This document shows positions 1 through 63,255 of a DNA stretch of 63,255 bases, piece by piece. This DNA is from Candidatus Poribacteria bacterium. GTDB taxonomy: Bacteria > Poribacteria > WGA-4E > JAJDTR01. The stretch's first letter is position 1; each line of letters starts with the position of its first letter. Where the stretch lies: assembly GCA_965222225.1 (NCBI GenBank), contig CBDCTK010000001.1, positions 1 through 63,255 of the forward strand, read 5' to 3'. The position numbers and the translations under genes were made by a program. The notes beneath the pieces were generated by a model. The model was not told the DNA's origin. It saw nothing but the letters and a program-made list of their open reading frames with translations, and made no database searches.

Positions 1-2
1 CT

Positions 3-941
3 TATCAGCATTATTACGATCATCCAATCGACAGCGGCCGCTTTGGCGACGAATTCATTGATCCAACAATCGTTGAGGATACTAATGGCAATCCTCTGCC
101 AAGGATCTCGGATGGCGATGCTGTCATCTTTTACAATTTTAGGGGTGACAGACCGCGCGAACTCTGCAGGGCGTTTTCAACGGCTCAGTTTCCGTTTGAG
201 AGTACCGGAAAAGATGGAGTCAAGCGACAGATGGGTTTCGATCGAGGCAAGAAACTTGATATCGAGTTTGTCACGATGACGGAATACGAGCACGGTCTCC
301 CGGTCAAAGTAGCGCTTCCAAAACCCGCCAAGATGCTCAACATCCTAGGCGCATACGTGAGCGATGCCGGTTTGTCACAGTTCCGTTGCGCCGAGACGGA
401 AAAATTTCCACATGTTACGTTTTTCTTTAATGATTATCGCGACGCGCCATTCGATCGCGAAGACCGAAAAATCATTCCCTCGCCACGCAATGTTTCGACC
501 TATGATCAGAAACCCGAAATGTCCGCACCTGAGGTTACTCAAGAAATACTCCGACGAGTTGCGTCAGACATGTACGATTTGTTTGTCTTGAATTACGCCA
601 ACGGAGACATGGTTGGACATACGGGATTGTTGCCCGCCGCAGTTCAGGCGGTGGAAACGGTAGACACATGCGTCGGAATGGTCGTTGATGCAGTAATGGC
701 GCAGGGAGGTTCGATCATTGTGACTGCCGATCACGGGAACTGCGAGCAAATGATTGACCCGGAAACCGGCGGTCCCCACACCGCCCACACCACCTATGAC
801 GTTGATCTCATACTCATTGACGACAGCGTTAAGAGATGTCCACCGCTAACTGACGGCAGGCTTGCAGACATTGCTCCGACGCTGCTAGCGTTGCTTGGCT
901 TAGATCAACCTTCCGAGATGATTGGACAGTCGTTAGTCTGA
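3..941 (+). CDS. gpmI: 2,3-bisphosphoglycerate-independent phosphoglycerate mutase, 5'-truncated by the window
   Basis: Frame is open from nt 3 (GDEFIDP, DGDAVIFYNFRGDRPRE) into ORF 231-941, which carries AETEKFPHVTFF, NGDMVGHTG, TADHGNCE and HTAHT motifs. Confidence 0.95.
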   Translation, partial: YQHYYDHPIDSGRFGDEFIDPTIVEDTNGNPLPRISDGDAVIFYNFRGDRPRELCRAFSTAQFPFESTGKDGVKRQMGFDRGKKLDIEFVTMTEYEHGLPVKVALPKPAKMLNILGAYVSDAGLSQFRCAETEKFPHVTFFFNDYRDAPFDREDRKIIPSPRNVSTYDQKPEMSAPEVTQEILRRVASDMYDLFVLNYANGDMVGHTGLLPAAVQAVETVDTCVGMVVDAVMAQGGSIIVTADHGNCEQMIDPETGGPHTAHTTYDVDLILIDDSVKRCPPLTDGRLADIAPTLLALLGLDQPSEMIGQSLV

Positions 942-1204
942 TGAATTGCCCCGCGTTTCTCAATTAGCGCGAGGATAACGCATACTTAGCCTGGTATGTA
1001 TTTCCCTTCCCAGCCGCAAATCATGTAATGTTCATGACCGTTTTTCTTTCGGATTCAATCTCCAATGCCCCATGAGGCCGTCAAGCCGCGAAACCTTTCA
1101 GTGCGCACAATATCGAGTTGATTAACACGCTTTTGCACAACAATTTTAAAAAGACTATCGTCTAGAATCAGATGTGATAACCCTTCAACCACGGCAAAAT
1201 CACC

Positions 1205-1233
1205 TTGACAACGTAGCCCTCACTCTGTATAAT
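1205..1233 (+). promoter_or_regulatory. sigma70 promoter for tRNA-Gly
   Basis: TTGACA-17 bp-TATAAT, perfect consensus, just upstream of the tRNA. Confidence 0.85.
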
Positions 1234-1250
1234 TTTAGGAATTTTCGGGT

Positions 1251-1322
1251 GCGGGTGTAGCTCAGCGGTAGAGCGTCAGCTTCCCAAGCTGAGGGTCGCG
1301 GGTTCAATTCCCGTCACCCGCT
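1251..1322 (+). tRNA. tRNA-Gly(CCC)
   Basis: GCGGGTG/CACCCGC acceptor stem, TCAGC-TTCCCAA-GCTGA anticodon arm, GGTTCAATTCC T-arm; CCA not encoded. Confidence 0.97.
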
Positions 1323-1423
1323 TAGACACGACGGGGCAACGACAGAACCGCGGACAACTTGCTGTGGTCTTTACCATTCCATCCCCTATATGAAGTTTTT
1401 GCGTAAGTAAATGGGAACGGCAA

Positions 1424-1646
1424 ATGCCTATTTACGAGTATTGTTGCAAGCAATGTAATCATAAGGTTTGAGGACTTGGTAAAAGCCGTTGGGGTGAGAG
1501 AGGTTGTCATTTGCCCCGAGTGTAATAACCGCGATGTCATGCGGTTGCCTTCCGTTTTTGGCGTCGGCGCGTCGGCTATAGCAAGTGCTCCAACGGGGGA
1601 GTTACCCGTATGTGGCACGTGTAGTCAGCAGTCCGAACAGCCGTGA
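1424..1646 (+). pseudogene. FmdB-family zinc-ribbon protein, frameshifted
   Basis: MPIYEYCCKQCNHK, then one extra base at ~1463-1466; the shifted frame gives FEDLV...CPECNN...RLPSVF...CGTCS-stop. Confidence 0.8.
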
Positions 1647-1674
1647 TCCCAGCCCGAAGTTTGAAAGGAAATCA

Positions 1675-2778
1675 ATGGCTCGAAGTAACCGCCTCACCAA
1701 AGAAGAAATCAGGCATGATCGGTTTGTCGAATCAACACTCAAGTCGTACGGATTCATAAGAGATAATCTGAAAACAATTCTAATCATTGTAGTAGTTGTT
1801 ATTCTTGGCGTTGCCGGGGTACGAGCGTATCAAAACCATCAACAAACACAACATGCCAATGCATCTGCCGCTTTCAACCAGGCGCTTAAGAAATATAAGG
1901 AAGCGGAGGAGAACTGGTTAACTACCGAAAAGGCAGATGATGCCCACGAACAGCTCAAGACAACCGGCTCGGAATTTCAAGAGGTTTTCCAAAAATACCC
2001 GGGAACCCTCTTCGCCGACAAAGCCCGATATAACTATGCAAAGACGCTTTTTTTCCTAGAGGATTACCAAGGGGCGCGAACCCAATTCCAATCTGTCGTA
2101 CAAAAACATGCGCCCGAGACTGAAATGATAGCCCTATATGCTCAAGAAGCGGTCGGTAATTGTTTTGAGCAGGAAGGTAACTATAAAGAAGCGATTCAGG
2201 CGTATCAGGAAGAATCCTACCCACTAACACCACAGCTTCCCATGGCTGTTCGAGAGTTCGCGCTGGCGAATGCCAAATATAATCAGGCACTATGCTATGA
2301 AAAGCTTGGCCAGACAAACGAAGCCCTATCCTTATATGAAGATTTAGTTGACCAGTTTCACGAGAATCTGGAGAAGGCAATCCAAGAAAAGAGCCTGGAA
2401 TTGATTCTTGACGCGAAGAAGTTGATTGCTCATATTCCAGAGCCTTTAGTAATGTCAGAAGCCGAGGACTTGGAGAGTCAAGGTCGGGGCTATGACGCGC
2501 TCATTTCTTATTATGACTCGGTACGTAATTATAAGTTTCGGCGAGATGTTGAAGGTGGATTGGACGACACGCTGCGAAAACAAGTCAGAAACTTTGAAGC
2601 AAGGGTGAGTGATTTCATCAAGAATTTGAAAGACGCTCGTAGAAATGAGTCCGAGTCCGGCATTAGCATGGCACTATTTTACTACGGTCAGGCTGTCGGA
2701 CTTGACTTCGCACCGTCTCGTAGTCTCTATGAGAAAGCACTTCTTCAGCGAGACAAGAATCAACTGGCGCATAAATAG
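1675..2778 (+). CDS. membrane-anchored tetratricopeptide-repeat protein (YfgM-like N-terminus)
   Basis: ATG 1675 after GAAAGGA; RLTKEEIRHDRF leader, single TM helix, TPR-like helices (AKYNQALCYEKLGQTNEALSLYE). Confidence 0.75.
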   Translation: MARSNRLTKEEIRHDRFVESTLKSYGFIRDNLKTILIIVVVVILGVAGVRAYQNHQQTQHANASAAFNQALKKYKEAEENWLTTEKADDAHEQLKTTGSEFQEVFQKYPGTLFADKARYNYAKTLFFLEDYQGARTQFQSVVQKHAPETEMIALYAQEAVGNCFEQEGNYKEAIQAYQEESYPLTPQLPMAVREFALANAKYNQALCYEKLGQTNEALSLYEDLVDQFHENLEKAIQEKSLELILDAKKLIAHIPEPLVMSEAEDLESQGRGYDALISYYDSVRNYKFRRDVEGGLDDTLRKQVRNFEARVSDFIKNLKDARRNESESGISMALFYYGQAVGLDFAPSRSLYEKALLQRDKNQLAHK

Positions 2779-2814
2779 TTCCGTGGTTTTCATCTGGTGA
2801 GACGTTGCTAGCAA

Positions 2815-5283
2815 ATGGCTAGAATTATGAGAGAAATCATCTCCGTCCACACCGAAAGAGCGTTAGAATACGACAAGTTGAAGGCGTTGATGAAACGCTA
2901 TACGGTTTCCCAACCGGGAGCCGCAAAAGTCGATCGCTTGGCTCCACAGCGCGGAATCGGCGGAATTCGCGAGGACCTAGCGCTGTGCAGTGAGATGAAA
3001 AATGCGATTCAAGTCGTCGGTAGTTTCTCGTTAACCGGATTTCGAGATTTGGCTCCGATTCTTCGGATAGCGGCGATACCAGGTTCCATCTTGGAAGCGC
3101 ATCAATTGCTTGATGTCTGGCATGTCCTTCAAGTGACCGTGGGCGTTGATCGATTCATGCGGAAGTTGAAAAAGCTCGACTTCCCGAAGCTGTTCGCAAT
3201 CGCGGACACACTTCCAACTTTTCCCGAACTCGCCGCCTCCATTCACCGTTGCGTCAGCCCGGACGCTGAGATTCTTGATTCGGCAAGCCCCACCTTGCGA
3301 AAAATCCGCCGAAATCTGGTCAATATCCGCGAAACTATTCAGTCGAAATTAGAATCTCTCCTGCGTTCTTCCGAGCATCAGAAATCAATTCAAGATCATA
3401 TCGTCACTTTCCGCAACGACCGTTACGTTCTCCCTGTAAAACAAGACGCAAAAACCCATTTTCCCGGACTTGTTCAAGGGCAATCCGCAAGCGGAGCCAC
3501 AGTTTTCGTTGAGCCGTTCAGCGTCGTTGAGATGAACAATGATTTGCACCGATTGGCTGACGAGGAGCGCCACGAGATTCGCCGAATACTGCTTTCTCTC
3601 ACGGATGCAGTCCGCGAATGTGTCCCGGAGCTTGAGATTGCATTGGGCGTTCTAGCAGAATTGGATTTTCTTAATGCAAAGGCTAAACTCAGCATTGATT
3701 TTAACGCCGTTGAACCACGACTAAACGATTGTGGATTTACAAAACTTATCGTAGCACGGCATCCGTTGCTTGAGGTTAACCTACGGCGACAACAGAAGAA
3801 CGGTGCTGAACCTACCGCTTCCGATTCTCCATCCCGTGTGGTTCCAACAGATCTCCATCTTGGCGATCAGTTTCGCGCATTGGTGATTACCGGACCGAAT
3901 ACCGGTGGCAAGACGGTTGTTCTCAAAACGCTCGGCTTGCTTACCATGATGGCACAATCGGGACTTCACATCCCCGCGGAACATGGTAGTGAGATTGCGG
4001 TGTTCGACCAAGTATTTGCGGACATCGGTGATGACCAGAGCATTGAGCAGAATCTGAGTACGTTTTCCTCACATATCACAAAAATTGCAACCACATTGAA
4101 TCACATTGAGAGTGCCTTTGGCAAAACGGGTGAGAATTCGCTTGTGTTGCTTGATGAAATCGGAGCGGGTACCGATCCGGCTGAAGGCGCCGCACTTGGT
4201 ATGGCAATTCTCGACTGGCTCGGTGAACGAAATGTGCGAACAATAGTGACAACCCACTATGGCGCGCTTAAAAGCTATGCCCATGCAAAGGAGGATACGG
4301 AAAATGCCTCCATGGAGTTCGATTGGCAAACCCTGAGTCCCACCTATCGCCTCTTGATTGGGGTTCCCGGAAGTAGCAACGCTATCAAGGTAGCCGCGAG
4401 ACTAGGGATTCCCAGTTCCATTCTGCGTGCCGCCAAAACGCACATAGGCAATCAGAATGTCGCTATTGATGAATTGATTGTCAACATGCAACAGTCTCAG
4501 CGACAATTGGAGGAAGAACGTAAATCGCTTGAAGAGAAGAGTCGCGCCGCGGAGACATCATATCGGAAGCATGAGAATCTTATGCGGGACTTTGAAACCA
4601 ATCGCGACAAACTTACACAGGAGGCTGAAAATGAAGCGTACACAGTATTAAGTGATGCGCGACAATTAGTTGATGAGAGCATTGCTGAAATACGGCGAGA
4701 AACAGCGTCCAAACAATCAATTCGGGTTGCATTGTCGCATATTTCGAGTGCCAAAGATGAGCTAAAGGACAAGCAACAGCAACACGTCGCGATTCAATCC
4801 AATACATCTGTAACACCACCGCAGGTTGAAGTTGGAGATAAAGTGCGTCTCAAGGGGTTGAAGAACTATGGGGAAGTTCTAAGAATTTCACCAAACAGTC
4901 ATTCACCCATCACACTTCAGATTGGCAACATGCAGATGCGGATCTCGTATCAGGATATTGAACAGGTTCAGCCCCAACAGAAGAACAACAAGATTGCGAC
5001 CTCCGTCGTAGATGTGCAGCGCAGCAAAGCCGACTCGGTCAAGGCCGAGCTGCACCTTCTAGGTTACACGGTAGACCAGGCACTCGAATCTGTAGACAAG
5101 TATTTGGACGATGCTTTTCTTGCAAGTTTGCCTAAAGTACGAATTATCCACGGTAGAGGTACCGGTGCGCTGCGACAAGGGATTCATGAAGGTTTGATCG
5201 GACATCCGTTGGTTACGAGTTTTGAACTGGCACCGCGTAGTGAAGGAGGGGATGGCGCTACCGTTGTTACGCTGAAAGAGTAG
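2815..5283 (+). CDS. mutS2: endonuclease MutS2 (ATPase plus C-terminal Smr domain)
   Basis: ITGPNTGGKT Walker A, DIGDDQSIEQNLSTFSSH, LLDEIGAGTDP, Smr motif IIHGRGTGAL. Confidence 0.96.
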   Translation: MARIMREIISVHTERALEYDKLKALMKRYTVSQPGAAKVDRLAPQRGIGGIREDLALCSEMKNAIQVVGSFSLTGFRDLAPILRIAAIPGSILEAHQLLDVWHVLQVTVGVDRFMRKLKKLDFPKLFAIADTLPTFPELAASIHRCVSPDAEILDSASPTLRKIRRNLVNIRETIQSKLESLLRSSEHQKSIQDHIVTFRNDRYVLPVKQDAKTHFPGLVQGQSASGATVFVEPFSVVEMNNDLHRLADEERHEIRRILLSLTDAVRECVPELEIALGVLAELDFLNAKAKLSIDFNAVEPRLNDCGFTKLIVARHPLLEVNLRRQQKNGAEPTASDSPSRVVPTDLHLGDQFRALVITGPNTGGKTVVLKTLGLLTMMAQSGLHIPAEHGSEIAVFDQVFADIGDDQSIEQNLSTFSSHITKIATTLNHIESAFGKTGENSLVLLDEIGAGTDPAEGAALGMAILDWLGERNVRTIVTTHYGALKSYAHAKEDTENASMEFDWQTLSPTYRLLIGVPGSSNAIKVAARLGIPSSILRAAKTHIGNQNVAIDELIVNMQQSQRQLEEERKSLEEKSRAAETSYRKHENLMRDFETNRDKLTQEAENEAYTVLSDARQLVDESIAEIRRETASKQSIRVALSHISSAKDELKDKQQQHVAIQSNTSVTPPQVEVGDKVRLKGLKNYGEVLRISPNSHSPITLQIGNMQMRISYQDIEQVQPQQKNNKIATSVVDVQRSKADSVKAELHLLGYTVDQALESVDKYLDDAFLASLPKVRIIHGRGTGALRQGIHEGLIGHPLVTSFELAPRSEGGDGATVVTLKE

Positions 5284-5366
5284 CCAAACATTCTGGTGTT
5301 AGTTCAGTTACAGCGCCACATTCCACACATGGAGCAACATATACCAAAGAACTTTGGTGATTCGCG

Positions 5367-7160
5367 ATGAACGCATCTTCCTATCAGATTCCGCGCGAGA
5401 TTGTTGACGAGATTCGGGAACGAAGTGATATTGTCGAAGTGATTTCAGAGTGTGGTGTTCCACTTAGATCCGCCGGGAAGGATTACAAGGCGAATTGTCC
5501 GTTTCACGATGAGAAAACGCCATCCTTCAGTGTCTCCCCGCAAAAACAGATATTCTACTGTTTTGGCTGTCAGACCGGAGGCAACGTCATCAGTTTTGTG
5601 CAGAAGCGTGAGGGCAAATCTTTTGTCGAATCAGTTGAATGGCTAGCTAGTCGGATCGGGATGTCGCTCCCGACTCAAGATGCCAAAGCAGAACAGGCAA
5701 GCCGGAAACGTCGTGAGCTTCAAGATCTCAATCGCTTTGCTGCGCAGTATTTTCACAAGCAACTCTTGACTCCAGCCGTGGGAGGTCCGGCGCTGGCATA
5801 CTTAAAGTCTCGCGGAATAAATGACGATTCAATTCAGCAATCCCAACTCGGCTATACGACACCGGGACGCCGAGATTTGGTGAAAGCCGCGACCCAAGCC
5901 GGGTTCTCCATTCAACAATTGGTTGACGCGGGACTGATCAAGAACGATGACCGCGGACCGGTAGACCGTTTTCGTGGGCGCATTATTTTTCCGATTCTGG
6001 ATGAACGCGGTATTCCAGTCGGTTTCGGTGGTCGGGCGCTCGCAGACGATCTCCTGCCCAAATATTTGAACTCTCCTACGACCCCCCTATATGACAAGAG
6101 CAAAACCCTCTACAATCTATATCAGGCTCGGCAAGAAATCCAAAAGACGGGCACCGCGTTGCTCGTCGAAGGATATCTTGACGCTCTGATGCTTCACCAA
6201 GCGGGGATAAAGAATGTCGTCGCTTCATTAGGCACATCGTTGAGCGCGCCGCATGCCAGCTTGTTGAAGCGGTTTTCCGAGGAAGTGGTGATGGTTTATG
6301 ACGGAGATGCCGCAGGATTTCAAGCTACGCTAAGAGGACTGCATTTGCTGTTAAAGGAGGCTCTTCGCGTACGGATTTCCCTTCTTCCTCCCGACCAGGA
6401 TCCGGATTCGTTTGTGCGCAGCGAAGGCGTAGACAAGTTCAATGCCAAAATTAAAAAGTCAATCAATCTTATCGAGTTCCAAATTCAGAGAGCAGTTCGT
6501 CAAGACGCACTTCGTAACGTTGAGGTCAAAGCTCAAGCAGTAAATGAAATCGGTTTGACTCTATCAAATGTCGAAAATCAAGTTCAACTCAATGAATATG
6601 TGAAATATACAGCGCGCGAGTTGGATATCAGTGAAAATGCGCTCTGGCGAGAGCTACGAAGTATAGGTGTCGGTAGAAAAGCAAGGCACACCTCAGACGC
6701 CCCTCCAGATTTTCCATCTTTCCCGGACAGAGGTGGGTTGTCTCCCCGCGAATCTATTGAGGAGGAGCTGGTTGAAACCTTAATTCAATTTCCAGATTTA
6801 ATCCCGCATGTTCGAGAGCAGTTGCACCATGAAAACTTTACTCGCCCTGATTTGGCAAAGGTTGCACAAATGCTTTGGGAAGCGAGTGCCTCTGGGACTT
6901 CAATTGATGTACAAGACCTCATTAATTCCTCTAATGATGAACGAACAAAGGGCATTATCTCCAACGCAATGCTGCGGAAGCCCACGCCTCCGAATTCTAA
7001 GGCGAGAGTGGATGGTTGTCTACAGAAGTTTCGACAATTCCTATTGTTGGATATGGAACGGACGATGCGTTCAGAAGCTCTAACACAGGGAGACGACGAC
7101 TTTGATACGCTTGAACAGCTTGTTGAACTTTCAAATCAAAGAAGGCAATTTGTTTCTTAG
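5367..7160 (+). CDS. dnaG: DNA primase
   Basis: CPFHDEKTPSF..CFGC zinc finger, KYLNSP, VEGYLD and YDGDAAG TOPRIM motifs; lies upstream of rpoD. Confidence 0.97.
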   Translation: MNASSYQIPREIVDEIRERSDIVEVISECGVPLRSAGKDYKANCPFHDEKTPSFSVSPQKQIFYCFGCQTGGNVISFVQKREGKSFVESVEWLASRIGMSLPTQDAKAEQASRKRRELQDLNRFAAQYFHKQLLTPAVGGPALAYLKSRGINDDSIQQSQLGYTTPGRRDLVKAATQAGFSIQQLVDAGLIKNDDRGPVDRFRGRIIFPILDERGIPVGFGGRALADDLLPKYLNSPTTPLYDKSKTLYNLYQARQEIQKTGTALLVEGYLDALMLHQAGIKNVVASLGTSLSAPHASLLKRFSEEVVMVYDGDAAGFQATLRGLHLLLKEALRVRISLLPPDQDPDSFVRSEGVDKFNAKIKKSINLIEFQIQRAVRQDALRNVEVKAQAVNEIGLTLSNVENQVQLNEYVKYTARELDISENALWRELRSIGVGRKARHTSDAPPDFPSFPDRGGLSPRESIEEELVETLIQFPDLIPHVREQLHHENFTRPDLAKVAQMLWEASASGTSIDVQDLINSSNDERTKGIISNAMLRKPTPPNSKARVDGCLQKFRQFLLLDMERTMRSEALTQGDDDFDTLEQLVELSNQRRQFVS

Positions 7161-7281
7161 GTCGTAACTAACGAAGATGCAAAGTCTTCGGTATGAGTAT
7201 TTAAAAGGTGCCGCAGTTCTGTTCGTGCGGGAGTGCCCATGACTGTCATTACATCGGGCGGGGGAGGTTAATTCAACCAAA

Positions 7282-8931
7282 ATGAATAACAACGTGATTG
7301 GTTTAGTTAAGGATGATGGCTATTTTGAATACGCGGAGCGTCCGGAGACAGCGCTGGATGGTTTTGACGAACTGCTCCAAGTTCATGTAGAAACAATTAA
7401 TCTGCCTGCCGGGGCAGAAGACCTCGATGAAGGGGATTTGACAGCAATGGAAATCAAAGATAATGGTAATGCGGTTGAATTATATGAGAAGGAACTTGAT
7501 GAGAATGAGTTTCTGTTTGAGACGGGCGATCTAACCAAACTCGGAATAATGGAGAGGTATGAGGACCCTGTCAAGGTCTATCTGCGCGAAATGGGGCGGG
7601 TACCTTTGTTATCCAAAGCCCAGGAAGGAGAATTTTCCAAGAAAATCGAGGAAGGGCATCGTGATGTCCAGAGGGTCGTCTTTGAAACACCGCTAGGACG
7701 TGAAGCTGTCTTGAAACTCCTTGAGAAAATCCTAGCTGGCGAAAAGAAAGCAACGGATTTCATTGAAATGGCAATTCCGGGTTCGTCAGGAATCAATAAA
7801 GAGAGCATGATCCCTGAGGTCATAGAGGCTAAGATTTACCATCTGAGAAAGCTAAGCACTGAAATACGCCGTCAGGAACGTAAGTTGAAGTATGCGGAGC
7901 TTACTCCGGATGAAAAAGAGAGGCATCAAGACGAATTAGAGACAAATCGTAAAGACGTGGTCGACACCCTAATAGAGTTCAAGATTAATCCGGCGAAAAT
8001 CAGCAAGATTTCTGGAAAGATAAAGAGTGTAGTCAGACAGATTTCGGATTTGGAACAGAAGATTATTGAGATTGAAACTAGCAGTGAATTGGCTGCCATT
8101 CAAGCACAACATATTATTACCAAGTTAGAGCATCAGGTTGGTGTTTCCCGGGAGCAGGTTACGGAAATTTCGCGACAGATTTATGAGGGAGAGGCAATCG
8201 CCCAAGATGCCAAAATGACGATTGTGGAATCCAATTTGCGGTTGGTTGTCAGCATTGCAAAAAAATATAAAAATCGCACACCGGGATTGGTGTTTCTCGA
8301 TCTCATTCAGGAAGGGAATATCGGCTTGATGAAAGCCGTAGATAAATTCGATTATAGGCGCGGCTACAAATTTAGCACCTATGCGACGTGGTGGATTCGC
8401 CAAGGTATCACACGCGCCATCGCGGATCAAGCCCGCACGATACGTATTCCGGTACACATGATAGAAACAATACACAAGGTGATTCGCGTGTCGCGCTACT
8501 TGGTCCAGGAAAAGGGGCGCGAACCGACCCCCGAAGAAATTGGTAAAGAAATGGCGCTCCCAACAGACAAGGTAAGGCAGGTATTGCGGATTGCACAGGA
8601 GCCCATTTCATTGGAAACCCCCATTGGCGAAGAGGAAGATCGCCAACTTCGAGACTTCATTGAGGATCGAGACACGATATCACCGATAAATCAAGCTGCA
8701 TTGACAATGCTCAAAGAGCGCGTCGCGGACGTGTTAGAGACCTTGACAGAACGTGAAAAGAAGGTTCTACGCATGAGATTTGGCATTGAGGACGGTTGCC
8801 CACGGACCTTGGAAGAGGTTGGAGTAGAATTCAAGGTCACGCGGGAAAGAATTCGTCAAATAGAAGCGAAAGCGTTACGAAAGCTACGTCATCCGCTTCG
8901 CAGTCAAAAATTGCGGGGCTTTCTTGAATAG
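7282..8931 (+). CDS. rpoD: RNA polymerase primary sigma factor
   Basis: [59 protein letters not shown]. Confidence 0.97.
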
Positions 8932-9007
8932 TAGTTCCTTGATCCCTAAAGTACAAATCTCTCCCAAGAATACCCAAAACCTGTTGTGTATCGGATAAGA
9001 AAACCTC

Positions 9008-9037
9008 TTGACAATTTGTGTCCGCAATTTCTATAAT
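9008..9037 (+). promoter_or_regulatory. sigma70 promoter for the tRNA pair
   Basis: TTGACA-18 bp-TATAAT. Confidence 0.8.
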
Positions 9038-9055
9038 AAAGGCGCATTTGAAAGC

Positions 9056-9129
9056 GGGCCCATAGCTCAGTCGGTTAGAGCAGCCGGCTCATAACCGGCC
9101 GGTCCTAGGTTCGAGTCCTAGTGGGCCCA
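9056..9129 (+). tRNA. tRNA with CAT anticodon, probably tRNA-Ile2 (lysidine type)
   Basis: GGGCCCA/TGGGCCC acceptor, GCCGG-CTCATAA-CCGGC arm; lacks initiator features (C1:A72 mismatch, three G:C pairs); position after rpoD matches E. coli ileX. Confidence 0.9.
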
Positions 9130-9183
9130 TTGACCCCCTTCCACTATTCTTTACGCACGTCTTCTTGCCTACCCACTTCTGAT

Positions 9184-9259
9184 GGGGCGTTAGCTCAGGG
9201 GTACGAGCGCTACCTTCACACGGTAGAAGTCACTGGTTCAAATCCAGTACGCCCCACCA
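9184..9259 (+). tRNA. tRNA-Val(CAC)
   Basis: GGGGCGT/ACGCCCC acceptor, CTACC-TTCACAC-GGTAG arm, CCA encoded. Confidence 0.95.
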
Positions 9260-9388
9260 CCCCGATTTGAGAATTTGCGGCTAGTAGATTCTGTGGTGCA
9301 CTCTGTCTGATGATTTGGAGAACAGGTGATGGACAACCGCAGGGGATTGGAAATGTCAATGGCGTCGCTAGTTATTCACCTTCATATT

Positions 9389-9501
9389 TAATCTAAGTTG
9401 CTACTTATCGGAAATTGTGGGATTTGCGTTTTTGTTTATTGATCCCGCGAGCGGGTCGGGCTAGAAGCCCGACCTACCGGAATGGGATGCAACTTAAGTT
9501 A
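9389..9501. repeat. small inverted-repeat-bounded element enclosing a REP-like hairpin
   Basis: TAATCTAAGTTGC ... GCAACTTAAGTTA (11/13 inverted match) flank GGTCGGGCT-AGA-AGCCCGACC-TAC (9454-9477). Confidence 0.55.
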
Positions 9502-9618
9502 CATACTGCGCGTTTTCAGCGCAAGTTTCAAAGTATTCAAATGCAAGGTTGTTAATTGGTATTTACGCTTGAAAAAAACACGTTTTTGAAACTCAGAATT
9601 GAAGGAAGATGAACAAAG

Positions 9619-10520
9619 ATGGAGGCCTTATCTAGGATTTTGAAAGGACTTATAGAGCAATTCCTTACCTCTGATAAGGGCGGGATACTGCTAAGTATTG
9701 TAACCATCGTTGCGCTGTTTGTTGTAAAGGCGGTGTCGACTCGTCCGATAAAGGCGTATGTCTATAAGCGAGCCTTGAAGCAGGAGAACGCCGCGAATTT
9801 CATGACAACCTGGAGGTTCTTCTAGTTTGCCCTTATAGCAATCTTTGGCATAATCAGCCTTAGCGGGTCAATCAAAGTTCTAGGTATTTCCATGGGTTTC
9901 CTTGGAATGATATTAGGATGGTCGCTACAGGCTCCCGTTACCGGAATTGCCGCATGGCTGATGCTGATACTCAAGCGTCCTTTCAAGATTGGACAGCGAG
10001 TCATTATCGCCGGTATAACGGGCGACGTGGTCGATATTACTCTTACTCATGTGATTCTTAATCAGGTTGGCGGTACCGTTGCGGGCAACGGTCGGGACGC
10101 GGTATACTTATTCCAAATGCCATCTTGTTCAGTCAAACAATCACAAATTATACGCTTGATGTAGAGTACATCCTGAGTGAAGTTCCGGTGCGAATAACAT
10201 TCGAGTCTGATTGGGACGAAGCCGAGAAAATCCTGTTGTATGCAGCGGAACAGATTACAGCCGATGCCATCAAGAAAACGGGCGAGGCGCCGTTCGTAAG
10301 AGCAGAATTGTTCGACGCCGGAGTATTGATGCGTTTACGGTATAAAACACGTCCCGCGGATTATGTGCAGAATATCAATGATATTGTGAAAGTCATTCAT
10401 GCCGAATTCCGAAAAAGTGACAAAGTGGAATTCTGCTACCCGCATTCCGAAGTGGTCTACTCGTTAAAGAAACAGCCCTCTCCGATAGCGACGGCAAACA
10501 GCCTAACGAGGGGCACATAG
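9619..10520 (+). pseudogene. MscS-family mechanosensitive channel, disrupted
   Basis: In-frame TAG at 9823-9825, then RPFKIGQRVII and GDVVDITL; frameshift near 10085 into SGRGILIPNAILFSQ...FCYPH. Confidence 0.85.
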
Positions 10521-10612
10521 CGTATTTATGCGTCGGACAGCGTTTTAGCAGTCAGTTTAGCCCTCCTTATTTCATACCTGTTGCATTAGCCGGTAGTCTG
10601 TCGGTTCCTGTC

Positions 10613-11335
10613 TCAGTCAGGATTTTCGCGCTCGTTTTTCCATGCTTCATATTCAGCCAAGGTTGATTCGTCCGGTGGATAGGTACCGACGATTCTCGCG
10701 CCCGATTGAATCTTCTTTAGGAGGAATCTTTCCCGCGCCTCCATCTCGACTGCAATCTGTGCGACTTCTGCCGCAAGTTGAACCGGGACAACGACCACGC
10801 CTTCCGCGTCTCCCACAATAATGTCACCCGGTAGGACGGCAACCTCGCCGCAGGCAATTGGCACCTGAATCTCCGAAGGGTGATGCACCGTCTTATTCGA
10901 GTGCGCGTTCATCGCCGCGGCAAAGGCAGGTATGCCAATCTCGGCTATGGAAGGGCTGTCACGGAAGGCGCCATCGGTTACGACACCGGCAGCTCCCCGT
11001 TTGAAGAGGCGAGTGGCAAGGATATCGCCCATTGTTCCGGCGCGTGTATCGCCACGCGCATCAATAACGAAGACCTCCCCTATCCGGATTTCTTCAATCC
11101 CGACGCGCTGAGGGTCTTTCAGGTTGTCGATCTCCCCCGCGTCCAAATCTTCGCGAGCAGGTATGTAACGAAGCGTGAACGCAGGTCCTGCCATTTTCAT
11201 ATTTGGTCGAAGTGGGGCAACACCGTGCATAAAACTCCGACTCAACCCGAACTGTTTCAGAGTTGTTGTTAGGGTAGCGGTACTAGGAATCAGGAGTTGC
11301 TGGATGACCTCATTCGAGATTCTTTCGTTAGGCAT
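10613..11335 (-). CDS. RraA/HMG-aldolase family protein
   Basis: MAGPAFTLRY, GDIL, GVVTDGAFRD, PGDIIVGDAEGVVVVP. Confidence 0.88.
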   Translation of the reverse strand: MPNERISNEVIQQLLIPSTATLTTTLKQFGLSRSFMHGVAPLRPNMKMAGPAFTLRYIPAREDLDAGEIDNLKDPQRVGIEEIRIGEVFVIDARGDTRAGTMGDILATRLFKRGAAGVVTDGAFRDSPSIAEIGIPAFAAAMNAHSNKTVHHPSEIQVPIACGEVAVLPGDIIVGDAEGVVVVPVQLAAEVAQIAVEMEARERFLLKKIQSGARIVGTYPPDESTLAEYEAWKNERENPD

Positions 11336-11424
11336 GAGTTAATTTACCTTGTATTTGTTTGCGGTATGGAATATCCGGGGAGTGCGCATGGTCGTCTTGG
11401 TGCTGATTGTGTCGTCTGCTCCAC

Positions 11425-11544
11425 TTGACGTGGATTCCCAAGAAATTCTATAATAGTACGCGAGAGCGGTCAAGGATTTTGAGCGTTATTGCCCTGCGGA
11501 GATGTCTAATTTCGATTGACTGTCTACACTATGACGGGTATAAT
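11425..11544 (+). promoter_or_regulatory. tandem sigma70 promoters for the PPIase-KamA operon
   Basis: TTGACG-18-TATAAT (11425-11454) and TTGACT-17-TATAAT (11516-11544). Confidence 0.65.
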
Positions 11545-11571
11545 TACGAATAGCGAAGACCGGAGGGCTGC

Positions 11572-12144
11572 ATGATTCAAAGCCAAAGAGGACGGGCGTT
11601 ATTTCTGTCAATTATCTTCTTGATGCTTGCCGCGTGCAGCGGAAGTGGGAAACCAGTGGTAACGATTGAAACAGATAAGGGTAAAATCGTCATTGAACTC
11701 TATCCCGATGCCGCTCCCGTGACAGTGGAGAATTTCCTAACGCTCATCGATCAGGGCTTCTATGACGGACTCATATTTCACAGGTATGTCCCCGAATTCG
11801 TGATTCAAGGCGGAGATCCAAAGGGAGACGGCAGCGGTGGGCCCGGATGGACGATTCCCGGCGAATTTCAAGATTTTAACCTCCGCGCCAAAATGCCCGC
11901 GCATGAAAGAGGCACAGTGGCGATGGCGCGAACGCGTATGCCCAATTCCGCAGGAAGCCAGTTCTATATTTGCTTAGACCCTAATCCTAATCGTTACCGC
12001 CATCTTGAAGGACAATATACCGCTTTTGGTCGGGTGATTAAAGGTCTTGATGTTGTGGACGAGCTTCGGATTGGGGACAAAATGAATAGAGTGAAGATGA
12101 AAACACCTCGAAACTATTTATCATCTGAAAGGGTCTCGAAATAA
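11572..12144 (+). CDS. cyclophilin-type peptidyl-prolyl isomerase, lipoprotein
   Basis: LAAC lipobox, FYDGLIFHR, FVIQGGDP, AMAR, SAGSQFYI. Confidence 0.93.
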   Translation: MIQSQRGRALFLSIIFLMLAACSGSGKPVVTIETDKGKIVIELYPDAAPVTVENFLTLIDQGFYDGLIFHRYVPEFVIQGGDPKGDGSGGPGWTIPGEFQDFNLRAKMPAHERGTVAMARTRMPNSAGSQFYICLDPNPNRYRHLEGQYTAFGRVIKGLDVVDELRIGDKMNRVKMKTPRNYLSSERVSK

Positions 12145-13200
12145 ATGGAAGAATGGAAACGTCTGGTTCGAGATACGGTTGACACACCGGAAAAGCTTGC
12201 GGCGGCGCTTGATGTCGATCTCGAAAAAATGAGAAAGATCCATGAGGAGTTTCCAATTCGTATTAATCCGTACTACCTGAGTTTAATCGAGGAAGTTGGC
12301 GATCCTATTTGGAAGCAAGTTGTGCCGGACTCAAGGGAATTGATTGCGACCGGCGTGGAAGATCCTCTTCATGAAGAGGAAGACAGCGAAGTAGCAAACG
12401 TCACCCATCGGTATCCTGACCGTGTACTGTTTTATGTCAACTATATGTGTCCGATTTATTGCCGATTTTGCACGCGGAAACGCAAGGTAGGGGACCCAGA
12501 TTCAATCCCGGATGACAACACCGAGATAGGCTTAGAATATCTGCGAGAGCACCCTGAAGTGCGCGATGTTATTATATCCGGCGGAGACCCACTCATGTTA
12601 ACCGATCGGAAGCTTGATTATATTGTAGGCGGAATTCGTTCCATTGAGCATATTGAAATCATCCGCATCGGGTCGCGTGTCCCGGTAACCTTGCCACAGC
12701 GAATTACACCGGAACTCTGCGCAATTCTCAAAAAACATCATCCGTTCTACATCAACACACATTTCAATCATCCGCGCGAAATCACGCCAGAAACGACGAA
12801 AGCGTGTGGTATGCTTGCCGATGCCGGAATACCTCTTGGTAATCAGGCGGTACTTCTCAAAGGAGTCAATGATGATCCGGAGGTAATGGTCGAGTTGATG
12901 AAGAAACTTCTAGCTATCCGTGTGAAGCCTTATTACATCTATCAAGCCGACCTTGTCGTTGGCACGGATCATTTCCGGACTTCAATCAAAAAAGGGTTGG
13001 AGATTATTGCCGCTTTACGGGGGCACATTTCCGGGCTTGGGGTGCCACACTATGTGGTTGATGCGCCGGGCGGCGGCGGCAAAATCGCGCTACTTCCGGA
13101 CCCGGTAGTATCGTTTGATGATGATGAAATTAGATTGAGGAACTACGAAGGCGGTGTGTATAGCTATCCAAGTACGCCTTTCTACGATGAGGACTGGTAG
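12145..13200 (+). CDS. KamA-family radical SAM aminomutase (lysine 2,3-aminomutase/EpmB-like)
   Basis: THRYPDRVL, CPIYCRFC, SGGDPL, HFNHPRE, DAPGGGGK (PLP lysine). Confidence 0.92.
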   Translation: MEEWKRLVRDTVDTPEKLAAALDVDLEKMRKIHEEFPIRINPYYLSLIEEVGDPIWKQVVPDSRELIATGVEDPLHEEEDSEVANVTHRYPDRVLFYVNYMCPIYCRFCTRKRKVGDPDSIPDDNTEIGLEYLREHPEVRDVIISGGDPLMLTDRKLDYIVGGIRSIEHIEIIRIGSRVPVTLPQRITPELCAILKKHHPFYINTHFNHPREITPETTKACGMLADAGIPLGNQAVLLKGVNDDPEVMVELMKKLLAIRVKPYYIYQADLVVGTDHFRTSIKKGLEIIAALRGHISGLGVPHYVVDAPGGGGKIALLPDPVVSFDDDEIRLRNYEGGVYSYPSTPFYDEDW

Positions 13201-13502
13201 TGTAAGATAGCGCGCTTTCTCACAGAGAGAATCAGTGTTGACCGCCAACGCCAATTGGTTGCGCTTAGAGCCCATTTGAATCATCGGCGGCAAAGCCGTT
13301 TTTGGTCAGTTGATGCGGGTTTTTTCATGTCATTTTCTTGCTTGCTATATGCCTTCACCGACCTCCGCCCTAGTAGTTGAACCTGCGGAAAAAGACGCAA
13401 TTGTTGCCGAGTCGCTAGGAGATTTTGGAATCAGTGGCGTCTTGGACTAATAACCTCAAAGAGTTATGTTTCCCCTTATCTGCGAAAGGAACGCTTGAAC
13501 GT

Positions 13503-14208
13503 ATGAAGGTCCTGGTTATCACAGCTTGCACAGCAGAAAAAAAATTAAGCGGCCCAACCAACTTAAGCGGGAGAATTTTGCTACCCCCGGACTCCAGAGA
13601 CTGAAATCGAAAGAGTTGAAAGAGTATAAAACTCCGGCCGCAGAGATGTACCAAGGTAAGGGCCATCTACACCTAATGAAGGGAGTTAGGCGCCTTCGAA
13701 ATACTTTTGGACAAGGTATAGTTGATGTACGCATTATTTCCCCTGGATACGGACTGCTTAATGAAGAAGATTTGATTGTTCCTTACGACTACGATTTTAG
13801 CGATGATCCGATTTGGAAGATAAAGCAACGCAGTAATCAGCTCAAAATCCATTCGAAAATAGAGTGTTCACTGTCCCGTTACGATCTGGCTTTCTTCTTG
13901 TTAAGTAAAGCATACGTCACAGCGTGTAAACCCCCTTTTGACGTTCAAAGGCCAGCTGTACAAATCTTCCTAGTAGCGGAGGGGCACAGAAAAAAATTCC
14001 GGCTAATCGGCCATATATCCATGCTGTTTGCGCGCGGGAGAAGTTAGTCGACCAACTTCCGGGTGCCAACAAATATAACCTCAAAGAAGTTGTGTTCGAG
14101 AGATTGTGCAAAGTAGCATGTGATCGAGGACTTGAGGTGTTTGAAGAAGTAAAGAGGAACCCGAAACGAATGATTGAGATGGTCCTAGATTGTAATGGGG
14201 GACTCTGA
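13503..14208 (+). pseudogene. DUF6884/YaaA-like protein split by two -1 shifts in A-tracts
   Basis: MKVLVITACTAEKK / PAAEMYQGKGH / IISPGYGLL motifs; shifts at A8 13537-13544 and A7 13990-13996; final stop at 14208; family call is from motif recall. Confidence 0.6.
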
Positions 14209-14356
14209 AGTAGACAAAAGACCGCGGCACGTTTCTAACGCTTGCCACGGAGGAATTGAAGCGAAAATTGTTGTGGGGATAAACGTAGTTAGTATTGAGC
14301 CGAAAGTATGGGATGAGTCGTCGGATTACTGCTTACATCAATTAAGCATTGTGTAG

Positions 14357-16003
<1,647 letters not shown>

Positions 16004-16125
16004 GTTTAAGATATTGTACGCGTTGTTAATCGAAAAGATGAATGTGTCGAGTTTGCTCCAAAGGAAAGTAGTGCTTTTGTACTGCTCATTCAAGCATTGC
16101 ATGTTACTTCAGCTTCGGATCTGAG

Positions 16126-17397
16126 GTGTATATGACATCAAACAATTATGCGACTCTGTTTGCGCGCGCTTGGTACGGTGACGAGGAGCTAAAGTTGAAT
16201 TTTCCGGATGGCTGGGAGATTCAAATGCTCTCGCCCAGAGATGCATCGAAGTTATCGGAAGCCGAGATTCAAGCCGCATTTGACCGCCCGATTGGCACAC
16301 CCCGAATTGTGGAACACGCCAAGGGAAAACGAAGCGCCGCCATTATTGTCGACGATTTGAGTAGACCGACACCGGCTTCGGAGGTTGTCCCTTTCGTCCT
16401 TCGGGAGTTAATTCAAGCAGGGGTTCCCAAGAGCGAGATTCGCTTTGTTGTTGGTGGCGGGTCACATCGCGGGCTTACGGATGACGAGATTGCGAAGAAA
16501 ATTGGCACAGAAGTCGCAGCAGAATATGAGGTGGTAAACCACGATTTTATGGCTGGCAATCTTCGCGCGTTAGGAAATCTTGACAGCGGTTTGCCGATTT
16601 ACATCAACCCGGTGGTTGCCGACGCCGACTTTAAAATCTGCTTAGGAGGCATCTATCCGCACAGATCAGTGGGGTTCGGTGGCGGTGCAAAACTGATTTT
16701 GCCAGGTGTCGCCGGGTATGCGTCGATATTTTATTTCCATGAATACTATCCCAAGCGCGGGCATGCAATTATTGAAAGACTAGGTGCCGAACCGGATCAC
16801 CGTGATGCAGCAGAGGCCGTGGCGGAAGTTCTGGGTCTTGATGTCATCGTAAACATCGTTACGAATACCAGACGCGAAGTCGGCGGCGTGTTTGTCGGCG
16901 ATTTTGTGGAAGCGCATCGCGTAGGTTCTCAGTTTGCGCTAGAGACCTATGCAACCCGCATCCCCGATCAGATGCGTAAAGAAACGGATGTTATCCTGTT
17001 AAACTGCTATCCGCTAGATTGGGATCCCATCCAGACCGGAAAAGCGCTCTGGGCGCGTGCACATTTTGACAATGCTTACACAATTATTGTCAATCCGGCG
17101 ACCGAGGGAGTGTGCTATCACGGGCTTTCCGATCAGATTGACTATCCCCGTTTTGCCAAGCGAAGCGCAGCACAGAAACCGATGCCGCTCCCCACACCCA
17201 AGATTGGATCGCGAGAACAGGCATTGGTTTGGTCAGACCTATTTCCCGTAGACGCCTTCTACAAGCGGCACCCGAACGACATTCTATTCCGCGAATGGGA
17301 CACGCTGATTAATATGCTCGCCGGAAAACTGCCCCAGAACGCAAAGGTGGCGGTATTGCCATGTGCCAGCACGCAGATATTTGCAGAGGGTGATTGA
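16126..17397 (+). CDS. LarA-family (lactate racemase domain, DUF2088) protein
   Basis: IIVDDLSRPTP, GGGSHR, PH..GFGGGAKLILPG. Confidence 0.85.
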   Translation: MYMTSNNYATLFARAWYGDEELKLNFPDGWEIQMLSPRDASKLSEAEIQAAFDRPIGTPRIVEHAKGKRSAAIIVDDLSRPTPASEVVPFVLRELIQAGVPKSEIRFVVGGGSHRGLTDDEIAKKIGTEVAAEYEVVNHDFMAGNLRALGNLDSGLPIYINPVVADADFKICLGGIYPHRSVGFGGGAKLILPGVAGYASIFYFHEYYPKRGHAIIERLGAEPDHRDAAEAVAEVLGLDVIVNIVTNTRREVGGVFVGDFVEAHRVGSQFALETYATRIPDQMRKETDVILLNCYPLDWDPIQTGKALWARAHFDNAYTIIVNPATEGVCYHGLSDQIDYPRFAKRSAAQKPMPLPTPKIGSREQALVWSDLFPVDAFYKRHPNDILFREWDTLINMLAGKLPQNAKVAVLPCASTQIFAEGD

Positions 17398-17438
17398 TTG
17401 TGGCGGGGTGGTACGGTTGAAGGTGTTTCCCGTCTTCC

Positions 17439-18287
17439 TTACGAATACTCCACGCGCGGACGGACAACCGTCTCTCCGTCATCTTCAAGAAGTGGGCGAT
17501 TGTATATATAGGGCGGTTCTAGTACCGAACGCTGGGCTTCGGTCAACTCATTAACCCACTCGGGAAACTCCGGTTCATAATAACCGCCAGCATAGTGCAA
17601 ATACTTTGGCGAGTAACGTACCAGCAATGAGCGGCGTTCTAGCTCCCGGTTTGCCCAAGGGAGCGTGCCGTGAATCGTCGCTTCGTTGAAAATAATCATG
17701 TCCCCAGCTTTAGCGGGGATATTGTACACGACCTCCCGATTGACCTCCCACTCCCTTATTTCGCTTGGGCAGGGAAAGTTCGCCTTGTGACTACCCGGAA
17801 TCACACAAAGCCCGCCATCTCCTTCTTCCACATCGGCGAGTTGATATTGTAGGACTACCATTCCGCATCGCATCTGTCCGTTGGTGTAGATGTAGTATGC
17901 CGCGCCGAAAAATTGATGATTCGTGGAGCCGTGAAGGATTAAGCCTTCGGCATCCATGTCAGCAGTCAGAATGAAAGGGGAATGGTCTAACCGCCAGCCA
18001 CGACCATGAATGGTGTTTAGATAGGGGATCGCCTTCTTGTGCACGATGATTTCTCGAAACGGCTGGCACCACGGTTTGGGCCACGTCAGCATGCCCGTGA
18101 ACATGCATCGTCTGTGGGTACCAACAAGTGTTTTGGAATTGCCGAGGGCGTGATTATCGTCTTCGCCGCACTTGTCCGTGTTTGCATCGACAGCGGCGTT
18201 GAGTTCGTCGACCTCAACTTGTGTGAGGAAGTCCGGCACGACAAGAAATCCTTGAAGATCGAACAGAAATTTCTCTCGGTCGTTCAT
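17439..18287 (-). CDS. phytanoyl-CoA dioxygenase (PhyH) family protein
   Basis: FDLQGFLVV, GGLCVIPGSHK, KAGDMIIFNEATIHGT. Confidence 0.88.
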   Translation of the reverse strand: MNDREKFLFDLQGFLVVPDFLTQVEVDELNAAVDANTDKCGEDDNHALGNSKTLVGTHRRCMFTGMLTWPKPWCQPFREIIVHKKAIPYLNTIHGRGWRLDHSPFILTADMDAEGLILHGSTNHQFFGAAYYIYTNGQMRCGMVVLQYQLADVEEGDGGLCVIPGSHKANFPCPSEIREWEVNREVVYNIPAKAGDMIIFNEATIHGTLPWANRELERRSLLVRYSPKYLHYAGGYYEPEFPEWVNELTEAQRSVLEPPYIYNRPLLEDDGETVVRPRVEYS

Positions 18288-18488
18288 CGGTCCGTTCCTT
18301 TCAGGTTTGGCTCCAGTTAAGAATCATGCACTTTGGTCCGTAGTGATGCGGTTGATTGCGCGTCGAGCACGTTGTTCCGTCTTCGCGAGCATAACTCCGT
18401 TTTGGTCTTCAATGTCCTAGTTTTGTTAGGGCGCGTAACGCTTTGCCACCTGTTATTTTCCTGGCGCGGTTAATGTCAGGCGACGACC

Positions 18489-19517
18489 TCAAATATTTAG
18501 GTCAACCACAATGCGACCACGCACCTTCCCCGCAATGATGTCGGTTGACGCCTGAGGAACATCCCTTAACGAAATTGTCTGTGTCATCGTATCGAGTTTG
18601 TCCATGTCAAGGTCCTTGGCAAGACGTCCCCATACGCGTTCACACAGCTCACGTTCGCACTTGACAGCAGTTATCCCAAGAAGGTTCACACCGCGCAGAA
18701 TAAAAGGCAAAACAGTAGTCGGCAATTCACTGCCACCGGCAAGGCCACAAGCGGCAACGCTACCGTGTGCACGAGTTTGCCGCAGCACGCTTGCAAGCGT
18801 CTCTCCTCCTACCGTATCAATCGCTCCCGACCAGCGTTCGCTTTCGAGTAATTTACCGGATGGTTCGCTCAACGCCTTACGTGGGATAATCTCGGAGGCG
18901 CCCAAATACCGAAGGTAATCCCCCTCCTGTTCAGCTCGACCTGTCGAACCAATGACCCGGTAACCGAACTTCGCCAGTAGAGCGATTGCAATCGATCCAA
19001 GCCCGCCAGCAGCGCCCGTCACGATGACCTCGTTCTGATTTGCCGCGTTAGGCGTAAGACCGTGGTCTTCAAGTGCGAGCAGCGCTAGCATTGCCGTGAA
19101 GCCAGCGGTTCCAATCGCCATTGCCCGTCTGGCGGTAATCTCAGAGGGCAGAGGTACAAGCCGAACTCCGTTTACGCGTGCTATACTTGCGTATCCCCCG
19201 GAGAACTCTTCGCCCATACCCCAGCCAGAGAGTATGACTTCATCTCCAGTCTGAAAGCGGTCATTCTCGTCAGTTTCCAATACTTCGCCGGCAAGATCAA
19301 TGCCCGGGACGATAGGCAGCCGCCGAAGGATTTTGCCCTTACCAGTGACAGCCAAGCCGTCTTTATAGTTCAGGCTTGAGTAAGTGACGCTAATTAACGT
19401 ACTACCGGCTGGGGCGGGTAACTCGACCACGTCCTTCAGTTGTCGGATTGAAGCCGGTGCTTGAGTTCCGTCGGTCTGTTTGTCTACGATGAGTGCCGAG
19501 ATTGGATAGTTCGCCAT
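18489..19517 (-). CDS. acuI: acryloyl-CoA reductase AcuI/YhdH-family MDR oxidoreductase
   Basis: YSSLNYKDGLA, PGIDLAG, AIGTAGFTA, LPFILRGV; ATG at 19517. Confidence 0.85.
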   Translation of the reverse strand: MANYPISALIVDKQTDGTQAPASIRQLKDVVELPAPAGSTLISVTYSSLNYKDGLAVTGKGKILRRLPIVPGIDLAGEVLETDENDRFQTGDEVILSGWGMGEEFSGGYASIARVNGVRLVPLPSEITARRAMAIGTAGFTAMLALLALEDHGLTPNAANQNEVIVTGAAGGLGSIAIALLAKFGYRVIGSTGRAEQEGDYLRYLGASEIIPRKALSEPSGKLLESERWSGAIDTVGGETLASVLRQTRAHGSVAACGLAGGSELPTTVLPFILRGVNLLGITAVKCERELCERVWGRLAKDLDMDKLDTMTQTISLRDVPQASTDIIAGKVRGRIVVDLNI

Positions 19518-20943
19518 AGTAAGTTTGTGTTGCGGGTTTTCTCCTAACTTTTGGAGTGTCGCACAGTTCATAGACTAACTGTTCCAAGATGCAGTCAGGC
19601 GACAGTTGGCTACTCTTGAGTTGTGTATCAGCATCAAGTGTCTTTTCCAAACCTTGGATTAATTCCGCTGCACTAAAGTAGGGGATGCATTGGAATATCT
19701 TATAAGCGGCATAGGGGTTTTGTTTCAAAAGGTTCACTTGGGGGTTTTGAGGCAGCGAACCGGACAGCCTTGACGCGAGCGGCTTGAAGACTGTGTTCAC
19801 GAATTCTTGAAAATTCAAGCGACCTACTGTCGGTTTCAAATTCTCTTTGTCCGCAAGGAGTTTAGCCTGAAGCGATAGACGAATTTGTCTTGCAATCAGC
19901 GCATTGACCTTAATCGGCGGCTCGCCACTCTGCAGAATACTATGAAGGCTTTCCACCGCGCGGCCAACAGCGCGTTTTCCAATTGCGTCGGTCAAGGCAA
20001 AGATGTTTTCAAAACCGCTTGAAGAAACCAAATTTCGAACATCTTCTTCATCAATTTGTACATTTCCCCCGACGAACGCCACTATTTTCTTGAGGGATTC
20101 GAAGATGATGTGTAGATCGTTGTTAGTCCGTTCACGTAATAGGTTAAACGCTCTCGGGGTAATGGTCTTTCCTTCATCTCTTAGTGTCTTGGATACGCTG
20201 TGGAATAGAGGGTCTTGTTGGAAAGATTGACCAGATTCTAGTCGATTGAACGTGACATATCTACCCACTTGGTCAATTACTTTAACGAGTCGGCTACGCC
20301 CATCAATATTGCCTTTGACCGTAAAAATCAAGACGCTAGTGGTTGGAAGGTCGCCCTCTAGCCACTCCGTGAGCAATCCAGCATCATCCACGCCGCCAGC
20401 GAGGTTTAGTAAATCCTCAACTCGGGCAGCAATATCGGGTAAATTGTTCAAGAATCCCAGTTCGGTCGGCCCCAAATTGTCGCCATTGTCTTTTACAAAA
20501 TCGTTGACCGCTCCCTTAAAATTGTTGCTTTGCTCGGCTATTTCTTGGGCGGGAATGTCCAGCACTTTGGTCATAATTGAAATAACTCTTCGAGGTCCCT
20601 CATCTACCGCATCAATTGCACTTCTTAGGAAATCGAGAGGGCTGGTTCTTTGTGTTTTTTGAAACACCGTGGATTCTTGGACGACCACCACGCGCCATTT
20701 TGACATCATTGGATAAACTTCCACAGCGCTCAGAACATCACGAATGGACACGGTTGGGCCGTCGAGGAGGTCCAAATTGAAGTCACGAGTGGTTGGGTCA
20801 TCCAAAAGTATACCGAGCATCTTTTTGAGGGTTTCCTCAATCAAATAATCCTCCTCGCCACAAAGTATGTAAACGGGGTGGACCGTACCCGCTTGAATCT
20901 CTTTGGCGATATTCGGAATACTAGGAGGCCGTTGGTTTCTCAT
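19402..20943 (-). CDS. holA: DNA polymerase III delta subunit
   Basis: PVYILCGEEDYL, PMMSKWRVVVV, NIFALTDAIG, DTQLKSS; internal insertion; 3' end overlaps acuI. Confidence 0.82.
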   Translation of the reverse strand: MRNQRPPSIPNIAKEIQAGTVHPVYILCGEEDYLIEETLKKMLGILLDDPTTRDFNLDLLDGPTVSIRDVLSAVEVYPMMSKWRVVVVQESTVFQKTQRTSPLDFLRSAIDAVDEGPRRVISIMTKVLDIPAQEIAEQSNNFKGAVNDFVKDNGDNLGPTELGFLNNLPDIAARVEDLLNLAGGVDDAGLLTEWLEGDLPTTSVLIFTVKGNIDGRSRLVKVIDQVGRYVTFNRLESGQSFQQDPLFHSVSKTLRDEGKTITPRAFNLLRERTNNDLHIIFESLKKIVAFVGGNVQIDEEDVRNLVSSSGFENIFALTDAIGKRAVGRAVESLHSILQSGEPPIKVNALIARQIRLSLQAKLLADKENLKPTVGRLNFQEFVNTVFKPLASRLSGSLPQNPQVNLLKQNPYAAYKIFQCIPYFSAAELIQGLEKTLDADTQLKSSQLSPDCILEQLVYELCDTPKVRRKPATQTYYGELSNLGTHRRQTDRRNSSTGFNPTTEGRGRVTRPSR

Positions 20944-21125
20944 GATGTCTCAGGTATGTCTGCAACAAGCTAATTTCTTCGGTTCGTGTCCAAGGTTTGG
21001 TGCCATCCCAATACGAATTTTCGGATATACCGTAGTCAACCGGTAATCAGAGGTGTGCTTTCCTCGGGTAAATCATCGGGTAGCGAGGTGTTGAAGGTTT
21101 TATTTTGAAAGTTCAGGATGTTACG

Positions 21126-22410
21126 CTAAACTTTCGATGACATTTGCAGGACCTTCTTTCCACAACGGTGCAATCCCGTTTTGGAGAATCTCTTGTGTGC
21201 CGCTGCAAATGGTAAATTCACTTTGTGTGTGGTGGAGCGCAATTCGTTTAGAGCTGCTGAGACGCCGCCTTCATGTCCGCGCTTCGCTGCTAGATACGGG
21301 AACTTTATTGAACCGGAGAGTGCCAAGTCGGTCGGGATGTATCCGATTCGACCATTGGTGTAACCCCAAGCCATTGTATGTTCAAAGGGGGCAAAAGCGT
21401 TGAGCCAAACCTCATACTCGCTGAACATCCCGGCAGCCATCGTGACGAGCAGCCATTCCGAGCCGAGCATCAGGGCGTTGAGTTGGAACTCCAACATCGG
21501 CTGTTCTCCGCACTCCATGATCTCCCTAACTATCATCAAGTTTTTCAGCGCCCACTCGTCATCAGCGTATTCTTTTTTCGCACGTTCAACCTTCCATTCC
21601 CATTCTGCTTGTTCAGGTACGCGCAAAGGGAGCATTACAGACTTGGTGCAGAGGGTGAAATTGTCTGCGGTGAGGGCCTCACTATCACGAGTCGCAGTCA
21701 ATACAGCATTACCCAGTTTTCTGCCGGCTTCTTCGGCTTTCTCGTGCCATCCGCTTGTGATGCTAAACCCTACCGGACCGCCATTGCAGTTTCCGGCACA
21801 CCCAAGCGCGAACATCGGAACCACATCGTCCCCAAGTTGCTCGGTGATATGACGAACCGCATACGCCGGGTAGTCAGCGCTAATCTCGTGAACCTCTATG
21901 GTGATGACCGGATGGGCAGCGTATTTGAAAAGGATTGCTATCGGTTGACCGTCTTCATTTCGCGCTTCCAATGTGTTGACCCAGGGCACCGATACTTGCG
22001 TGAACGGCTTACCGTAGCGGTTAGAGCCGATGTATGACGGGGGCGCGGCGTCCCGCATGCAGCGAAACGGGGACACGGTTGGTATATGCCGATTGTACCG
22101 CTTCCTCGATTAATCGTCGCGCGTTCTTCCGCCAGGCATCTGTCCAGCTACCTCGCGCATCGGAATGGGTGTGCGTACAATTGACGAACGTATGGTCAAT
22201 ACCAAGTTTTTGGTACTTTTCGGGCCCATCGGTCCCCAAGCTAACCTCATGAAAGTAGAGACTCATCACATCCACACATATGATAACTACCGCGGTGTCG
22301 CCATCATCGTATACGATTGCTCTGGCAAAGAGAGGAACGTGGACGGCTGGATTGTCTCACATGAGTTCAGGGTACGTAATATCCCTGACGCTTGCTCCGA
22401 CCTTCATCAT
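21126..22410 (-). pseudogene. neutral/alkaline ceramidase-like protein, disrupted
   Basis: MMKVGASVRDIT start, in-frame TGA 22357-22359, CTHTHS motif, frameshift ~22040, then YAAHP, ISADYP, GCAGN, GYIPT. Confidence 0.75.
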
Positions 22411-22632
22411 AGAGTTTCCCCGCATAAGTAATAGTTCGAAGGCAAGTTTAGTTTAGCACGGCCATGGGGGGCTGTCAACGGAAATGGGTGTGATTGCCTA
22501 GGTGGTCTTATAGTCCCTTTAATTCCCAAAGGATTTATGTGGTATAATTGAGGTGGTACTATTTTTCAGATACACAATTGGCTACGCCAAGAAACGACAA
22601 ACCGATTGTTCATTGCCAAGGGATTTGATTGC

Positions 22633-23331
22633 GTGAAAATAGTAGAACACCTGTTCGTCAAAAGTAAGCCAGGAAATCCTATGCGTTCAGTTATGGCGTT
22701 TGGAGTTGGCCCAAATGGTATAGAGGGAAACGTGTATTGTCTGCCTCTGCGACAGGTATTAATCGTCCCGACTCAATCTTTGACGGAATTCAATTTGAAG
22801 CGCGGAGATCTCCGAGAGTACATTGTCGTTGATGGGTTTGATTTGCACAAATTGGAGTCCGGCACTGTTATTCAGATTGGAAGCGTCAGAATACGATTAA
22901 CATTTCATTGTGAACCGTGCAGAAAGTTAGCGGATATAGTTAGCCTCAAGAAGATAACACACAAGCGGGGAATACTGGGCAACTTCTTGAACAACGGAGT
23001 AAATAAGGTAGGCGATGCGGTAGTAGTGTGTGATAAGAGTTTTGATGCCATCCCTTATCGCATTGACGACAGAATAAAATGGTATCTTGATAAGCAGGAT
23101 AAGCCGGTCCCGGTCTCCAAACTGGCATTTGATATTGGTTTGTCGAATTCATACTGTCGGGCAATTCCTAATCTCGTCAGAAACAGGGATGACATAAGAA
23201 AGGAACTCATCCTCTACAAGATCAGTACCAAGAGGAAAGGCGTAGATGATTCGACAACCGCACAACGACAGTTGTCTGCGTTTGATCCTTTGCGAAGGGA
23301 AATCGCATCGCGTCGAGAGCCTTGGAATTAA
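22633..23331 (+). CDS. MOSC-domain protein with possible C-terminal HTH
   Basis: RQVLI, LREYIVVDG, CEPCRKL, RGIL; C-terminal VSKLAFDIGLSNSYCR. Confidence 0.7.
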   Translation: MKIVEHLFVKSKPGNPMRSVMAFGVGPNGIEGNVYCLPLRQVLIVPTQSLTEFNLKRGDLREYIVVDGFDLHKLESGTVIQIGSVRIRLTFHCEPCRKLADIVSLKKITHKRGILGNFLNNGVNKVGDAVVVCDKSFDAIPYRIDDRIKWYLDKQDKPVPVSKLAFDIGLSNSYCRAIPNLVRNRDDIRKELILYKISTKRKGVDDSTTAQRQLSAFDPLRREIASRREPWN

Positions 23332-23414
23332 TGGATATGCTCCCGATTCTGGTCGAGTTGACAGGGCGGTTTCGGATTCGTCTCTGAGAGCGCATCGTCG
23401 GTAATACTACAATT

Positions 23415-23969
23415 GGACAACTTTGCCGGCACAACCGAAATTTTGAGACTGACCGATTAAGACTTCGACCATTTGAGAAGACTGATTCTGATCTTGCACT
23501 GCCGTTTTACGGGGATCCCGATTTCCTTAACGCAATGGAAGGGCAACCGCCTGAGGAACCCATCACCGGCGACTATCTCAGACGTGCCGGCTAGGCTATG
23601 GCAAAACAGGGATTCCTGTTTGCAATCGTAGAGAAAACGAGTGGCAGAGCCATCGGCGAAGTCTGTTTACAAAGGATGAATTTGGAACGTGCAATTGTTG
23701 TCAATGAGAAAACGATGCGTGTGCCCATCGGCATCTGGGATAAGTCGCTGTGGGGCAAGGGTTACGGAAAGGAAGTCGTGAGGTGTTTGATGGCGTTCGC
23801 GTTTGAGGAATTGGGTATTGATCGACTTTGTGCCATGGATGTCTCCATCTGCAATACGCGTTCGGTAGCGTTGTGGCGTTCGTGTGGCTTGACTGTTTCA
23901 AGGGAGTTGAGCGACGGGGAGACGCTCGATTTTGAAATTACTAGAGTGAAATATGAGTCCGTGAAATAG
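23415..23969 (+). pseudogene. RimJ/RimL-type GNAT acetyltransferase with internal stop
   Basis: FETDRLRLRPFEKTD upstream is in frame with ORF 23598 but separated by TAG 23592-23594; WGKGYGKE acetyl-CoA motif; start approximate. Confidence 0.8.
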
Positions 23970-24213
23970 GCAGATTATCCACAAGGCGTATATTTTTTCC
24001 CCTGTAGGGCTTACCGATTCGCTTCCTTGCCGCACAGTGTCCTTTTACGCAGGCGTGTGCTAAAGGGTGCCCTCCCCCTCAATTGGCGACGTGTCGTCCA
24101 AGGATACAAAGATTGTTGTTACCTAGTCAATCGCTCGCCACACTCCTCCCAACGACAGCCAACCATATTATTGATGCTACCCGCTGACGAGTGAAAGCAA
24201 TGGTGAGTGAGAA

Positions 24214-24241
24214 GTAGGGAACGCAGATCTGCGTTCCCTAC
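24214..24241. repeat. REP-like perfect palindrome
   Basis: GTAGGGAACGCAGA|TCTGCGTTCCCTAC, a 28-bp perfect inverted repeat with GTAG on both strands. Confidence 0.75.
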
Positions 24242-24609
24242 AGTCTGAGGTGCGTAGATCCTAAAGCCCTGTAGATGTTTGAAGATTGTCTTGAACAGAT
24301 GCGACTGTCCTGACTGCTGCCAAGAAACGTATTGATCGCGCATTTTACCTGTGATAGACTACCCTACCGTCAAAGTCGGAGATGGAGTTTGAATCTTACG
24401 ACTGATTCCCTTTTTTATTAACTCCTATCTAAGGATGGCGCCAACACGCAAGCCCAACTGTGTAAACAGGTAAAGATTGTATCCGATCCTGCGTTTCTCA
24501 TCTCCAACGCCAGAGGTAATTTACACGCAATTGCCGAAGAAATATCCCATCCAAAGTTCGCGATACTCGTAATCGACTGTGCATAAGCAGGTTATTCACC
24601 ACAACACCC

Positions 24610-26411
24610 TGACCTTTCCCACCAGAGCTATTCTTATCGGTCTCATCCTATCCCATTAAATGCCTATTGGATAACCATAGGCAGTGACCTATGGTCGTCG
24701 TTGATAGGCATGACGGGATCATCGTTATTCTTCAGTCCCGTTTTCAACCTGTTTTTACATATACAGGTTAATCTCTGCCTTCAAAAGTTTGCGCCCAAGT
24801 TAAGTTTCTCTCGGTCTGAGTTTCTAACTGTCTACGTCATGTTGGTAATGCTATCAACAGTTGGTGGAACGCGGATGATGTCGTTTTTCGTCGGTGTATT
24901 GACTTATCCGTTTTGGTTTGCCACGCCGAAAAACGAATACGCCGAACTCTTTCACAGATATATTCCTTCGTGGTTCACCGTGTCAGACAAGAAACTTCTA
25001 CGCGGATGTTTTGAAGGCGAGGAATCCTTTTACACCGCGGAGTACATTGAAGCTTGGTTGACACCCATGATTGTGTGGACAGCCATTATATTTGTCTTCT
25101 TCTTCGTGTTCCTATGTTTCAACATCATCCTACGAAAACAGTGGACGGAGCAGGACAAGCTTAGTTACCCAATCGTACAAATCCCTCTCGAATTGACTGC
25201 ACCACGCGCAACGACTCGTCCTCTCTTTTGGGCTGGTTTCGCTGTATCAGCGTTTATCCAGATTCTGAACGGCCTACACTATCTGTATCCTGCCATCCCC
25301 GGTCTACCGATGCACAATTTTGCGCACTTTACCGAAAAGTCGTGGGACGCGCTCGGCGGGATGAAATTTTCTTTTTATCCGTTTGTGATTGGTCTGACAT
25401 ATTTTGTGCCGTTGGATTTGTCGTTTTCGACTTGGTTCTTCTATCTTTTCTTTAAGGCGCACCAAGTATTCGCACACACCGGGTCACAGGTGCTCTCCGC
25501 TTTTCCTTACACTAACGAGCAGGGGTTGTGAGCATGGACGACACTGGGGGTTTTGTCTTTATGGGTGAGCCGCAGGCACCTAAAACAGGATTGGCGAAAC
25601 ATTGTCGGATAGTCATTAACGGTGGAGAATTCACACGAACCGATACCCTACAGATTTGCCAACCTTGGTATCTATTTTCTTCTTTCAATCGCCATCACCC
25701 GCATCCGCGCCGCACTCGGTCCCCCGTTTCATGAAGTTATCTTCACGCACCCTCAGATATTCATGGTGGATGTTTTGGGAACTCGCGAGCTTGGAGCAAA
25801 CAATCTGACGCTCCTCACCTTTCTTTATCCGTTCAACAGAGATAATTCCTCACATCCAATGCCAAACCAAATTGAGGGTTTCAAAATTGCCGAATGTACC
25901 GGCATCAGCAATCGACACATTTTCTGGGGGATGGTGTTCGCACTGATTTTGAGTATACTCGTATCGTTCTGGAGCTATATGGACGTGATGTATCGAAACG
26001 GAATGACCGCAAGGGTGCTCGGCTATATCGTTGGAATTGGCCCTGAAACGTTCAACATGTTGACATCATGGCTACAATATCCACGGGAGCCTCACCAGAA
26101 TGCCGTGCTTTTCATCGGAATCGGTGGTGCATTCACCGCATTCCTGATGATAATGCAAAGAAATTTTATCTGATGGCCTTCTATGTTGGCGGGTACGTGC
26201 TTGGCACTTCGTGGGGATGATCCACGTCTAGACGTCCATTATTGCCGGACGGGCGCTCAAGGGAGTTATCCTCAAATATGGCGGGTTGAGGGCGTATCGG
26301 GTGGGTGTTCCTTTTTTCATTGGACTTATTCTGGGCGATTAAGTTATTGGCTGCTCATGGTCAACACTTGGCGCGGTGCTTGGAATACCAACATACGGCG
26401 TATTTCACTGA
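24610..26411 (+). pseudogene. DUF6785/DUF6784-like polytopic membrane protein, multiply disrupted
   Basis: Fragments TRAILIGLIL/PLNAYW, RKQWTEQDKLSYPIVQIP, PLDLSFSTWFFY, TRIRAALGPP, FI-TGA-WP, KYGGLRAYR..PFFIGLILG spread over several frames; start approximate. Confidence 0.7.
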
Positions 26412-26435
26412 TACCCAGTTTCGGTTAACAAGGCG

Positions 26436-27488
26436 CTAGAATTCGATTTGTGCTTGGGTGATGAACTCAAGGAATGCACCGCTTTCTTGCGGAAAGTGCA
26501 GTATGGGGTTGATCTGAATTCGCGCCTTGGAATGAAAGCAAAAGCCGACGTACGGAATTATCGAAATAAGGGAATCCTCGGTGTCAAACGGATCGTTGCT
26601 ATCTCTGTACTCAAGGCGCCCACCATGCTCCAATGCAACAAGTCCATAGGCTTCGACCTCGCGTCTGTACACACCCGTGACATACAAACCGATTATCTCA
26701 GTGTCGCTGTCTATCTCCGGTTTATCGGCGTATAAGCCCTCGGCTATGAGTTTGAGGTCTCCAAGGTTGTAGGAGACATCCGCGCCGTAGGCGGTGAATC
26801 GTTCTTCAGCATGTGACGATGCGTTGAGTCCAAACGTTAGATCCTTGAACGGTTCAAATTCAATTCGTCCGACGACATCCTTAGCGTCATTATTGTCAAT
26901 TCTTGACTCGGGACCAACGCCCGATCCATTGAAAACACCGATGGAAAATTCCACCGGTTTGATTGGATCCCATTCCGCGAGTAAGCCGACATCCCTTCCA
27001 AGATAGCCTCGAAAATCTTTCCGGATATGAGTGGGGCGTTCAATTATTCGCAAATCACGCGCAGGCCGAAGCCGTGCATAGCTGAACGGTTTTTTCAGTT
27101 GGCCCGCTTTAAATGTCAAGTTACGCCCAATATCGTACCTCAAGTAGAGATCTCTGGCTTTGACTTCTGCCGTCGTTGCCTCAAATTCTATCCTCAGCGA
27201 CAGCTTCTTCTTCAATTCCGCCTCCAATTGGAGGCGGCCGCGCCGAACCTCAAAGGTTGTGTGTGACTCGGAAGCGTTTCGGTTTGTGGCTTGAAATTGT
27301 ACCTGTGTGTAGCCGCTGATAGTTGCTTTTCCGACCTTAGATTTGACATCGGGCTTGGCATATGCGAAGGGAACCCACGACTCGAATAGAGAGAGTAGCA
27401 GCACATAAATCAGAAAGCAAGTTGGCTTGCAGAAGCAAAACCGGAAGCGTAAAACGTGTACTAAGGCACTTGACATAGCTATGGTCAT
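26436..27488 (-). CDS. porin, phosphate-selective OprO/P-like
   Basis: Signal peptide, ISGYTQVQF, FEVRRGRL, GQLKKPFS, GRDVG, GVFNGSG, KDVVGRI, C-terminal Phe. Confidence 0.8.
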   Translation of the reverse strand: MTIAMSSALVHVLRFRFCFCKPTCFLIYVLLLSLFESWVPFAYAKPDVKSKVGKATISGYTQVQFQATNRNASESHTTFEVRRGRLQLEAELKKKLSLRIEFEATTAEVKARDLYLRYDIGRNLTFKAGQLKKPFSYARLRPARDLRIIERPTHIRKDFRGYLGRDVGLLAEWDPIKPVEFSIGVFNGSGVGPESRIDNNDAKDVVGRIEFEPFKDLTFGLNASSHAEERFTAYGADVSYNLGDLKLIAEGLYADKPEIDSDTEIIGLYVTGVYRREVEAYGLVALEHGGRLEYRDSNDPFDTEDSLISIIPYVGFCFHSKARIQINPILHFPQESGAFLEFITQAQIEF

Positions 27489-27659
27489 TGAAATCGTCCT
27501 TTATTACTTCCAGGTGTTTACGTCCTTAATGGTATTATGGCTTAGTTAATCGGATGTCGAAGTTGTGTGCTCCGGCGTTGAGTAGGCGACCTATACGAGG
27601 ATTTAAACCTTCAACCGTGAAAGTCCAGGATTTTTGCCTCAGGCAGAGCGGCGAACCGC

Positions 27660-28916
27660 TTAATCAGGGCGACGAATCCACCCAGCCGTCCAATCGTCCG
27701 TGCCAATCGCGCCGATGAAAGAAGAAACCGAAAGATTGGCATTGGCGGGCTCCAGAGCGGGGGATGTCGGTCGTGGTCTCCAATCCCAATTGGGAGTGTC
27801 TTGAAGTTGCGGTTGAGTAATCAAAGTCGTTTGAGACTGAGCAATCTTCTTGGCTTCGTCGTCTAAATCGGGACGATTGTTTGAGAAGATGTTGTGCGTG
27901 AATCTCATGCCATTGACGGCACTCGGGTTGTTCACGGAAGTTGAATCGACCATTAGTCCAGCTCGTCCGCAATTCATGGTAATGCAATTTGTAATTGTCC
28001 CCGCGCTGCCATTTCTCAACAGAATCCCTTGGTTATCCATGCCGACGATTGTTGCGTTGTATATTTCAGGCTTGCTTCGAGGCTGGTGATTGGGGGCATC
28101 CGGATTATTATCTCCTTCAATGCCGCGATCGCAATACCCATCTGCCTTATGACAGATGAGGTATTGAATTGTCCCCGAGTACCCTTGTGTCCAATCTATT
28201 CCATCATCGCGGAATCCCGAGACTACAATATGCTTGAGATTCACACTCCCGCCGTACAACTCGATCGCATCGTCAAGCACCTCAAATACTTGGAGATATT
28301 CGACAATTGTGCCTGTACCGACATGCTTCAGACTGATTCCGTTCAGATGACCGTCGCCAAATGCCGAACCCGCGTACTCAATGCGTACATACCTGAGCAT
28401 GCCGCTACTGTCGTTTGTGTTTCCTTGCTGTTTGTAGTGGCCAACGCCATCTCCATTCATGACGATGCCACCCCAGTCTCCGGCTGACTGGCTGCCTTCC
28501 GGTTTGTCGCTCGTGAAGACAATCGGCGCGTCGCGCGTTCCTTCGGCGATGATTTTGGCGCCACTCTCAACCTCCAACCACGAGCGGGGTGCACTTGATC
28601 CTTTTATCAACGTCCCGGGTTCAATTGTCAGAACAGTGCCGGAGGGGACAATGACCCTACCCCCAGTAAGCGTGTACACATTGGTTGATTTGAGTGTCGT
28701 ATGCTCCAGGATACCGGATAATTCTATGACCGGTTTGCCCCCGACACCAAGCGTAGTGTTCTCTACACTTCCAAGAGGAGTCCCCGTATCATTGCCACAT
28801 CCGCTGAGGATAATTAGAAAACCTAGTATGTAATGCGTTATTCGCTTAAGGCGGTTCACAACACATAACACCGCAAGAGTAGCAACACTCATGTGAATCC
28901 CCGTGCTCCTTACCAA
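27660..28916 (-). CDS. beta-helix (pectin-lyase-like) lipoprotein
   Basis: LSGC lipobox, LTIEPGT, PIVFTS..GDWGG, SGMLRYVRIEYAG, DDAIELYGG, GIEGDN. Confidence 0.7.
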   Translation of the reverse strand: MVRSTGIHMSVATLAVLCVVNRLKRITHYILGFLIILSGCGNDTGTPLGSVENTTLGVGGKPVIELSGILEHTTLKSTNVYTLTGGRVIVPSGTVLTIEPGTLIKGSSAPRSWLEVESGAKIIAEGTRDAPIVFTSDKPEGSQSAGDWGGIVMNGDGVGHYKQQGNTNDSSGMLRYVRIEYAGSAFGDGHLNGISLKHVGTGTIVEYLQVFEVLDDAIELYGGSVNLKHIVVSGFRDDGIDWTQGYSGTIQYLICHKADGYCDRGIEGDNNPDAPNHQPRSKPEIYNATIVGMDNQGILLRNGSAGTITNCITMNCGRAGLMVDSTSVNNPSAVNGMRFTHNIFSNNRPDLDDEAKKIAQSQTTLITQPQLQDTPNWDWRPRPTSPALEPANANLSVSSFIGAIGTDDWTAGWIRRPD

Positions 28917-29002
28917 TGGACTTAGGAATTGTAATCTTGTGTTCTCCGGGAATGAATTGACGAATTATGAAGTCTGGTGCATTCAACCGAACCAAATCTT
29001 TT

Positions 29003-32000
29003 CTAACGTAGAACAGTTAGTTTGCGCGTTGCGCGGTGATTCTCCGAAGCCAGTGTGTAGAAATAAACCCCGGAAGCAGCCAACTCGCCCTGCTCATTCC
29101 GTCCATCCCAACGAATAGCACGTTGAAAATCAACATAACTGCCGGTCTCTCGAAATCCGAGGTCAATGTGTCGAACTTTTTGTCCACGAAGATTGTAAAT
29201 CGTCAGCGCTAGTTCGCTCGGTTTTGACAACCGAAAGGGAATCAAGGTTTCGGTCGCGTGCGGGTTAGGATAGTTTTGCATCAGGCGAATTGGGCCTGCA
29301 GGAGTTTCAGAATCACTGACATTCGGTAAGCCCGGAGTGGGTTTATTTAACATCTCAAGAGTGCGTCCACCATCTGGAATTCGTCCATAAGAGACATCGA
29401 CATCCATAAGAGGAAACTCAAGCGAGTCTATGAGTTTTACTCCTGCGTCACTCGATTCAAACAAACCCACTGATTCGGGATTGGCGCTGAGACTGAAATT
29501 TGCGTGTAGTTTGCCGGCGTTCTCATCCCTATCCGCCCAGATTAGGATAAATCCTTCGGCTGCAATCGTCACCGCAGGAAGACGCCATTTTGTAGGATCA
29601 GCAAGGTCGTCCGATAGGAACAAACCGTCGAGCCGAATCGGTTTATCCGTCGCGTTGTACAATTCAATCCAATCGTCAAATTGCCCCGATTCATCGGCTA
29701 TGGTACCGCTATTTCGGGTCATAATTTCGTTGACATACAATTGTGGCCGTATGTTTATCGCGCCGGGTGTCGGTGTTCTCAAAATGTCCCACGCCCCGTT
29801 GCCGTTCGGATGACGTCCGAGGGAAACGTCCGCCGTCTGTTTGCCAAACCGGAACGCATCAAGAGGTGTATTGAAATTCGCGTCTCTGTCGAAAAGCAGA
29901 ATGCTACCGCCATTAGACGACAACTTGAAGTTTGTGTGCAATTCCCCCTGGTTTTCTTCACCATCCGCCCAAACAATCACGAATCCGCCCAGCGGTACCT
30001 CCACGGAAGGGAATTTCCAGCGGGTCGGGGTGAATGCCGTGTCGGATAAATACAATCCTGCAAGATTAACGACATGGCATCCGGAATTGTAAATCTCTAT
30101 CCATGCATCGTATTCGCCGGCTTCGTCCCCCAAAGTCGATCGGTTATTGACCATCAGCTCGTTGAAAGTAACGCTGTTTTCAACGCGGATGTTGGATTCG
30201 CCGGGTGTGGCGCTTGCACAGGATTCAAGGTTATCACCGCCATCCGGATAACGGCCCAAGGAGACATCTTCCGCCTGAATACCGAAGGCAATCCAGTTGA
30301 TAATCGCATTTCCGTTCTCATCAGTATCAAATATCCCGATTCCCTCACCGCTGGCGCTCAGTTTGAACCCCGCGTGCCCCGTGCCTTGTGCCAGATTGCC
30401 ATCCAACCAAAAGAGCTGATAACCCATAGGCGAAATTTCAATCCCGCGGATTTGCCACTTCGTAGGCTCACGCATGTCATCTGAAAGATACAAGCCGTCC
30501 AAATGAAATGTTGATTCGCTGCTGTTGTAGATTTCGACCCAATCGTCGTATTCACCATGTTCGTCAGCAACAGTTTGCCGGTTCGCCGCCATCAATTCAT
30601 TGACGTGTAGATGTCCGACAAGACTGCTTGAGAAGAGGGACATTTGCATCTGCAAGTTATCCCAAATCCTTTCATTACCTTCCTCAATACTGCCAATCTC
30701 CACGACGTATTCATAGGATATGCCGGGCGACAGATTTGCAGGCAATACTCTGGTCAGTTGGTACGTGAGGTGTTCCAAGGGATGGAGTTGAAATTCCTGT
30801 GGTTGAGTGAATGCGCCTGGATATGCCGGCTCCCCTGCTACAGACAGTTTGCTCCACAACTGCACCGTCTGAGCTATGTTCATCTGATTCTGTAAATACA
30901 CCGTCTGTTCAAGTCGATCGCCTTTTGTGAGTTTTTGCGTGGAGAAATCAACTTTCGCGGATGCATCAAACACAACAGGGGCAAGCCAACGGTTGGTCCC
31001 TCCCGGCGTTGGACTAGTGAGGATATCTAACTCTCCGCTACCATCGGTTAGCCTACCATATGCAACTTGACCTGTAAGATTATCGCCGAGAGCGGGATAG
31101 GTTATCTGATCCACTAGTCTAGCACTTCCGCCATCTTCTCTTTCGAACAAACCGATAAATCCACCACCGCCGTTGACTTGGGGTGATTCCACAATGATGT
31201 GACCACCCGGAGGGATATGTCCGCTAGGCAGAGGGGTTTTGGTCGGTTCATTCGCGTCCTCCGAGAGAAATAATCCTCGGAGGTCCACTGATTCCTTTGG
31301 GCTCCAGTTATAAATTTCAATCCAACCTTCAGGGGCAATCTCGTTAATGAAAAGGTTCACCGACGGAGGCGGGATAAAATCGGGGATAGAATCGCGAAGA
31401 AACACATTTCGTTTGGTAGAAAAATCCTTAATCCACCACAAACTCGGGTAGAACCATATTTCATTCTCAAGCCAGCCCGGTTTTTTCGTGTCGCGTTCTC
31501 CGTCAAACCGGAGGCCCTGATGCCCGGTTTCGACGCGTGATATTCGCTCGGTATCGGAAAAAGTGGTATCAAGTAATTCCAATAGACGCAGGCAGTACAT
31601 CCGTCGAAACTGCGCCACGTTCAGAACCCGATCAATCAAGCGATCCCACCAATAGGGCACATCGTACATCGGGCTGTTACGAGTACCTTGGTCAAGCGGC
31701 ATGTCCTCTTGAACGTAAGAAACATCTGGGTCCCAGGCAATAACCTCCCATTTCTTCCGATTCAGATCGTGATAGAGATAAAAGTTGTGCCCGGCAATAT
31801 CCCAATTGCTGATAAGTTGGTTGACACAGTACCAATTCAAATACCCATTGATATCAAGAACCTCCCACAACTTCTCACGGATGAGGTGTTGGGGCGTCAA
31901 ATTGACCAATTCGACAAACTCCTTGAGATCTCCATCGATCTGGCCTCGGTTGGTTTCTTTTTCGGCATATTGTAGATAATCTTCTGCATTTGGCAGTACG

Positions 32001-33292
32001 ACGAGAAAGTCGAATGGTTTATAGATATTTCCGGTGGGATTGCGTCCGTTCATGCTCAGAAAACGCTCATCGATCTGGTCAACCGCCGTATAAACACCCA
32101 TGAATTCATCGTTGAGACGAAGATGCACCCATTCTGCTGCCGGCGCCAATGCCCCTGCCCTTCGATAATCATCGAAAGCTAACTTGCTTCTCATCAATGA
32201 CGAGTCCCATGTATCACTTTGGAGATTAAGCTTCTTTTTCCGTTGAAACAGTTGATTGTCGTCGAAGATTAATTTGATACTGGACTTCAGCGCTTGGCGC
32301 CGAGCAGCACCGCCTCGATGACGCATTCTTACCCCACGGTATTCTACGCCTTCATGGCGCAACACGACGGGAATGGTCATATCGTCCCAAATATGTTGGC
32401 TCAAATAGATAAGGTGGCTCTCATCAGTATATAAGTCGTACACGGGCAACGCAGAATCGGAACGAGCAAGAATTATTACAGGTCGAAACTCAACACGCGC
32501 ACCGCGATTCCCAAAGAGATCAACCGCACTCACCGCATATTGATATATCTCGTGGGGATTGACCGCACGGTCAATGTAGGAGGACGACGGACTTTGGTCC
32601 AAGAGGTGAAATTCCCCGTTTTCGGAGCGATAAATGTCATACCCGCCGATATCATCTTCCCGGTTGTCCGTCCAATCAAGAATCGCTTGCCCGTATCCAC
32701 CTGTGACTAAAAAGTGGCGTAGCTCACGGGGCTCCACCAAGTCAGGAGCGCGTGAGAAAACATAGACTGCGGAAAGTGACGGCTCGCCGTGGGTGGTGGT
32801 AAATCGGACATTCAATTGACCGTCATTCACCTGTGTCGCAAATTGATAGTCAATAGTGTAGTTGCGACGCACCTCGTTAAAGATGTCAAAATCTTTAAGA
32901 ACCCTTTCGTTCTCAATCCAAATATCGAATACTCGTAATTTGCGCCACAAATGTTCTACTTCGCTGAAGTGTAGCTTGACGATATATGATCCGTCCGGTA
33001 CATCAAACCGATACTCACTCAACCCGCGACGGTCTTGAAGATACAAATCGTAATTTCGAGTACCACCTGATTTGACCTCGCCAGGAGATTTGCCAATGTA
33101 GCCGTCAACGTACCCCGCGCCGTTGGCTAGAGTATATGGCTGGTCACTTTGGTATGCCCTTCCTTCTTTCGTCGTGTACGCGACCTCCGAGCCACTGTTG
33201 AACCCAATCTCATAGGCGGTGCACAGTGATGGAGTTAAGAGCGCAAGCAGGACGACAACGGGATGAGGTATCTTCTGGATTAAGTTGTTCAT
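29003..33292 (-). CDS. secreted CotH-kinase protein: malectin, FN3, CotH, four lamin-tail domains, FlgD/T9SS-like C-terminal domain
   Basis: VKLHFSE/RVFDI (malectin); SNWD..HNFYLY..IAWDPD (CotH); four NE..D.WIEIYN repeats; QNYPNP..WDGRNEQGE..SGVYFY; probable start ATG 33292. Confidence 0.85.
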   Translation of the reverse strand: MNNLIQKIPHPVVVLLALLTPSLCTAYEIGFNSGSEVAYTTKEGRAYQSDQPYTLANGAGYVDGYIGKSPGEVKSGGTRNYDLYLQDRRGLSEYRFDVPDGSYIVKLHFSEVEHLWRKLRVFDIWIENERVLKDFDIFNEVRRNYTIDYQFATQVNDGQLNVRFTTTHGEPSLSAVYVFSRAPDLVEPRELRHFLVTGGYGQAILDWTDNREDDIGGYDIYRSENGEFHLLDQSPSSSYIDRAVNPHEIYQYAVSAVDLFGNRGARVEFRPVIILARSDSALPVYDLYTDESHLIYLSQHIWDDMTIPVVLRHEGVEYRGVRMRHRGGAARRQALKSSIKLIFDDNQLFQRKKKLNLQSDTWDSSLMRSKLAFDDYRRAGALAPAAEWVHLRLNDEFMGVYTAVDQIDERFLSMNGRNPTGNIYKPFDFLVVLPNAEDYLQYAEKETNRGQIDGDLKEFVELVNLTPQHLIREKLWEVLDINGYLNWYCVNQLISNWDIAGHNFYLYHDLNRKKWEVIAWDPDVSYVQEDMPLDQGTRNSPMYDVPYWWDRLIDRVLNVAQFRRMYCLRLLELLDTTFSDTERISRVETGHQGLRFDGERDTKKPGWLENEIWFYPSLWWIKDFSTKRNVFLRDSIPDFIPPPSVNLFINEIAPEGWIEIYNWSPKESVDLRGLFLSEDANEPTKTPLPSGHIPPGGHIIVESPQVNGGGGFIGLFEREDGGSARLVDQITYPALGDNLTGQVAYGRLTDGSGELDILTSPTPGGTNRWLAPVVFDASAKVDFSTQKLTKGDRLEQTVYLQNQMNIAQTVQLWSKLSVAGEPAYPGAFTQPQEFQLHPLEHLTYQLTRVLPANLSPGISYEYVVEIGSIEEGNERIWDNLQMQMSLFSSSLVGHLHVNELMAANRQTVADEHGEYDDWVEIYNSSESTFHLDGLYLSDDMREPTKWQIRGIEISPMGYQLFWLDGNLAQGTGHAGFKLSASGEGIGIFDTDENGNAIINWIAFGIQAEDVSLGRYPDGGDNLESCASATPGESNIRVENSVTFNELMVNNRSTLGDEAGEYDAWIEIYNSGCHVVNLAGLYLSDTAFTPTRWKFPSVEVPLGGFVIVWADGEENQGELHTNFKLSSNGGSILLFDRDANFNTPLDAFRFGKQTADVSLGRHPNGNGAWDILRTPTPGAINIRPQLYVNEIMTRNSGTIADESGQFDDWIELYNATDKPIRLDGLFLSDDLADPTKWRLPAVTIAAEGFILIWADRDENAGKLHANFSLSANPESVGLFESSDAGVKLIDSLEFPLMDVDVSYGRIPDGGRTLEMLNKPTPGLPNVSDSETPAGPIRLMQNYPNPHATETLIPFRLSKPSELALTIYNLRGQKVRHIDLGFRETGSYVDFQRAIRWDGRNEQGELAASGVYFYTLASENHRATRKLTVLR

Positions 33293-33896
33293 GCTAGAAT
33301 ATGGAAGAAACAGCCGCAGGTGACAGAAACAGAATTGAAGTGCTACCTTTTTGAGCATTTGGTGGGAAGGCAGCGTATCGTATGAGCCATCCGCCTCTGC
33401 GTAATTCCGACGCGAGTGTCGAGAACTTGCTTTCTCAAGCCTGTTGTAATCGTCGGAAGACGTTGTTCTTCTCAAATGTCGGTGAGATGTCTGAACATGT
33501 TCCGTTAGTTAGCCATTTCTATAGTCATTTACTTTGCATATTTGCACATATTACGGTCTACACGCAAGTGAACAACCAGTCGATGCGAAATGAAAAGAAT
33601 AGGGATGGGCGAATTGATGAATGAAGGTTGTTTCGACAAATCAACTGTATGAGAGAACTTTGGTCGCGACAGGAAGCCGCTCAGTTGATTGTTCGCTTGA
33701 TCGCTCCGACAGAAATGTAAAATTCTAAGTTGTAATAACTATAGAGGTTATTTATTCCAAGACTGTATGAACATGATTTTGATGCAAACACAAATAACTT
33801 TGCGTGTGAAGGTTTCTCACTTTACCAAATAGGAGTTTATGGAGACATCCTGATGCAATACTCCAAAACAGAACTGCCGAAACTCACATCAGCCCG

Positions 33897-34994
33897 TTAT
33901 GACTGACCTTCTGCCAACTCGGTTTCCATTAGCTCATATATAATCTGGCGTCCTTTCTTCACGTTCCTTTTCATTTTGCCTTTCGCAAAAGCCATTTTCA
34001 ACTTGATCAGTAAAGTATGTATTAGATTCCTACCGGTAGGTTTGCCAAAATACCACGAAACACGGGTAGAATCTTCTGTCTCGGACAGTTGCGTGGTTTG
34101 CCGCATGGTTCCCTTAAAAGGGGTCACCAAATCTGTTGTAAAATATTCGAAAGGTCTCCAATCCACAATCGTCTGCAGTTTCAGCTGTTTGCCATGAACA
34201 CAAAGTTGATCGCAACCAATTCCGACACGCCCCTGGCTTTTACCTTTAATGGTCAGGTAGTTCGCACGCAGGCGTTGTCTCCAACGTTCGGGTTCGGTAA
34301 GGTAGTCCCAGACAATAGCCAGTGGTGCAGGAAAATCGCCGTCAACTCTAAAATAGAGACTATCCATATCTACGTAGATTCGTCGACTTTCCTCGGTACG
34401 TTTCCAAATAGAATGCAAATCATGGACAAAGCCACCATGCTGTCCTAGTTCCTCACAAAATTCCGTGTGGATCTTCATACCGTGCACCAATTCACCTAGA
34501 GACATGGCGTTAGCTGCCGCCTCCGTGAAGAACGCGTATGTTTCAATCCCCGTGGCTTCAGTAATTCGATTCCTTAATAAACTGTGAACTACGACCAAGT
34601 CCGCGCCAGAAAGTCTTTCAGCACCAGCGACCTCATTCACAATAAAGGAACCGTGGTGCACGATTATTTTGAGTGACAGTACAGAAATCTGCTCACATGC
34701 TTTACAGGAACAGGTGGTATTTTGGAGTATCTGTGCACGTTTTTTTGCGAATAAGCGGTAAAAATGTTCGACCATTTCAAGCAGAGTTTGCCCCTGCAAG
34801 ATATCACCATCAAGGAGGCAGGCAAAAATCGGATCAGTTCCTAGTTCATGAATCTCCCAAGGTGATTTGAGTTGTCCAATTAGGGTGCCGAACAGCTCTC
34901 TCAAGATGTTTTCCGCGTGCGCTAACTCTTCCGGGTCGCGAAATTCGGAGTAACCTGTTATGTCAGCGACAAGAAGATAGCCTTGTTGTCTCAC
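33897..34994 (-). CDS. DUF2652 plus SRPBCC-domain protein
   Basis: ADITGYSEF, CSCKAC, LKIIVHHG, VVHSLLRN; C-terminal VWDYLTEP..IVDWRPFEYFT. Confidence 0.8.
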   Translation of the reverse strand: MRQQGYLLVADITGYSEFRDPEELAHAENILRELFGTLIGQLKSPWEIHELGTDPIFACLLDGDILQGQTLLEMVEHFYRLFAKKRAQILQNTTCSCKACEQISVLSLKIIVHHGSFIVNEVAGAERLSGADLVVVHSLLRNRITEATGIETYAFFTEAAANAMSLGELVHGMKIHTEFCEELGQHGGFVHDLHSIWKRTEESRRIYVDMDSLYFRVDGDFPAPLAIVWDYLTEPERWRQRLRANYLTIKGKSQGRVGIGCDQLCVHGKQLKLQTIVDWRPFEYFTTDLVTPFKGTMRQTTQLSETEDSTRVSWYFGKPTGRNLIHTLLIKLKMAFAKGKMKRNVKKGRQIIYELMETELAEGQS

Positions 34995-35446
34995 GATTTC
35001 CCCCTTGATAGAATATGTTTCATGGCGAAAAAATCTGCATTATCGCTAAAAGATACAATACCATAGTTTTTCGTGGAAATCAACAGATTTGAGCATCCGG
35101 GATTTGTCTCATCTTGGACCGGTTCTCCAGTTTCAATCAGAGTTTCGGCCTAACCAAGCCCCATATAAAGACGTAGGGCAATCTGATGCTTGATTTGCCG
35201 AGATCCTCTCTTCTGACAGATACATTCAAGGACAAACCGTCGCCGGAAATGGTGGTTGCGATCAATCAGTGGACCGCATCAAGCTTGTCGCTTGGCAGAT
35301 TTTCAGTTCCTTCGTGGAATCCCTGTGGTATACTGGCACGCTGTGCCAAGGTGTCGCGTCGATTCCTGATGGAGACATGAGCAACTCGGAACCAAAGAAC
35401 TTAGTCTAGCAGCCAACCGGCCCGTAACTTCGCAAATAGGGAAAAG

Positions 35447-36112
35447 ATGAAACTACTTTCAGTAAATGTGTCGCAACCTAAAGATGTAGCGCATAACGGG
35501 AAAATGATACGAACCGGGATATTCAAAGAACCAGTGAAGGGAAGAGCTTGGCTGCGGAAATTGGGCTTAGACGGCGATGGACACGGCGATCTTGCCGTGC
35601 ACGGCGGGATTGACAAAGCCGTTTACGCATATCCTATCGAACACTATGAACACTGGAAGCGGGAATTGGGACGAGACGAACTTCCGTACGGTCAGTTCGG
35701 TGAAAACTTTACTGTAGAGGGGCTGTTAGAGGAGGGGGTTCATATCGGGGATGTGTTTCAGATTGCAGGAACACAGGTTCAAGTCACGCAACCGCGGGTG
35801 CCCTGCTTTAAGCTCGGCTTGAAAATGGGATCAGCGACATTTCCAAAACACTTTCTAGCTAGTAAACGTTCGGGATTTTACCTTCGCGTTATAGCGGAAG
35901 GAAACGTCGGTGCAGGCGACTCAATTGAACGAATCAAGATTGATCCTGCTCGGTTGAGCATTAAGGAAGTACACCATCTGTACTATTTTGACAATCTCAA
36001 TAGGCAAGGAGTCACGAGGGTATTGGACGTGCGTGCGTTGTCAGATAGTTGGCGTGAGTCGTTTGAGGGATATTTGGACAAATGTGACAGCGTCCAAGAG
36101 GGGAGGCATTAA
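35447..36112 (+). CDS. MOSC-domain protein, YiiM-like
   Basis: TGIFKEPV, HGGIDKAVY, GQFGENFT, QPRVPCFKL, SGFYLRV. Confidence 0.9.
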   Translation: MKLLSVNVSQPKDVAHNGKMIRTGIFKEPVKGRAWLRKLGLDGDGHGDLAVHGGIDKAVYAYPIEHYEHWKRELGRDELPYGQFGENFTVEGLLEEGVHIGDVFQIAGTQVQVTQPRVPCFKLGLKMGSATFPKHFLASKRSGFYLRVIAEGNVGAGDSIERIKIDPARLSIKEVHHLYYFDNLNRQGVTRVLDVRALSDSWRESFEGYLDKCDSVQEGRH

Positions 36113-36175
36113 GCCCCATTTTTAAATCTATGAGGGCGACCAAAAGGGTAGGAGAAGCGAATTGTGTTTACAAAC

Positions 36176-36213
36176 AAATAGCCCCGTCCGCGAAACACGG
36201 AAGGGGCTATTTT
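36176..36213. terminator. bidirectional intrinsic terminator
   Basis: AAATAGCCCC.TCCG...CGGA.GGGGCTATTT hairpin between the convergent MOSC gene and tRNA operon. Confidence 0.75.
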
Positions 36214-36218
36214 CATAA

Positions 36219-36293
36219 CATCCCCGACGGGATTTGAACCCGTGTCGCTGCCGTGAAAGGGCAGTGTCCTTGGCCAGGCTAGACGACGGGGAC
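36219..36293 (-). tRNA. tRNA-Glu(TTC)
   Basis: GTCCCCG/CGGGGAT acceptor, CTGCC-CTTTCAC-GGCAG arm, GGTTCAAATCC. Confidence 0.96.
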
Positions 36294-36299
36294 GTAAGG

Positions 36300-36729
36300 T
36301 GAGCCGTACAGGGATCGAACCTGTGACCACCTGATTAACCTACCACACTCACTTTCGTGAGCCAGACAGTTACAAATCTGTTGTAGCCTGGACTATATCT
36401 TTACCCTCAGCGCCACTAAACTGATAGGGTAGGACACGTATAGTCTCTGAGGAGCGAAGGAAGCGTCAAGTCTTCAAAGAAGGCCCTTCTCCCTTGGATA
36501 TCAGCTTACGGCATACTGTTGATATCCCTAACCCAAGGCTCGATTATACGTTACCGCCTTGTCGGCGGATTAGCTTTCCTGCTGGTTGCCCAATCCTTTG
36601 AATTTTCACGCTATGCCGCGTACCAAAGGCTCTAAGGGGATTCCAGCATACAGTGTCCTCCACTTTACATGTTTCCATGTAAAGGCTCCGTGTTAAAGTC
36701 AGATGCTCTACCAACTGAGCTAACGGCCC
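36300..36729 (-). tRNA. tRNA-Lys(TTT) interrupted by a group I intron; exons 36729-36696 and 36338-36300
   Basis: Joined exons (34+39 nt) give GGGCCGTTAGCTCAGTTGGTAGAGCATCTGACTT|TTAATCAGGTGGTCACAGGTTCGATCCCTGTACGGCTCA, a canonical 73-nt Lys cloverleaf. Confidence 0.92.
36339..36695 (-). ncRNA. group I self-splicing intron, 357 nt, no ORF
   Basis: P (ATGCTGGAA), Q (AACCAGCAGG), R (TCAGAGACTATA) and S (AAGATATAGTCC) in order; P3 AGGACAC/GTGTCCT; GAAA-capped P2 and P9; U before the 5' site and terminal G. Confidence 0.93.
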
Positions 36730-36754
36730 ATAACCTCAGCGTGTACGGAACAAA

Positions 36755-36784
36755 ATGATACCGAATCGATTCGAAAAATGTCAA
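36755..36784 (-). promoter_or_regulatory. sigma70 promoter for the tRNA-Lys/Glu operon
   Basis: TTGACA-18 bp-TATCAT on the minus strand, ~25 nt upstream of tRNA-Lys. Confidence 0.75.
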
Positions 36785-36842
36785 CCTCAAAACATGCCGA
36801 CTACGTGGGAACACTCGCCTACCCTAAGTTGCGCGGTGTTAG

Positions 36843-38129
<1,287 letters not shown>

Positions 38130-38167
38130 TCATATCCCCAACATAACATGCTACGTTCGCACTGCGA

Positions 38168-38560
38168 TTAACGCTTGGAGAATTGGTAGCGCGCCCGTGC
38201 ACCTTTTTGACCATACTTTTGACGTTCAACCATACGGGAATCACGGGTCAGGAATCCAGCTTTTTTAAGAGAGAGTCTCAAGGAATCGTCCGCTTTGACG
38301 AGAGCCCGTGCCAGACCGTGTAGAATAGCTCCCGCTTGGCCCGATATTCCACCTCCGCGTATGTTCACAATCACATCGTAATGACCGCTTTTCGAAACGA
38401 GTTCAATCGGTTGTCTCGCATATTGAACGTGGTCCTCTCGGTCAAAATATTCCTCAAGCGGTTTCTTATTCACGATAAATTGACCGGAACCAGGCAGCAG
38501 CCTAACACGCGCAACTGCGGTTTTGCGTCGTCCTGTTCCCCAATACTGTTCGATAGCCAT
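38168..38560 (-). CDS. rpsI: 30S ribosomal protein S9
   Basis: [30 protein letters not shown]. Confidence 0.98.
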
Positions 38561-38654
38561 ATCTTTTCCTCAATACAAGAATCCGTGTTCTCGGCTAATT
38601 TAGAGTTACTAAAGTTAATCCCTATCAGCCTTCAATAACCTACGTTCGCCTTGG

Positions 38655-39104
38655 TTACACGTCCAGAATCTGAGGTTGCTGTGCTTGATGCGGACAATTC
38701 GGTCCGGAATAAACCTTCAATTTCTTAATGAGTTTGCCTCCCAGACGATTTTTCGGCAGCATTCCTTTAACCGCGCGACGGATAATTACGTCGGGATTCC
38801 GTTCCATCTGTTCATTGAAAGTCCTATATTTGTCGCCACCGGGATAGCCACTGTGGCGAAAGTATGTTTTCTGCTCCGCTTTATTGCCTGTGACGACAAC
38901 CTTGTCGGCGTTGACTACAGCGACGCGAAATCCTAAATCGGCATGCGGTGTGAAGGTTGGATGGTGTTTGCCTCTTAGCACCGCCGCAATCCGAGTTGCC
39001 AGCCGTCCAAGAACCTGGCCGCCTGCATCCACCACATACCACCTAACGTCCTCATCTGAAACAGCGTCAGATTTGGGGAAATATGTTTGCATCCGGAGTC
39101 CCAT
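38655..39104 (-). CDS. rplM: 50S ribosomal protein L13
   Basis: WYVVDA..LGRLA, LRGKHHPTFTPH, HSGYPGG, AVKGMLPKNRLG. Confidence 0.98.
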   Translation of the reverse strand: MGLRMQTYFPKSDAVSDEDVRWYVVDAGGQVLGRLATRIAAVLRGKHHPTFTPHADLGFRVAVVNADKVVVTGNKAEQKTYFRHSGYPGGDKYRTFNEQMERNPDVIIRRAVKGMLPKNRLGGKLIKKLKVYSGPNCPHQAQQPQILDV

Positions 39105-39578
39105 AGCATTACCTTTTACGCTCGTTTAACATTGGCAGCGCCATCAATTGACGCTCGCACGAAGCCGGTTACTAAATGCCTTTTGATTCTCTTTCTTAAG
39201 CCACTTATCGCGGATCTGACGTTGCCCATTTCCCTATCGGATTACAGAATTTCGAGCTTTCAGCTGCGCGAAATTCGTGATTGGCAATGTCCACAAAAAA
39301 TGTAATAACTCGCACCCGCAATTTTTGGAGCCCTTCACTATGTCGAGTGGAACAATCAAAACTCTGGGCACAACAGCGGACAATATTATCACCAACAACG
39401 CTCTATTGTCAAGGCTAAATCCGTGAATCAACAGGGGAATCGCATGTAATCTTGGTGGTGAGTGAAGTGTGAGGAGGGATGGACGAGATGAGTTGCTATG
39501 CACCTTGAAGATTACATCGGGAGATTTTTGGGAATTGTCTATCCCGGATTAAAGTCGGATCATCGGTGGTAGCTGTGT

Positions 39579-39827
39579 AATACTATTTCTCTAAAATGCA
39601 AGTGCATTGATTACATGAATCAATTAAAGAAGCTTGTGTGGAGCGGAGTAAGAAACCTTGTCTCCGCGCAAAGTCGGCGGGGCAGGGCGATCTCTATCTC
39701 CTTAGGATTTCTATCGCGTTCCCTATCCGGTCACTTGATCTATCCGCTCGCTCGATCCCCGGCTACGGAGACAGGAACGATATAATTAAGACATCATGTG
39801 CACCATATATTCAAGCGAAACGGTATA
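39579..39827. mobile_element. MITE-like dispersed repeat, copy 1
   Basis: Shares TTTCTCTAAAAT.CAAGTGCATTGATTAC, GCGCAAAGTCGGCGGG, ATTAAGACAT and ATTCAAGCGAAACGGTATA with 46391-46623. Confidence 0.7.
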
Positions 39828-39867
39828 TGATGTCCACATAGGACGCGCTTACAACAAAGAAAGTTAC

Positions 39868-39890
39868 GGCATACGGCGCATGCCTACTAC
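39868..39890. repeat. REP-like hairpin
   Basis: GGCAT-ACGGCGC-ATGCC-TACTAC (GTAG on the minus strand). Confidence 0.4.
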
Positions 39891-39912
39891 CTTGAACAAA
39901 ATAAATCACGGC

Positions 39913-39941
39913 TTGAAATTAACGTGAATTAGTGTTATAAT
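39913..39941 (+). promoter_or_regulatory. sigma70 promoter with extended -10
   Basis: TTGAAA-17 bp-TATAAT, with TG at 39933-39934 (TGnTATAAT). Confidence 0.6.
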
Positions 39942-40219
39942 CCCATCATTAACGTAATCTGCCCGGATGACCCCGCGAACATCTCCTCATAAAACTAAAG
40001 TATCCTCAATCTTTAGGTACTGTCCCCAATTTTGAAAAGACCTGTCAGGCGCATCTTTAATATGCAGCATAAGGCAGCATAGGAAAAACGAGTTAACAGA
40101 TGAAGGTATTGCCACCGTTATTCTTCGCAGTAAACGCTCCGCGTACCTTTAGCAATACGCTTGTAAACATTCGTCCGTATTCCTACAATCTGTTTGAACG
40201 TATTGAGATGCAGTAGAAG

Positions 40220-40936
40220 GTGGTGCGGGCACAGCGAATGGCAATAGTGTCCAAAACAGACAAAGCGGTCATTACCACTTGTGGAATGATGTTATTGGCA
40301 TTCTGGTTGTATTCCCGCTTTGCGTCGCTGTGGATTATCCACATCAACTTTTTGATTGCGGCAGTTCTTTTCGGTTGCGGGATTTGGAAGGAGCGAGAAA
40401 CTTCCCGACATCTAGAACGGAGTGTAATCTTTGGCGTTGTGGCATCGCTTACCTACCTCCCATTGGATTGGGGACTTTCCCACGGCATTCAATTCATCAT
40501 TTATCTACGCTCTGATCTAGCTGTAATGCCTGCTGCTCCCTTGTGCGTGGTATTCACGTGGATGATTGCAATTACTGCGATTATCTACTTATATTATCGC
40601 TTAAATTCCGTTTTGGGACATTCCTTAATTTCGGCGGGAGTTGCCGGGATTGTTGCGTTTTTCGGCGTTGTAGTCCTAGACCAATTTGCATCCGCACAAT
40701 TCCTATGGCTCTGGAATTCTACGCCTTTGGCTGGAAAATATAGAGTTGATTTTCCACAAATTGGATCGACTCCTGTTTTTGTGCCCATCGGTTTACTCTT
40801 GACTTTCGTGTTGTCCCCCTATTACTTCTACAAGCGGCAACATACGATTGTCGCCGGTATACGATGCGGTGTGTTCATGGGGACGATGTTGTTCTGCGGT
40901 TTCGTTGTATTTTTAGCGTTTTACCGTTCGGTTTAA
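40220..40936 (+). CDS. hypothetical polytopic membrane protein
   Basis: About 7 hydrophobic segments; co-oriented upstream of hslV. Confidence 0.7.
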   Translation: MVRAQRMAIVSKTDKAVITTCGMMLLAFWLYSRFASLWIIHINFLIAAVLFGCGIWKERETSRHLERSVIFGVVASLTYLPLDWGLSHGIQFIIYLRSDLAVMPAAPLCVVFTWMIAITAIIYLYYRLNSVLGHSLISAGVAGIVAFFGVVVLDQFASAQFLWLWNSTPLAGKYRVDFPQIGSTPVFVPIGLLLTFVLSPYYFYKRQHTIVAGIRCGVFMGTMLFCGFVVFLAFYRSV

Positions 40937-41003
40937 CCGACGAGTCAATCAATCGTGATTGTGGTAAATTTAGGGTGTTTCATGTTTCATTTTAGGAGCT
41001 ACG

Positions 41004-41537
41004 ATGATTAGGTCAACCACTATCCTAGCTGTACGCCGTGACAATCAAATTGTCATCGGGGGTGACGGACAGGTGACCCTAGGTGATACGGCGATTAAGC
41101 ATGGTGCCAAGAAGATTCGGAGGATTCATGAGGACAGCGTTCTGCTCGGATTCGCAGGCTCTGCTTCAGATGCGCTTACTTTGTATGAGAATCTGGAAAC
41201 AAAATTGGAGCAATACCGGGGAAATCTGCAGAGAGCCGCGGTTGAGTTGGCACGGGATTGGCGAAGCGATCGTGTACTTAGAAGAGTCGATGCTTTAATG
41301 ATTGCTATGGATGCGGAAGGCGGGTATCTTATTTCCGGCGCCGGAGACGTAATCACTCCAGATGAAGATGTATTAGCTATCGGATCAGGCGGATCCGTCG
41401 CACTCTCCGCAGCCAAGGCTTTGTTGAGCTTTTCTTCACTCACCGCCAAGGATATTGTCCAAGAAGCGTTGAAGATTACGAGCAAGATCTGTATCTATAC
41501 CAATGACGAGATTACCATTGAATCTATTGAACCCTAG
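41004..41537 (+). CDS. hslV: ATP-dependent protease subunit HslV
   Basis: TTILAVRR N-terminal Thr, GDGQVTLG, GFAGS, AIGSGG, ICIYTN. Confidence 0.97.
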   Translation: MIRSTTILAVRRDNQIVIGGDGQVTLGDTAIKHGAKKIRRIHEDSVLLGFAGSASDALTLYENLETKLEQYRGNLQRAAVELARDWRSDRVLRRVDALMIAMDAEGGYLISGAGDVITPDEDVLAIGSGGSVALSAAKALLSFSSLTAKDIVQEALKITSKICIYTNDEITIESIEP

Positions 41538-41604
41538 CCACCTCTCGGGCAGAGCATTCATTATCTATTATCAGACAAATTAACGACCAAACCGGAGGGT
41601 TATC

Positions 41605-43122
41605 TTGGATACACAAAAGACTTCAACAGAGAACAGGACACTGAGTGATTCTCTCACGCCGAAACAGATTGTAGCAGAACTTGACAAATACATCATCGGT
41701 CAATCCGAAGCCAAACGTTCAGTTGCCATTGCACTCCGTAACCGGGCACGCCGACAGATGCTCGATGAGGATATCCGAGATGAGGTCGCCCCCAAGAACA
41801 TCATTATGATTGGTTCAACGGGAGTAGGAAAAACGGAAATCGCTCGTCGATTGGCGAGGCTGGTTGACGCGCCGTTTATCAAGGTGGAAGCCTCAAAATA
41901 TACCGAAATTGGTTACGTTGGACGTGACGTGGAATCAATGATTCGCGATTTAACTGAACTCGCGGTTAACATGGTGAAAGCAGAACAGACCGAATCTGTC
42001 AAGGAAAGAGCGCTTGAGCAGGTGGAGGAACGCCTCTTGGACTACATCTACCCGCCGCCAAGTTCATTGAAGAAAAACCGGGAAGACGAATCGAGCGAAG
42101 AGAGCGAAGAGGAAGAATTCGCCGAAAGGGGCGGTCTCGAAGAGGAATCTCAAGAGATGCCTGAATTATCTGCCGGGTTGATTGAGATTGCGGAGGAGCC
42201 CGTAGAATCGGAGTCCGTCCGAAAACAGAGAGAGGAACGATATCTGAGAACTCGAGAAAAGTTCCGCAAACAACTGCGCAATGGCAAGCTTGAAGACAAG
42301 CCGGTTGAAATCAGTGTCAAAAATCGCACGGCTCCTCTGATTGAGATTTTCTCGCCCGGTGGAATTGAGGAAATGGACATTAATTTCAAGGATGTATTCG
42401 GTGGGCTGATGCCTAAACAGACGAAGAAGCGTCGGTTAACCGTCTCCGAGGCCCGCCAAATCTTGATGCAGGAAGAGGCGGAAAAGTTAATTGACATGGA
42501 CAGCGTTGTGGGCGAGGCAGTTGCGCGGGTGGAAGACTCCGGGTTGGTCTTTCTTGACGAAATTGACAAAATTGCGGGCAGAGAATACAAGGCGGGACCG
42601 GATGTTTCCCGCGAAGGTGTTCAACGCGACATTTTGCCGATTATTGAGGGGTGCACGGTGGCGACCAAATATGGCATGGTACGCACTGACCATATTTTGT
42701 TTATCGCGGCAGGGGCATTTCACATGTCTAAACCGTCGGACCTCATTCCCGAGTTGCAGGGGCGCTTCCCGATTCGCGTTGAACTAAAGAGTCTAGGCGA
42801 AGGCGACTTTAAGCGTATCCTCACAGAACCCAAAAACGCGCTCGTGACACAGTATATTGCCATGATGCAGACAGAAGATTTGAACATCACGATTAGCGAC
42901 GACGCCATTGATGAGATTTCCGCACTCGCATATCGAGTCAACCAAGCTGTCGAGGATATTGGCGCTCGCCGCTTGCATACGATCATGGAAAAACTATTTG
43001 AAGAAATATCCTTCGAAGCCCCGGATCTTGAGGACAAATCCATCGCGGTTGATGCAGAATATGTCAAGAGCCAATTGTCCGATATTGTGAAGAACGAAGA
43101 CCTCAGCAGGTACGTTTTATAA
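41605..43122 (+). CDS. hslU: ATP-dependent protease ATPase subunit HslU
   Basis: [52 protein letters not shown]. Confidence 0.97.
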
Positions 43123-43328
43123 ATCGGAGGCTTGAATATCGCAAGCCATTGTGTTGGGACCGTCACAAGTTATACGCTCTAAAAAACCACTCATCCGAGT
43201 ATAGGTAACTCCAGATTTGTCAGGGGTTGCGCCGTATCACAGCAAAGCTCGAAGAAACCAGAACCACTAACCGCGGCTAACAAACAACCGAAGCTTAAGG
43301 GCGACCGCATCAATGTAAGGAGACAGCA

Positions 43329-44123
43329 ATGGGACTTCTAGACGGCAAGACAGCACTGGTGACCGGCGGTGGACGGGGAATTGGCAAAGGTATCGCATCG
43401 GAGTTGACAAAAGAGGGAGCAAACATTGTTATCGCCGATATTGGCCTCGACAATGCTGAAAACACTGCAATCGAACTCCGAGATTTGGGACAGAAGGTTA
43501 CGGTTGTCGAGATGGACATCACGCAGGAAGCATCTGTGGCGTCGGCGGTTTTGAGCGCACTTGGCGAACACAGTCAGATAAACATCTTGGTTAATAACGC
43601 CGGCGTTATGGGTGACCATGTCCGTGGAGACGAAGTTCAATTAAAAAGTTGGGATATGTGCTTCGAGGTCAACCTTAGGGGCATCTGGGTTGTAAGTCGC
43701 GCGATTATTGGTCACTTCAAAGAGATTGGAGGCGGCAAGATTGTGAACATTGCCTCGGTTGCGGGGCGGCATGGCGGCGGCATGCATGCCGACTATTCGG
43801 CGTCGAAGGCGGGCGCCATCAGTGTTACGCAATCGCTGGCAAACGAACTTGGGCAATTCAACATTAATGTCAACGCAGTCTGCCCGGGTTTGTTGTGGAC
43901 CTCCATGTGGCGGCAATTGGAGGGCATGTACTCTCACGACGCTTCGGAGGGGAATGTAAATAAACGGAAAATCTTTGACGGACTGATTCGCGATCGCTGT
44001 CCACTTGGCAGGGAACAGACGCCGGAGGATGTCGGTATGCTCGTCGCTTTTCTTGCCTCAGAGCGGTCACGAAACATCACTGGTCAAGCCATAAACGTCG
44101 ATAGCGGGATGTTTATGAATTGA
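43329..44123 (+). CDS. short-chain dehydrogenase/reductase
   Basis: TGGGRGIG, NNAG, YSASK. Confidence 0.92.
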   Translation: MGLLDGKTALVTGGGRGIGKGIASELTKEGANIVIADIGLDNAENTAIELRDLGQKVTVVEMDITQEASVASAVLSALGEHSQINILVNNAGVMGDHVRGDEVQLKSWDMCFEVNLRGIWVVSRAIIGHFKEIGGGKIVNIASVAGRHGGGMHADYSASKAGAISVTQSLANELGQFNINVNAVCPGLLWTSMWRQLEGMYSHDASEGNVNKRKIFDGLIRDRCPLGREQTPEDVGMLVAFLASERSRNITGQAINVDSGMFMN

Positions 44124-44241
44124 GAAAAGCACGCATTAGCAATCCCAATGGCGCGCAGCCCAATCCACGACGAGCCTTGTTAGCAGTCTGGGAACGAATA
44201 GCTATGAACTGTTCTTGATGCCATGTAGGCGCAACCGTAAC

Positions 44242-45300
44242 CTACTCCAACCAAGCATCGGGATTAAGTCCTACGGCACGGGCTTCGTCACAAATAGCTC
44301 CCCACGTAGTTTCGTCAATGGTAATTCCTTCGGCCGATTTGTGTTCGGCGCTACGGAACTCCGGCTCACCTGGCGACAAGATTTCCGAGAATCCGGGTGC
44401 GACGCGGCTTGACTTGACATGCACAATCAAATCCTCAATTTCCTTATAATACGTGTCCAAATTGGTGAAATGTTCGATATTGTAGACCGTGAAGAGAACC
44501 CCATTGCTGACCATCTTCGTTTCGCCTGCCGCACAGCCTTGGCCACTCAACGCCCCGCCCAAAAGTTCTACAACAAAACTAAGTCCGTATCCTTTGTAGG
44601 CGACGACACCACCCATCGGAAGAATCGCGCCTGGCGGATCCGCCTTGAAAGTCCGGGGATCCGTGGTTGGGTTTCCTTGATTATCAATGAGCCACCCTTC
44701 GGGTACGTCTTTCCCTGCATTGATGGCAACTCGGATTTTTCCCTCCGCCACAACCGACGTGGTCATGTCAACAAGGAGTGGATTCTCGTTACGACGCGGC
44801 GCAGCAAAAGCAATCGGGTTGGTCGTAAGGCGGCCATCAATGCCGCCGTAAGGGGCAATCTGGTATCCGAGACGCCCGGCGTTGACAAAAACAAGCCCCA
44901 TCATTTCAGAGCGCGCTGCCATCAAAGCGTACGCCCCGGCTCGTCCGACGTGGCTCGTATTGCGCAACACCACGGTGCTGGTGCCATATTGTTGCGCTTT
45001 CTCAATTGCTAAATTCATGGCGAAATTTCCGCCAATTTGACCGAGCGCGCCTTGGGCATCCACAACAGCGGTACAGGCATTTTCGCGGACGATTACAGGC
45101 GTGGCGCGTGGCTGGAAGGGACCATTTCTGAGGGCGCGGGCATACTCGAAATAGCGAATGGCGCCGTGCGAATCGTGTCCAAATAGGCTCGATTCAACGA
45201 GATGATCGGTCACCGCTTGAGCGTCTTCCGGTGAGCAACCTGCGGCCTCAAACAGGTCGCAGCCGACTTGCCGTAGAGTTTCCGGTTGAAGAGTGGGCAT
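44242..45300 (-). CDS. Ldh_2 family (malate/L-lactate/ureidoglycolate) oxidoreductase
   Basis: GHDSHG, SHVGRAG, TNPIAFAAP, DMTTS, KGYGL, PGEPE. Confidence 0.9.
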   Translation of the reverse strand: MPTLQPETLRQVGCDLFEAAGCSPEDAQAVTDHLVESSLFGHDSHGAIRYFEYARALRNGPFQPRATPVIVRENACTAVVDAQGALGQIGGNFAMNLAIEKAQQYGTSTVVLRNTSHVGRAGAYALMAARSEMMGLVFVNAGRLGYQIAPYGGIDGRLTTNPIAFAAPRRNENPLLVDMTTSVVAEGKIRVAINAGKDVPEGWLIDNQGNPTTDPRTFKADPPGAILPMGGVVAYKGYGLSFVVELLGGALSGQGCAAGETKMVSNGVLFTVYNIEHFTNLDTYYKEIEDLIVHVKSSRVAPGFSEILSPGEPEFRSAEHKSAEGITIDETTWGAICDEARAVGLNPDAWLE

Positions 45301-45373
45301 AATGATTCCTTTCGATTTGAAGATTTTGAGAAGTCAAATGATAAAATCTCGGTTTTTCAAAAATATATCATGG

Positions 45374-46369
45374 TTAGGTAGATGGCATACGCTTATCTAC
45401 TGTGCTCAACTTGACTTGCCACATCCGAGTCGGTTTGATAGGACTGTCAATCCGTCTACGGCCTTGAGTAATCGTCTGGGTTGTTCTTCCGCCAATTTGG
45501 ATGTGCCCTTCTTTGTGTCGGAAGCCGTAAGAGGGGCCGATTTGATTCACGCTTGACCAGGGCCACGCTTGTCCACCGATGAGACGGAATTCATCACCTT
45601 TGCCGCATAACGAATAGAACATGTGCGCTACGTATCTTGCTACGCCGTGCCCGCCGTAATCCGCGGTCTGAAAATCAAATTTCGGTTCCTGTTTCCAATC
45701 TCGTGTCGGTGGTACCGTTCGCCAATAACTATATTTCAGCATGTGGCGTAGCCCTTCTGCCGTGGACTCACCTCGACGGCGGAGTATACTCTGAGAGTGG
45801 ATAACAAACGAACCCGCCGGACCGTCGCTTGAAACACCTTTCTCGGCGATGTCTCGGTTTGTCGAGCGAATATGTGAACCGGGCAGAAGCTCTGTCGGGC
45901 CCATTTCCAACGGTGTATCCTGTGGCAAGTAGAAAACTTCGAGAAAATTAATTTCAGGTCCAAAAATGCGATCTGCGTCGTGGTGCCAGCCTTGGACAGG
46001 CATCGGACACTCAACACGGTGGTTGCTCACCAACACAGGTAACCCGACATTCTTACCGAGCAACGAGCGCAACGCTCCAGCGACTTCGCGATTCAGCAGG
46101 ACATGCTCTATGTACCAATCTTCAAGCAAAATGGTACTCGGTTCGTGTGTATCCCGAATGCGCTCTAAATCGGCATGTGTCACCCCATCGGGCATGAAAC
46201 TCGGATTTATGGGCAAATCGCCGTTGAGATAGTCGTACGTCCGCTGATTAATCTCATCAGGGACGACCCCTTGGAGTTGCAAATAGCCATCGCGGCAGAA
46301 TTGTAGTACCTGTGTATCGGTGAGCGTCGGTTCACAATCAAAGGTGCGGTTTACTTTGTCGTATTTCAT
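45374..46369 (-). CDS. phytanoyl-CoA dioxygenase (PhyH) family protein, possibly degenerate
   Basis: WHHDAD, GPTELLPGSH; the expected distal His position reads ILRRR. Confidence 0.75.
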   Translation of the reverse strand: MKYDKVNRTFDCEPTLTDTQVLQFCRDGYLQLQGVVPDEINQRTYDYLNGDLPINPSFMPDGVTHADLERIRDTHEPSTILLEDWYIEHVLLNREVAGALRSLLGKNVGLPVLVSNHRVECPMPVQGWHHDADRIFGPEINFLEVFYLPQDTPLEMGPTELLPGSHIRSTNRDIAEKGVSSDGPAGSFVIHSQSILRRRGESTAEGLRHMLKYSYWRTVPPTRDWKQEPKFDFQTADYGGHGVARYVAHMFYSLCGKGDEFRLIGGQAWPWSSVNQIGPSYGFRHKEGHIQIGGRTTQTITQGRRRIDSPIKPTRMWQVKLSTVDKRMPST

Positions 46370-46390
46370 CCTTGATTCCCTCACACTTCT

Positions 46391-46623
46391 TATGCCATTT
46401 CTCTAAAATTCAAGTGCATTGATTACGTGGGTGGAGTAAAGAAACTTGTGTGGGTCAAAGTAAGAAGCCATGTCTCAGCGCAAAGTCGGCGGGACAACGC
46501 GATTTCTATCCCACGGGAATTACTATGGGAACTCTATCGCGCGCCTTATTCAGTCGCTTGATCCAAGCCTACGGAGAAGGTGATTAAGACATATACGCAC
46601 TATTATTCAAGCGAAACGGTATA
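46391..46623. mobile_element. MITE-like dispersed repeat, copy 2
   Basis: Left end TATGCCATTTCTCTAAAAT versus reverse complement of right end TATACCGTTTCGCTTGAAT (14/19); homologous to 39579-39827. Confidence 0.7.
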
Positions 46624-46626
46624 AAT

Positions 46627-46656
46627 GGTTGGGTTTCATTGATTCAACCCAACCTA
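46627..46656. repeat. REP-like palindrome
   Basis: GGTTGGGTT-TCATTGATTC-AACCCAACC-TA. Confidence 0.6.
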
Positions 46657-46727
46657 AATGCAAGGTAAGAATTTGCCGGACTTTGCAATCCAGAACGAGC
46701 GGTTCGAGCCTAAATCGAGATGTAAGT

Positions 46728-47717
46728 TTATCGTTGAAAGTTGTGAAACGCGGAGTTTGTTAGCTGTTGAAAAACTTGCTGAACCGTTACGGCGTCGATC
46801 ACGGCGCAACTTTCCGCTCCACAACCGCCGGGATTTCTCCCGGGATGACACGGGTTGCAACCCAGATTCAATTCACTTCGCACCACAATATGCTCCTCGC
46901 CATAGGGGCCGCTCCGGTGATGGTTCGTGGCGCCGAATATGGCGATTACCGATGTGCCAACCGCAGCAGCAATGTGCATGGGACCTGTATCGTTCCCAAG
47001 ATAAACATCGCAGGCCTCAAACAGGGCGGCAACCTGTCGTAAACTTTGGTTTTTTACGACAACGGGCTCCAACTGCGCCGAGTCAGCAACTTGGGTTTGC
47101 AACGAGGATTCATCGGGACCAGTGAACAACAGGATTTGGGCATTCCATCTATCGCACAGGAGATCCGCAATCCGGGAAAAATTCGTCGGCCGCCACAACT
47201 TGTAACGCCAATTTCCGCCGGGATGGATGCCTACTACCGGTCGGTTGTGCGTTATGTTATTTTCGTTCAGGAATTGATCGCGCCCCTCAATTTCCCGATG
47301 AGTAAACTGAAGTTGTGGTCGCGCACCGACTGTGTCAACTCCATGCCGTCGGAGCACCTCAAGGTAGCGAGCCACGGCATGTGTTTCACCGCTTCGCTGC
47401 GCCATTCCCCAATGCGCTCCACCAACGAAGCGTGACCAGAGACTATCCCGAAGATTTATGATCAGATCGAATCGCCTGCTGCGCAACGAGCTGATGAGTC
47501 GACATTTTCCCCTCCAACCGGCGTGCTTGCCTTGATTGTCGTAGACGATAACATGATCGATGCTCGGATCGCCTATGAGGAGATTGAAAGCTCGTGTGCC
47601 GACGAGAAAGGAAATCTGCGCATCGGGAAAATGGCGGCGAAGGGGGTTAATTACCGCTGTCGAGAGGGTCGCATCGCCAATAAAACTGAAACTGAAAACC
47701 AAGATATTTTTAATCAT
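46728..47717 (-). CDS. glycosyltransferase family 9 (heptosyltransferase-like)
   Basis: IGDATLST, IHPGG..KLW, GNDTGPMHIAAAVG, AIFG. Confidence 0.9.
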   Translation of the reverse strand: MIKNILVFSFSFIGDATLSTAVINPLRRHFPDAQISFLVGTRAFNLLIGDPSIDHVIVYDNQGKHAGWRGKCRLISSLRSRRFDLIINLRDSLWSRFVGGAHWGMAQRSGETHAVARYLEVLRRHGVDTVGARPQLQFTHREIEGRDQFLNENNITHNRPVVGIHPGGNWRYKLWRPTNFSRIADLLCDRWNAQILLFTGPDESSLQTQVADSAQLEPVVVKNQSLRQVAALFEACDVYLGNDTGPMHIAAAVGTSVIAIFGATNHHRSGPYGEEHIVVRSELNLGCNPCHPGRNPGGCGAESCAVIDAVTVQQVFQQLTNSAFHNFQR

Positions 47718-47818
47718 GCTCCATGAGACGAGGTACGCGATACGTCTTGCATTAATGAATCTATCGACTCCGAGTTCTAGTACAAATTTCTCCTTTCATC
47801 GGCAAACGTCACAATCAG

Positions 47819-49036
47819 TTAAATCGCAGTTCCCAAACCGTCTTCCGCACTGATTTTTTCTCCCAATGCACGAGCTTTTTCTGCCATTGATTTGGAGGAA
47901 GTTGTCTCGCGGATGCGCCGTGCCAATTTTCCGGCAGTCATATCGCAACGATAAAGCGGTCTCGGTGCAACGCCTAGCTTGTGCAGTCTTTTACCCCAAT
48001 ACGGCTGATTGGCAAGATGGGGAATTACAATTGAGGGTACTCCTGCACGGCAAGCGGACGCTGTAGTGCCCGCACCGCCGTGATGTACCACACATGTCCC
48101 TTGACGAAAAAGGAAATTGTGTGGAACGTACTCGGCGAAGTAGATTGACTGCAGTGACTCAGGTAACTGCAAATTGCCCCACCCTGCCTGAATTATTGCA
48201 CGTTGACCGCTCAGTTCTACCGCTTCTATGAGAATTTGAGTCGATTCGATTGCTCGTGTGCCGCCCATTGAACCGAACGATATGATAACGGGGCGAGCCT
48301 CGTTGTTCAAGAAGTCTTGCAACGCTGATGGAACTTTGTAGTTGGACTCGTCAAGAAACCACGCGCCGGTGTATCTGTGGTTCTTCGGCAAGTCAGATGG
48401 AGGCGGACTAATATGTGGGGAGGCAGCCAACAGATTAAGTTGTCGTGAATACATGCTTTCCACGCCAACCAATCTCCGTTTTTGCCCCCCCCACAGAGGC
48501 GATAAATTGGTTGAAGACCGGATCCGCCCGCTTCCGTATCAGCCATTCCGCAACCTTCCATGCAAGGCGATTCAGATGGGCCCAAGGTTGGGTGCCGGAT
48601 ACGGCGAGTCGTCGGCAGTTTTGATGAAATCCGGACAGTAACTAACAGTTAGCCACGGGAGTTTATTCTTGATTGCCGCTTCTTGTCCGGGCATATCGGC
48701 TGTATGGCAAATCGCGAGGTCGTAGCCCTCCATTCCTCGGAGGCAGTCTTGATACCACTCCTCGGCATCCGCCAAGATTCCGTCTTTCACGATTCGAATT
48801 GCTGATTCAAGGGGGTTTCTGATCCGGACCAAATCGTCCATGAATCCGTGGAACTGATCGAAGTTGAAAGGGACACCAACAGCGTAAAAGTCAACTCCGA
48901 CCTTGGCGAATCGGTTTTGATAAAAGCTGGACGCACATACCCGAATATCATGGCCTGCGGCGACTAACCGTTCCGACAAGGCGACAAATGGGTAGACATC
49001 ACCGGTTGTGCCCCAGGTACTCAATACGATTCGCAT
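47819..49036 (-). pseudogene. GT1-type (sterol/rhamnosyl-transferase-like) glycosyltransferase, disrupted
   Basis: GTTGDVYP N-terminus and HHGGAGTT C-terminus are in the same frame but separated by a shifted segment (indels at ~48575 and at the G8 tract 48485-48492). Confidence 0.8.
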
Positions 49037-49064
49037 GTCAGTTCCAATTCACGAAACGCGATAG

Positions 49065-50144
49065 TCACCCTATCGTTGCTCTCATTTTTTCAGCGCTTAT
49101 GCCCGGGTGTTCACTAACCTTCCGTGCAATTTCGTTCCACACTAAATCGACTGGCAATTTTTTCGTGCACTCCCATCCGATTATGCACTTATGCGCACTG
49201 CATGGCCAGCATGGCATGTCACGCCTCACAATGGTTGCTTTCTCACTGAGTGGTTTCCATGCTACGTGGTCGGTCGGACCGAAGATTGCCACCATGGGCA
49301 CGTTAAGAGCGGCAGCGATGTGCATTGGGCCAGAGTCGTTGCAGATAACAAGCTTACAATATTTCATCAGGGCGGCAAGATTGCGAATTGACTCCGGTGC
49401 ATGGGCAATCGACGAGTAAGTCATAGTTTTCTGTACATTCCGCGTCAGATGTGCTTCGTTGGGACCTCGCAAAATCAGGATTTTAGCATTATATTCACGC
49501 ACCAACCAATCAGCTAGGTGAGCATAATTTTCGCTGGGCCACTGCTTATCAAACGAACTCCCGCCAGGGTGAAGACAAACCAGGAAATCGTTGGGGTGAA
49601 TACCCCAATCCATAAGTTGCTGTTTGGCAAATGAGACTTCATTGTCGAGCAAGTTGAATACAAGCTGCCGATTGCCTTCTCCCGTACAAATCAGGCTTAT
49701 CAACTCCAGATTCCGATCCGCCTCGTGAACATGCCCTTTCTTGTACTTACCTTGCCATCTGTGTGTAAATGTACGTTTGAAACACTTATGATAGCGTCCC
49801 AACCGGTAGCGCGCTCCCGAGAGCAACGTAACGAAGTTCGACCATGAAGCAGTGCGCATGGCAATAGCGAGATCGAATTCTTGACGGTTCAAATCGTGAT
49901 AGAATCTCAATCGATTCCGCAGTCGCCGATGAGTACCCTCTCGGTGAAAAATCAAGACTCGATTGACATGGGGATTGCCGGTTAAAACCGGCGCATTCAG
50001 CGGTTGGGCGAGTACGCAAATCTCCGCGTCAGGGTAATTCTCACGCAGCAGTGCGATTGCGGGTGTGGAGTTGAGCAAATCGCCGATGCCGTCGTTGCGA
50101 ACAATCAGGATTTTGTTGATGTTGGGGAGTAGGCGATTGGACAT
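49065..50144 (-). CDS. glycosyltransferase family 9 (heptosyltransferase-like)
   Basis: KILIVRNDGIGD, HPGGS..KQWP, CNDSGPMHIAAAL, IFGPT. Confidence 0.9.
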   Translation of the reverse strand: MSNRLLPNINKILIVRNDGIGDLLNSTPAIALLRENYPDAEICVLAQPLNAPVLTGNPHVNRVLIFHREGTHRRLRNRLRFYHDLNRQEFDLAIAMRTASWSNFVTLLSGARYRLGRYHKCFKRTFTHRWQGKYKKGHVHEADRNLELISLICTGEGNRQLVFNLLDNEVSFAKQQLMDWGIHPNDFLVCLHPGGSSFDKQWPSENYAHLADWLVREYNAKILILRGPNEAHLTRNVQKTMTYSSIAHAPESIRNLAALMKYCKLVICNDSGPMHIAAALNVPMVAIFGPTDHVAWKPLSEKATIVRRDMPCWPCSAHKCIIGWECTKKLPVDLVWNEIARKVSEHPGISAEKMRATIG

Positions 50145-50372
50145 TGGAAACTGGACATTCAGGAGGCGGTTAAGAACTTGAATTTCTCTATCATGTGCCA
50201 GATGAATCAAGCTGCTGCAATCTGAAACATACAAATTCTATCATATCACACGGGGGGAGGTTTATCCAGAAAAAAGAGAATAAGGTTTTGATGCTTCCCT
50301 GAGTGTACCACTTGCTACGGGATTGGAATTGCCTTAACCGCCGTGAAATGAGTCGAGTGCTAGTCTTCTCGG

Positions 50373-51695
50373 TTATCCCAAATCCCGTTGCAGTTCTTCT
50401 TCCGACGCTGAATCCGCAACCGTGCCGGGTGGGTATTGATACCAGCCTGGATCGTCATAGCTGGCGAGGTTCTCACGGACTTTCAAAATGGTAAACATTC
50501 CGCCCATTGTGATGTAGCCAAACGGGCCGTATGCTCCGACCATCGGTATGCTATTCTCAGGTACCGCCATGTGGCCCGATTCGACATGAATTCCGTGATC
50601 GCCCATGCCAGTCTCGCCCATGGTCATGTATTTGGGCAGGAACTGGCGGATTTTCCGGTCAAGCCCGTCTTTTTTGATTCCAATCACATTAGGGAAATCG
50701 TGTCCCATCTGGTTCATGACATGGTGCGTCATATGACAATGCATCGCCCAGTCGCCGGGTTCGCTCGCAACAAACTCAATGTCTCGTGTTGCACCAACGG
50801 GAACTAGGGTTGTGGTTTCGGGGCGCTGCGCGGAATCGGGAATTTGTCCGCCATCGGTAGCGGTTATCTTGAAGTAGTGCCCGTGAAGGTGGATGGGATG
50901 GTGGTCCATCGCGCTCAAATTTCCGAATCGAATCCGCACTCGATCTCCCAGTTTGGCAACCAGCGGTTCAGTACCGGGATAACATTTTGCGTTCATTGTT
51001 AGTACGTTGAAATCGGTCATCTCGTTGGGATTAGGTGTCGCTATTCCGGGATCGATTCGCCATTCACTCAACATAATAGCGAAATCACGGTCAACCGCGT
51101 AATCAGGATGGGGTTTTCTTGGATGGAAAATCATCATGCCCATCATTCCCATCGCCATCTGGGTCATTTCGTCATGATGGGAATGATACATGAATGTTCC
51201 CGATTGTCGTACCGTCCACTCGTATTTGAATGTCTCACCCGGCTCAATGGCGCGTTGATTCAATCCCCCAACACCATCCATCCCGTTCGGCAGGAATACT
51301 CCGTGCCAGTGGACGGTGGTCGGTGCTTGGAGACGATTTGTTACGTAAACTCGAATTCGATCGCCTTCTACAGCTTCAATAGTTGGACCGTGCACCTGTC
51401 CGTTGTAGCCCCAGCATTTGGCTTTCAAACCGGGGGCAAACTCATTGGATACCTCCTCCGCGATAAGGTGATACACCTTGACCTGATCCGAAATCTTCCA
51501 CGCAAGTGGCGTACCGCTCGGAGTAATTACCGGACTATAGTCTTTATTGGGAAGCCCCGGTTCTAACATTGGACGGTTGGCGACCCCCGCGTATGATTTC
51601 TCCCAACGGGTCTCCGTGGCATCTAGCCGCGACGCACCCAAGGCAACTGCCCCGCCTGCGATCGCACTTGTTTTCAGTAAATCTCGTCGGTTCAT
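50373..51695 (-). CDS. Tat-exported multicopper oxidase (two-domain type)
   Basis: MNRRDLLK Tat motif; HWHG, YHSH, HPIHLHGH, HCHMTHH. Confidence 0.92.
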   Translation of the reverse strand: MNRRDLLKTSAIAGGAVALGASRLDATETRWEKSYAGVANRPMLEPGLPNKDYSPVITPSGTPLAWKISDQVKVYHLIAEEVSNEFAPGLKAKCWGYNGQVHGPTIEAVEGDRIRVYVTNRLQAPTTVHWHGVFLPNGMDGVGGLNQRAIEPGETFKYEWTVRQSGTFMYHSHHDEMTQMAMGMMGMMIFHPRKPHPDYAVDRDFAIMLSEWRIDPGIATPNPNEMTDFNVLTMNAKCYPGTEPLVAKLGDRVRIRFGNLSAMDHHPIHLHGHYFKITATDGGQIPDSAQRPETTTLVPVGATRDIEFVASEPGDWAMHCHMTHHVMNQMGHDFPNVIGIKKDGLDRKIRQFLPKYMTMGETGMGDHGIHVESGHMAVPENSIPMVGAYGPFGYITMGGMFTILKVRENLASYDDPGWYQYPPGTVADSASEEELQRDLG

Positions 51696-51696
51696 T

Positions 51697-53205
51697 TCAA
51701 TGTCCTCCGTGTCCGTTTTCCAGAGTGGCTTCGGACGAGCCACCGGGTAGTGATTTAATGTTGGCGGACGGTAAAATAAATTTAGCTGCCAATGCTGGTT
51801 CTAACAGTCTACCAGCAAGGATTTGATCCAGCTCAACGCGTGCCACATGGTAGTTGTAGAGCGATCGAACATACGCTCGTACAATCTCGATTTCTTGCTG
51901 TTTTGCCAGTAGCAACCGAGGAGTCCCAACCTGCATGGCGTTATATTGCAGCTGCACCTGCTCGACGATTTTGCGTCGTAAAGGAAGTATTTCATTTTGA
52001 TAAAACAGCGCAGTTTGTCGAGCGGTTGTCAAGCGGCGTCGAGCGGCACGCACGGCAGCGCGGATCTCGACACCTAGGGCGTGAAATTCTTGTTGACGTC
52101 GGCGCAGTTCGGATTTTCCCGTAGCAATTTTCCCTTGATTCCGATTAAAGATTGGGATTTCAAATCCAATCAATGGACCAGTTGCCCAATCGCCCGCAGT
52201 ATGTTCTATTTCCATGCCAAGATCCAAGCTAGGAACTAGCTTTGTTGCTTTAGCGATTCCAAGTTGCTTTCCTATGGCGATTATTTTTTGTCGAGCGAGG
52301 GCAAGGTCAATACTGTTCTCAATTGCAATCTTCTCAAGGCCTTCAAGTTTCATAGGATTCGCCGGAGCATCCGGGAGTGGTGATGCTACACTCCATGAAA
52401 CGTTCTCGCCCCACAGTCCCATCAGCGAGTTAAGTTCTTCACGACTTTCTGCCACTTCCAGTTCTGCAGACGCCAAATCCAATTGCGCATCTCCGCTTAG
52501 GCTTTGCTGAAACAGCAGGTCAAGCTCAAGAATGTTCCCCGCTTCGAATAGGCGTTGGGTAAATTCGTATCCTGTTTTGGTTGCCTCGGCAATCTGCCGG
52601 GACATTTCCAGCATCTGTTCCGCGGTCTGCGCACGGTAATATGCTAGGCGTGTTTGTGCCGCCAGATCCATAATGGCTGCCGTGACGCGAAGTTTCGCCG
52701 CCTCGTATTCGGTTTCGGCAACCGATGTTCGCATTCGTGCATGCAGAATGGAAAGGAAATCCATCCCAACCTCAAGGACGTATTCTCCTCCGCTTGCGTG
52801 ACCATGGTCATCCGAATGCCCGAATGTTGCGCCCCCGTGAAATTTTGGATTCGTGGCTAAGCCTGCATCAACGACCATTGCTTGACCGATGCCCAACTCT
52901 TCGTAGACCGCTTGCAAGCGGCGATTGTTCAACAGTGCAATCTGGACCGCGGCATCGGCGGTGAGCGTCTCTTCAAGAAGTCTGCGAATGGATTGTGCCA
53001 CTTTCTTTTCCGTATCTGCGCTACGATTCCAGAGTACGGTGTAGTCGATACGTTGTTCCACCTCGTCTTGAATGGCGGACAAACTAACCTGTTGCGACAC
53101 ACCAGCGCAACCTGACGCAACAATCATCACGGCAAAGGTCAGAGGAATAAAGTGGAGCGCCGGGCGGTAGGTATGCGCCCCGGCGCTATTCGTGTAGTTG
53201 AACAT
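51697..53205 (-). CDS. TolC-family outer membrane lipoprotein, copper-resistance associated
   Basis: ASGC lipobox, AVQIALLNNRRLQA, EIPIFNRNQG; ATG 53205 after GGAGG. Confidence 0.85.
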   Translation of the reverse strand: MFNYTNSAGAHTYRPALHFIPLTFAVMIVASGCAGVSQQVSLSAIQDEVEQRIDYTVLWNRSADTEKKVAQSIRRLLEETLTADAAVQIALLNNRRLQAVYEELGIGQAMVVDAGLATNPKFHGGATFGHSDDHGHASGGEYVLEVGMDFLSILHARMRTSVAETEYEAAKLRVTAAIMDLAAQTRLAYYRAQTAEQMLEMSRQIAEATKTGYEFTQRLFEAGNILELDLLFQQSLSGDAQLDLASAELEVAESREELNSLMGLWGENVSWSVASPLPDAPANPMKLEGLEKIAIENSIDLALARQKIIAIGKQLGIAKATKLVPSLDLGMEIEHTAGDWATGPLIGFEIPIFNRNQGKIATGKSELRRRQQEFHALGVEIRAAVRAARRRLTTARQTALFYQNEILPLRRKIVEQVQLQYNAMQVGTPRLLLAKQQEIEIVRAYVRSLYNYHVARVELDQILAGRLLEPALAAKFILPSANIKSLPGGSSEATLENGHGGH

Positions 53206-53212
53206 AATATCT

Positions 53213-54049
53213 TTAATGCCCCTCCTTCGTATGACTACGGTGATTATGAGCGCCCTGCTCGTGCATGTGATGTTCATGTTCCGGCGCTTCGTGCGAGGAT
53301 TCTTTGGTAGCAGCGGCGGACACTTGAGTTTGCTCACTGTAACACCTGAGCATTGAACTGCCAAAGTACGGGTTGCGCGCGGGGGCTCCCTTCTGTAGCC
53401 AGACACCCCCCTGCGGGACATCGGAAGCCATGCCACAGATATATTTGTAAACCGGCTTTTCATCACTTGTCGGCGCACCAATCGGGGCGATGAGGTGGTT
53501 AACGGATTCGCTGAGCGCTCCGTAAATGCCCCTCGCCGTTTTGATGTCGGAAGTATCGGCGAGTTCATGGCCGTAGTCGTGGATTGCCAGAGTGTGGTCT
53601 TTGTGAGATTCCCACAACTCCACCGGGGCTTCGGTTTCAAGAGTATGGAAGGCTTCGAGCATCTCATGCGTCTTCGCATTGACATGTTCCATAGTGTCAG
53701 ATGCTAGTTGGTCGCCGATGGCGAAATAGGCATCCAACAGCCTTTCCAAGGCGTCTTCGCTTGCTTCCGACAGTGAGACCGTAACATGGTGCTCCATTTC
53801 TTCTGCATGCGACGCCCTGTCTGGTGTCATCACATCCGTCGAGGGTTCGAAGGCAGTTTGCGGCGCTTCGGCATTCGCCGGGTGGGCATGCGGGACCACA
53901 AACTCATCGGTCTTCGCGCCGCACCCGATTTGCAACAGAAACACAATGAGAAATCCAATCGTAAACATCGATACAATGCCTCGCATTGTGAGGGCGTTGA
54001 TTACATCTGTCTTGTGTGGATTGTGAATTCTGAACGACATCAGATACAC
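53213..54049 (-). CDS. DUF3347-like His-rich metal-binding lipoprotein
   Basis: YFAIGDQLASD, CGMA..WLQ..NPYFGSSMLRC, His-rich tail. Confidence 0.75.
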   Translation of the reverse strand: MYLMSFRIHNPHKTDVINALTMRGIVSMFTIGFLIVFLLQIGCGAKTDEFVVPHAHPANAEAPQTAFEPSTDVMTPDRASHAEEMEHHVTVSLSEASEDALERLLDAYFAIGDQLASDTMEHVNAKTHEMLEAFHTLETEAPVELWESHKDHTLAIHDYGHELADTSDIKTARGIYGALSESVNHLIAPIGAPTSDEKPVYKYICGMASDVPQGGVWLQKGAPARNPYFGSSMLRCYSEQTQVSAAATKESSHEAPEHEHHMHEQGAHNHRSHTKEGH

Positions 54050-54165
54050 CTCCGTTTGGCTAAAATAATCGCAAATAGATTAGGGTATTCCGACTCAAAG
54101 CGTAGAAATACCCACAAATTAGTAGATTCTCAGTTTTCAAATTCGGAAAAAGCATTGATGTGAAA

Positions 54166-54633
54166 TTAGGCGAAAGAAAACGGAGGTGCGCGAGGCGAAA
54201 TTTGGTAAGAGGGTGGATCTAGGATGGGAACCGGATAACGGTTCAGGGCGACGGTAGAATGCGCAGAAAAGACGGGAATCGCAAGACGGGGAATGATTAC
54301 AGCGACTGATGACAGGGACTTTTCTAATGTCTGGGAGAAGCGCTGGTATTCGCTGGCTTTAAGTATTCCGAGATGGTCTAGGCAACAGTTGTCACTTCCT
54401 TCATCAGAGTCATTGTCGGGGGTAGTTTCCCTGTTCCTAGTGTGGCAGCATGTCGAGCTACTAGAGTGTGTTTCCGAGAATTGCGAAACCGAGGCTATGC
54501 CTTGGTTTTTAGGTTGGCTCACAGTGAAGACACTACAAGTCTGAGTTCCCAGCGAGGGGCACAGAACCGGACAAAGGAAATAGACCGAAAATATCGAAAG
54601 TAAGAGTAGAATAACGGTTGTTTTGGGGTTCAT
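54166..54633 (-). CDS. hypothetical Cys-rich protein typical of heavy-metal loci
   Basis: N-terminal hydrophobic segment, CC pairs, terminal RAPP motif. Confidence 0.55.
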   Translation of the reverse strand: MNPKTTVILLLLSIFSVYFLCPVLCPSLGTQTCSVFTVSQPKNQGIASVSQFSETHSSSSTCCHTRNRETTPDNDSDEGSDNCCLDHLGILKASEYQRFSQTLEKSLSSVAVIIPRLAIPVFSAHSTVALNRYPVPILDPPSYQISPRAPPFSFA

Positions 54634-55003
54634 GTTTGACTGATAGCGAATGGGTTTTGGAAATCTACAATAATTTTTACAACCGCCAGTATTGCTGCGC
54701 ATTTTGGAGCCTCTGACTTGTATTTTAGACGCCCAAATTAGTTCTAGGTTTACAGTCTGTTCGGGAAACGATACAACGGCATACCACTTAGCTTCATCAA
54801 TGGGCTTTCAGGGGTTTCGACCGTCTTTTACGTTGTTTGCCAAATTATCTTTTGGTACAATGTAGGTTGCGGCGTTCTAACGCCAAACGGGGATAACGGT
54901 TTGTATAGGACACACCTTCCACAACCGCAGGTTGCAACGAAATTGTCGGCACTCCGTTTGTCCGACGTACGACTATTGACCGGCGTAAGCCATAGGGGAA
55001 CAA

Positions 55004-56734
55004 TTGATGAACCTTTACCTCCGACTGCTCGGGCACATCCGACCGTATTGGGTGAGTTTTGTCATCGCGCTAGCCGCGATGTTGATTGTGTCAATCGGAA
55101 ACCTTATCCCTACCATAATTGGAGGGCGAATCATCTTTGATCAGGTCATCGCGCATCAAGATGTCAGTCGATTGCACTGGGCTGCGCTAATCTTGATCGG
55201 CATCCACCTCATCAAGAGCATTGGCATAATGATTTCCGAGTGGCTTTCGCATGAAATCGCAGAGCATATTATCTTCGATATGCGGACGCAAATCTACACC
55301 CACCTGCAAAAGCTGTCGTACCGTTTCCACAAGGATAATAGCACGGGTGAACTCATGTCGCGGGTAGTGAATGACGTTGACGCACTGCGGGATATGCTCG
55401 CGCATAGCCCGAATATGCTTGTCGTGAATCTATTGACATTTGTGGGCATCGGAATCTTTCTATTCATGGAGAACTGGCAGCTTGCACTCGTTGCCGTAGT
55501 GCCAGTGCCGTTCATCGGATTTGTGATGGTGAAATTCGGGGTGAAACTCCGCCGAATCTACGATGATGTCCGCGCGAAACTCGGAGATGTCAACGCTCGT
55601 TTGCAGGACAACCTATCCGGTATCTTTGAAATCAAATCATTTGCTCGCGAGCCCTACGAGGCCGCGCGATTTGCTGGACAGTGCACCGACTACCGGGCCT
55701 CAATTATTCGCGGTATCCGCCTATGGATGCGAGTTAGCCCAATCGTACAGTTTGCACTTGGAGCGAGTTGGACAGCGATTCTCTGGTTTGGTAGTTGGCA
55801 AATAATCAACGGTAAAGCCGGCATGACCATTGGGGATTTATTCATATTTCTCGGTTTTCTGTGGCGGCTATTTATTCCGATTGAAATGGTGAGTCACGAG
55901 ATTGAGAGGCTTCAAAAGGCACTTGCTGCTGGTGCTCGCATGATAAACCTGCTAAATGTGGAACCCGATATTCAGGAGCGATTTCAGGCAGTGAGTCGAG
56001 AAATTCGAGGCGAGATTGTCTTCGAGGATGTCTCCTTTAGGTATACAAACGAAGATGTGTTGCAGAAAATAAACTTAAAGATTCGCCAGGGCGAGACTAT
56101 CGCTCTTGTTGGTCCGAGCGGTGTTGGCAAAACGACGCTTGTAGGGCTTGTACCCCGCTTTTACGATGTAAGTAGCGGACAAGTGTATATTGACGGCATT
56201 GATGTATGCAGTTGGAAACTGCATTCTTTACGCAGTCAGATTGGACTAGTGCCTCAAGAGACGTTTCTCTTTAATGGGACAATTGGAGAGAATATCGCTT
56301 ACGGCAAGTTGGAAGCCACTCAAGCAGAAGTTGAGAAGGCAGCACAGGCAGCCAACATCTACGATTTCATTGTGAGTATGCCTGACACTTTTGATACGCG
56401 TGTCGGTGAGCGGGGATTGCGGCTCTCCGGCGGTCAGAAACAGCGTGTTTCAATTGCACGTGCCATTCTCAAAGACCCTCCCATCCTGATTCTCGACGAA
56501 GCGACCTCTTCTGTTGATACAGAGTCTGAGCACCTCATCCAACAAAGTCTAACGGGTTTGCTCCGCGGACGCACCACTCTAATCATCGCGCATCGGCTTG
56601 CAACGATCAAGTTTGCAGACCGAATCATCGTTCTAGAGAATAGCCGGATACTTGAATCTGGGACACATATTGAACTTATTGCTCAGGAAGGTTTATACAG
56701 CAGGCTGTACAATGCTCAATTTGCGGCGGCTTAG
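55004..56734 (+). CDS. ABC transporter, fused permease/ATPase (MsbA/MdlB-like)
   Basis: TM domain, GPSGVGKT, LSGGQKQR, ILDEATSSVD. Confidence 0.93.
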   Translation: MMNLYLRLLGHIRPYWVSFVIALAAMLIVSIGNLIPTIIGGRIIFDQVIAHQDVSRLHWAALILIGIHLIKSIGIMISEWLSHEIAEHIIFDMRTQIYTHLQKLSYRFHKDNSTGELMSRVVNDVDALRDMLAHSPNMLVVNLLTFVGIGIFLFMENWQLALVAVVPVPFIGFVMVKFGVKLRRIYDDVRAKLGDVNARLQDNLSGIFEIKSFAREPYEAARFAGQCTDYRASIIRGIRLWMRVSPIVQFALGASWTAILWFGSWQIINGKAGMTIGDLFIFLGFLWRLFIPIEMVSHEIERLQKALAAGARMINLLNVEPDIQERFQAVSREIRGEIVFEDVSFRYTNEDVLQKINLKIRQGETIALVGPSGVGKTTLVGLVPRFYDVSSGQVYIDGIDVCSWKLHSLRSQIGLVPQETFLFNGTIGENIAYGKLEATQAEVEKAAQAANIYDFIVSMPDTFDTRVGERGLRLSGGQKQRVSIARAILKDPPILILDEATSSVDTESEHLIQQSLTGLLRGRTTLIIAHRLATIKFADRIIVLENSRILESGTHIELIAQEGLYSRLYNAQFAAA

Positions 56735-56741
56735 AGCGGTT

Positions 56742-57113
56742 TCAAAAGCCAGTCAAAGCATCTTCTTCCGACTCAAAGATTTCGGTCGTTCTTGTACTTT
56801 CCGGTCCCTTCAAATTCCGCGTCAATCCGATGGTGTTGAATATACGGCGCACTTGATGTGAGGGGTGCGCGACCCGCAGCACTTGCTCTTTCTCGCGTAA
56901 TTTCCAGAGCAACTTAACGATAAGCCCAAAACCACTGCTCGTAATAAAACTCTCCTCATCGAAGTTCAACAGAAGTTTTGACGAGTTCTGCACTTTTTCC
57001 TGTTGATAAGCGGAAATTAGCGCCTCCTCCGAATCTTCCGTGAGATAACCGCTAATGTCGAATACGGCGACCTCACCTGAATGCCTAACCAATATTTGAG
57101 ACCCTTTTGTCAC
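56742..57113 (-). CDS. STAS-domain anti-sigma factor antagonist
   Basis: DISGYL, FITSSGFG, IFNTIGL, FESEEDAL. Confidence 0.82.
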   Translation of the reverse strand: MTKGSQILVRHSGEVAVFDISGYLTEDSEEALISAYQQEKVQNSSKLLLNFDEESFITSSGFGLIVKLLWKLREKEQVLRVAHPSHQVRRIFNTIGLTRNLKGPESTRTTEIFESEEDALTGF

Positions 57114-57323
57114 AATACGTCTCCTTCAACCTTGAATCTACCCGATGCATAATCACAGACGCGGCAGTTATCTTTCTACCCGTAGTCCACCGCTTATTTC
57201 AGAATGGCATTTTCTTGAGAGGATTCCATCATGATAGCACAATCGAGGAGAATACGAAACGAAATTATATAGGCTGTGATTTCGCACGACACTAGGTCAA
57301 TCGGAAGAAAGGGAAATAAACCC

Positions 57324-58343
57324 ATGAGAGTACAAATGCTTCATTTCGCTCTTTTCACTTGGATTTGTCTCTTCCTCTGTACGTTTAGCGGAGTTTCTAT
57401 TGCTCAAAATTATCAGGATTATCAGATGTGGAATTTACCTGACGGCGCCATCGCCCGATTTGGAAAGGGCGGTATCAGTCAGGGTGACAGAGTAATTGCC
57501 GTTTCTCCCGATGGGGGACTCCTCGCTTTAGCGACAACGATCGGCGTTTGGCTTTACGACGTAGAGACGACCCGCGAACTCGCATTACTGGCCGGAGAGT
57601 CGGGTTGGAGCCATGCCTTGGCATTCTCACCCGATGGCGCAACACTGGCTTCAGGGTCGGAGGATAAAACCGTCAAGTTGTGGGATGTCGAAACCGGAAA
57701 ACATGTCGCTTCGCTTCAAGGACACACGAGATTGCTTAGGTCTGTCGCGTTTTCTCCCGATGGCACAACGCTTGCCTCAGGGGCGATGGATAAAACGATT
57801 AAACTTTGGGAGATTTCGACCGGGGAAAATATTGCTACCCTCAAAGGGCACACGGATGAGGTCAAATCTGTGGCATTCTCGCCCGACGGCACGGAACTGG
57901 CTTCGGGGTCTGCGGATAAAAATGTTAAACTTTGGGATGTTTCAACAGGGAAAGAAATCACCACATTCAAGGGGCACACTGATCGGGTCGGGTCGGTGGC
58001 ATTTTCACCTGATGGCACGACAACCACTGCGGCGGGATTGGGAGATAAATCCGCTAAGCTGTGGGAAGTTTCGACAGGAGAGAACATCGCTACACTTCCG
58101 GGACATACAGGTTGGGGTTGGGTCTCCGCCGTGGCGTTTTCACCTGATGGTACAATACTTGCCGCGGGGTCGAGTGATGACACCGTTAAACTGTGGGAGG
58201 TTTCGACGAGGACAAACATCGCCACGCTCCGGGGAAACAATCATTGGGTCCGCGATTTAGAGTTTTCACCCGATGGCACAAAACTGGCTTCAGCGTCATT
58301 AGAGGGGACGATTTTGTTGTGGGATCTGAAGGTGGTTGACTAG
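57324..58343 (+). CDS. secreted WD40-repeat protein
   Basis: Signal peptide, NLPDGAIARFGKG, seven (F/V)SPDG repeats of ~42 aa ending in W[DE] or similar. Confidence 0.92.
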   Translation: MRVQMLHFALFTWICLFLCTFSGVSIAQNYQDYQMWNLPDGAIARFGKGGISQGDRVIAVSPDGGLLALATTIGVWLYDVETTRELALLAGESGWSHALAFSPDGATLASGSEDKTVKLWDVETGKHVASLQGHTRLLRSVAFSPDGTTLASGAMDKTIKLWEISTGENIATLKGHTDEVKSVAFSPDGTELASGSADKNVKLWDVSTGKEITTFKGHTDRVGSVAFSPDGTTTTAAGLGDKSAKLWEVSTGENIATLPGHTGWGWVSAVAFSPDGTILAAGSSDDTVKLWEVSTRTNIATLRGNNHWVRDLEFSPDGTKLASASLEGTILLWDLKVVD

Positions 58344-58354
58344 CATTGCGGCCT

Positions 58355-59593
58355 CTAGCACACCCGAAACAGCTTCAGGATCGCAGCCAGCACTTTTTCG
58401 CGCATTCGTTCATAGGCGAGTGTCACACCGGCGATATTTCCAGCCGCGGGCCCAATCTGGAGTTGGGCGATAACGCCGCTCCCGAAGAGGTTTTGAACGG
58501 GCAGGAGTTGAAGTTCTCTGTCCAATTGTGGTAGTCCGCACAGCGTTGGAATCTCATTTCGTTCAATCAAATTCGATAGGAATCGGTAACGATGAAGATT
58601 GAACCTATGCCCTGTCGCAAGGACAACCAAATCAACGTCGTTAATCGTACTCTCGGTGGTTTTCACTCTTAAGCGGGAATTTTTATCAATCTGAAGGATT
58701 TTCCCGCTGGTCTGAAGGTGGAATTTCCCATCTGCCCTAGTCTTTGTAAGCGCCTCCGCAATTTCGGGAGTGACGTTCCCTTCGCCTCTGGCTTGTTGTA
58801 CTATCTTCCTGCGTTTCTCCCAATCCGATTCGTGGCTGAATCTACTCAACGCCTTGGGGCCCAGCCATGACGGCTCAAAATCGAACTGTTGAATTTTCAA
58901 CGGTCTACGGGCGATCATGGCGACTTCCACGTCAAGGTCCGTTAAATTCTTCGCCAGCGTAGCGGCTGTCAACCCTCCACCCGCTATGACGATTTTGGAG
59001 GGGGCAACCTTTTGCATCATTTTGTGCAGATGGAATTCGGACGAATGCAGGATGGATTCGGGAAAGCGACGCCTAAAGAGGTTCAAGTCAGACGGCACGT
59101 AATGGCAGTCATCGGTTCCGATGGCAAGGATGACACAAGCCGCACGAAACCCTTCGTTCTTCAGAGAAATGACTCGAAATGGGAACCTATCGCTCCCTTT
59201 GTCCCATCGCAATTCGGCAACGTCAAATTGATGGTATAGTTGTCGGAGGTGTTGTGTTTCAACTTCGTGAAGACAGAAATCAAGAAAGAGATTTATGGAC
59301 GGCTGCGAATTAGGCGGGGCAAGTTCCGCAGTCCGATTCTGTGTTCGCGCATATTCGACCAACCCTAACGAATCGTTGCCGATGTGATGTACAGCAGGGG
59401 AGCGGAGGAACGCCATCCCTTGGCTTTCGGTTTTTTGTCGCCATGCCAGGAATGGTTTTGGATTTCGATCGAGAATGACGAGATGTTTTGCCGCGGATGG
59501 CACGTCGCGAAGAATTCGACTGGCGATGGCGCAGCCGTGTATTCCTCCGCCGATTATCGCGATAGGGATGTTGCGGTGACTGAGTTTCAACAT
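58355..59593 (-). CDS. FAD/NAD(P)-dependent oxidoreductase
   Basis: IIGGGIHG, FLRSPAVHH, IAGGGLTA, VLATG, GPAAGNIAG. Confidence 0.82.
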   Translation of the reverse strand: MLKLSHRNIPIAIIGGGIHGCAIASRILRDVPSAAKHLVILDRNPKPFLAWRQKTESQGMAFLRSPAVHHIGNDSLGLVEYARTQNRTAELAPPNSQPSINLFLDFCLHEVETQHLRQLYHQFDVAELRWDKGSDRFPFRVISLKNEGFRAACVILAIGTDDCHYVPSDLNLFRRRFPESILHSSEFHLHKMMQKVAPSKIVIAGGGLTAATLAKNLTDLDVEVAMIARRPLKIQQFDFEPSWLGPKALSRFSHESDWEKRRKIVQQARGEGNVTPEIAEALTKTRADGKFHLQTSGKILQIDKNSRLRVKTTESTINDVDLVVLATGHRFNLHRYRFLSNLIERNEIPTLCGLPQLDRELQLLPVQNLFGSGVIAQLQIGPAAGNIAGVTLAYERMREKVLAAILKLFRVC

Positions 59594-59726
59594 TGACTAG
59601 GAGAACTCATCCTTGAACAACAAGAGGTGGGATGTGAATCATGAAGCGTTCTACTTAATTGAAATGGCAACCCTGCTGACTAGCTACTTATACTGATGCC
59701 TGTCGGAATACCCACCGCGTCCATAC

Positions 59727-60599
59727 TTAACGCGTATTTGCCGCCGCCAAATCCGCGTCTATTAGTTCAAAACTCCGACGAATCGGCTGCTCAAGCTCAA
59801 AAAATAACGTGTACTCATATTTGATAATCCCAACGTTGGGAACAACCCAATACTTAGCGGGCGGTAGTGCGAAGGATTGCCCCGCATCACTATCGGGTTG
59901 TCTCCCCACGATTTCTTCCTCTACAACATAAGCGTCGTAGCTACCGGTGGGAACGGTTACGGGTTTTTTCACCAGTATTACGCGGCGAATGACTCGGACA
60001 GCCGGTAGCGTCATTTTTTCAAACACTACCCACTCTTTTCCGAGTTTTAGCGGAAAGTCCCAAATTATGCGATGCGGAGCATGCTTCTCATGGAAAATGG
60101 GGTTTTCGCCGCCAATATATGCATCGTACGCAGTCTCAATGTAGGCGTTTGGGGTTTTCAAGAAATACGTGGCGTAGATAGGAACTGCCTCCTTATAGAA
60201 TTCATCGGAGTAGAAGTCATCAGAAAAAAAGCGAAAGTAGAGGTTATTTGCCGAGAGGTGGTCTATGGCTTCTCGATTAAAACGCTCCGGTTGTTGAGGA
60301 CGCATCTCGCTGATGGTCATTTCCCGGTGCGTGAAGCCCCCGATATCGCGTGTGTCTTCTATGCGTAATGTAAACTCCTGCCCCGTATCCAAGGCAACAT
60401 ACGTCCAGGCGGAACCGTTGTTTGTCGGGAAGTCGACCGCTTGGAACTCGGCGCTATCAGGCGGCGGGATACTCACCTCACCATGCGGCTGAATGAATCC
60501 GTCTTCCCCACAGTTTAAGAGGGAGAAAAGCGTCATCAATAGCGCAACGCCTATAATCGAACGCCTGAGCATTGAGCAATTCTTGAGTTCAAATCTCAT
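59727..60599 (-). CDS. hypothetical lipoprotein
   Basis: LLNC lipobox-like, FPLKLGKEW, VTVPTGSY, WVVPNVGIIK. Confidence 0.65.
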   Translation of the reverse strand: MRFELKNCSMLRRSIIGVALLMTLFSLLNCGEDGFIQPHGEVSIPPPDSAEFQAVDFPTNNGSAWTYVALDTGQEFTLRIEDTRDIGGFTHREMTISEMRPQQPERFNREAIDHLSANNLYFRFFSDDFYSDEFYKEAVPIYATYFLKTPNAYIETAYDAYIGGENPIFHEKHAPHRIIWDFPLKLGKEWVVFEKMTLPAVRVIRRVILVKKPVTVPTGSYDAYVVEEEIVGRQPDSDAGQSFALPPAKYWVVPNVGIIKYEYTLFFELEQPIRRSFELIDADLAAANTR

Positions 60600-60883
60600 T
60601 GTATTTTCGATTTGGATTGTGGTAATTGAAAATAATTTTCCTCAATCTCAGTTCGCGTTCGCTGAAAATCGAGCAATCTCCAATGCCGATTGTGCGCGAC
60701 AATGGGACGAGATTCTGTAAGCGCAAACCTTACTAGCGATTCCAGAACTCTACTCGCGGCAAGAGATCGTTATGCGGAGAGGCGTTCTATGGGATCTCTA
60801 TCGCACTCACTATACGTTCGTTTGATCGGTCCTACGGGAATCGTAGCGTTCACATTTCACCGAGGGAATACCGCAAGAATCAA

Positions 60884-63255
60884 CTACCACATGATACAAA
60901 TTTTCCCTTGGTCATGAAATCCTTGTCCATCTTCAGCATGAAAAAAATAAATCCCACTGTGAATCTTTTCGCCGCGCTGATTCGTGCAATCCCACTGAGA
61001 CGCGGAATCAATTACCTTGACAAGCCCGCCGTTCGTGTCATAAATCTTTACCTTCATACCCCTCGGATAGAAGTAGATGCTTTCGTCTCTTGAGGCATAG
61101 AGAGGATTCGGTGCGACTGCGAGGTTCCGTTCAGCGGATTGCGGCGCGTATTGGAATGTGCGTCCGTTGAGGATTTGTGTTCCTGCCGATCCCGATTCGG
61201 TCTTGCCCATGATGTGGTAGGTGTAGATGCCTGCCGGTGGAAAACCGTTCAGCATCAGCTTTCCCGACCATCTCGCATTGGATTTGCTGCTCAGGTTGAC
61301 GGTATGGGCAGATCCGTCGGGCAAACTCACCGTGAGGCGCGGAGCAGCCGACAGATTTTGTGTTCCAGACACTTCAACGTTCCACTCGCCTATCGGACCT
61401 TGTTGAGTATTTATAAAGAATGCTGGTGCCCCACTCGCCGCACTAAAGGAGGGTGAAATGCCGTGTGGGTCGATACTCGGCGTGCCCATGATTTCTGCGG
61501 CGCTGACAGGCACAACAGCGTAGTAGTAGCGAGTATTCTCGATTTCAAAGAACAGGCTATCCACGTTAATATCCTGGAATATTGTCTTATCCTCGAAGTG
61601 TGTGTCAGTTGCATTTATTCGACCAACAATGTTGATGTCGTCATCGGGTATGCCGTTTCTATCGCGGTCCGCGGCGTTCAATACCTCGGCGGCACTTTGG
61701 AAGGGCATATCATAATCGGTTTCAATCATGGATGTGTATCGCTTTCGCACTATCACGACTTCGCGAATACCCGTCAAATCTTCAACTTCCCACTCCAACC
61801 GCACACCACTATTTCCTTGGAAGACTAATGGTGTTGACAGTCTTCCACGAGGAGGCGCTCCTGCCATGTAGCTGACCGAACCGCCAAAGTAACCTCCGCC
61901 TGGAATGATGACGAATTCCACGTCAGGCTGCAAGTTAATCAGGACTAGAACAATCCGTTGGATTTCGCCTCCGAAATCCTTGAATGTAAGTTGTGCCTCC
62001 TGAGAGCGTTGATAGGTGAACCCCTCACGGATTGTAGTTGTCCCGTCCCGTTTTACAACAATGAATTTGGCACCCCAGCCGCGCAACCCCGTGAACAGAT
62101 GGCGGTTTAGTTCATCTTGAATCGCGGACTGATCGTTGGCACTCAACCGAGCCATATCAATTGGCGCCAAGTCTGCCCCATTGATTTTGACCGCGAATTC
62201 ATCCATTCCACCAGGCGGCGGGTCAAATACGATATAGCGGGAGGAAAAATGTTCCGGCATTGATTCGGAATCAAAGTCGGCGCGCAGCGGATAGGAGCGA
62301 TGAATGTCGTTGGGGTGAATAGCTACCGGCGGAAGGCGATGTCCATTAAAATAGTGTTCGCCATCATCGCGATTGTATGTGAAGTAGTTCCACACAGTAA
62401 AGGTTTTGAACGTCTCTACAATGTTTGACCCATGATCAATGAAAACCTGAGAGAAATTTGCTAATTCACGGTAACTTCCTTCGGTTGTGTTTGCGTAGAA
62501 CTGTCTGACGATGTCAGTGTCGAACCGTTCAGCCATATAGAGCGTCCAAATCACCGACCCGTATTCGTGATCGAGAATGCGGCTGTCGAGAGAAATGTCC
62601 GGCTGCATGAACCAACGCCGTAGTTGGTGGGCATAGTAGTTATACGCATCTGTTTCGCCTATTTCATCGGGATCCGGAATGTTATCAAGATCATCAATCC
62701 GCCCTCCGTCATACACTTTGGATTCTATCCAAGTGGCTGAGGCCTCCATGAACCACGTTGGCATGAACCAGTTATAAGCGCCCTGGATTCCGTGAAGAAA
62801 TTCGTGTGCGGAAGTCGTTTGGATGAAGCGGATACTTTCGGATTTGCCAAAATAATCGTATAAGCGGGTGTTAATGGCGAAATATGGCCCCAATGTCGCA
62901 ACGGTTGAGAGTACACGCCCGCTATACCAGTCACCCGTCGTGAAGCCGAGAGCGGGAAACATGAAAAGGTAAACATCATATTTGTGATTACCCCCGTTGT
63001 CCTCCACCCAAAAATCGTCAAGGGGTTGTTTGAACCCCATCAACTCTACTTGCACATGGAAAGATCGCTCCATCGCCTCGGCACAAATCTCAACGTAATC
63101 CGGAACGCCATTCATCGGTGCAATGTCCTCAAGCGGAGGCGCATGTGCGCCAACCTCCGTATAATGGAGTCGAAAATGCGGCGTGTCAAACTTTCGCGGT
63201 AGATGAACCGATGCGTATGCGCTACCTTGCTGGCCGGGACGGAGAAATATCCCTC
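60884..63255 (-). CDS. secreted zinc metalloprotease-like protein (MXAN_6640-like) with FlgD/T9SS-like C-terminal domain, 5'-truncated
   Basis: Frame open to the window end (TPHFRLHYT..NGVPDYVE); AHEFLHGIQ and WFMEASATW; C-terminal APNP..KIYDTNGGLV..WD..SGIYF. Confidence 0.75.
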   Translation of the reverse strand, partial: GIFLRPGQQGSAYASVHLPRKFDTPHFRLHYTEVGAHAPPLEDIAPMNGVPDYVEICAEAMERSFHVQVELMGFKQPLDDFWVEDNGGNHKYDVYLFMFPALGFTTGDWYSGRVLSTVATLGPYFAINTRLYDYFGKSESIRFIQTTSAHEFLHGIQGAYNWFMPTWFMEASATWIESKVYDGGRIDDLDNIPDPDEIGETDAYNYYAHQLRRWFMQPDISLDSRILDHEYGSVIWTLYMAERFDTDIVRQFYANTTEGSYRELANFSQVFIDHGSNIVETFKTFTVWNYFTYNRDDGEHYFNGHRLPPVAIHPNDIHRSYPLRADFDSESMPEHFSSRYIVFDPPPGGMDEFAVKINGADLAPIDMARLSANDQSAIQDELNRHLFTGLRGWGAKFIVVKRDGTTTIREGFTYQRSQEAQLTFKDFGGEIQRIVLVLINLQPDVEFVIIPGGGYFGGSVSYMAGAPPRGRLSTPLVFQGNSGVRLEWEVEDLTGIREVVIVRKRYTSMIETDYDMPFQSAAEVLNAADRDRNGIPDDDINIVGRINATDTHFEDKTIFQDINVDSLFFEIENTRYYYAVVPVSAAEIMGTPSIDPHGISPSFSAASGAPAFFINTQQGPIGEWNVEVSGTQNLSAAPRLTVSLPDGSAHTVNLSSKSNARWSGKLMLNGFPPAGIYTYHIMGKTESGSAGTQILNGRTFQYAPQSAERNLAVAPNPLYASRDESIYFYPRGMKVKIYDTNGGLVKVIDSASQWDCTNQRGEKIHSGIYFFHAEDGQGFHDQGKICIMW

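Follow-up and report, generated by a model that had tools for sequence, protein, structure and literature searches.

The question raised by this locus is whether two tRNA halves lying 357 nt apart on the minus strand of a Poribacteria contig belong to a single gene, which tRNA that gene encodes and what the RNA between the halves is. The window examined here is the whole stretch of 63,255 nucleotides from Candidatus Poribacteria bacterium (GenBank assembly GCA_965222225.1, contig CBDCTK010000001.1, positions 1 to 63,255), and all its features discussed below lie on the minus strand. Our reading, to which we give a probability of about 0.9, is that the halves constitute a single tRNA-Lys(UUU) gene into which a group I intron of the bacterial tRNA type, 357 nt long, is inserted directly after the wobble base U34, ahead of U35. 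This reading is based on the anatomy of the gene, its conservation, the covariation of the intron, the identity of the tRNA and the finding of no second gene for it.

Exon 1 (36696..36729) covers tRNA positions 1-34, that is the acceptor arm, the D arm and the 5' half of the anticodon arm, and ends in C32 U33 U34. Exon 2 (36300..36338) begins with TTAATC and extends from U35 to the discriminator A73, including U35-U36-A37-A38, the remaining anticodon stem, a 5-nt variable loop, the T arm and the acceptor strand. Compared with uninterrupted tRNA-Lys genes of Poribacteria, exon 1 is 100% identical to the 5' half and exon 2 is 95-100% identical to the 3' half. ARAGORN folded the joined exons, a check proposed in the first-pass annotation of this DNA, into a 75-nt tRNA-Lys(ttt) cloverleaf with anticodon UUU, and joining the exons of the homologues described below gave the same Lys(UUU) fold in 55 of 55 cases. 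A sigma-70-like promoter sequence (36755..36784; TTGACA, an 18-nt spacer and TATCAT, matching 11 of 12 hexamer positions) is found about 26 nt upstream of the tRNA-Lys 5' end. The gene for tRNA-Glu(UUC) (36218..36294) starts 5 nt downstream of tRNA-Lys, the Lys-Glu pair being kept in 20 of the 20 related loci examined, and is followed by a terminator-like hairpin and a T-rich tail (36181..36196). Promoter and terminator are consensus matches; they fit the earlier proposal that the gene has its own promoter and is co-transcribed with tRNA-Glu, and the two tRNAs are probably part of one transcript.

The interrupting sequence (36339..36695) ends in G and has no ORF of its own, the list of open reading frames holding one 56-aa frame that runs into exon 1. 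A cmscan search with 601 nt (36200-36800), which carried out the covariance-model check suggested in the first-pass annotation, aligned it to positions 1-253 of the 253 positions of the group I intron model RF00028 (45.5 bits; E 2.1e-10), with a 120-nt insertion in P6. This score is below the Rfam gathering score of 50 bits, which is an annotation threshold and not a biological feature; the shorter orthologue of another Poribacteria genome (G065) passes that threshold with 60.2 bits. The internal guide sequence GGAG (36686..36689) forms P1 with the exon bases C32-U33-U34 and the intron nucleotide +1, so that exon CUU pairs with GAG (36688-36686) and U34 stands opposite G36688 as the splice-site wobble. 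All 25 aligned sequences have that U34-G wobble, as expected from the P1 originally drawn for the locus, and the pair formed by nucleotide +1 alternates between U-G and C-G.

The remainder of the core can be followed helix by helix. P2 (36663..36684) has 9 bp and a GAAA loop (36675-36672), and across phyla it shows changes on both sides in 6 of 7 outer pairs and in both inner pairs. The P3 strands (36653..36659 and 36431..36437, the latter in pseudoknot with P7) form 7 Watson-Crick pairs (36659-36653 with 36437-36431), all of them (7/7) retained in the 10 sequences of the genus, and four of the seven covary by both-side changes in the cross-phylum comparison. P4 (36648-36643 with 36585-36580; 36580..36648) encloses P5, P5a and P5b (36638-36589), and P6 (36579-36573 with 36455-36451; 36451..36579) is prolonged by about 117 nt of structured peripheral sequence. 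P7 is made of 7 invariant pairs between its 5' strand (36439..36445), inside element R, and its 3' strand (36391..36397), inside element S, which joins J8/7 and P7; P8 (36404..36429) changes on both sides in 4 of 8 pairs. Finally, P9.0 (36387-36383 with 36346-36342; 36342..36387) surrounds P9 (36380-36363) and P9a (36362-36347), the latter capped by GAAA (36356-36353) and changing on both sides in 5 of 6 pairs across phyla. The terminal G of the intron (omega G, 36339) was constant, a G standing right before TTAATC in 55 of 55 interrupted genes, and the base preceding it varies among G, A and C. The sequence allows only weak pairing of the 3' exon in P10. Every coordinate that the first-pass annotation had given for a complete ribozyme core holds in the sequence: its elements P (36649-36641) and Q (36587-36578) contain the two P4 strands, R (36450-36439) and S (36401-36390) contain the two P7 strands, its P3 strands pair throughout, and its GAAA-capped P2 and P9 correspond to the two loops above, the second of them in the P9-region hairpin. 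Its structural interpretation, a group I intron in the anticodon loop of tRNA-Lys(UUU) at the U34/U35 junction and with terminal G 36339, is hence supported.

We counted base pairs in a hand-written P1-P9 structure including the P3/P7 pseudoknot, with slid pairing partners as control, in one alignment of the 10 genus sequences and in another of 25 sequences from five phyla. Within the genus 98.6% of the cells were paired, versus 32-42% with slid partners, and four pairs had changed on both sides, including a compensatory G-C to A-U change in P6 (alignment columns 156 and 294) and an A-U to G-C change in P9; P6a was paired in only 80% of the cells. In the cross-phylum alignment 88.8% of the cells were paired (32-42% with slid partners), both-side changes were found in 47 of 91 pairs (257 cells), and the covariation score was 0.342 as opposed to 0.06-0.10 with slid partners, none of 500 shuffles reaching a value as high. 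P9 was paired in only 52.8% of the cells of this alignment, a low value that we attribute to misalignment of a helix variable in length. The P1-P9 structure is therefore conserved far beyond chance. Both GAAA tetraloops are retained across phyla, and tertiary contacts in the Azoarcus and Agrobacterium tRNA introns rely on such tetraloops. Among congeners the precursor is 84-95% identical, as compared with 67-78% for the 110 nt upstream and 83-90% for the neighbouring coding gene, which argues for purifying selection on the ribozyme.

Within Poribacteria the intron is fixed in the genus and patchy elsewhere. BLASTN detected it in the nine other genomes of the genus at 84-95% identity (10 of 10 with the genome of the window) and did not find it in one genome of the sister genus or in 30 genomes of three other families. 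When the whole precursor was compared with 176 Poribacteria genomes, 160 gave a match, 12 of them full-length and 148 to the exons only, and 16 gave none. The full-length matches comprise the 10 genomes of the genus, one genome of another family (G065) and one of another order (G158, 78% identity). The exon matches abut, with no intron between them, in genomes G015, G021 and G012, and 18 of 18 sampled exon-only loci contain an uninterrupted tRNA-Lys(ttt) beside tRNA-Glu(ttc); by these comparisons the gene in the window is orthologous with the uninterrupted tRNA-Lys(UUU) genes. Three lineages with the intron and a great majority without it make a pattern that needs several losses or transfer within the phylum.

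To look beyond Poribacteria we scanned 185,579 species genomes with a pattern consisting of the J8/7-P7 motif, a gap, the omega G with the start of the Lys 3' exon, and a T-loop. This yielded 64 loci. A complete but interrupted tRNA-Lys(UUU) gene is present in 55 of them, which represent five phyla or more, and as the scan is biased toward introns sharing these motifs, 55 is a lower bound. Forty belong to Actinomycetota (19 Microbacterium, 18 Agromyces, 1 Microbacteriaceae and 2 MAGs), nine come from records labelled Poribacteria and one from an 'uncultured' record that groups with Poribacteria, two are from Isosphaeraceae, and single cases were found in Gemmatimonadaceae, a Rhizobiales MAG and a Salinibacter MAG. 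Cultured strains of Microbacterium and Agromyces are among the carriers, for instance Microbacterium trichothecenolyticum DSM 8608 and Agromyces cerinus DSM 8595. The nine remaining loci are three uninterrupted tRNA-Asn genes and six that received no call, four of which are cut by the edge of the locus. In a maximum-likelihood tree of 56 introns the sequences grouped by phylum, with support of 100/99 for the Poribacteria clade, 89/89 for Actinomycetota and 99/98 for Planctomycetota, and three singletons fell on long branches where their placement is unsafe. The 628-nt Salinibacter intron has short or antisense frames only. The assembly of Agromyces sp. M3QZ16-3 has two identical interrupted tRNA-Lys(UUU) copies on two scaffolds (L026, L071), and one Isosphaeraceae MAG intron (L036:3249-3651) has an insertion of about 50 nt in the P1 loop region relative to all other sequences.

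The identity of the tRNA needs consideration because ARAGORN with introns allowed (-i) labels the split gene as tRNA-Asn(gtt) i(34,357). That call arises since the window formally allows the splice to be moved by one base: exon 1 would then end in U33, the intron would run to G36340 and exon 2 would open with G36339. A U precedes each of the two possible 5' sites, and a G precedes each of the two possible 3' sites. The homologues decide otherwise. A or C precedes the terminal G in five of them (L037, L049, L051, L064 and L056), so that only the G adjacent to TTAATC is constant, and U33 pairs with A in P1, the wobble with G being formed by U34 only in all 25 aligned sequences. The discriminator is A73, as in uninterrupted Lys genes, whereas the three uninterrupted tRNA-Asn genes matched by chance in the scan have G; orthologues without the intron read CTTTTAA; and the genome already has a tRNA-Asn(gtt) and would otherwise be without Lys(ttt). 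We consider the asparagine assignment hardly credible. Run with introns allowed, ARAGORN also misnames other homologues as Leu(caa), SeC(tca) or Stop(tta); it assumes a different intron position, and this mislabelling is systematic and something to watch for in annotation.

With the gene taken as tRNA-Lys(UUU), it could still be a decaying pseudogene, AAA being decoded in some other way; the Rfam score is under threshold, and the genome is estimated as 94.87% complete, so that a second tRNA-Lys(UUU) gene in unassembled DNA is formally possible. Among the 51 tRNA genes of this genome, however, there is no uninterrupted tRNA-Lys(ttt), the only other lysine tRNA being CTT, and the complete single-contig congeners show one match only. 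When three complete intron-bearing genomes (two Poribacteria and Microbacterium trichothecenolyticum T2) were scanned for the anticodon arm of an uninterrupted Lys(UUU) gene, with up to 3 mismatches allowed, all matches in each of them belonged to other anticodons. In a crude set of 1,178 ORFs of at least 400 aa, AAA is used 16,921 times and AAG 14,591 times, making AAA 54% of lysine codons. Decay is also difficult to reconcile with an intron present throughout the genus, with compensatory changes and with conservation above that of the non-coding flanks, or with exons identical to those of functional uninterrupted orthologues. We thus regard a pseudogene as very improbable, and given that AAA is the commoner lysine codon and that no other gene for its tRNA was found, splicing of the tRNA-Lys(UUU) precursor would be obligatory for the cell.

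That splicing takes place, and that the RNA alone carries it out, we infer from the sequence. In the proposed course of events the gene would be transcribed from its own promoter together with tRNA-Glu, and the intron would fold into the P1-P9 core with its P3/P7 pseudoknot, the two GAAA tetraloops and the lineage-specific P6 extension of about 117 nt forming its peripheral parts. An external guanosine would attack after U34, held in the U-G wobble by the guide GGAG, and the freed 3' OH of U34 would then attack after the terminal G (36339), so that joining of the exons would restore the anticodon loop C-U-U-U-U-A-A. An alternative is that the ribozyme is real but splices efficiently in the cell only with the help of a host protein, which could be a chaperone or a factor specific for the intron. 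The weak P10 would agree with such dependence and the long P6 extension could be a platform for protein binding, with nothing direct in its favour; the core is complete, though, both tetraloops are kept across phyla, homologues without the P6 extension exist, and neither an ORF in the intron nor a linked candidate factor was seen. Protein dependence is in our view improbable, and self-splicing is preferred.

RNA data for the locus consisted of Logan contigs from four runs, not of raw reads, and as these contigs have one depth figure each and give no starts, ends or expression levels, differences in contig depth were set aside. Sponge metatranscriptomes are among the runs in which the locus was found. 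In the RNA libraries of three studies, contigs cross both exon-intron junctions with 0-3 differences, with DNA carry-over possible, and only this unspliced form was unambiguous, no organism-specific spliced product being seen in the RNA-library contigs. A contig from run X6 runs through exon 2 to 36338 and then continues for 17 letters with the end of exon 1, as predicted for the ligated junction. We rejected it as evidence of splicing because identical exons occur, without an interruption, in the genes of many other Poribacteria. A joint of 36293 to 36701, seen in three runs with 29 letters on its shorter side, was likewise rejected; it has 6 other letters in its tRNA-Glu part and is most simply the uninterrupted Lys-Glu pair of another organism.

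The split gene escapes ordinary annotation, as had been anticipated from the sequence. Default ARAGORN and Rfam at the gathering threshold both report the same four ordinary tRNAs in the window and miss the split tRNA-Lys, the intron being lost to a default Rfam run because it lies 4.5 bits under the gathering score. Two RF00028 searches, one order-wide and one of the whole genome of this organism, also returned no hit for it, which shows how easily the intron is overlooked and makes their negative results uninformative about other group I introns in the genome. According to a section of its published description (PMC8450103), tRNAscan-SE 2.0 is not designed for detecting group I introns.

Four types of bacterial tRNA intron, Leu.3Ug, Arg.5Ug, fMet.2Ug and Ile2.5Ug, are listed in a group I intron database, which marks all of them as IC3 (10.1101/2020.01.27.920355), and tRNA-Lys is none of these four classical hosts. 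The pipeline of Williams extended the four types to 21, with 5,292 genes, in the GenBank assemblies of January 2017 (bioRxiv 10.1101/2020.01.27.920355). The isotypes of that 2020 survey appear only in a table given as an image, and 'Lys' is absent from its running text (10.1101/2020.01.27.920355). Because several carrier strains are cultured isolates with RefSeq records, a Lys type is likely to be among the 17 new ones, and under the Williams nomenclature the intron would be called 'Lys.3Ug'. We found no description of a group I intron in tRNA-Lys(UUU) in the text of the literature searched, the Williams isotype table lying outside that text. The literature and genome survey recommended in the first-pass annotation, which had suggested that tRNA-Lys may be a new host, thus gave 55 interrupted genes with the same insertion in public genomes of at least five phyla, cultured strains included, against a background of 21 types already recognised. 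In the strict sense the claim of a new host tRNA is probably wrong, and it is unlikely that the U34/U35 intron of tRNA-Lys(UUU) represents a class of bacterial tRNA ribozyme never described in words. Insertions of 37-49 nt in cyanobacterial tRNA-Lys(CTT), which an excerpt of PMC5733544 terms 'group I introns', were considered and judged far too short for ribozymes.

The closest relatives of the intron are the tRNA-Lys introns of Microbacterium, Agromyces, Isosphaeraceae and the other carriers, which share with it the tRNA, the U34/U35 site, the CUU-GGAG P1, a homologous core that aligns throughout and both GAAA loops. They differ in being 215-330 nt long (one of 628 nt) with a short P6, in contrast to the extension of the window's genus, which is missing from the G065, Actinomycetota and Planctomycetota copies and is lineage-specific. 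The tRNA-Leu(UAA) intron of cyanobacteria and plastids (Leu.3Ug) is inserted at the same position, after the third loop base, and shares the 5' exon triplet CUU ('CUU/a...g/AAAA'; 10.1101/2020.01.27.920355), but its host tRNA, 3' exon and host phyla are different; the likeness noted here is one of position and exon triplet. The introns of Azoarcus tRNA-Ile(CAU) and Agrobacterium tRNA-Arg(CCU) (Ile2.5Ug and Arg.5Ug, subgroup IC3) are, like the one in the window, small ribozymes of the anticodon loop devoid of an ORF, although they lie in other tRNAs and at loop position 5 instead of 3. Placing the window intron in IC3 would be an assignment by resemblance only, to which its insertion in an anticodon loop conforms. 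No homing endonuclease is present in the window intron. On the unlikely reading that the tRNA-Lys intron is a class not yet described, it would have reached five phyla or more with no such enzyme, and the CUU guide pairing that it shares with the classical tRNA-Leu(UAA) intron would suggest that reverse splicing had carried an intron from one site to another.

Other candidate introns were noticed in the same phylum. Group I introns in the T-loop of tmRNA are a known type, as a portion of PMC11915505 states; they belong to the same ribozyme class but differ from the tRNA-Lys intron in host RNA and insertion site. RF00028 matches of 26-37 bits between tmRNA-like T-arm halves (L014-L022) were found in 8 of 20 genomes of genus g6 and in genomes G010 and G063, the loci including the sister genus of the window's organism, and these matches appear to be introns of this kind, ARAGORN having called no gene at them. 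G065 (family f3), which also has the Lys intron, carries a group I intron of about 598 nt behind position 37 of a tRNA-Tyr(GUA) gene (L023:1088-1771; RF00028, 47.2 bits). A 144-aa ORF inside this intron (1147-1581) matches the PD-(D/E)XK endonuclease family PF11645 (E 2.9e-16), and the intron has the look of a mobile element that encodes its own homing endonuclease. In the genome of the window, at contig C2:4416735-4416831, ARAGORN reports a 97-nt 'tRNA-Tyr' with anticodon ATA, which is an unusual call.

These results enlarge the small set of bacterial tRNA ribozymes by one well-supported host tRNA and one new host phylum. They also point to an essential tRNA that default runs of tRNA finders and of Rfam fail to show in a candidate phylum and in dozens of cultured Actinomycetota, where completeness checks and inferences of codon capacity would wrongly give tRNA-Lys(UUU) as absent. 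Within the single phylum Poribacteria, nature provides alleles with and without the intron whose exons are identical, and the cultured carriers provide strains for studying the obligatory self-splicing of an essential tRNA. If the tRNA-Lys(UUU) intron were indeed an undescribed class, which is unlikely, the intron-bearing gene would be the sole route to an AAA-decoding tRNA in these Poribacteria and in Microbacterium, and lysine decoding would depend on the folding of a ribozyme and on the supply of guanosine.
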